In this document: piece after piece, positions 1-35,439 of the stretch | Layout of the letters: every line of letters begins with the position of its first letter | Position numbering within the stretch: the first letter of the stretch is position 1 | UHGV virus genome: UHGV-0327679 | Strand: one strand, 5' to 3' | From: a virus | Length of the DNA: 35,439 nt | Position numbers and translations under genes: made by a program | Notes under the pieces: generated by a model | Databases searched by the model: none | What the model was told of the DNA's origin: nothing | The model's input: only the letters and a program-made list of their open reading frames with translations

Positions 1-245
1 TAGATGGGGAAACAGATGATTCAGATGCTTTTATTAAAGCTTTAAACTCTGGAAGGTCGGTTATAACAATTCCGGAAGGAATATGCATCATCAAGAAGAA
101 TATTAACATTCCTGAGGGGTGTTCACTGGTTGGATCTGGCATTGATTATTGGGATACATATAGACCCCTTCCGGAATTGTTATAACCGACCTTCCAGAGT
201 TTAAAGCTTTAATAAAAGCATCTGAATCATCTGTTTCCCCATCTA
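1..245. repeat. Perfect 79-bp inverted repeat (1-79 vs 167-245) around an 87-bp spacer, at the window edge inside the tailspike gene
   Basis: Reverse complement of 1-79 matches 167-245 base for base; innermost pair (80/166) does not match. Confidence 0.85.
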
Positions 246-696
246 TTTTTGCTCCCCACCCTCTAACATCTCCACAATCTCTCCATCGTGCCATCTGCAA
301 CTCAGGATATTTTTTAGCGCCATCTGGATCTTCTAATTGCTGCCGTAGCTGATCGGGGTCATACTTCAGCACATTGGGAAAATAAAACTGCTGCGCACCA
401 TACGCATCATAAACAGCCATAGAATGGCCTTGCACGGTAACGAATTTGGCAATCTGTCCGTTATATACCGGATATCCGGCAGCGTTAATGATGATTGGTT
501 GCGAAACAGGAACGTGAGAGCCGTCTTCGTTCTCTACATAAACCTGAATCTGGTTTTCTGGATTTACCGGGTCAGTGTCAATTTTACCGATATAAATTTT
601 GCCATTGGCATTTGCTTTAAACGAGCGAGCTAAAGTAAATAACTGACTTGGTTGTGAAACAACTACGTTGTATAATTGTTCTGGCATAATAAACAT
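103..696 (-). pseudogene. Tailspike, N-terminal head-binding domain only (P22 gp9-like); receptor-binding domain absent
   Basis: Translation [106 protein letters not shown] matches the conserved P22-type head-binding domain; frame stops at 103-105 about 30 aa into the beta-helix. Confidence 0.7.
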
Positions 697-709
697 TCCG
701 GAGAAAATA

Positions 710-1210
710 ATGAGTAAGAGACGTCACGAGGTAGTAACTCGGGAGCGCCTTATGGAGGTTCTCGATTACAATAAAGAAACAGGAATTTTCACTTGGAAAA
801 AGAAATTAAGCGCCAGAGGTGCTGTTGGGAAAGTTGCTGGCACAATTTCTTATGGATATAACGCAATTAATATTGATGGCGTAAGATATTTTGCACATAG
901 ACTTGCCTGGCTGTATGTATATGGCGAATGGCCCAAACAAGAGATTGACCACATTGATAGAAACAGAAGAAATAACGCAATCTCAAACCTTAGGGATGTC
1001 AGCAGAGTCGTAAATGCATTAAATGTCGGACCTCGAAATAGCAATGCTGGAATCAAGGGGGTAACTTTCTGTCAAGCCAGAAATCAATGGCAAGCTCAGA
1101 TAAATGTCTCAGGTAAAAACATAACCCTTGGGAGATTCAACACCATTGATGAAGCGGCTATAGCTTATAAGGCAGCAAACATGGTTGCTGACCATCTGTT
1201 GAGTAGGTAA
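710..1210 (+). CDS. HNH homing endonuclease with C-terminal AP2-type DNA-binding domain
   Basis: HNH motif [23 protein letters not shown]2-like [47 protein letters not shown] 6 nt upstream of ATG 710; AT-rich; divergent from tailspike start. Confidence 0.75.
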
Positions 1211-1274
1211 TGTCTGTCATTTAATTTGCTCCAGATACAAGGAATCGCCGCAGCATGGCTACGGTGAATTTTGG

Positions 1275-1301
1275 GCATAAAAAAACCCAGCCGAAGCTGG
1301 G
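1275..1301 (-). terminator. Rho-independent terminator downstream of ant
   Basis: Stem CCCAGC/GCTGGG with CGAA loop (1286-1301), followed on the minus strand by a run of 7 T (plus-strand A run 1279-1285). Confidence 0.6.
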
Positions 1302-1320
1302 TCGTTGCGTTGGTTATCTG

Positions 1321-2223
1321 TCAGTAGTTATGTACTGAAGGAGGTAATTCTTTATTCTTAAGTCTCATCCATGCGGAAAGATTCGTTGGTCCGTCTGGCT
1401 CATTGATATCAACATCTCGTGTGTGATTGATTAAAACGTCTCTCGCCATTCCGATAACATACGAGAACTCATGACCGTAGTCGTAGCATCTGCCTGAATA
1501 GTTCGATTGAATTTGTTTTAGCGCCGGATACAGTTCGCGGAATAATGCCTGTGAGCGGTTGGCATAATCCCATAACCATACAAGGCTGTTTGCTTCTTTT
1601 GCAGAAAGCTCGTTGGTTTTCTTCTCTTGTTTTCCGATGAACTCGCCTTCAAGCACTACCCTGTGGATGTACTCTACTGCTTGCGGTATCTGAGATGAAT
1701 CAAGCTCTTCAATACTTTCCACGTTGAAACGCTGATGAATCATTGCATAAGCTTCTGGGTACATTAGATGCTTTTTGCTGACTAGCATATTTACAGCATC
1801 ACGAAGCGGAGTCCTGTCATCAACAGATGTTTTCTTACGTGCATTTTCTGCCTTTCCCTTCGTCCAGTAGTCATGCAGCACAGTAAAGCATTCTTCCTGG
1901 TACTGAATCAGTTTATCGCGAATGTCAGCACGAACTTTCTCAGGGTTGATGCTGAACAGCCATCCATTTAACTTCTTCAAAGGAAGGCAGAGTAGCTTAC
2001 GAAGCTTACCATCAGCGGCAACCATGTTCATATGAACACAGTTGAATTTGCTAATCTGCTTCATGAGTTTTGTTTGCTGCGTTGACCAGCTCATTCCAAG
2101 GTTTTCAACGATTGGCTTCATCGCAACATATGCAACTCCGGCAGTCATGGCGGTGATAATCTGCTGACCATTGAAAGGTACGTAAGAGGTGTTCACTGCT
2201 TCTAAAATTGCTATACTATTCAT
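1321..2223 (-). CDS. ant: Antirepressor Ant (immI)
   Basis: Starts [22 protein letters not shown] as in P22 Ant; GGAG upstream of ATG at 2223; directly downstream of arc. Confidence 0.85.
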
Positions 2224-2291
2224 GTTGGTTTTTCTCCACGAATTTACTGACAACAGAAGCCCTGACTGTTCCCGCAGTTGGGGCTTCAACT

Positions 2292-2453
2292 TTACGCGCC
2301 AATACGCCCTTCCTTCTTAAAGCTGTCCATTACTCTCTGATAAATCTCAGAGTTAACAGACCGACCATTCTCTTCCGCCACCTTGCGTACCAAATCCAAT
2401 ACTTCTTTAGGCCACCGCAAATTGAACTGCGGCATTTTGCTCATTCCTTTCAT
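2292..2453 (-). CDS. arc: Arc repressor (ribbon-helix-helix)
   Basis: 53 aa [53 protein letters not shown], near-identical to P22 Arc. Confidence 0.9.
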
Positions 2454-2469
2454 GTTCACCTCACAATAT

Positions 2470-2486
2470 AGGTCCACGGTGGACCT
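2470..2486. promoter_or_regulatory. Mnt operator (Omnt), 17-bp symmetric site
   Basis: AGGTCCACGGTGGACCT, the known P22 mnt operator, in the arc-mnt divergent region. Confidence 0.8.
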
Positions 2487-2495
2487 ATTGAGAAT

Positions 2496-2516
2496 ATAGT
2501 AGAGTGCTTCTATCAT
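2496..2516. promoter_or_regulatory. Arc operator (Oarc)
   Basis: ATAGTAGAGTGCTTCTATCAT, the known P22 arc operator, just upstream of the arc start. Confidence 0.8.
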
Positions 2517-2543
2517 GTCAATACACTAACTTGGAGTGATGGC

Positions 2544-2798
2544 ATGGCTAGAGATGATCCGCACTTTAACTTCCGCATGCCTTTGGAAGTAAGAGAAAAA
2601 TTAAAATACAGAGCAGAGTCAAATGGTAGATCAATGAACTCAGAATTGTTGCAAATCGTCCAAGATGCTCTATCGAGACCATCTCCTGTAAAAGGTTATC
2701 GCAATGAAGCTGAACGATTAGCCGAGATGCAGGCTGAACAGTTCAAGTCTGTGGTATTTGAGACACTTAAAAACATGTATGGCAAGGATGCAAAATGA
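2544..2798 (+). CDS. mnt: Mnt repressor (maintenance of lysogeny, ribbon-helix-helix)
   Basis: MARDDPHFNFRMPLEVREKLKYRAESNGRSMNSELLQIVQDAL matches P22 Mnt. Confidence 0.9.
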   Translation: MARDDPHFNFRMPLEVREKLKYRAESNGRSMNSELLQIVQDALSRPSPVKGYRNEAERLAEMQAEQFKSVVFETLKNMYGKDAK

Positions 2799-3376
2799 TC
2801 GATTACAACCCAGCAAAAAAAGAAATCATCGCAGCTAAAAAGTGCCTAGAGCAGATGAAATCATCTACAAACCATGATGATTTTGAAATGCACTGGCGAG
2901 AATGTCTTGGGCATATAGAAAAGTCTTTCAGTAAGTTGCTCTGTGCAACAAAGCCGGTTAGTGGAAAATTTAGCAGCCACTTCAACCAAAAGTTCATGCT
3001 TAGAAAAACAGACAAAACACTTGCTTACCTTCACCAAGCAAGAAATGCTGATCATCATTCCACTATGGAAATCTCAAAACTTGAACCTCCTTATACTACT
3101 CTTGGGGCATTTCCTGGAGCAAGAAGCCATTATATTAAAGAGTTAATCATTGATTCAACAGGGAAAATAGCAAAATACGAAGGCGACCCTATGGTAGTTG
3201 AGTTTCATCCAGCAACAACTATGCCTATAACCGTAAGAAACCAAGGCAAAGATTATCCACCTCCAACAGAACATCTTGGCGAAAAGCTTGTTGATATACA
3301 TCCATCTGTTCTTGCCCATCTCGGTATACAATTTTATGAAAAATGGATAGATGAGTCGTGTGCAACGTTTAGATAG
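2795..3376 (+). CDS. Hypothetical 193-aa soluble protein, translationally coupled to mnt (cargo gene)
   Basis: ATGA overlap with the mnt stop; AAGGA Shine-Dalgarno; AT-rich; no motif I can recognise. Confidence 0.6.
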   Translation: MIDYNPAKKEIIAAKKCLEQMKSSTNHDDFEMHWRECLGHIEKSFSKLLCATKPVSGKFSSHFNQKFMLRKTDKTLAYLHQARNADHHSTMEISKLEPPYTTLGAFPGARSHYIKELIIDSTGKIAKYEGDPMVVEFHPATTMPITVRNQGKDYPPPTEHLGEKLVDIHPSVLAHLGIQFYEKWIDESCATFR

Positions 3377-3605
3377 TTATTTTTGATAATTTCAAGTATT
3401 TCCTCTTGACTTTGATTTACCCAAACGTGATCACACTCATGAAACCAGATTATGCTTCCTGTTTCGCCTTGTGCAATATAGGTGATCATGTTTTCATTAA
3501 CAATTATTACTGAGTTATCATGTGCGTAATTTAGTTTTATCAATTCGCATATCCTATCGTGACAAAGTAACTAGAAAAACTAAAGAGGTTGGTGTGTCTG
3601 ATTCT

Positions 3606-4088
3606 ATGAGTTACGCTGTGCTAGTTGCCGCAACTCTATTTATGGGGATAGGGTTGCAGATTGCGTGGTTCTTTTTTTCTAGTTTTATTAAACGCAAAAG
3701 AATTGAATCAAGGATATCTGAGATTTCTATTGCCATAGGGAAAAATGCTGAAAATCCAGAGAATGAGACCTGCGCACTTAATTACCTTAAAGAAAAGTTT
3801 TCCCCTGAAAAATTTGAAAATAGAATTACTGATGCTCTTGGATTGGTAATATCAGTAATTCATATGCCACTAAGTTTGCTGATAACAGTGTGGTACTTCG
3901 CCATGATCGCCGGAAGAATATTTGGTTTCATGAATATAGAGCCTGTAGTTCTTTGGGTTCCAATGATACTGCAACTGTTGTTAAGCGTTGCTATCTTTAT
4001 TTTTTCTGTTTTTATAAAAATTGTCTTTGGAAGATACCCCGGAGAAGCTAAGGGATTTAATAAAGAATTCATAAAAACTATAAAATAA
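3606..4088 (+). CDS. Putative superinfection-exclusion inner-membrane protein (SieA-like, about 160 aa, 3 predicted TM helices)
   Basis: Hydrophobic segments [59 protein letters not shown]; position between mnt and gene 16 equals the P22 sieA locus; start codon uncertain (ATG 3606). Confidence 0.45.
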
Positions 4089-4110
4089 ATGCCGTCCTTG
4101 GCTTACAGTG

Positions 4111-5952
4111 CTACTGCCGTGTCGCTTCGTTAGCTAAGAGCGGGCGCACGGCAGTAGCAGCCTGATTTAGCGCTCTTTCATAAGCTGGCGTTCCAGCTTT
4201 AGTGTTTGCCAGACGTAAGAGCGCATTCCTTGCTGCTTTGGACTCATACAAACGCATCATTGCACCAAAACCAGCCTCAATCCCCATTGATACTCCAAGA
4301 GTCGCAGTTGCGCCAATCGTCCTTATCCTGTTGGCTTGTGATTGCCCCGTCTGAGTTACTACATTTGCGGTGTCTGACCTTGCTGTTTGCTGTAGAACTT
4401 CATGAAGAGCATCGAGCTCTTTCATGTGCTTTCCAGAAAAAATAGTGTTGTAAATTTCACCGCCTGACTGAGATTTAAGCTTATTAACTTCAGTGATGAA
4501 CTTGGCTGGAGAGTCACCGGCCTTTTCCGCTATTTTGCTGACGTAAGCTGCACGCATAGCATCTTTCCCTTTATCATCCAATGCGCTCCAGATTCGTTTC
4601 ACGTCAGATGGTTTTCTGCTTAATACAACGGTATTTATAAGTTCAGGACTGGCTTCACTGCTTGCCTTGTTGAGCTTGTTGGCAATGTTTTTATTAAGCA
4701 CCTTATTATAAACGTTTGCATAATCGGAATTTGCTTTAAGGTATTTTGCTGCGTCTGATGCACCGAGGTTTTTAGCAACTGCGTTACGAAGGTCTTTTGA
4801 CATTGCATTCTCTACCATATTGGTAGCTGCTTTTGCCTGGTTGGGGAAGACCATAGCATCTCCCTGAACATTAGATCTAAATGCTGTTCTGTGCTGACGC
4901 AAGAGATCAAACGTAACATCCAAATCAGTTGCAGGGTTTGCTAATTCTTCGCGTAGGTTACGCAAGGATGTAAGCAGGCTTTGATTGGCAGACGTCCCAA
5001 GCCGTTCCTGTCTTGCGATCGCTGTATTCAGAGCATTCATAGTGTTTGTGGTATCAACTGCGGCATTCCCCATTTTATTGGTGACGTCATTGATAACAGC
5101 GCCAGCGGCATCCTTCCGTCCCCTTAACGTGGTGGTCAGAGATTTCACCACATCATCCGGGTTGTACTCACCAAAACGGTCAAAATAATTACTTACCAAC
5201 TTACTACGCGTTGCATATTGCTCCGCTCGCTTTGAGCCTGTCCCGAGCAAAGCCCCCTCGGCATCCTGAGTAAGGCCGCGAGTGAAAGCATTTTTCGGCG
5301 GGATAACATCAGATGTCATTGGTGTCACGCCAATCGATTCTGATGTGGCAATTTTCTTCGCCACTTCTGGCGCAATATCACCTTTTATAGCCGTTATTCC
5401 ACGCCCTATTCCCTTTGCTGCTGCGGAAAGAACCCCCTGAGCGGCAAGGTTAACTCCGGCATTTTTAGCTGCATTTTGTGCGAAATCGCCTTTCTGATTT
5501 GCGGCCTCTGCCAGTGATCCAATAGCCATGCTTCCTGCCGTTCCAACTCCTGGAACTAAATACCCACCAATTGTTTCACCGGCTTGTGCGTATGGGTCTG
5601 TCGGTCTGTCTACTGGACGATAAACATCATCCAAAACCTTGGGTCCACCAAGCCCATGACTGATTGCATTAATCAGACTTGCGCCGCCCTGCAATACGTC
5701 AAATGGTATGTTTACCAGACCACGACCAGCCTGCTCTGCAATTTGCCCTGCACTTTGACCACCTGTGAGCCAATCGCCAGCTTGTTGCATCAATGATGGT
5801 TCTTCACGTGCTGGTTCATTATTGGCCTGATTAACTGTTTGTTGCTGAACAGCCTGACCAGCAAAATACTCATCAATGGCGGTGCCAATATCTTCCGTGC
5901 TCGTACCATCAGGGAAGGTAAATGTCTTACCGTTTGCAGTTACTTTCATCAT
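4111..5952 (-). CDS. Ejection (DNA-transfer) protein, P22 gp16-like
   Basis: 613 aa, Gly/Ala-rich; position and size match P22 gene 16. Confidence 0.75.
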
Positions 5953-7424
5953 TCCACCGTAAATTGAATGCCTGATTTTGAGGTATATGATCCGGATTGA
6001 CTCTGCTGCTGTTGGGTATTTGTCGGTTGTTGGCTATTGCTCTGTTGTTGACTATTTGCAGCACTTGAAACCACCAAAGCATCATAAACGCGACCAGACT
6101 GACCACGTAATGAGTTATATTGGCCCTGCATTTTTCGCATTTTTGTTTCAGTAGCAGCCTTGGAATCACCGGGCTGAGGCAGGTACATTTTGGAATACTC
6201 CTGCATCTCTGGCAGAGTAATTGCTGCACCTGTTTCTGGGCGCAAAATTGCATACAAGGCGTCTCTCGCATTTACCATATATTGCTGCTCCGCTGGTGAT
6301 AGGCTTAAATTTGCAATAGTCCCATCACCAAGAGAGCGATTTATTAATGCAACTCGCTTAGGGTCAATGCTTTTACTAAGCTGATTCATTGAGTCCATTG
6401 AATCTTTTAATCGCAAAGCAAATCCTGCCGCCTTCTTGGAACCCTCATTAGCCTTATCTATGATGCTTTGCGCTTGTGGCAAGCTAATTGGTTTAATGCC
6501 ATCACCAGATATAGGTTGGTTTAGTTTTCCGGCTTCCTCGCTGCCATCGGTGTAATACTTAGTTACCGAGCCATCAGGATTGGTTTCAACCTTAAGTAAT
6601 TTCTTAGCATTGGGATTAATTCCCGCCGCTGCCGCAAATGCCGCTGCACCATCTGGATCCGCCTTTAACATTTGCGCGTACTGATTGTAATTCTGCATTG
6701 CGGCTGTTGGTGCATATGCTGACGTTAACGCATTTGCTCGGCTAATATCCTGCCCTCTCGCCTGAAGTGCTTCGCTGGCCTGATTGCTGCGGATTGTCTC
6801 TGCCAGTCTGCCTCGGTCAATCTCACGACCAGCTATCTTGTCCTGAACAGCAAACGCCTTTTCTGGCCCAAGCGCACCGAGAGACATAGTAGTCAGCATG
6901 TGTGATAACTGCTCTGGATTCTGGATACCTGTCTGAATCATCCAGTCAGCATTCGCACCAACGCGATTTAACCTGTCCTTGTTGTCAGTAATGAATTTAC
7001 TGTAGGCTTCCGGTCCCTGAGAAAGAGCGACGTTAGCCCTCATGGCTAAATCGCCCATATCGTTACGTTGCTGATCATTAAGACCGGAAAACGCCTGTTG
7101 TGCCTGTGCAACAAACGCTGGATTTTCCTGGGCAAACTTAAATAGTCCCGATGGATCACCAGAAGCCCATGCATCAGCGTGAACCTTATTGAACGCACTA
7201 ATCGCTTTCTGTTGCTGTTCCTGATTGTAAATATCAGCAACTCCAGCCAGACCACGTAACGCGGTCAGACCAACGTTATTTGCACCTGAGCGAGCCAACT
7301 CATTGTTTTCGCGGATCAGACCAAGCGTTGCGTTAATGTCGCTTGCTTTTGGCGCATTCTCATTTTGCGCACCAATGCCAGCCAGAAAACCACCAGAATT
7401 AATACCCTGTTGCCACGTAGCCAT
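5949..7424 (-). CDS. Ejection protein, P22 gp20-like
   Basis: 491 aa; synteny 7-20-16; start overlaps the gene 7 region. Confidence 0.75.
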
Positions 7425-7434
7425 TGATTACCCC

Positions 7435-8127
7435 TTAAAACAGTGAACCAAGAAGACCAAGACCGCCGCCAACAGCGGCACCAATACCAGTACCAATACC
7501 GGGAACAATGCTGCCAAGCTGTGCTCCAGCAATTGCTCCAGAGGCAGCCCCGCCTATTGCAGATTGAAGGCCGGAAGGTCTATTAGCGTTTGCCGCCGCC
7601 AGTGCCGCGCTTTGCTGTGAAATCTGGCTCATGTTGTTGGCATATGTTTGCCCGGCGTTTGCCTGCCCCTGAAGAGCGCCAAGACCAATATTTGCCAGAT
7701 TCTGGTAGTTGTTCATCTGGCCAGACAGCCACTGCTGACCAAGCGTTGGTGCGATTGTTGCTAACTGATTACTGGTTGCGGTGGAACCTAATCCACCTGT
7801 TGCTTCCGCTGCCGCCAGACTCTGATAGCGCGCCTGACCAGCAAGGTCTTTGTACTGCTGAGAGTTGTAATACTGGTTAAGCGCCTGACCTTGCCCCTCC
7901 AGAGACGATAAGTTCTCGAGGCTGCCGACATACTTCTCAGCCAGAGGAGTAAACGGTTTCAGGTTGTTCATGATGGTGTTGAACTGCTGATTTTGCAGGT
8001 CTGCGGAATACTTCTGGGCTTCTGCTGCATACTTTGCGCTTTTATCGGCTCCACCTTTCCCGCCTTTTTCAGGGCAATAAGGTTCCTCGCCGCGCAGTTT
8101 TCTGCCCAGCTTAAATGCATATAACAT
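7435..8127 (-). CDS. Ejection protein, P22 gp7-like
   Basis: 230 aa with a Gly-rich C-terminus; synteny. Confidence 0.7.
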   Translation of the reverse strand: MLYAFKLGRKLRGEEPYCPEKGGKGGADKSAKYAAEAQKYSADLQNQQFNTIMNNLKPFTPLAEKYVGSLENLSSLEGQGQALNQYYNSQQYKDLAGQARYQSLAAAEATGGLGSTATSNQLATIAPTLGQQWLSGQMNNYQNLANIGLGALQGQANAGQTYANNMSQISQQSAALAAANANRPSGLQSAIGGAASGAIAGAQLGSIVPGIGTGIGAAVGGGLGLLGSLF

Positions 8128-8129
8128 GG

Positions 8130-8588
8130 CTATCTCCCGTGATTCAGGAAGTCGATTAGTTCTTCGCGTGTGGCGCTGTAAAACGTCACGTCATCCACGC
8201 CTTTAAAGTATTTCTTGATGGTTCCGACACGCTTAAGGCCAATCATTGCGCAGTAAATCTGCCCGTGGCGGAATTTGCGTGCGGCGAACGATGTGACGCA
8301 CTGAACGGTGGTGTTAGTCAGAATGTATCGCCAGAACGCCAGCCCGATTTCCTTGCTGAATCCACGAATCTCTGGCAGGTACATGGCGTGGCAATCAAAG
8401 GTCAGCGGCTGAATCTCCTGATAGTAAACAATTCCGCCGAACTGCCCGTGCACGTTCACCTCAAAGTAACGGCATTCAGGCTTGTAGTCGTATCCATCGC
8501 CGTTGTTGCTCCCGGCGATAATGTCAGGGTGATTTCCTACTGCTTCGATCAGGTCGATGTTTCGCGTTGGTTTGAAATGAATCATCAC
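8130..8588 (-). CDS. Virion protein in the P22 gene 14 position
   Basis: 152 aa; assigned by synteny only (between tail needle and gp7). Confidence 0.5.
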
Positions 8589-9538
8589 TGCTCCGCGATT
8601 ATCTTGATGGTTGTGGCAGTAAACGCCGCACCATTCGACTGAATGGTTAACGTGCTGCCATTTGTGGCAAGAAAGCCGTCTTTATCCACACTGAAGAACG
8701 TAGCTAACAGGATGTTATCGGTCGTTGTCGCCGAGTTGCGACTGCTTACCAGTGTGTCAGGAACAGAGCCGGAAAAGGTTAGCTGCATTGACCTGTTTGC
8801 GGTTCCGCTGGGCCACGTCCCGACAATCGACAGCTTGAAGAACAGGGTTTTGTTCTCGTTGAAAACAACCATCTTGTTGTTATCAGTATCGAAGAATGGT
8901 GCCAACGTCCCGGATGACGGCGTGAGCGTTTTCAGCAGGCTAACAAGGTTGGTCGGCGCTGTTGGAATGGTTACCGATACTCCTGAGTAAACAACCTCTG
9001 ATTTCTTGCGCGTGGTGGCATACTCAAGCGCAGATATTCTTGTTGAGTGATCACCAACTGTGCTTTGTAGCGTCGAAATACTTCCCTCTGCCGCTGTGAG
9101 CCTGGTATCAAGTGCGTTGATATCGGTTGTATTCTGAGTTATTCGCGCATCATGGTTTGCTAACTCAGATTCATTGGCAGCAATTCGCGTCTCGTGATCA
9201 GCCAGCTCTGTTTCGGCAGCCGTAATCCTTGTTTCATGATCTGCAAGAGTGCTTTCCGCTGCTGCGATTCTATGTTCATGATTGACGAGAGTTGCTTCAG
9301 CAGCAGCAATTCTGGATTCATGGTCTGCAAGGGTGACATCCTGCTCATCATTCTTCACCTGTGCATCATAAGCCCCCTTCCCTGCTTCGTTGGCCTTGTT
9401 AGCCACGTTACCAACATCAGCACCCTGTGCGATAACGTACAGCAGATATGACTGCGAGAAGATATTGCGTGGAAGGACTGATGTGTCGAGTCGTGTAGCC
9501 TGAATGATTACCGGCTCATTGAGATTCGAATCAGCCAT
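8585..9538 (-). CDS. Tail needle (P22 gp26-like) with C-terminal knob extension
   Basis: N-terminus [39 protein letters not shown] matches gp26; heptad repeats [11 protein letters not shown]; 317 aa versus 233 in P22, suggesting an Sf6/HK620-type knob. Confidence 0.8.
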
Positions 9539-10957
9539 TACTCGATCCTTATCTGGCAGCCTGACAGAGTGACAGGTGACTTAGTGATAACACGCAATTT
9601 GAAGCCGACATTTTTCCTGATGCGCCCAACTCGCTTCCACAAAACGCGTTTGTCGTAAACGAACGGTTCATTCTGCTCAATCATCTGCTCACGCCCGTAA
9701 TTGATACCGTCAGTGGTTGCAGAGAGAAAAAGGCGGTCAGCATACTGCGCAACGCCAGTTGACGATTCAACCTCAAGGTCGAACACTCTGGCGTTATCCG
9801 CTTTGAACAGTGGAGTAAACAGCAGGTGTTCCTGTTGCTTGTCGTACTGGCTGCTGATATCGAACTGCAGTTTCCCGGTAACAGATTCCAGCTTATCGCC
9901 GCACGTTATCTGATTGCCTTCGTAAATGAAGTCGATAGCGCGGTACACATCGTCATACAAGCCAGTTTTCAACACACACCATTGCGTACCATTGGCGCTT
10001 GAAGATGCGTCGTACACGAGAACATGGCGCGCAAGATGGATAATCAGCAACTCATGCGCATCAAATCGCAGAGACTCCATCACGCCATCAGCCAGTTCAT
10101 CAGCAGTGTAGGAGCGTAGTATTTTCTCAATGCTCGCGCTGGCGATTGGTGATACCTGACCAGAGCCGATGATATACACAGACGGCGCACCTGTTGCCGG
10201 ATTGCTGATGAACGCATACGAATCAGCGAACTGCGTTTTGCAGTAGGTTCCAGCGATACCTTTCTGCACCATTAACGATGGCTGGGCGACATACAAAGCA
10301 GCACCAACGGTGGTTGCACCCGTCAGGGAGAAATATTCAATCGTCGATGAACCAAAGCAGACGATAAAGTCTCGCCATGTACCTATGCCGATGATGCCGT
10401 CAGGCTGCGATTCTGCACGATATTGTGCGCTGTAGCGGTCAGGGTGCGATTCGTCTTCAAGGTCAGTGATAAACCATGAATCAGTACCGTCTTTTGACCA
10501 CGCATAACGCCCACGTAAGCGCGTAATGTCGCGAACTGAACCTAACTCATACTGCGTAAAACCGCTGTCTGTAGGCCAGTTTGATACGGTTTTAACCGTG
10601 CCATCATAGCGATACTCGACCAGTTGACCATTAACGCCTACAGCCTGTAGATGTTCGACCATGCGCCATTGATACGCGACCACTTCCGGCGACGTCACCG
10701 ACTTCACTTTCGCCTTTGTACAGCTTGCCACCACACACGCGATAAACGGCACTCTGCGCCATGTTGTACTCGACGCCGCGCGATACGCCGTTCACATCAG
10801 AACGTTTGGCAATTCCCGGGAATGAGCGAAGATATCCGCTGCTGTTCAGGATTTCTTTGGGTGTAGCCAGCATATTCACTGGCAGATAGTCGATATAGTC
10901 GGCATTTCGGAAGTCTTTGCCGACGCCTTTCATGAGCGGAAGTTGCTGAATCGGCAT
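9538..10957 (-). pseudogene. Tail accessory protein (P22 gp10-like) interrupted by a frameshift
   Basis: Two overlapping ORFs (10631..10957, 108 aa, and 9538..10752, 404 aa) in different frames together reach the P22 gp10 length (about 470 aa); shift lies near 10650-10665. Confidence 0.65.
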
Positions 10958-10966
10958 TTATTCACC

Positions 10967-11428
10967 TCACGTACTCGGATCATCTTTCTCGATGTAAAAC
11001 CGATTCCACGTATACGCGCTTTTGTTACCACTACCGCGAGGCATGTCATTTCGCCGCTCAAGTGGTGGTATTTTGGTTAAAGCGATGCAGATTGTCTGAT
11101 ATGCGCTGTCAGCAGCGGTAAGGAGAGCATCCGACGGCTGAATGACGTTATCCATGCACACTTGCACAGCGAGTTTCAAAGCGACGCCATCATTTGCCCA
11201 TGCAGGGATACCTGAATCATCGTCAGGTAACGGCATGATGCCGTTTTCTGTATCAGCAAACTGATATCCAAGCTCGATACCTTTCGCCTGCCATGCTGCC
11301 ATCATGTCTTCGAGGTCATTAATGGCATCTTCAATTGCCTGAGGGTCGGCATCTGTCAACGTGGCATTGGAATACAGCCCGGCTTTTCGTAAAGCCTTTA
11401 GAACGAGATCACCCTTCGTTTTCGCCAT
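10967..11428 (-). CDS. Head-completion/tail accessory protein, P22 gp4-like
   Basis: 153 aa; synteny immediately downstream of the coat region. Confidence 0.65.
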   Translation of the reverse strand: MAKTKGDLVLKALRKAGLYSNATLTDADPQAIEDAINDLEDMMAAWQAKGIELGYQFADTENGIMPLPDDDSGIPAWANDGVALKLAVQVCMDNVIQPSDALLTAADSAYQTICIALTKIPPLERRNDMPRGSGNKSAYTWNRFYIEKDDPST

Positions 11429-11597
11429 CTTCTTCCGCCTTAGCCACTTTTTGCTTCGTTGCGGTTTCTTCAGGAGTTTTTACCCAACCTTTTTTCAGGT
11501 GAGATTTAACTTCTTCGTCATCAACAATGATGTAATCGACAGCAAACTGACCACAGGTGATCATGTTGCCCGGCTTATAGAGCATTGTTCGTGCCAT
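11409..11597 (-). CDS. Small hypothetical protein (62 aa) downstream of coat
   Basis: ATG at 11597 with GGGAGA Shine-Dalgarno; MARTMLYKPGNMITCGQFAVDYIIVDDEE. Confidence 0.5.
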   Translation of the reverse strand: MARTMLYKPGNMITCGQFAVDYIIVDDEEVKSHLKKGWVKTPEETATKQKVAKAEEDGENEG

Positions 11598-11638
11598 TGT
11601 CTTCTCCCAATAAAAATGGGGCCGAAGCCCCACCAAAA

Positions 11639-12892
11639 TTACTGCCCGGCAATAACGATGCCCGTATATTCAGGAACAAGTACAGAGCAGCCGTACAGAG
11701 TGGTGAAACGCGCAGTGGTTACGCCTTTGATGTGGTCGAAGGCGTAAGACATAATCAGCGTAGCGCCCTGCTCGGTGGTTGCCGTCATTACCTGTGGACC
11801 CTGACCAGTCGGGAACGCCAGTTTGCCGTACATCAGTTCAACAGAACCATCAGCCCAGAACAGGTTAGCCGGTGCGGCATTTTTGTTGAGAATGGTGATT
11901 GCTGCGCTACTTGCCGCATTAGCATCAACGTTTGCATATGGACGGCTGGCGACATCCGCGTTGTCAGGCGGCAGAATTTTCGGGGAGATAGTTACTGTCG
12001 TTCCGCTAACTGCCAGAACGCGGAATACCTGCGGCTGCCCGGTGGTATCTTTGGTGATCTGGTGTACGGAATTCACCCCTGCGATGGTAAACGCATCGCC
12101 AACCTGCAAACCTTCATCAGATACCGTAATGGTCCCCTGTCGGTTATCCACTGGCATTTCGTTAGCATCTTTCGCTTCAACCTTGTGCGCAGGTGCTGCT
12201 GCCAGCGTAATGGAAGTTGCTGTACCCTTCGGAACACGACCAGAAATATCGGTCTTGTAGCTATCGAAGGACGCAACCGGAGGGATCTGCGCTTTTTCGT
12301 ATGCTGTCAGGGTTGCGCCCTGAGCATAGGCACGGTGACCAAGCTCGCCAGCAAGGTCTTTGTAGTTGAAGGGGTTCCAGAAAGAGCGGCGGTTGATACC
12401 CTGTGGTACACCAATCGCCGTCATGGTGGCATCAATACCTGCCGCACAGTTCCACAAATCACGGCCCTGTGAACCAGTGGTTGAGTCAGCCATTGTGATC
12501 ACGTTAGTAGCACGCTGCGTGACCATGGAAATCAGGTCAGAGTCAATCTGTGCAGCAAGGCGCATACCTGCGGCGCGACCAGCTTCAGTTTTATGTTCCG
12601 GGTCACGCATTTCACGCGCATCCAGAGTGTACAGAATGTTTTTCGGCTCCTTGAACACAGAAGGAACAAGGCGCTGAACCAGTGCTGTTGGCGTTTTGCC
12701 GCTGAGGTCTAGGCCTTCCTCAATGTTCATGTGGTAATGCTGCGGACGATACAGAACATCACCTGCTCGCTGCATTGCTGTATCACCGGGACGGAATTTT
12801 TTAGCGTTACGGGAAACTACGCAGGCGGCCTCAAAGCCTTCAACGTAGTTTTCGAACATGATTTCAAGGTCTTTTGCTAATTGGTTAGCCAT
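11639..12892 (-). CDS. Major capsid (coat) protein
   Basis: 417 aa directly downstream of scaffold and upstream of gene 4; size and position match the P22-like coat. Confidence 0.8.
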   Translation of the reverse strand: MANQLAKDLEIMFENYVEGFEAACVVSRNAKKFRPGDTAMQRAGDVLYRPQHYHMNIEEGLDLSGKTPTALVQRLVPSVFKEPKNILYTLDAREMRDPEHKTEAGRAAGMRLAAQIDSDLISMVTQRATNVITMADSTTGSQGRDLWNCAAGIDATMTAIGVPQGINRRSFWNPFNYKDLAGELGHRAYAQGATLTAYEKAQIPPVASFDSYKTDISGRVPKGTATSITLAAAPAHKVEAKDANEMPVDNRQGTITVSDEGLQVGDAFTIAGVNSVHQITKDTTGQPQVFRVLAVSGTTVTISPKILPPDNADVASRPYANVDANAASSAAITILNKNAAPANLFWADGSVELMYGKLAFPTGQGPQVMTATTEQGATLIMSYAFDHIKGVTTARFTTLYGCSVLVPEYTGIVIAGQ

Positions 12893-12910
12893 GTTTAATG
12901 CTCCGATAGG

Positions 12911-13804
12911 TTATTTTTTTGCCTTTTTAGCGGCGAAATACGGCGTCCAGTCACCAGTTTCCAGCGCCTTGGCTTTCAATTTGCCGAGGTTGTTGATTAC
13001 TGCGCCGTTGCTCCCCTTAACTGTCGGGGTTGTGGCTGCCGTGGTTTTTGCTTTTGGCATGACTCTGGCCTTCGATTCGATACGTTCCAGCAGACGACCA
13101 ATTGCTACGGGGTTGGTAGCTTCTGCCAGTTGCTTGCGCAGTTCAGCGTTGCGACCGAGCGCCAGAACAACGATTTCCGGCTTCTCTGACTCAAACAGGA
13201 TCGCGTTTTGTGTCTCGATGGGGATTTCCTCGAGTACGGCCTGTTCTGCTTCCTGATAGCCAGGAACTTTGAGAGCCTTAACACGTTGCTGATATTTGGA
13301 TAATCGCTCTTGATAGGCAGCCTGAAGCTCCTGCTCCTTCTGCTTGCGAGCCATCTCCTGTTGCTGGTACTTGCCGTTATCCTCTGCCCACTTAGCCATG
13401 CGTTGCTGGTAGATTTCTTCATCGAAACCGATGTCCTCATCATCCAGTTTTGGCATTCGCGGTGGTTGAGTTATTACCGGCTGCTGCTCGACGGGTTTCT
13501 GAGACTGACGCATCAGCTCTTTCAGCTCGCGGTCTTTCTCTTTAATCGTCTTGCGCAGGTGTTTTACCAGTCCATGCTCTGCGCCATCTTCGCTGGTTGG
13601 CGAATCCAGCTTTTCGTCACCAAAGTAGAATTCCTGTTCTGATTCGTCGTCATCAGTTTCAGTAGCTTCCTCTGCATCATTGCCGGAGGACTCACTGCCA
13701 TCTTCTGTTTCGACTTCTTCAGCCAGTTCGACATCATCAGGAATCTGCTCTGACGCGTCGGTTTCGATTTCAACTTCTGGTGTGTTTTCTGCCATCTGGT
13801 CCAT
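12911..13804 (-). CDS. Scaffolding protein
   Basis: 297 aa, highly acidic N-terminus with predicted coiled-coil, Lys-rich C-terminus; between portal and coat. Confidence 0.8.
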   Translation of the reverse strand: MDQMAENTPEVEIETDASEQIPDDVELAEEVETEDGSESSGNDAEEATETDDDESEQEFYFGDEKLDSPTSEDGAEHGLVKHLRKTIKEKDRELKELMRQSQKPVEQQPVITQPPRMPKLDDEDIGFDEEIYQQRMAKWAEDNGKYQQQEMARKQKEQELQAAYQERLSKYQQRVKALKVPGYQEAEQAVLEEIPIETQNAILFESEKPEIVVLALGRNAELRKQLAEATNPVAIGRLLERIESKARVMPKAKTTAATTPTVKGSNGAVINNLGKLKAKALETGDWTPYFAAKKAKK

Positions 13805-13894
13805 TTGTTACCCCTGTTTACTCGATGTTCAGCCCATCGGAAGGCAATAGGGTGCCAGGCCTCATAAAGACAGCCATTGCACGTTATGGGTTAA

Positions 13895-16093
13895 TTACTG
13901 CTGTGGTTGTTGCTGAGTTGATTTTTGCAGGATGCTGCTGATGTCCATGCGCTGCGCATGACCCTGTGCCTGACTTTTCAGGACAAGCTCTGCATCAGCA
14001 CGGGCATTGTCTCCTTGCTGTTGCTGGAACTGTCCGAGCAGTTTCAGAGCCTCGCGGATATCAGATTTCTGCTGGCTATCGGCAGATGCGAGGATTTTCA
14101 CAACATTTGCCGCTGCAACCTGAGCATCAGTCTGTGCCTGGAATGCTTTAACCTGAATGGCTGCCTGTTCGTTCTGCGCTTTCTGCAATTCAGCCTGACC
14201 AGCAAGAAGCTGACCTTGCGCAGCAACCATAGCCGGATCTGGCTGACTGGCCTGTTGTTGTTTCGCCTGCTCAACCATCTGCTGTTCTTCTGGCGTTCTC
14301 GGCTTGATAACTCCAGACAGAAGCAACTGATTGCGGTTGTATTCTTTCAGGTCGTCCATCCCTTCTCCGTCCATATTGTCGAGAATCATCGACGATACAA
14401 GGTCGTGCTTCGGCGTCCCTGGCGGGATAAGTGCCAGCATGGAAAGTAACGACTTAACCGTTGCATCACGGCGAGTAGCGAACGACTGACCGACATCGAC
14501 AGTCACTTCGTAGTTACCCTGCGAAAGGTCGTTAAGCGCGATAACCTGCCCTGTCTGACGGTCAACCACTTCACCAGTCATCAGCGCCACGTCATCGCTG
14601 CCGTCCTCATTAACGATACGCATCGGCGTATCGCTGCCATAGACTTCACGCGCCATAGAAAGCCACACAACGCCAGCGCGACGCATAGATTTAGCCATGT
14701 TGTCCATGTAGATATAGGACTGCGTGTCCATCCGGTTAAAGATGCTATCAACGGTATCGGTGGCGACGTTGCTCGGCATGTTCTCAAGCTGCGACGCACC
14801 TGTAATTTGCTGAATAGCCGTTCCGGTGTACTGCAATAGCCCGGCAAGAGCTGGAGGCATTTGTGTCGGAGGCGTATAACTGCTGACCTGAGCCTGCGCA
14901 GTAATATCTCCGTTTTTGTTTTTCAAACTGACCATCGGCAGGAACGCCGGGCGCTTTTTGTTGCGCTCCGCCCAATGAGTGGCAAGAGGACCAGGAATCA
15001 TGTCAACATCAACTACAGGAATGCCATCACCGCCAGCCTGAGTAGCGTTATCTGCAATCATGGAAACCATCAGGTTCTCAAGACGCTGTGCATCCATCGC
15101 TTTTGCTGCGTGGCCTTCGATTCGCTCCTGATTATCAACAAATGAACGACGCCCATATACCGGGATGAGAGGAATATGTTCGCCCGGAATACGCTTCGGT
15201 TCTTCCAGCCATTCAGCGCCAGACAGAAGACCGCAATAAACTCGGCGTTTCTTCACCGTTCGCTCGCCAATCAGTTCGAATGCACCATCGGTCAGCTCGT
15301 CGACAATATCTTTGATTTGCTCTTCATCATAGATTGCCGTTTCTCCGCTGACAGGGTTACGCCATGCTGTGAGCTTCACCTTCTCTATGCGAACTTCGTA
15401 GTAGCGACCAACATAGATAGCATCAGGAGTTGACCAGTCATATTGAGTGCCAGTGTCATCACGAGAAAGGCTTGCCGCGATGGAATCAGGGTATTCAGCC
15501 TCGAACGCTTTAGGCGTCATGGAGAACATTTCCATAGCCCACATAGCATCAGAGCGGTCATATTGCTTGCTGTCCTGATCGAAGAAGACGCATGTCGCTG
15601 GGTCGTAAACAGGAAGAAGGCTGATGCGTCGCTGCTCGTTACTCGGATCCATTTCATCTTCGTAATCGGCACACATGCGGAAACAACCGAATCCGCCCGT
15701 TACAGCATCATCAAATGCGTTATCACACGCTTCGCCACCGGATGTTTCCTGATAGTCAGCGCGGAATTTGCCGTTCATCTTTTCGGCTAACGCTTCCGAT
15801 GCCTTGTCATCCTTCGGCCTGAATTTAACGCTGATGCGATTCTGTCGATACTCGCCAATGATGCGATCACATTCACGGGCAATCTTATTCAGCTCAAAGC
15901 GCGGGTAATGCTCAAACCTGCCTTCATCAAATGAGTAACCAGCGTTTGTGCTGCCTTCCCACTGTGCGCCGGACACCCGGACGAAACGTTGAGCTTCAAT
16001 AATCTGCTCACGCATATCCTGCGTTGCTGACCAGGCATTATCAAAGTTGCACAGCACCTTGCGATGCCAGTCAGTCATCTTTTTTTCTGCCAT
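13895..16093 (-). CDS. Portal protein
   Basis: 732 aa (P22 portal is about 725) with a Gln-rich C-terminal barrel segment; immediately downstream of the large terminase. Confidence 0.85.
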   Translation of the reverse strand: MAEKKMTDWHRKVLCNFDNAWSATQDMREQIIEAQRFVRVSGAQWEGSTNAGYSFDEGRFEHYPRFELNKIARECDRIIGEYRQNRISVKFRPKDDKASEALAEKMNGKFRADYQETSGGEACDNAFDDAVTGGFGCFRMCADYEDEMDPSNEQRRISLLPVYDPATCVFFDQDSKQYDRSDAMWAMEMFSMTPKAFEAEYPDSIAASLSRDDTGTQYDWSTPDAIYVGRYYEVRIEKVKLTAWRNPVSGETAIYDEEQIKDIVDELTDGAFELIGERTVKKRRVYCGLLSGAEWLEEPKRIPGEHIPLIPVYGRRSFVDNQERIEGHAAKAMDAQRLENLMVSMIADNATQAGGDGIPVVDVDMIPGPLATHWAERNKKRPAFLPMVSLKNKNGDITAQAQVSSYTPPTQMPPALAGLLQYTGTAIQQITGASQLENMPSNVATDTVDSIFNRMDTQSYIYMDNMAKSMRRAGVVWLSMAREVYGSDTPMRIVNEDGSDDVALMTGEVVDRQTGQVIALNDLSQGNYEVTVDVGQSFATRRDATVKSLLSMLALIPPGTPKHDLVSSMILDNMDGEGMDDLKEYNRNQLLLSGVIKPRTPEEQQMVEQAKQQQASQPDPAMVAAQGQLLAGQAELQKAQNEQAAIQVKAFQAQTDAQVAAANVVKILASADSQQKSDIREALKLLGQFQQQQGDNARADAELVLKSQAQGHAQRMDISSILQKSTQQQPQQ

Positions 16094-16094
16094 A

Positions 16095-17510
16095 TCAACC
16101 TACACCACAAGGAATTGAGTAACTGGAATAGTCGGGTTGCGCAGCCGACTCCGGGCAATGCATACACATCATCAACGCATCAGCCAGGTTAGGAGATGGA
16201 ATACCGAGCTTCTGCTTCATTTCGACCTTAGTCATTAGCTCCAGCTTCCCGTTATTATTGAATTTGCGCTGAATCTGCGTCAGTTCTGCAAACAGCTTCT
16301 CCAGCATCTTCTCGCCTATCGCTTCTTTGTCGAAACTCAGCATGTCGTCTGGGTCTGCATACTCACCGTAGACAACCGCCCGATATGTCAGATACAGCCT
16401 GTCAGCCAGCGCGTAATAGAATTGCGCTCGCTTATTGCGGAATACATCGCCAATAGTGCGAACATTGTCGCCCTGTACGACTTCATCAGCCCATGCTCCG
16501 GCCTGATATGGCGCATCTTCATCGAATGGCGATTCGCTGCCCTTGAACATCGTGGCGGTGATTTTCTTGCCGGAGAACGCTTCCGTTGTCTGCCTGCGTA
16601 GCCCGGCACCAACACCATCACCATCCCACAGGTAGTGGTCAGCGCCGTCTTCAATCGCCAGCGAAGTAGCCCAGTCAGCACCCTCGTTGATGTCCATCAG
16701 CAGACCTTCGGCAATGCGCTTAACTACCGAACCGTGGCGCGATGCATAACCTTTGGCATCCGGCCCTGTATCTGATGGGTCATGCGCAGAGACAACAGCG
16801 CCTTTCGCTTTCCATCCGAGTTTCTTGTGCGCATCGGTAGCAGCTTCAAGCCATTCACGTTTGATGATTGCCATATCACTTGCGCTTACTGGCTCACCAA
16901 GCCAGATGTGACGATACAGTGTCGGATTTCTGCGTTTGCACTCTTCCATCTCCAGACGGAGAACTTCAGGAAAGTGCGGGTTGTCGGTGTAGTTCACCGT
17001 CAGCAGACAAATATCATCAGGAGGGTTTACGACGAATCGCTGATAGGTATCGTCGAGGATGTTTTTCGGGTTGAAGCTCACCCATATTTCGGAAAACGGC
17101 TTGCGGATGGTTGGTATCAGGATGTCCCATGATTCCTTCGTTACCGCTTCCGCTTCTTCCACCCAGCAGATATCAATGCCTTCGAGCGATTTAATCTTCG
17201 TCGGGTTGTTTTTTATGCCGTAGAACATGAATTCAGCATTCGTTCCGAGATGACGAATCATTGAACGCTGAATTTCAAACTCAGCCGAATACCCTTCCCG
17301 CTCTATGGTGTCTTCAAGCAACCGGATTACCGAATCGCTGATACTGTTTTGCAGTTCACGAGCGCAGAGAATACGCACTGGCTGCCGACGCGCCGCTTCA
17401 ACAAGCAGCCTCGCAATTGCCCATGATTTACCGCTACCTCGACCGCCTTTGGCGACTTTGTAGCGATGCGCCTCAATGAACGGTTCAAAGATAGGATTAA
17501 TCGAGGTCAT
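16095..17510 (-). CDS. Terminase large subunit
   Basis: 471 aa; Walker A GGRGSGKS; nuclease domain; overlaps the small-subunit stop. Confidence 0.9.
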   Translation of the reverse strand: MTSINPIFEPFIEAHRYKVAKGGRGSGKSWAIARLLVEAARRQPVRILCARELQNSISDSVIRLLEDTIEREGYSAEFEIQRSMIRHLGTNAEFMFYGIKNNPTKIKSLEGIDICWVEEAEAVTKESWDILIPTIRKPFSEIWVSFNPKNILDDTYQRFVVNPPDDICLLTVNYTDNPHFPEVLRLEMEECKRRNPTLYRHIWLGEPVSASDMAIIKREWLEAATDAHKKLGWKAKGAVVSAHDPSDTGPDAKGYASRHGSVVKRIAEGLLMDINEGADWATSLAIEDGADHYLWDGDGVGAGLRRQTTEAFSGKKITATMFKGSESPFDEDAPYQAGAWADEVVQGDNVRTIGDVFRNKRAQFYYALADRLYLTYRAVVYGEYADPDDMLSFDKEAIGEKMLEKLFAELTQIQRKFNNNGKLELMTKVEMKQKLGIPSPNLADALMMCMHCPESAAQPDYSSYSIPCGVG

Positions 17511-17932
17511 TTTCCGAATAGAGTGCTCATCGGTGATGTTTCAATCTGGATTGCGCCGCCGTCCTTACCGACAAGCTCGTTAGTTACCTTGTCGCCATAC
17601 TTACGGGGATTCATTCGGGCCAGCGCCCATTTGCGGGTATCAACGCGAAGTCTTGCCTTTGCCACCTCAGCAGCATCTGGAATCGCAGTGTCAGCAATTT
17701 CGAATATCTCTTCGAAAATAGAATCAGCTCGTGCCTCAGTTGCCTTCGCGTACTTGTCTCTAAATTCTTCATGCTCTGACAGCCAGCGAAATACAGTAGC
17801 CTTTGCTGGCATGCCGGGGCGCTTGCAAACCTTAACCAGACTTTCCCCGGAGGCAAGCAGCGCACAGATATCATCAGCCACCTCCGGCAGGTAATCCGAA
17901 GGGCGACCGACATTCTTTTTCTCAGTCGCCAT
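17507..17932 (-). CDS. Terminase small subunit (Sf6 gp1-like)
   Basis: 141 aa MATEKKNVGRPSDYLPEVADDICALLASGESLVKVCKRPGMPAKATVFRWL, close to the Sf6 small terminase. Confidence 0.85.
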   Translation of the reverse strand: MATEKKNVGRPSDYLPEVADDICALLASGESLVKVCKRPGMPAKATVFRWLSEHEEFRDKYAKATEARADSIFEEIFEIADTAIPDAAEVAKARLRVDTRKWALARMNPRKYGDKVTNELVGKDGGAIQIETSPMSTLFGK

Positions 17933-18011
17933 ATTGATTATTTCCCTTCTGCTTGCTTATCCCATTCATCGCGGAATTTGGATGGGTTGTCGAAACCTTG
18001 AGTTGCCATGT

Positions 18012-18254
18012 TTATGCTCCGGTAGTGAACAGGTCTAACGCTTCCTTCGATTTACGCACCGCTTCGATAGTGCGGGTCGTGATATCTGAATTAGCGCCAC
18101 CTGACTGGAAGTGAATTTTGAATAGCTCAAGCTTCAGTTCGTCAGTACCAATGAACTGAAATGCTTCTTCTGCGGCTGCGTTCTGGTTCATGACCAGCTT
18201 GTAAATCTCTAACTGGAATTTCTGTTCTTCAGTCATGGGAATAATCTCTGCCAT
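18012..18254 (-). CDS. Hypothetical 80-aa protein upstream of terminase
   Basis: GGAG upstream of ATG 18254; conserved position in P22-like phages. Confidence 0.5.
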   Translation of the reverse strand: MAEIIPMTEEQKFQLEIYKLVMNQNAAAEEAFQFIGTDELKLELFKIHFQSGGANSDITTRTIEAVRKSKEALDLFTTGA

Positions 18255-18581
18255 TGTTGGCTCCGTTTATCCGTTAAAAGGGATATCAGTTAAGTTATCC
18301 CGTGTAGGGTATAAGCCATTGTCGAGACCACTCATTGAATGGTCTCTGCAATAACCGATGTCTTTCCATCAGTCCGCCACCACAAAGAATCTTTTTTGCC
18401 ATAAGGCAGGAGGTTCATCTTTCAGTGGCTGCCAGTGTTATTTCCCCACTTACTGGCTTGGGTTGTTTCGTGGTACTGCCGTTAACTGGTGGCCCAGAAT
18501 AAATTCCGGTTTCATTATCAAGCCCACCCGTAAATGGGCTTTGTAATGAAGAGTTGTTATGAAAATTGCTCTAAACAAGCA

Positions 18582-19070
18582 TTAATAGCCATCAGAAGTA
18601 ATCGCTACAGATTTCAATCCCTCAATGTCATCCTTGGACAGGGCGAACCATTCACCGTGCTTTCTCTTTGCGGCAAATTTGCGATGAAGCATGTTTTCAG
18701 TTTCTCTTCCACCAGGGATCAGGCACTCAAGCTTCAAGCAGTCTGGTCCAGAGTTGCCAAGCGATTTGATGCGTTGTGGAATGTTGGATGAATACCCAAT
18801 TTTGGTTAGCCCAGTTTTCTTCGATGACAAAACGTATACCTGAGGAGGTTCTTTTCTCTGGTCTTCCATTACACGTCTCATTGTTGCCATAAGTCCGCCG
18901 TGCATCAGCATTTCAACAAAGAACGCTGACCGAACACCTGACGACTTAAGCATGCCAGAAAATTCACTTGCCAATTCCATTAACTCTGCGATGTTTTCAG
19001 GAACTTTTTGGCAGTTATCTTCCTTGTATAAGGAAATCATTCTTTGAAGCTTTTCTTCTAATTGGTTCAT
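18582..19070 (-). CDS. T5orf172/GIY-YIG-like domain protein (moron)
   Basis: C-terminal pattern VYVLSSKKTGLTKIGYSSNIPQRIKSL ... ENMLHRKFAAKRKHGEWFAL fits the T5orf172 (MUG113) family; AT-rich; lies after the lysis-cassette terminator; start ambiguous (ATG 19070 or GTG 19106). Confidence 0.6.
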   Translation of the reverse strand: MNQLEEKLQRMISLYKEDNCQKVPENIAELMELASEFSGMLKSSGVRSAFFVEMLMHGGLMATMRRVMEDQRKEPPQVYVLSSKKTGLTKIGYSSNIPQRIKSLGNSGPDCLKLECLIPGGRETENMLHRKFAAKRKHGEWFALSKDDIEGLKSVAITSDGY

Positions 19071-19220
19071 AGCGTCTTTACCTTTTAGAAAGTGAGCCTG
19101 TCTCACAGAAAAGCCGCCCCGAGATGGTCGCCACCATATACGGCAGTTCTCAGGCTCAACTTTCTGAAAGGCTCGGGTGATGTAATATGCGCGTGAGATG
19201 CGCTGTGAAATTCAGATGTA

Positions 19221-19244
19221 AAAAAAGCCCCGCATCGCGAGGCT
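19221..19244 (-). terminator. Rho-independent terminator after the lysis cassette
   Basis: Minus-strand hairpin GCCTCGC-GAT-GCGGGGC followed by TTTTTTT, 30 nt downstream of the Rz stop. Confidence 0.7.
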
Positions 19245-19328
19245 CATTAAATGGACTTTGTGATTTGCAAAAAAATTATTTCAGGCACTGAGTCCTGATG
19301 TACTCCTGCAGGTAGTTAACCTGCGCGG

Positions 19329-19487
19329 TTATCCTGTCGATTCCAATTCGGAGACGGTAATAATTGAGTTCAGCATCTGCTGTAAGTCTTGGGCTTTCTC
19401 CATTGCCCATGCCGCTGGCTCCGGTCGTTGACTTTGCACAGGTGGCGGCGACTTGCAGGCGCTTACGACCAGCAGAAACAGCCACAT
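19329..19487 (-). CDS. Rz1: o-spanin Rz1 (embedded lipoprotein); start probably affected by the Rz rearrangement
   Basis: Lipobox VSAC followed by the Pro-rich KSPPPVQSQRPEPAAW and LNSIITVSE, resembling lambda Rz1; +1 frame within Rz. Confidence 0.5.
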   Translation of the reverse strand: MWLFLLVVSACKSPPPVQSQRPEPAAWAMEKAQDLQQMLNSIITVSELESTG

Positions 19488-19657
19488 CCACAATCGCTGA
19501 CATGCAGAAGCGTCAACGTGATGTAGCAGAACTTGACGCCAGATACACAAAGGAGCTTGCTGATGCTAACGCGACTATCGAAAGTCTCCGTGCTGATGTT
19601 CCAAGTTCTGCTACATCACGTTGACGCTTCTGCATGTCAGCGATTGTGGATGTGGCT
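19480..19657. repeat. Perfect 56-bp inverted repeat (19480-19535 vs 19602-19657) around a 66-bp inverted segment inside Rz
   Basis: Reverse complement of the left arm equals the right arm exactly; spacer is 66 bp (22 codons). Confidence 0.85.
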
Positions 19658-19769
19658 TTATCGCGCTGCTCTTTGTAGGCGATGGCGTTATCACGGTAAT
19701 GATTGACCGCCCACGACAGACAGACGACGATGCAGATAATCAGAGCAGATATAATCGCGGTTACTCTGC

Positions 19770-20246
19770 TCATACCTCAATCTCTCTGACCGTTCCGCCA
19801 GCTTCTTTGAATTTTGCAATCAGGCTGTCAGCCTTATGCTCGAACTGGCCATAACCAGCGCCCGGAAGTGAAGCCCAGATATTGCTGCAACGGTCGATTG
19901 CCTGACGAATATCGCCGCGGTCAATCATCGGTAAAGCGCCACGCTCTTTAATCTGTTGCAATGCCACAGCGTCCTGGCTTTTCGGAGAGAAGTCTTTCAG
20001 TCCAAGCTGCTTGCGGTAGGCATCCCACCAACGGGAAAGAAGCTGGTAACGTCCGGCTGCTGTTGATTTGAGTTTTGGGTTTAGCGTGACAAGTTTGCGA
20101 GGGTGATCGGAGTAATCAGTGAATAGCTCTCCGCCAACAATGACGTCATAACCATGATTTCTGGTTTTCTGACGTCCGTTATCAGTTCCCTCCGACCACG
20201 CCAGCATATCGAGGAACGCCTTACGTTGATTATTGATTTCCACCAT
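19770..20246 (-). CDS. R: Endolysin (lambda R-type lytic transglycosylase)
   Basis: 158 aa [49 protein letters not shown], near-identical to lambda R. Confidence 0.9.
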
Positions 20247-20553
20247 CTTCTACTCCGGCTTTTTTAGCAGCGAAGCGTTTGATAAGCGAACCAATCGAGT
20301 CAGTACCGATGTAGCCGATGAACACGCTCGTTATATAAGCGAGATCGCTACTTAGTCCGGCGAAGTCGAGAAGGTCACGAATGAACCAGGCGATAATGGC
20401 GCACATCGTTGCGTCGATTACTGTTTTTGTAAACGCACCGCCATTGTATCTGCCGCGAAGGTACGCCATTGCAAACGCAAGGATTGCCCCGATTCCTTGT
20501 TCCTTTGCCGCGAGAATGGCGGCTAACAGGTCATGTTTTTCTGGCATATTCAT
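20230..20553 (-). CDS. S: Holin (lambda S-type, dual start MxxM)
   Basis: 107 aa [45 protein letters not shown], near-identical to lambda S. Confidence 0.9.
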
Positions 20554-20845
20554 GTCTTACCCCCAATAAGGGGATTTGCTCTATTTAATTAGGAATAAGG
20601 TCGATTACTGATAGAACAAATCCAGGCTACTGTGTTTAGTAATCAGATTTGTTCGTGACCGATATGCACGGGCAAAACGGCAGGAGGTTGTTAGCGCAAC
20701 CTCCTGCCACCCGATTTCACGAAGGCAGCCATTGAGCTGGTTTTGTTTTATGCAAAGCACACCGCACCGTAGCCACAGCGGATAAGGTGATTATTTTGGT
20801 CTGTCTGGTATTTGGTTTGATGTGCTTTCAGAAAGGCCGTGCTTA

Positions 20846-20880
20846 AAACGCAAAAAGCCCCGAGCTATTAACTCAGGGCT
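20846..20880 (-). terminator. tR'-like terminator of the short late leader (6S-type) RNA
   Basis: Minus-strand hairpin AGCCCTGAG-TTAATAG-CTCGGGGCT followed by TTTTT, about 40 nt downstream of the predicted PR' start. Confidence 0.55.
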
Positions 20881-20915
20881 TTATTTAACGAGTGCATTTA
20901 TCCATCGTTAGGTCA

Positions 20916-20944
20916 AATTTACCCAACTTTATTCAATAAGTCAA
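20916..20944 (-). promoter_or_regulatory. Late promoter PR' (-35 TTGACT, -10 TAAATT) with the adjacent Q-utilisation region
   Basis: Minus-strand TTGACTTATTGAATAAAGTTGGGTAAATTTGACC closely matches the lambda PR' region; 17-nt spacer. Confidence 0.7.
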
Positions 20945-20986
20945 TATCATGCCGTTAATATGTTGCCATCCGTGGCAATCATGCTG

Positions 20987-21610
20987 CTAACGTGTGACCG
21001 CATTCAATATGTTGTCTGCGATTGACTCTTCTTTGTGGCATTGCACCACCAGAGAGTCATACAGCGGCTTAACAGTGCGTGACCAGGTGGGTTGAGTAAG
21101 GTTTGGGATTAGCATCGTTACAGCGCGATATGCGGCGCTTGCTGGCATTCTTGAATAGCCGACACCTTTGCATCTTCCGCATTCTTTCTCAACAACTCTC
21201 CCCCACTGCTCTGTTTTGGCTATATCAACCGCACGGCCTGTACCGTGGCAATCTCTGCATCTTGCGCCCGGCGTCGCGGCACTACGGCAATAATCCGCAT
21301 AAGCGAATGTTGCGAGCACTTGCAGTACCTTTGCCTTAGTATTTCCTTCGAGCTTTGCCACACCACGGTATTTCCCCGATACCTTGTGTGCAAATTGCAT
21401 CAGATAGTTGATAGCCTTTTGTTTGTCGTTCTGGCTGAGTTCATGCTTACCGCAGAATGCAGCCATTCCGAATCCGGCTTGTGATTGTGCCATCCCCATA
21501 GCAGCCATCACATCAGTACCGGAAAGAGAGTCAGACGCCGTGGCCCGTGGTGAGTCACTCATCATCGGGCTTTTTGGCGAATGAAATTTAGCTACACTTT
21601 CGAGTCTCAT
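20987..21610 (-). CDS. Q: Late antiterminator Q (lambda-type)
   Basis: 207 aa MRLESVAKFHSPKSPMMSDSPRATASDSLSGTDVMAAMGMAQSQ, near-identical to lambda Q. Confidence 0.9.
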   Translation of the reverse strand: MRLESVAKFHSPKSPMMSDSPRATASDSLSGTDVMAAMGMAQSQAGFGMAAFCGKHELSQNDKQKAINYLMQFAHKVSGKYRGVAKLEGNTKAKVLQVLATFAYADYCRSAATPGARCRDCHGTGRAVDIAKTEQWGRVVEKECGRCKGVGYSRMPASAAYRAVTMLIPNLTQPTWSRTVKPLYDSLVVQCHKEESIADNILNAVTR

Positions 21611-21795
21611 GGTCTACCCCTCTTGCCCTGTTTGACCATCAGGACGCCGTTAACTATTACGTGACGCTCACCTTTGCTGTCTCGGTTGTACTTGAGCACT
21701 GTTCCTCTTGCGCAGGAAAGCATCCTCGCCACTTCGGTCTGATTGCCTCGTGTCTGGATAAGAAGCTCTGGTATCGTTTGAATTGTGGCGTTCAT
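21607..21795 (-). CDS. ninH: NinH-like DNA-binding protein
   Basis: IPELLIQTRGNQTEVARMLSCARGTVLKYNRDSKGERHVIVNGVLMV resembles lambda NinH. Confidence 0.7.
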   Translation of the reverse strand: MNATIQTIPELLIQTRGNQTEVARMLSCARGTVLKYNRDSKGERHVIVNGVLMVKQGKRGRP

Positions 21796-22154
21796 ACGTT
21801 CTCCAGTTCGGTGATTTTTATTCCAAGCCTTCCGCCTGGTACTTTCACACCACGAATTACGCGAATGTCATCGAATTGCTCGTCGTCTTCCGCAAATCCG
21901 GCGTGGATAAGTGAGTCGAGTAAACCTTTCAGGATGTTGTCGAGGTCGCGGCGGCGGGAGTCTGGAACGTCTGCGATGACTTTGATACGGAGTCGTGATT
22001 TGGTAAAAATGTCTAACTTGAGTTGGCGGATGATTTTCTGAACGTCTTTTCGGTATTTCTGGCCTTTATCGCTTATGTAATATTGGCTTCCCCGTCTTCG
22101 CCAGTAGGTATTCAGCGACGGTGGGTATGGAAGTACAAACTGATATTCGTTCAT
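21792..22154 (-). CDS. rusA: Holliday-junction resolvase RusA
   Basis: 120 aa; motifs LPYPPSLNTYW and DSRRRDLDNILKGLLDSL. Confidence 0.85.
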   Translation of the reverse strand: MNEYQFVLPYPPSLNTYWRRRGSQYYISDKGQKYRKDVQKIIRQLKLDIFTKSRLRIKVIADVPDSRRRDLDNILKGLLDSLIHAGFAEDDEQFDDIRVIRGVKVPGGRLGIKITELENV

Positions 22155-22441
22155 GGCTTAATCTTCCCCTCCTTCAGCAGTATCGCCTGCGTCCTGATCA
22201 CGCCTTCGAGGTGGTAAAGTCTGGCGTCTTTGTTGTCGAGAATCCGGGTGCGTCGGTCGATCTCCGCGTGGCAGTCACTACAAGCCCATGCGCAGATCAG
22301 GTCGTCAGGCTTCATTCCCGTTCCGCAAATTCCAGCCATCCGGTAATGTGCCAGAACTGTAGTTTCAGGATTACCATTGCATACGCCGTAAATACGTACC
22401 TGGCATTCTCTTCCGCGCGCTTCTTTGCGTAGGTTAGCCAT
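22151..22441 (-). CDS. ybcO: YbcO-like (DUF1364) putative nuclease
   Basis: 96 aa Cys-rich ECQVRIYGVCNGNPETTVLAHY ... CSDCHAEIDRR; nin-region synteny. Confidence 0.65.
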   Translation of the reverse strand: MANLRKEARGRECQVRIYGVCNGNPETTVLAHYRMAGICGTGMKPDDLICAWACSDCHAEIDRRTRILDNKDARLYHLEGVIRTQAILLKEGKIKP

Positions 22442-22646
22442 TTACCTTCCCTCGCAATTGAAGAATTGACTGAAGGTCTTTTTTAATAAATATGCGAGTG
22501 CGAATTGAGCAGTAGTTTTCCTTCATTCTGGCGTAGTAATAGTCTTTTCTTTGCTTAAGCTTGTTGGCATCCGCTGTCATCCAGTCTTTTACAGCAAACT
22601 TAATTAACCAGCGGTGGTAGAGATACCATTTCAGGTAATCATTCAT
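22434..22646 (-). CDS. Hypothetical 70-aa nin-region protein
   Basis: Overlapping start/stop arrangement with neighbours; AT-rich. Confidence 0.45.
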   Translation of the reverse strand: MNDYLKWYLYHRWLIKFAVKDWMTADANKLKQRKDYYYARMKENYCSIRTRIFIKKDLQSILQLRGKVNG

Positions 22647-22821
22647 CGTCTTCTTCCTCGTACATTGAGCTATTCGGATCGCTCATCAGTTCTGCACAGC
22701 AGTGCTCACACACGTGAACTTCCAGCACATGCAGCTTCTGACCGCAGTTAGCGCACGTTAAAGCCCGCTCGACGCTTTCTTTCTGGTATTGAATGGATTG
22801 GGATGGGCTAAGCATTAACAA
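22639..22821 (-). CDS. ninF: NinF-like zinc-finger protein
   Basis: [60 protein letters not shown] matches lambda NinF. Confidence 0.8.
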   Translation of the reverse strand: MLMLSPSQSIQYQKESVERALTCANCGQKLHVLEVHVCEHCCAELMSDPNSSMYEEEDDE

Positions 22822-23758
22822 CCTCCATACAAACTTTCACGAATGCCGTTGCTACTTCTGCATTGATTGCGTTTCCATATCCAATAATTCGCTGATCTTG
22901 ATTGCGCTTTGCCATTCTTCCCAGTGTGGACTTGCCTCGTCCCAAGCTTTTGGCAATGCCATTAACCATCGGGAATGAGCCGGGTCTAACTGGACGATAT
23001 TTTTCATCTCTACAGTAAAGCCAGTCTGCATCTCTCCAGAAGCCGTTAACCGGTAATGGGTACATAGCTTCACCGTCCCGGGAAGTTTCAAGCAGATTCT
23101 TGGGGTTCCGCTCTTGTCTTTTCCGCTGTAGCAATGCGTTGAACCTGTTGCATCGTTCGCTAAAGGAGTTTGCCATCCCGCTAGTCTCACGCATCCAGAT
23201 AGGTTCTGAATTCCCCTGCGCGTCTCTGGCTGAAAGTTGATATTTGTCGTTGGAGTAGGCCACCCAATACAATCGCTGCCTAATGTGCGGAGAACCGAAG
23301 CCCGCAGCGCAAATATCGGTACCTGCAGAGGTGTAGTTCGCACCTTCCAAGTCAGTTTGTACAAGGTCGAGCCAAGCGAGGCCGTCTGCGCTTGCAACCT
23401 GTTCGCCAATAACGATGCCAGGATTGCATTTTTCAATAAGCCAGAAGAATGCCGGCCATAAGTGCCGCTCGTCATCAACCCCTTTTCCTTTGCCTGCCGA
23501 GCTGAAAGGTTGGCATGGGCAACTTCCTGTCCAGATACTCTTGTTGTCTGGCCATCCTGCTTTTCTAAGTGCATAGCTCCAAACTCCGATTCCTGCAAAA
23601 AAGTGGTGCTGGGTAAATCCTCGCAAATCACCTGGTGTGACATCTTCAATACTCCTTTCATCTACATAACCGGGGGCAATTTCTCCAGCGTCAATTAAGT
23701 TACGCAGCCATTGCGCTGCATACGGATCTATTTCGTTGTAATACGCAGTCATCGTCAT
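22808..23758 (-). CDS. Orphan DNA (cytosine-5) methyltransferase
   Basis: Ordered C5-MTase motifs: [37 protein letters not shown]; no adjacent restriction endonuclease; start taken at the ATG overlapping the ninD stop. Confidence 0.75.
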
Positions 23759-23931
23759 TTCCTCGCACGATGTCTTAGCCACCGGATATCCCACAGGTGA
23801 GCCGTGTAGTTGAAGGTTTTTACGTCAGATTCTTTTGGGATTGGCTTGCGTTTATTTCTGGAGCGTTTCGTTGGAAGGTATTTGCAGTTTTCGCAGATGA
23901 TGTCGGTGAAACTTCGTCGCTGTCGTCTCAT
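23755..23931 (-). CDS. ninD: NinD-like small zinc-binding protein (58 aa; absent from the ORF track as it is under 60 aa)
   Basis: Translated by hand: [62 protein letters not shown] overlaps with ninB stop and with the MTase start. Confidence 0.6.
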
Positions 23932-24338
23932 TCGTACCTCCTGTCGGTAAATCTGACACCCTGACCAATAGCCCAGGCTGTTGTGTACTCAATCAGACTT
24001 GCCATACGCTTCACACTCATCTGCGCGCTGCTTTCGCGGATGTTGACGTATTCGCCTTCAAGCCCGGGCAAAACATCAGCTTCCTGCTTTGTTGCCACTG
24101 CATGACCGCTGATCAACAAAACCTTCCATTGTTCTGGTTTTAACCATTTATCGCGCCACTGAACTTGCCTGGCGATATCTGCGACCATCGCGTGAAATTT
24201 TGCGTTCTGGTCAAGATTTCGCTTGTAGTCAGTAATGCGGATGGTGACTGGCTTGTCTTTATCGAGTGGTGTTGCGAGGATGGCGTTGATTGCGGCTTGC
24301 TGTTGTTGCTTACTCCTGAGGAAAATTGTCTGTTTCAT
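23928..24338 (-). CDS. ninB: NinB (Orf-family recombination mediator)
   Basis: 136 aa with [22 protein letters not shown], resembling lambda NinB. Confidence 0.8.
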
Positions 24339-24346
24339 GGAATTCC

Positions 24347-24559
24347 TCAGTATGCGTAAAGGCTGTATCCATTTTTATTTGTCCTGGTGCCATAGCCATA
24401 TAGGCTCCAGCCATCCTGTTTTCTCTCACCAAAAATATGCTTGCGGTATTCTTCCTGCTGGCGTCTCCATATTTCCATCATGTCTGGCTGGTTCTTTTCT
24501 CGCATTTTTCGGATCTGCTCAAGGATGAACTCTATTTGCTGCTGATTTGTCATGCTCAC
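24347..24559 (-). CDS. Hypothetical 70-aa protein
   Basis: Complete ORF in the nin region. Confidence 0.4.
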   Translation of the reverse strand: MSMTNQQQIEFILEQIRKMREKNQPDMMEIWRRQQEEYRKHIFGERKQDGWSLYGYGTRTNKNGYSLYAY

Positions 24560-24563
24560 TCCT

Positions 24564-24779
24564 TCACTTTAAATCCAGGTTCCGGATAATTCTGTCACAC
24601 TGAAAATCAGTATCGATTTTAACCAACCGGCGAAGAACGCGGTCACGCGGATAGCTCCGTGGCTTAGGGGCGTTTTTCTGTCTCTCGCCAGTCGGAAGTC
24701 TGGAAGCAGACCAGTACCGCTTTGCACGACCAATGTTCTCCTGAAAGTCGGCGCGGACAAGCTCAGCTATCGTACTCAT
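24564..24779 (-). CDS. Hypothetical 71-aa basic protein
   Basis: GGAGG Shine-Dalgarno 9 nt upstream of ATG 24779. Confidence 0.5.
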   Translation of the reverse strand: MSTIAELVRADFQENIGRAKRYWSASRLPTGERQKNAPKPRSYPRDRVLRRLVKIDTDFQCDRIIRNLDLK

Positions 24780-24805
24780 TTCTTAAAGCCTCCAATTACT
24801 CTCCC

Positions 24806-24838
24806 CCAAATAAAAAGGCCTGCGATTACCAGCAGGCC
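24806..24838 (-). terminator. tR2-like terminator between the replication genes and the nin region
   Basis: Minus-strand stem GGCCTGC/GCAGGCC (24817-24838) followed by TTTTTATTT. Confidence 0.6.
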
Positions 24839-24864
24839 TGTTATTAGCTCAGTGATGTAGATGG

Positions 24865-26241
24865 TCATACGTCAGCCCCTTGTGCATATCGTCTGCCACG
24901 CGCAGCAGGTGCATTTGATGCTGTGCAAATCTGTCTGGCTTCATCCTGGTCACATGCAACAAAGTGTCCGTTGCAGAACCGCTGGTAAACCGTACCAAGT
25001 GAGCCAAAACGGTTTTTCGTCACAATGATTTCAGCAAATGGCGCGGCGCTACTGTTCTCGTCATATACAGCTTCCCGATAGAGCATGATGATTGAGTCTG
25101 CGTCCTGTTCAATGCTTCCTGAATCACGCAAATCTGCGTTTGTCGGGCGTTTGTTTGGTCGCTTCTCAACATCGCGCGAAAGCTGACTCAGGGAGATAAC
25201 AGGCGTTTTCAGGTCTTTCGCCATCGCCTTCAGGCTTCCGGAGATGTGAGCAATTGCGAGGTCGTTGCGATCTGCTTTCGGCTTCTCAATCAGGCCAAGA
25301 TAATCCACCATGATGAGTGACAGGTTTGGATTTTCCTGTTTGTGCCGTTCTGCGATTGAGCGTATTTCTTCGACCGATAACCGCGAGGCATCGACTACCC
25401 ATACATCCAAATCTGCAAGCTGACTCATGCCGTTAGCAACGCGCGCCCAGCCTTCGTCATCCATCGATGCAGGATTTCGCAGCACACTAACCGACATCCT
25501 CCCGGCGTTGGCAATACTTCGCTCTGCAATCTGCAATGCGCTCATTTCCATTGAGAAAATCAACACTCCGCGCCGGACGTCAGAACCAGGAATAACGCGG
25601 CTTGCAACGCCTTCGGCAATCTTCAGCGCCAGTTCGGTTTTACCCATACCGGGACGAGCGGCGATAATCACCAGGTCTTCTGCGTTCATCCCTCCGGTGA
25701 TGGCGTCAAGTTCGTCGATTCCGGTCTTCAGGGTATCTGACTCTTCTCCGTTCCTCAGACGCCTGTCAAGCGTGTCAGTGTAGTCAGTGATGATTTCCCC
25801 TAACCGTACCGGTTTAACCTCGTCACGGGGCTTTCTGATGGCTGAAAGACGCTTTACAAGTTCATCCATCGCCTGACTCGATGCGTCGATGGTTCCGCTC
25901 TGAATTGGTTCACGCATTTCATCCATGATTTCCAGCACCAGACGGCGGTGATAGTTATCCGCGACCATTCCGGCATATCCCTTCAGGTTTGCGGCACTCG
26001 GGCAGTTTTTGCTGGTCATCAGGATTGACGTGAAATGCTCCTCTCCGCACGCCTCGGCAACCATCAGCGCGTCGATTAAATTTCTGTTTCGCGCCTGCTT
26101 GCGGATAACCTCGAAGGCTTTCCGGTAGAGCGGAATTGAAAACGCTTCCGGCTCCAGCGTTGCCAGAACGTCGCTGGCGGTTGGAGTTAATCCACCAATC
26201 AGCAGGCCACCGATAACGCTCGCTTCGATATCCTGTCTCAT
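24865..26241 (-). CDS. Replicative DNA helicase (DnaB-like, P22 gene 12 type)
   Basis: 458 aa; Walker A GMGKT; DnaB C-terminal domain motifs. Confidence 0.85.
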
Positions 26242-27185
26242 GCAATCCCCCTGTCTGCAAACTTCCCTTCCCGTACTCCCGTTAACGAATCTTCCCTCAA
26301 CAGGTAATCAAAATCAGCCGTCCAGCCCGTGTCGTTGTCTCCGAAGTAAAACGGCTTGGCCTGATGCACAAACGCCCTGACATACGCTCTGAAACCGTCC
26401 ACGTTTGGCGTTTTCAGTTGCGGGATGATTTTCTTCAGGCGGCGTTTGCGTTTCTCGTTGACTGCAACAGCATGTGGAAGTCTGTCACCGACTTCGGTGT
26501 TGTAGGCGTTCAGGAAGGATTCGTAGTCGATTCGTTCTGCCTTGCGACGTTCAGGTTTAACCTGCCCATCGCCGCCCCCATTGGGGGGTAGGGGGGTATT
26601 ATTTATATTCTTGTTAATACCTTCTTGTTCATGATGTGCGGTTGTTTGTGCGGCTTCATGTGCGCTTTCATGTGCGGAATGTGCGCTGAAAGCTGCGCCA
26701 TTACTGGCTTCGTCATGTGCGGCATCATGTGCGGTTGTTTGTGCGGCATCATGTGCGGGTAAATTGTCCATTTTTTGAGCATATTCATGGTAATTTGTGA
26801 TGGTGATCACACGACCTTTTTGCTTCTCTCCATCAATGGAGATCATCCCTTCTTTCACAAAAACCTGAAGCATCCGCTCAACCTGATCACGGCTTGCTGG
26901 CTTGCCATGTCTGTCGCATAACTGAAGACCTAAATCAGCTGCTGTCACAACCAGTTGACCGGGTTGCAGATGCCATTCATGACCTTTGAAATTCGCTTTG
27001 TATGGCTTTCTGGCGGCATTCAGGAGAAGGTTTTCCCACAGGGTGCGAAGATAAACATCTTTCGCCCATGACTGTTTCAGAATGCTCCGGTACAACGGAA
27101 TGTAACCAGTTTTCTGGTTCTCCATCCTGTTGCTCCTGCGCTCGTGTGCGGCGCTGAAATCGTAGATTTTTGCTGTATTGCTCAT
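26238..27185 (-). CDS. O: Replication initiator O-like protein
   Basis: N-terminus [10 protein letters not shown] resembles lambda O (MTNTAKILNF); His/Ala repeat linker encoded by the iterons. Confidence 0.8.
26629..26759. repeat. Probable origin iterons: about 8 tandem copies of a roughly 12-bp unit (tcATGTGCGGc) inside the O gene
   Basis: Repeated CATGTGCGG read directly; adjacent G-rich then AT-rich stretch 26575-26625; same arrangement as ori-lambda within O. Confidence 0.6.
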
Positions 27186-27187
27186 AA

Positions 27188-27460
27188 CTACCTGCCTTGA
27201 CGAAAGACCTTAAGAACATCGTTAAACTGACTTACGGATATGTCTTCTTTGAGAAGCTTTTCCAGAAATGCGTTTGGAATGAACGTATATCCCTCCTCTT
27301 TTGGTAGAGACGGGAGCAACGCCATCGCCTCAGCCTTCAGAAGCTCAGTTCTGGCAACTTTCACAAAAGAGATTTGAGTTCTTTCATCAATGGAACGAAG
27401 GAAGCGCAAACGCTTAGCTTCTTTGTGTGTATCAGGTGGATTAAAGCCTTTGTTTCGCAT
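27188..27460 (-). CDS. Hypothetical 90-aa protein inserted between cII and O
   Basis: ATG 27460 with GAGG Shine-Dalgarno; lambda has no gene at this junction. Confidence 0.5.
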   Translation of the reverse strand: MRNKGFNPPDTHKEAKRLRFLRSIDERTQISFVKVARTELLKAEAMALLPSLPKEEGYTFIPNAFLEKLLKEDISVSQFNDVLKVFRQGR

Positions 27461-27535
27461 ATAATTACCTCGTTGGATGTTGTTAAAATTCCATTTGTAT
27501 TTGATCAGAACGCTCGGTTGCCGCCGGGCGTTTTT
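27460..27535 (+). ncRNA. oop: oop-like antisense RNA with its terminator
   Basis: 3' portion TTCAGAACGCTCGGTTGCCGCCGGGCGTTTTTTATT matches lambda oop and its terminator; 5' end uncertain. Confidence 0.5.
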
Positions 27536-27776
27536 TATTGGTGAGAATCGAAGCAACTTGTCGTGCCAATCGAGCCATGTCGTCGTCAACGACGCCCCAT
27601 TCAAGAACAGCAAGCAGCATTGAGAACTTTGGAATCCAGTCCCTCTTCCACCTGCTGATCTGCGACTTATCAACTCCCACAGCTTCCGCTGTCTTCTCAG
27701 TTCCAAGCATTGCGATTTTGTTAAGCAACGCACTCTCGATTCTTAGAGCCTCGTTGCGTTTGTTTGCACGAACCAT
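27483..27776 (-). CDS. cII: Transcriptional activator CII
   Basis: MVRANKRNEALRIESALLNKIAMLGTEKTAEAVGVDKSQISRWKRDWIPKF, near-identical to lambda CII; lambda-type Shine-Dalgarno TAAGGAAATACTTACAT. Confidence 0.9.
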   Translation of the reverse strand: MVRANKRNEALRIESALLNKIAMLGTEKTAEAVGVDKSQISRWKRDWIPKFSMLLAVLEWGVVDDDMARLARQVASILTNKKRPAATERSDQIQMEF

Positions 27777-27855
27777 ATGTAAGTATTTCCTTAGATAACA
27801 ATTGATTGAATGTATGCAAATAAATGCATACACCATAGGTGTGGTTTAATTTGAT

Positions 27856-27887
27856 GCCCTTTTTCAGGGCTGTGATGTGTAAGAGCG
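27856..27887 (-). promoter_or_regulatory. nutR (boxA CGCTCTTAC, boxB GCCCTGAAAAAGGGC)
   Basis: Minus strand reads CGCTCTTACACATCACAGCCCTGAAAAAGGGC, matching lambda nutR. Confidence 0.8.
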
Positions 27888-27895
27888 AGAATGTC

Positions 27896-28111
27896 TTAAG
27901 CGGCTTTGTGTTCCGGCGGGAACACGTCATCAAGACTGACTTTTGCGCCTAACTTGTTTAGGCACTCAACAAGAGCACGGCATGTTTTAAGGTCTGGGAA
28001 GCGACGACCAGATTCCCAATGTCCGATAGCTCCCTGTGTGCATCCAACTGCCTTAGCAAGTGTTGTTTGAGAGATATTCAGTGACTCTCGATATTTTCGT
28101 AGGTTGCTCAT
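27896..28111 (-). CDS. cro: Cro-like HTH repressor (not lambda Cro)
   Basis: 71 aa MSNLRKYRESLNISQTTLAKAVGCTQGAIGHWESGRRFPDL; GGAGG upstream; divergent from cI. Confidence 0.75.
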   Translation of the reverse strand: MSNLRKYRESLNISQTTLAKAVGCTQGAIGHWESGRRFPDLKTCRALVECLNKLGAKVSLDDVFPPEHKAA

Positions 28112-28223
28112 ATGCCCTCCATAGTAACCATGAAACAATAATACGATATGTACTTTTAGAATGCAAACAAAAAAATACATCTTGTGCATGGATGGTTTTA
28201 GTACAGAGCGTAATAATAATGGT
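28112..28223. promoter_or_regulatory. OR region with divergent PR/PRM; candidate operators at 28140-28154 and 28200-28214
   Basis: Related palindromes AATACGATATGTACT and AGTACAGAGCGTAAT; a third copy, AGTACAAATCGTACT, sits in PL. Confidence 0.45.
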
Positions 28224-28883
28224 ATGAAAATGAAATGGTATGAACTGGCTAGATCCAGAATGAAAGAGCTCGGCATAACTCAAGAGAGGTTAGCTGAAGA
28301 GCTTGGTATGACGCAGGGTGGAATTGGTCACTGGTTGCGCGGATCTCGTCATCCATCTCTTGACGAGATTGGTGTGGTGTTTAAATACCTTGGTATTGAT
28401 AACGTCTCATTCAACCACGACGGTACATTTTCACCTGTTGGCGAATACTCTCTGCCCCCGTTAAAAAAACAATATGAGTACCCTGTTTTTTCTCATGTTC
28501 AGGCCGGGATGTTCTCGCCTGAGCTTAGAACCTTTACCAAAGGTGATGCGGAGAGATGGGTCAGCACAACCAAAAAAGCCAGTGATTGTGCGTTCTGGCT
28601 TGAAGTTGAAGGTAATTCCATGACCGCGCCAACAGGATCCAAGCCAAGCTTTCCTGACGGGATGTTAATTCTCGTTGACCCTGAGCAGGCTGTTGAGCCA
28701 GGTGATTTCTGCATAGCCAGACTTGGTGGTGACGAGTTTACCTTCAAGAAACTGATCAGGGATAGCGGTCAGGTGTTCCTACAGCCACTAAACCCGCAAT
28801 ATCCAATGATTCCATGCAATGATAGCTGTTCCGTAGTAGGGAAAGTTATCGCCAGCCAGTGGCCTGAAGAGACATTTAGTTAA
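28224..28883 (+). CDS. cI: CI repressor, hybrid: novel N-terminal HTH domain fused to a lambda-type C-terminal LexA-like (S24) domain
   Basis: C-terminal [37 protein letters not shown]...[25 protein letters not shown] matches lambda CI; N-terminal [26 protein letters not shown] resembles the cro HTH; start 28224 or 28230. Confidence 0.8.
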
Positions 28884-28914
28884 CAGCCTCACAACTCTAA
28901 AATACACAACAATA

Positions 28915-28943
28915 ACCCGACCTTAGCGTCGGGTTTTCTTTTT
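28915..28943 (+). terminator. Terminator downstream of cI (no rexAB present)
   Basis: Stem CCCGAC/GTCGGG with a 6-nt loop, followed by TTTTCTTTTT. Confidence 0.6.
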
Positions 28944-29008
28944 CCAAAATATAAACCCATTAAATACAAAGCGTTATAAAAAACTAATTATATTTAGAAC
29001 ATTTTGTA

Positions 29009-29037
29009 TTGACTCAATAAAGTACAAATCGTACTAT
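29009..29037 (+). promoter_or_regulatory. PL promoter (-35 TTGACT, -10 TACTAT) with overlapping operator
   Basis: 17-nt spacer; palindrome AGTACAAATCGTACT at 29021-29035. Confidence 0.55.
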
Positions 29038-29077
29038 TTAGCCATCAGCAGGACGCACTAACCACCATGAAGGTGAG

Positions 29078-29106
29078 GCTCTTAAAAATTAAGCCCTGAA
29101 GAAGGG
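29078..29106 (+). promoter_or_regulatory. nutL (boxA GCTCTTAAA, boxB GCCCTGAAGAAGGGC)
   Basis: GGCTCTTAAAAATTAAGCCCTGAAGAAGGGC matches lambda nutL. Confidence 0.8.
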
Positions 29107-29290
29107 CGGCATTCAAAGCAGAAAGCTTTGGGGTGTGGTGAAGCTCAACGGCGAGCTAGGGAATAGTTTTGCGGTGAAGATTCTAGACAACTAACCGCAG
29201 GATGCGCGTAACCCAATCGGCAGCGCACCGATGGAAGCTGGTTCGACTCCAGCCACCACACCACCAAAGCTAACTGACAGGAGAATCCAG

Positions 29291-29617
29291 ATGGATGCAC
29301 AAACACGCCGCCGCGAACGTCGCGCAGAGAAACAGGCTCAATGGAAAGCAGCAAATCCCCTGTTGGTTGGGGTAAACGCAAAACCAGTTAACCGCCCTAT
29401 TCTCTCGCTGAATCGCAAACCGAAATCACGAGTAGAAAGCGCACTGAATCCGATAGACCTTACGGTGCTGGCTGAATACCACGAACAGATTGAAAGCAAC
29501 CTGCAACGTATTGAGCGCAAGAATCAGCGCACATGGTACAGCAAGCCACGCAGTGAAATGGGTGTGACTTGTGTTGGTCGCCAGAAAATGAAATTAGGCA
29601 GCAAACCACTTATTTGA
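29291..29617 (+). CDS. N: Antiterminator N
   Basis: MDAQTRRRERRAEKQAQWKAANPLLVGVNAKPVNRPILSLNRKPKSRVESALNPIDL, near-identical to lambda N. Confidence 0.9.
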   Translation: MDAQTRRRERRAEKQAQWKAANPLLVGVNAKPVNRPILSLNRKPKSRVESALNPIDLTVLAEYHEQIESNLQRIERKNQRTWYSKPRSEMGVTCVGRQKMKLGSKPLI

Positions 29618-29625
29618 GGTGATAT

Positions 29626-29814
29626 ATGGAACGTAAATTTGAAATTTGGTTGGATTCCGGCGCAAACATTCATTCTTGCAAAAAGACAGTTGTAACACTC
29701 GATGATCTTGGCTTATCCGAGAATGAGTGGAATGAAATGGATCAGGACGAAAAAGACGAAAACATGCGTGATGTAGCATTTGAAACGCTTGATTGGGGAT
29801 GGAAGGAAATTTAA
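29626..29814 (+). CDS. Hypothetical acidic 62-aa protein
   Basis: GAGGTGATAT Shine-Dalgarno before ATG; AT-rich; in the lambda ral/sieB position. Confidence 0.55.
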   Translation: MERKFEIWLDSGANIHSCKKTVVTLDDLGLSENEWNEMDQDEKDENMRDVAFETLDWGWKEI

Positions 29815-29818
29815 GTGA

Positions 29819-29845
29819 TGGCCGCATAGTCGGCCTTTATTTTTG
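29819..29845 (+). terminator. tL1-like terminator
   Basis: Stem GGCCG/CGGCC followed by TTTATTTTT. Confidence 0.5.
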
Positions 29846-29866
29846 GCATAAACAACAGAGGCTAAC

Positions 29867-30163
29867 ATGGAATTTAAAGGTACTGAAGGTAAGTGGGAAA
29901 TAATGATGGATGGCGATGAGATTAAAATCATCCAGGCAGACTCACTTGAAAATGGCGCAGGCTGGCGTTCGTATATTGCAATCTGTGAGGAAGTTCAATG
30001 CATTGAAGATGCCAATCTAATAGCGGCAGCACCTGACCTTCTCGAAGCACTTCAGTTATTACTTAAGCAAACCAAAAATAGAACAACGACAACATATCCA
30101 GAATGGTATGGAGCTGTTAATAAAGGTCTCGCAGCAATAAGAAAAGCTCTTGGGGATAAGTAA
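29867..30163 (+). CDS. Hypothetical 98-aa protein
   Basis: AGAGG Shine-Dalgarno; stop overlaps the next start (TAATGA). Confidence 0.55.
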   Translation: MEFKGTEGKWEIMMDGDEIKIIQADSLENGAGWRSYIAICEEVQCIEDANLIAAAPDLLEALQLLLKQTKNRTTTTYPEWYGAVNKGLAAIRKALGDK

Positions 30164-30351
30164 TGAAAGTAAAAATAACTGCTTCTAATACCAGTTTTGT
30201 TAGTGTTGGTGATATTACAGAAGTAATAACAAACCATGATGGAACACAAGTTATGTGGTCTGATTTTTGTAAAAGATATGAGCGAGTCACTTGGTGTAAA
30301 CTCGTATGGGGCGTCGAATACGAAGAATTACCTGAAATGCATGACGAATAA
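30163..30351 (+). CDS. Hypothetical 62-aa protein
   Basis: Translationally coupled to the upstream ORF. Confidence 0.5.
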   Translation: MKVKITASNTSFVSVGDITEVITNHDGTQVMWSDFCKRYERVTWCKLVWGVEYEELPEMHDE

Positions 30352-30446
30352 GCACTGTGTATTCATTCCAACGAGTGAATACACGGAGCAATGTCGCTCG
30401 TAACTAAACAGGAGCCGACTTGTTCTGATTATTGGAAATCTTCTTT

Positions 30447-30474
30447 GCCCTCCAGTGTGAGGGCCTTTTTATAT
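30447..30474 (+). terminator. Rho-independent terminator upstream of cIII
   Basis: Stem GCCCTC/GAGGGC with loop CAGTGT, then CTTTTTATAT. Confidence 0.65.
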
Positions 30475-30536
30475 GCATACCAATAACGCTTCACTCGAGG
30501 CGTTTTCGTTATGCAATCAAACAGAAGGAGCATCCT

Positions 30537-30707
30537 ATGCAACAGTTCGCTATTGCAGGGGCGGCATCGGTTCGCCCTTTCAACCCGATTTTATCGGTAC
30601 AGCATTCACGAAAAAATATTTTAACCGGAGCAGACTTTAAACAACCAAGAATGAAAAGTTTGCTCGAAAAGATTTGGGATATTTTGAAACAACAAGGCCG
30701 TCCATGA
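30537..30707 (+). CDS. cIII: CIII-like protease inhibitor
   Basis: 56 aa MQQFAIAGAASVRPF...LLEKIWDILKQQGRP, same pattern as lambda CIII (MQYAIAG...LLERITRKL...ILNQPG); GGAG Shine-Dalgarno. Confidence 0.6.
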   Translation: MQQFAIAGAASVRPFNPILSVQHSRKNILTGADFKQPRMKSLLEKIWDILKQQGRP

Positions 30708-30862
30708 GTTTTACAGATAACTGTTCAGACGAAGAATTCATTCGTCAGATGAAAGAATTAATCGGTAACGAAGGAGATATTCATGTCACTTGCAACCACA
30801 GTGAAGGAGAGCAAGTTACAGAGGCGCATGTACACGCAGAAAGCTCTCTGGTATCGCCATAA
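30704..30862 (+). CDS. Hypothetical 52-aa protein
   Basis: ATGA overlap with the cIII stop. Confidence 0.4.
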   Translation: MSFTDNCSDEEFIRQMKELIGNEGDIHVTCNHSEGEQVTEAHVHAESSLVSP

Positions 30863-30961
30863 TGGCGACCGCGAAGGAATGCGGGTATGCCTTAATTTGT
30901 CCCGAGTCGAAGTATTAAATCAGCGTTATTTCCTTGGGCCGTGTCCATTCTGAGGTGAATT

Positions 30962-31669
30962 ATGGATTTGAACAAATTCGATGAGCCATTCAGCCCTGAA
31001 GATATCGAATGGCGAATACAGCAAAGCGGTAAAACACGCGATGGAAAGGTGTGGGCTATGGTGCTGGCTTATGTCACGAACAGGGCAATCATGAAACGCC
31101 TGGACGATGTTTGCGGCAAAGCAGGATGGCGCAATGAATACCGCGATATTCCCAACAACGGCGGCGTTGAATGCGGCATATCAATAAAGATTGATTCCGA
31201 ATGGGTAACCAAATGGGATGCTGCTGAAAACACGCAGGTAGAAGCCGTCAAAGGTGGTCGTTCCGGTGCAATGAAGCGCGCTGCCGTTCAGTGGGGAATC
31301 GGTAGGTATCTGTATAACCTTGAGGAAGGTTTCGCACAAACATCTCTCGATAAAAAGCAGGGGTGGCACAGGGCAAAACTGAAGGATGGAACAGGATTTT
31401 ACTGGCTCCCTCCATCACTTCCGGGATGGGCAATCCCAGCATCAGATAACAAACCATCACCAGAAAATACCAACCAGAAATCTCCATCGGTTGACTGCGA
31501 ACAAATCCTGAAAGACTTCAGCGATTATGCAGCGACAGAAACTGACAAGAAAAAACTCATCGAGCGTTATCAGCGTGACTGGCAATTAATGGCTGGCAAC
31601 GAGGAGGCGCAGGCTAAATGCGTTCAGGTAATGAACATCAGAGTTAACGAACTAAAACAGGCGGCATAA
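30962..31669 (+). CDS. Single-strand annealing recombinase (Rad52-like N-terminal domain with Erf-like C-terminus)
   Basis: C-terminal ILKDFSDYAATETDKKKLIERYQRDWQLMAGNEEAQAKCVQVMNIRVNELKQ closely matches the P22 Erf C-terminus; N-terminal domain differs. Confidence 0.7.
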   Translation: MDLNKFDEPFSPEDIEWRIQQSGKTRDGKVWAMVLAYVTNRAIMKRLDDVCGKAGWRNEYRDIPNNGGVECGISIKIDSEWVTKWDAAENTQVEAVKGGRSGAMKRAAVQWGIGRYLYNLEEGFAQTSLDKKQGWHRAKLKDGTGFYWLPPSLPGWAIPASDNKPSPENTNQKSPSVDCEQILKDFSDYAATETDKKKLIERYQRDWQLMAGNEEAQAKCVQVMNIRVNELKQAA

Positions 31670-32185
31670 ATGGCAAGCAGAGGCGTAAATAAGGTGATCA
31701 TTATTGGTCGCCTTGGGCATGATCCAGAAATCAGATATTCACCATCAGGAACGGCATTTGCAAACCTTACCGTTGCTACGTCAGAACAATGGCGTGATAA
31801 GAAAACTGGAGAGCAAAAGGAGCAGACGGAGTGGCACCGCGTGGTAATGAGCGGGAAACTGGCAGAAATTGCCAGCGAATATCTGCGAAAAGGCTCTGAG
31901 GTTTATCTTGAAGGCAAATTGCGGACAAGAAAATGGCAGGATCAAAGCGGACAGGATCGGTTCACTACCGAAGTCATCGTGGGCGTTGGTGGAACCATGC
32001 AAATGCTTGGTGGCAAGCAAGGAGGCAATGAACAGTCTTCACCTCAGCGAAATAATGGTCAGCAACAAAGACAGCAACCTCAGCAGCAGGGAAATCACAG
32101 CGAACCACCTATGGATTTTGACGACGATATCCCCTTTGCACCAGTAACTCTCCCTTTCCCTCGTCACGCTATTCACGCAATTTAA
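31670..32185 (+). CDS. ssb: Single-stranded DNA-binding protein, with a 15-aa extension past the usual DIPF terminus
   Basis: OB-fold N-terminus [23 protein letters not shown]...TEWHRVV; acidic tail MDFDDDIPF followed by [15 protein letters not shown] before the stop. Confidence 0.85.
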
Positions 32186-32193
32186 GGACTTAC

Positions 32194-32742
32194 ATGAATC
32201 ACTTGATGGTTGACCTTGAAACAATAGGCAACGGGCCATACGCGCCAGTTATTTCTATTGGGGCGGTATTCTTTGACCCGAATACCGGAGAAACAGGAGA
32301 AGAGTTCTCGGTAAATATCTCGCTTGAGTCATCAATGCGATATCGAGCGCGTCCTGACGCTTCAACGATTTTATGGTGGATGGAACAGAGTGAAGAAGCC
32401 AGAAAATCGCTAACCAGCAACACTCAGGAGCTTTCAACGGCTCTTTCATGGTTATCTGAATTCATCATAAAGAACGCTAACCACAAATTCGTTCAGGTTT
32501 GGGGGAATGGAGCATCATTTGACTGCGTTATTCTCCGAAACAGTTATTCGCTGACAGGGCAGCCAGTTCCGTGGCAGTGGTGGAATGACCGCGACGTAAG
32601 AACAATCGTCGAGCTTGGAAAGGTAATAGGATTCGACCCTAAGCGAGATATGCCATTCAAAGGAACTCGCCACAACGCTCTTGATGATGCCATTCACCAA
32701 GCCAAATACGTTTCAGCGATCTGGAAAAAGTTAGCTAAATAA
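32194..32742 (+). CDS. DEDDh-type 3'-5' exonuclease
   Basis: Exo I motif MVDLETIG near the N-terminus; C-terminal HNALDDAIHQAKYV. Confidence 0.7.
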   Translation: MNHLMVDLETIGNGPYAPVISIGAVFFDPNTGETGEEFSVNISLESSMRYRARPDASTILWWMEQSEEARKSLTSNTQELSTALSWLSEFIIKNANHKFVQVWGNGASFDCVILRNSYSLTGQPVPWQWWNDRDVRTIVELGKVIGFDPKRDMPFKGTRHNALDDAIHQAKYVSAIWKKLAK

Positions 32743-32758
32743 TCAACAGGAGAAAACC

Positions 32759-33052
32759 ATGCCAGCGCCTCTGTATGGTGCGGATGACGCGCGCCGCTGT
32801 TCCGGCAATTCCGTATCGGAGGTGCTGGATAAATTCAGGAAAAACTACGACCGGATAATGTCGCTACCGCAGGAAACGAAAGAGGAAAAGGAATTTCGCC
32901 ATTGTATATGGCTTGCAGAGAAAGAAGAACGCGAGCGAATTTACCAGACATCAATCCGACCATTCCGCAAAGCCACATATACCCACTTCCCTGAAATTGA
33001 CCCGCGCCTGCGTAATTACCGCTCACGCTATGGCGCTATCAGTAATGACTGA
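32759..33052 (+). CDS. Hypothetical 97-aa protein
   Basis: Complete ORF with an upstream Shine-Dalgarno. Confidence 0.45.
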
Positions 33053-33062
33053 GGAATTTACC

Positions 33063-33227
33063 ATGAGAGGACTTGCATACAATCCCGGCATTCTTCCGGC
33101 AGAAATGATTATTCGCCAACGCGTAAAGCCAATGCCATCGAGAGAGGAATTGCTTAAGAGAAATTCTTTTCCATCAGTGAATCAAAACAAATATCTGAAT
33201 GCGATGTGGCGGAGTGGGAAAAAATGA
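33063..33227 (+). CDS. Hypothetical 54-aa protein
   Basis: GAGGA Shine-Dalgarno before ATG 33063; [20 protein letters not shown]. Confidence 0.4.
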
Positions 33228-33661
33228 AACAAATGTCACTAATTGAGATGGATGGTTTTCTGAAAGGTAAATGCATCCCACGAGATTTAAAGGTTAACGA
33301 AACAAACGCTGAATATCTGGTGCGTAAATTTGCTGAAGCGGAGGCCAAGTGCGCGGCGCTGGCTGCTGAAGTTGAGGCTGTGAAATCAGCACATCAAGAT
33401 GCTGTAAACACCATCATGTATACCGCCAATCGAACGGGTGTTTTATACACAGAGAAGGCAATTCAAATGTCCTGCAAAACCCCGGCCACCGATGCTTTCC
33501 TGACTGAAGTCCGGGCTAAGGCGTTTGATGACCTTTGCGCGGCGTTCGTTAAGCACGCGTCGGTGTCCGGGCTGGACGATGGCGACTGCGTTACGGTGAA
33601 AGAGGCGACTGACGCCCTGCTGCATTGTGCGGAACAGCTTCACAAGGGAGTGCATTCATGA
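33224..33661 (+). CDS. Hypothetical protein (about 145 aa)
   Basis: Start probably the ATG at 33224; stop overlaps the lar start (ATGA). Confidence 0.45.
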
Positions 33662-33891
33662 GCAACCTACTACCATGTCCATTCTGTGGCGGTGCAGCGC
33701 ACGTTGCCAGCGAAGCAGATCACCCTGAATATGGCTCTGGCGGTCGATTCTATTTCGTTCGATGCGGTACGTGTCGCGCTCAATCTGGTAGCAAATATGC
33801 AGCGCCTGGAAATGACTGCGCGATTTTTTATTCAGAGGTTAGAGCAGAGTGGAATCAGCGAGCAAAGGAGGCAACCAGTGAGCAAGATTGA
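33658..33891 (+). CDS. lar: Lar-family restriction-alleviation protein
   Basis: [43 protein letters not shown], the Cys-rich Lar zinc-finger pattern. Confidence 0.7.
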   Translation: MSNLLPCPFCGGAAHVASEADHPEYGSGGRFYFVRCGTCRAQSGSKYAAPGNDCAIFYSEVRAEWNQRAKEATSEQD

Positions 33892-34285
33892 CTATCAGGC
33901 ACTGCGTGAAGCGGCAGAGAAAGCCGGTGAAGATAAGTGGCAGGCTAAAAAAATAAATGGTGATTTTTTCGTTATTCGTCACGGTAGTTATACAAGACAG
34001 CATGGCTACACATCGTATCAACCCATTGCGGAGATTGATTGTAAGCCAGTCCGGGATTTTGTTGCCAAGGCTAATCCGGCTACCGTGCTGGAATTACTGG
34101 ATGAACTGGAAGCAGCAAAAAAGCGCATTGCAGAACTGGAAGCGCGGGAAATATCGCTCCCGGAACGTAGCAGCATGCTTCATCGAACAGATTTTCACGA
34201 TGATTACCAAACGGTAATGGCATACAAAGTTTCTGAAGTCATCGATGCAATCCGCGCTACTGGCATTCGCATCAAAGGAGAGTGA
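33878..34285 (+). CDS. Ea22-like family protein, GTG start
   Basis: AAGGAGG 7 nt upstream of GTG 33878; VSKIDYQALREAAEKAGEDKWQA; predicted coiled-coil LELLDELEAAKKRIAELEA. Confidence 0.5.
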   Translation: MSKIDYQALREAAEKAGEDKWQAKKINGDFFVIRHGSYTRQHGYTSYQPIAEIDCKPVRDFVAKANPATVLELLDELEAAKKRIAELEAREISLPERSSMLHRTDFHDDYQTVMAYKVSEVIDAIRATGIRIKGE

Positions 34286-34286
34286 T

Positions 34287-34802
34287 ATGGCGTTAACACA
34301 CAGCGAACTCTGTCAGATTGCGTACAAGTTCCTTAAGCGCAACGGGTTCAAGGTTTATTTTCATGACCGCTTTATAGCTGTAACCAGTACCGGAGAACAG
34401 CCAGATGCTATGGGATTCAGAAATTCAGCATCATGCCTGATAGAGGCGAAGTGTTCTCGTGCTGACTTGTTGGCAGATAGAAAAAAGCGTTTCCGTAAAA
34501 ATCCGTCTTTTGGAATGGGCGACTGGCGATTCTTTATTAGTGAGCCGGGAATTATTTCAATTGAGGATTTACCTCCCGGCTGGGGATTACTTCACGTTGT
34601 TAACGGAAGAGTACGGAAAGTACATGGGTGGCCCAAGGGTAATTGCTGTTGGGGTAATCCTGACGATAAGCCATTTACTGGAAATAAGCAGGTTGAATGC
34701 GATTACATGTTATCTGCATTAAGGCGCATGGAGTTGAGAGGGCACCTTAATGAAATATATGACGGTGTAATTGTTAATAAGAAAGAAGGAAACGCGGCAT
34801 GA
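34287..34802 (+). CDS. Hypothetical protein with a possible PD-(D/E)xK nuclease motif
   Basis: QPDAMGF followed 13 aa later by CLIEAKCS (PD...ExK spacing); GGAGAG Shine-Dalgarno. Confidence 0.4.
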   Translation: MALTHSELCQIAYKFLKRNGFKVYFHDRFIAVTSTGEQPDAMGFRNSASCLIEAKCSRADLLADRKKRFRKNPSFGMGDWRFFISEPGIISIEDLPPGWGLLHVVNGRVRKVHGWPKGNCCWGNPDDKPFTGNKQVECDYMLSALRRMELRGHLNEIYDGVIVNKKEGNAA

Positions 34803-35439
34803 TCACGATTACCAAAGAGTTCACCAAAGAGCAGTTGATTGAGCAGGCTAAGAAGAATATTGAGGTTCTTCGCGTTGCGGTGGAAAGAGTCCCAGGCGCT
34901 TATGATGCGGCGGTTATTCACCTCAAGCTGGCTGAAATTACGCTGGCATCGCTGGAAGCAGAGCCAGTGGCAAAGATTATAGCTCACTACCCATTAGGAA
35001 TTGACGTAGGCAAACAAAAGTTCGTACAGGCCATTGGAGAGCTTCCTGATTTTGGCGGATATCTATTCGCTGTGCCGCCAGCGCCGATAGCGTTGGAGGC
35101 TATTGAAAATGCAATTGAATACATTCGCAGTATCGCTTTTCACATAGATGAAGACGATTACCACGGCAAACATATTGCGTATTTCATGCGACAAGCATTG
35201 GCCTGGCTGGAAGGGCGTTCATGCAGCGACGACAGACTGGGTAAAGCCGAGAATCAACCAGTACGCGGCAATGAGTGGACTGGCAATCCTGATATTGATA
35301 ACGCCATCATCATGCTCGACCGCATAGATACGCTGGAAAATTGTGATGATGACCGTATTGAGGGTGTTAAGGCTGTTTTGCGCAGACTGGCTGTCAACTA
35401 TCCGGTAACTCCGGATGGTTGGATAAGCTGTAGTGAGCG
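34799..35439 (+). CDS. Hypothetical protein, partial (open to window end, over 213 aa)
   Basis: ATGA overlap with the upstream stop; no stop codon before 35439. Confidence 0.45.
   Translation, partial: MITITKEFTKEQLIEQAKKNIEVLRVAVERVPGAYDAAVIHLKLAEITLASLEAEPVAKIIAHYPLGIDVGKQKFVQAIGELPDFGGYLFAVPPAPIALEAIENAIEYIRSIAFHIDEDDYHGKHIAYFMRQALAWLEGRSCSDDRLGKAENQPVRGNEWTGNPDIDNAIIMLDRIDTLENCDDDRIEGVKAVLRRLAVNYPVTPDGWISCSE

What the first reader, a model, noticed from the sequence alone, without database searches (positions are those of the whole stretch)
34287..35439. Possible PD-(D/E)xK nuclease and a large unknown partner at the window edge
A 171-aa protein has a PD...ExK-spaced motif (QPDAMGF, then LIEAKCS) and is translationally coupled to a downstream ORF of over 213 aa that runs off the window. 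The pair lies next to Lar and the Ea22-like gene in the accessory early-left region.
Basis: inference. Interest (0 to 1): 0.4.

Follow-up and report, generated by a model that had tools for sequence, protein, structure and literature searches.

The report
Phage MmcB-like nuclease, DUF551 neighbour
A 171-residue early gene of a P22-like E. coli prophage encodes a divergent, uncharacterised relative of the MmcB/archaeal-Hjc DNA-cutting enzymes. The gene after it is an interchangeable DUF551 protein rather than a dedicated partner, so this is a solid but fairly ordinary annotation gain.

Summary
ORF-A (34287-34802, 171 aa) carries QPDAMGF and LIEAKCS. Its stop overlaps the start of ORF-B (ATGA, 34799-34802), and Lar and an Ead/Ea22-like gene lie just upstream.

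The family is large: 3216 representatives, 642 phage records and 928 of 5426 complete E. coli genomes. It occurs in temperate and virulent phages, always among replication or recombination genes.

The "large unknown partner" reading is not supported. ORF-B is a 275-aa DUF551 protein. In 119 loci with a called downstream gene that gene takes 109 different forms, 47 of them DUF551, and the conserved DNA block ends at ORF-A's borders.

Most likely ORF-A is a stand-alone metal-dependent DNA endonuclease acting on branched or damaged DNA early in lytic growth. Its substrate is unknown. It is a new member of a known kind, of modest interest.

The parts
34275..34280 (+). Shine-Dalgarno (AAGGAG) of ORF-A, 6 bases before the ATG. 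The stop of the upstream Ead/Ea22-like gene (TGA 34283-34285) lies between them.
   Evidence: Read directly from the sequence.
34287..34802 (+). ORF-A: 171-aa MmcB/Hjc-like PD-(D/E)XK nuclease. Residues about 1-112 form the nuclease core; residues 113-171 are a subfamily-specific extension containing a conserved helix (NKQxE...SALRR).
34398..34457 (+). Catalytic segment: QPD(40)AMGF on strand beta2 and LIE(53)AK(55)CS on strand beta3. The codons are D40 = 34404-34406, E53 = 34443-34445, K55 = 34449-34451.
   Evidence: D40 is present in 61/61 relatives; E37, E53 and K55 in 60/61 each. These residues align with D39 and E53-C-K55 of the MmcB family and with the PD and E-M-K of Hjc.
34458..34529 (+). 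Conserved post-catalytic segment R58-x-D60-(F/L)-x-x-D64-x-x-K67-x-F-R70...G76-M-G78-D-W-R81. Together with S57 it forms the S-R-x-D-F-x-x-D signature shared with MmcB, followed by a basic insertion that MmcB lacks.
   Evidence: D60, G78 and R81 are invariant; R58, D64, K67 and R70 are at least 90% conserved. The 7-residue gap in MmcB is seen.
34799..35439 (+). ORF-B, first 213 of 275 codons. In the source genome it would end at window-equivalent 35626. It is a modular DUF551 ('EaA'-like) protein: leader 1-42, LASLEAEPVA joint 47-58, variable linker 59-92, helical central module 93-205, and DUF551 at 207-272, which lies almost wholly outside the window.
   Evidence: ATGA overlap. Full length from the identical genome. 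Pfam DUF551 E 2e-21. 2907 homologues, all named DUF551 proteins. Module structure. The structural model is poor, pLDDT 50.
33878..34285 (+). Upstream neighbour: Ead/Ea22-like coiled-coil protein (GTG start, 135 aa). This is context, not part of a unit with ORF-A.
   Evidence: Pfam Ead_Ea22 E 3e-18 and PGAP annotation. 39 of 89 distinct upstream proteins across loci are Ead/Ea22-like.
33658..33891 (+). Lar-family restriction-alleviation gene (context).
   Evidence: Pfam Lar_restr_allev E 2e-9 and PGAP annotation.

Best explanation
ORF-A is a stand-alone, metal-dependent DNA endonuclease of the PD-(D/E)XK superfamily. It belongs to a large phage-borne branch of the MmcB-like / archaeal-Hjc-like group.

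Shown: the core fold is present. D40, E53 and K55, with helper acidic residues E37 and D/E27, sit where the canonical catalytic residues sit, namely the start of beta2 and the end of beta3. The protein is homologous to the MmcB family and shares its E-C-K-x-S-R-x-D-F-x-x-D signature.

Inferred: it is transcribed with the early-left (pL, N-antiterminated) operon after induction or infection. It probably cuts branched, stalled or damaged DNA (junctions, forks or crosslink-type lesions) that arise while the phage replicates and recombines, working alongside the phage's Rad52-like annealing protein, SSB, exonuclease, NinB and RusA. The basic insertion (K66-K67-x-F-R70) and the conserved C-terminal helix (E137, R146, R147) probably contribute DNA binding or dimerisation.

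ORF-B is not needed for this. It is one interchangeable member of the mosaic DUF551 family that happens to occupy the next slot.
For: Fold: model pLDDT 71.8, pTM 0.68, order H5-18, E22-25, E41-45, E48-54, H58-65, E80-85.

Sequence: a profile of 61 relatives hits 3dnx at E 1.2e-4 and Hjc at 0.075. hhalign against 24 MmcB-family proteins gives probability 98.1%, E 1.1e-13 over 109 columns, with D40/E53/K55 aligned to D39/E53/K55. 25 of 61 relatives give weak Hjc hits and 10 of 61 give weak MmcB-like hits in Pfam. One family member passes Pfam's MmcB-like cut-off.

Conservation: D40 61/61; E37, E53 and K55 60/61.

Literature: DUF1052/PF06319/3dnx is classed as a PD-(D/E)XK family related to archaeal junction resolvases (PMC1189080, PMC3424549). 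A review describes Caulobacter MmcB as an SOS-induced PD-(D/E)XK endonuclease that protects against mitomycin C and cisplatin (PMC9578287).

Context is always DNA metabolism:
- Here it follows the Rad52-like, SSB, exonuclease and Abc2 genes.
- In Providencia it lies between Dam/Lar and RusA.
- In Salmonella it is fused to an Ead N-terminus directly after DnaB.
- In Vibrio phage X29 it lies among exonucleases, DUF1064, RusA-like, Dam and SSB genes.
- In Ackermannviridae it lies just upstream of the primase genes.

Independence from ORF-B.
Against: No biochemical or genetic data exist for any member, and every annotated record calls it hypothetical. ORF-A itself reaches no Pfam, NCBIfam or PDB-sequence threshold on its own, so the assignment rests on profiles and a mid-confidence model. 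The C-terminal third is poorly modelled (pLDDT about 40-50). Foldseek against the PDB gave no hit at E <= 0.001.

The substrate is a guess from relatives and neighbours. PD-(D/E)XK domains also serve in restriction, defence effectors, RNA cleavage and non-catalytic DNA binding. The phage already has RusA, so a plain junction-resolvase role would be redundant.
Confidence: 0.55

Rival explanations
1. ORF-A and ORF-B form a dedicated two-gene system, such as nuclease plus regulator or targeting subunit, toxin-antitoxin, or a defence or exclusion module. This is what the first reader suspected.
For: The ATGA overlap is conserved in nearly all coli-type loci. 47 of 109 distinct downstream proteins carry DUF551. 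Vibrio phage X29 has a small DUF551 gene directly upstream of its ORF-A homologue. Rare fused forms exist (P0020, P0034, P0221).
Against: 109 distinct downstream proteins occur in 119 loci with a called downstream gene, including RusA, DNA methylases, dATP/dGTP pyrophosphohydrolase and many with no family. Among 79 loci with 97-100% identical ORF-A, only 2-9 share the body of this ORF-B, and the conserved DNA ends about 20 bases into it. Overlapping starts and stops are general in this operon. PADLOC gives no hit. DUF551 genes are simply abundant in these regions.
Confidence: 0.05
2. ORF-A is a host-takeover or anti-defence nuclease. It would degrade host or competitor DNA, or a host immune component, in line with its neighbours Lar (anti-restriction) and Abc2 (anti-RecBCD).
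For: It lies in the accessory early-left region next to Lar and Abc2. Lar-like genes sit directly upstream of relatives in Providencia prophages. It is expressed early.
Against: The closest relatives are repair or junction enzymes, not known anti-defence proteins. In other phages it sits beside DnaB, primase or RusA rather than anti-defence genes. Only 1 of 89 distinct upstream proteins is Lar.
Confidence: 0.12
3. ORF-A is a true Holliday-junction resolvase of the archaeal Hjc type: a homodimer making paired nicks across four-way junctions.
For: The D-(12)-E-x-K spacing matches Hjc. The profile aligns with PD and E-M-K-S-R-x-D of Hjc. 25 of 61 relatives give weak Pfam Hjc hits. The MmcB family is classed next to archaeal resolvases (PMC1189080).
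Confidence: 0.18
4. ORF-A is a selfish, homing-type endonuclease whose cutting drives the mosaic exchange seen on both of its flanks.
For: ORF-A is 97-100% identical across 79 viral loci whose flanks are almost all different, with sharp breakpoints at its borders. PD-(D/E)XK homing enzymes are known (own knowledge).
Against: Sharp module borders at gene ends are the general pattern of lambdoid mosaicism. The loci were selected for containing ORF-A, which inflates the contrast. The family is a stable gene next to primase in Ackermannviridae. No target-site or empty-site evidence was sought.
Confidence: 0.04
5. ORF-A is a catalytically inert DNA-binding or regulatory protein that has kept the fold only.
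For: Other genes of the exo-xis region act as developmental regulators (PMC7093339, PMC10834534).
Against: All canonical catalytic residues are kept in 60-61 of 61 relatives down to 33% identity. That is not expected for an inert scaffold.
Confidence: 0.04

Closest known systems
MmcB family (Pfam PF06319, formerly DUF1052; COG5321; structure 3dnx, SPO1766 of Ruegeria pomeroyi; Caulobacter MmcB)
   Different: ORF-A does not reach the Pfam or NCBIfam thresholds. It has a T-H-x-E-L N-terminus, a G-E-x-P-D rather than G-L-R-V-D strand, a 7-residue basic insertion (KKxFRxxPxxGMG) and a different C-terminal third. It is phage-borne in gamma-proteobacteria, whereas classic MmcB is a chromosomal gene found mostly in alpha-proteobacteria and is SOS-induced in Caulobacter (PMC3424549, PMC9578287). 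No link to crosslink repair has been tested.
Archaeal Holliday-junction resolvase Hjc (PF01870; 1hh1, 2eo0, 4tkd)
   Same: Minimal PD-(D/E)XK core of similar size, with the same spacing between D and E-x-K and the same K-S-R-x-D continuation. Many relatives give weak Pfam hits.
RusA and Rap (NinG), the known lambdoid junction or branch nucleases
   Same: Phage-encoded early nucleases that process recombination and replication intermediates. RusA is encoded in this prophage and sits next to ORF-A relatives elsewhere.
   Different: The folds are unrelated, so this is a functional analogy only.
DUF551 proteins (PF04448; P22 'EaA'-type proteins, E. coli YfdS, Ea22 variant 2 of Stx phages). This is the closest known family for ORF-B.
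   Same: ORF-B has a full DUF551 domain at residues 207-272 (E 2e-21). It also has the modular, mosaic build described for Ea22-type proteins (PMC10834534).
   Different: The N-terminal 206 residues match no Pfam family. The function of DUF551 itself is unknown.

Membership tests
PD-(D/E)XK nuclease superfamily | Restriction-endonuclease-like alpha-beta-beta-beta-alpha-beta core | tested here: met
PD-(D/E)XK nuclease superfamily | Catalytic D ... (D/E)-x-K on strands beta2 and beta3, conserved in the family | tested here: met
   D40 is 61/61; E53 and K55 are 60/61. Their position relative to the predicted strands is canonical.
PD-(D/E)XK nuclease superfamily | Metal-dependent phosphodiester cleavage | not testable with these tools
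   Needs enzyme assays with wild type and D40A, E53A and K55A mutants.
MmcB-like (Pfam PF06319 / NCBIfam 'MmcB family DNA repair protein') | Score above the curated model cut-off | tested here: not met
   ORF-A has no Pfam or NCBIfam hit even at E <= 1. 10 of 61 relatives give weak hits, best E 2.9e-4. One distant member of the ORF-A profile family, P0262, does pass (23.1 against 22 bits).
MmcB-like (Pfam PF06319 / NCBIfam 'MmcB family DNA repair protein') | Homology at profile level, with a shared catalytic and post-catalytic signature | tested here: met
MmcB-like (Pfam PF06319 / NCBIfam 'MmcB family DNA repair protein') | Protection against mitomycin C or cisplatin damage; SOS control | not testable with these tools
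   Known only for Caulobacter MmcB (PMC9578287). Here the gene lies in the phage early-left operon.
Archaeal Hjc resolvase (PF01870) | Score above the curated cut-off; dimeric cleavage of four-way junctions | tested here: not met
   ORF-A has no Pfam hit. 25 of 61 relatives give sub-threshold hits. The profile against Hjc chains gives E 0.075-0.13. Activity was not tested.
DUF551 (PF04448), for ORF-B | Score above the curated cut-off | tested here: met
   The full-length protein from the identical genome scores 77 bits against a cut-off of 22, at residues 207-272. The part inside the window holds only the first 7 residues of the domain and gives no hit.
Known anti-phage defence systems (PADLOC-DB) | Match to any defence-system protein model | tested here: not met
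   No hit for ORF-A or ORF-B at E <= 1.
Conserved two-gene module (nuclease plus fixed partner) | The same partner family stays adjacent across diverged relatives | tested here: not met
   There are 109 distinct downstream proteins in 119 loci with a called downstream gene. Only 47 of the 109 carry DUF551; others are RusA, methylases, a pyrophosphohydrolase or unknowns. DNA conservation ends at ORF-A's borders.

The most novel reading that the evidence does not exclude
The phage ORF-A family may be a distinct, so far unrecognised class of bacterial-virus structure-specific nuclease descended from the Hjc/MmcB stock. In this reading the Ead/Ea22 coiled-coil and DUF551 modules that flank it recruit or target it.

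Natural fusions hint at this: Ead N-terminus plus nuclease directly after DnaB in Salmonella, nuclease plus DUF551, and TniB-like ATPase plus nuclease. The enzyme could, for example, unhook or cut lesions and stalled forks in phage DNA after SOS-type induction.

If true, this would give a first biochemical function to the enigmatic Ead/Ea22-DUF551 region of lambdoid phages.
Probability: 0.1. Interest if true: 0.55.

Novelty: new member of a known kind. Interest (0 to 1): 0.3.

Why it matters
The gene is common. It occurs in about one in six complete E. coli genomes, in Shiga-toxin phages, in P1/P7-type phage-plasmids, and in Vibrio and Ackermannviridae phages. Yet it is called hypothetical almost everywhere (a few phage records call it a DNA repair protein). 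No Pfam or NCBIfam model covers ORF-A itself or most of its family. In its own RefSeq genome it is even labelled a frameshifted pseudogene.

Assigning it to the MmcB/Hjc-like nucleases gives a testable function to a recurrent early phage gene. It adds a candidate enzyme to phage recombination and repair next to RusA, Rap and NinB. It also suggests that damage-induced prophages may carry their own lesion-processing nuclease. Showing that the neighbouring DUF551 gene is an interchangeable mosaic slot prevents a false two-gene system from entering catalogues.

Tried and rejected
- Direct searches with ORF-A alone found nothing useful. Pfam, NCBIfam and PADLOC gave no hits, and PDB sequences gave only chance matches to a lectin and Toc34.
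- Foldseek against the PDB gave only weak matches, with no E <= 0.001, although they were the right kind of protein. The AFDB50 library was unavailable.
- The 61-sequence alignment was too diverse for the search for related loci, so the closer 28-sequence alignment was used instead. The viral-contig scan then returned only near-identical coli copies. That was good for mapping mosaic borders but poor for diversity, so the genome scan supplied the diverged contexts.
- Literature searches for the exo-xis region, DUF551 and MmcB in phages found no study of this gene.
- No promoter-like or terminator-like site lies around the two genes, so the idea of a separate transcription unit was dropped.
- Base composition is unremarkable: ORF-A is 44% G+C against 48% for the window.
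- The defence or toxin-antitoxin reading and the fixed-partner reading were considered and rejected on the neighbour statistics.

Full report
**1. What is in the sequence**

The window is 100% identical to a P22-like prophage of E. coli FDAARGOS_1256 (NZ_CP069451.1). The prophage carries a tailspike, P22-type capsid, portal and terminase, a lysis cassette, and Q. Its nin region includes RusA, NinB and a cytosine methylase. It also has DnaB-type replication genes, the cII/cro/cI region and N. The early-left operon then runs Rad52-like annealing protein, SSB, 3'-5' exonuclease, Abc2 anti-RecBCD, DUF2737, a 145-aa unknown, Lar, and an Ead/Ea22-like gene.

ORF-A occupies 34287-34802 (171 aa) behind an AAGGAG ribosome-binding site at 34275-34280. 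QPDAMGF is residues 38-44 and LIEAKCS is residues 51-57. ORF-B starts at 34799, so its ATG overlaps ORF-A's TGA as ATGA, and it is open to the end of the window.

In the identical genome ORF-B ends 187 bases further on, at 275 aa. No promoter-like or terminator-like site lies near either gene. The first terminator-like hairpins come about 550 bases after ORF-B. Start/stop overlaps of 1-14 bases are the rule along the whole operon.

**2. Is the motif more than chance?**

On its own, no. PD..[DE]xK occurs in 7% of shuffles of ORF-A and in 4 of the 50 ORFs of at least 100 aa in this window. The evidence comes from relatives.

ORF-A has 323 close homologues, all Enterobacterales and all unnamed. 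A profile of 28 of them finds 3216 cluster representatives at E <= 0.001 and 2405 at E <= 1e-10. In an alignment of 61 members reaching down to 33% identity:
- D40 is invariant.
- E37, E53 and K55 are each kept in 60 of 61.
- Position 27 is acidic in 60 of 61.
- H5 is kept in 59 of 61.
- D60, G78, R81 and E137 are invariant.

**3. Fold and family**

AlphaFold2 with the 28-sequence alignment gives mean pLDDT 71.8 and pTM 0.68. The order is helix 5-18, strands 22-25, 41-45 and 48-54, helix 58-65, strand 80-85. This is the alpha-beta-beta-beta-alpha-beta core of restriction-endonuclease-like nucleases, with D40 at the start of the second strand and E53-x-K55 at the end of the third. The last third (about residue 130 onward) is poorly modelled.

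By sequence, the 61-member profile hits 3dnx at E 1.2e-4 and Hjc chains at 0.075-0.13. The 3dnx fragment retrieves thousands of proteins carrying PF06319 and named MmcB family DNA repair protein. A profile-profile comparison of the two alignments gives probability 98.1% and E 1.1e-13 over 109 columns. D40 aligns with D39, E53-A-K55 with E53-C-K55, and the following S-R-x-D-F-x-x-D signature is shared.

ORF-A itself matches no Pfam, NCBIfam or PADLOC model, even at E <= 1. Among its relatives, 25 of 61 give weak Hjc hits and 10 of 61 give weak MmcB-like hits. One distant member passes Pfam's MmcB-like cut-off.

The literature places DUF1052/PF06319/3dnx in the PD-(D/E)XK superfamily next to archaeal junction resolvases (PMC1189080, PMC3424549). 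A review describes Caulobacter MmcB as an SOS-induced endonuclease of this superfamily that protects against mitomycin C and cisplatin (PMC9578287).

The precise statement is this: ORF-A is homologous to the MmcB family and works with the same catalytic apparatus, but it is a divergent phage branch that the curated models do not capture. Relative to MmcB it has a different N-terminus, a 7-residue basic insertion after the catalytic strand, and its own C-terminal extension.

**4. Where the family lives**

tblastn finds ORF-A in 642 phage records: lambdoid and Stx phages, P1/P7-type phages (P7 Upf89.0), Klebsiella, Vibrio and Tenacibaculum phages, and the virulent Ackermannviridae. Its DNA is in 928 of 5426 complete E. 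coli genomes, at 1049 chromosomal and 248 plasmid places, and every record listed calls it hypothetical.

The neighbours are always DNA-metabolism genes:
- Here it follows the recombination genes.
- In Providencia it lies between Dam/Lar and RusA.
- In Salmonella it is fused to a short Ead N-terminus directly after DnaB.
- In Vibrio phage X29 it lies among two exonucleases, DUF551, DUF1064, RusA-like, ASCH, Dam and SSB genes.
- In Kuttervirus and Taipeivirus it lies just upstream of the primase genes.

Three facts argue against a lysogen-protecting defence gene and for a role in lytic DNA transactions. Relatives occur in virulent phages. The gene sits in a repressor-controlled operon. And it has no PADLOC match.

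**5. The 'partner'**

Full-length ORF-B has a DUF551 domain at residues 207-272 (E 2e-21). It has 2907 homologues, essentially all named DUF551 domain-containing protein. One P1-like record names the equivalent gene EaA protein.

I located the genes flanking ORF-A in 121 loci: 79 viral contigs with 97-100% identical ORF-A (plus one copy of this prophage), about 30 diverged genomes and several phages. A downstream gene could be called in 119 of them. In the coli-type loci it nearly always starts with the same ATGA overlap and a MITITKE-type leader, but there are 109 distinct downstream proteins of 44 to 868 residues. Of those 109, 47 carry DUF551, two are RusA, two are DNA methylases, two are dATP/dGTP pyrophosphohydrolases, and most of the rest match nothing.

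Mapping DNA identity onto this locus shows all 79 viral loci covering 34300-34800. Coverage falls to 2-20 of 79 within a few tens of bases on either side, and only 2-9 share the body of this ORF-B.

Upstream the picture is similar: 39 of 89 distinct proteins are Ead/Ea22-like and the rest are varied.

ORF-B itself is built of swappable modules: a leader, a LASLEAEPVA joint, a variable linker, a nearly invariant helical module (93-205) and a variable DUF551. Its predicted structure is too uncertain to use (pLDDT 50).

ORF-A is thus a self-contained mosaic module. ORF-B is whichever DUF551-type cassette happens to sit in the next slot. The pair is positional, not functional.

**6. Most likely mechanism**

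Shown: the fold, the conserved catalytic residues, the homology to MmcB, the early-operon position and the independence from ORF-B.

Inferred: ORF-A is a metal-dependent DNA endonuclease with D40, E53 and K55 at the active site. It acts on branched, stalled or damaged DNA during early replication and recombination.

Because the same phage encodes RusA, and relatives sit beside RusA elsewhere, a second plain junction resolvase seems less likely than a complementary activity such as fork, flap or lesion processing. An attractive but untested idea follows from MmcB. Prophages induced by DNA damage would profit from their own lesion-processing nuclease.

Rivals are listed with their tests: a dedicated two-gene system, an anti-defence or host-takeover nuclease, a true Hjc-type resolvase, a homing-type selfish nuclease, and an inert scaffold.

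**7. Novelty and verdict**

This is a new member of a known kind: a large, unmodelled, phage-borne branch of the MmcB/Hjc-like PD-(D/E)XK nucleases. It is useful for annotation and is a reasonable target for biochemistry, but a specialist would not find it surprising. The partner claim should be dropped.

Interest is 0.3. The most novel reading still open is that the nuclease works with the flanking Ead/Ea22 and DUF551 modules, as rare natural fusions hint. I put that at about 10% probability.

Noticed in passing
window 34287-34465 (L001 9288-9466): RefSeq annotates ORF-A in its own genome as a 'frameshifted' hypothetical pseudogene covering only the first 179 bases. The 516-base ORF is in fact intact and 98% identical to a 171-aa cluster with 1363 member sequences. 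The identical ORF in NZ_CP019243.1 is called an intact hypothetical protein, and a P1-like record leaves it unannotated.
   Followed up: partly
window 34799-35439 and the downstream genes of L010-L108: The DUF551/'EaA'-type gene after ORF-A is hyper-mosaic, with 109 distinct proteins in 119 loci. They share a short leader (MITITKE...) and a joint (LASLEAEPVA), after which middle modules and DUF551 variants are swapped. The joint looks like a preferred recombination point inside a coding sequence.
   Followed up: partly
L127 and L128 4001-4738 (Salmonella prophages); proteins P0087, P0101: A natural fusion joins a short Ead/Ea22-type N-terminus to the ORF-A nuclease domain, with an ELELELE tail. 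It is encoded directly after the DnaB-type replicative helicase.
   Followed up: partly
L129 6001-7287 (metagenome contig); protein P0133: A 428-aa protein joins a TniB-like AAA+ ATPase domain (Pfam E 3e-6) to an ORF-A-type nuclease domain. It lies next to a large TPR protein and a faint methylase hit. Only a single example was seen.
   Followed up: no
proteins P0216 and P0221: Other fusions of the nuclease domain exist: one with a dATP/dGTP pyrophosphohydrolase domain (PF04447) and one with a weak DUF551 match. PF04447 genes also follow ORF-A relatives in 2 of 109 contexts.
   Followed up: no
window 21792-22154 (-) and 23928-24338 (-): The same prophage encodes a RusA junction resolvase and NinB in its nin region. 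It also has a DNA cytosine methyltransferase at about 22808-23752 (-). The RusA gene bears on whether ORF-A could be a redundant resolvase.
   Followed up: partly
window about 845-1303 (+): A free-standing gene annotated as an HNH-endonuclease-motif protein sits between the tailspike gene and the antirepressor/Arc region of the prophage.
   Followed up: no
L008 3980-4597 (Salmonella phage rabagast) and L125 2980-3591 (Klebsiella phage FKP14): Ackermannviridae carry a 203-205-aa relative of ORF-A. Only its first ~110 residues (the nuclease core) align with ORF-A. It lies immediately upstream of the primase genes, in one case separated from them by a homing endonuclease. It looks like a conserved replication-module gene of that family.
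   Followed up: partly
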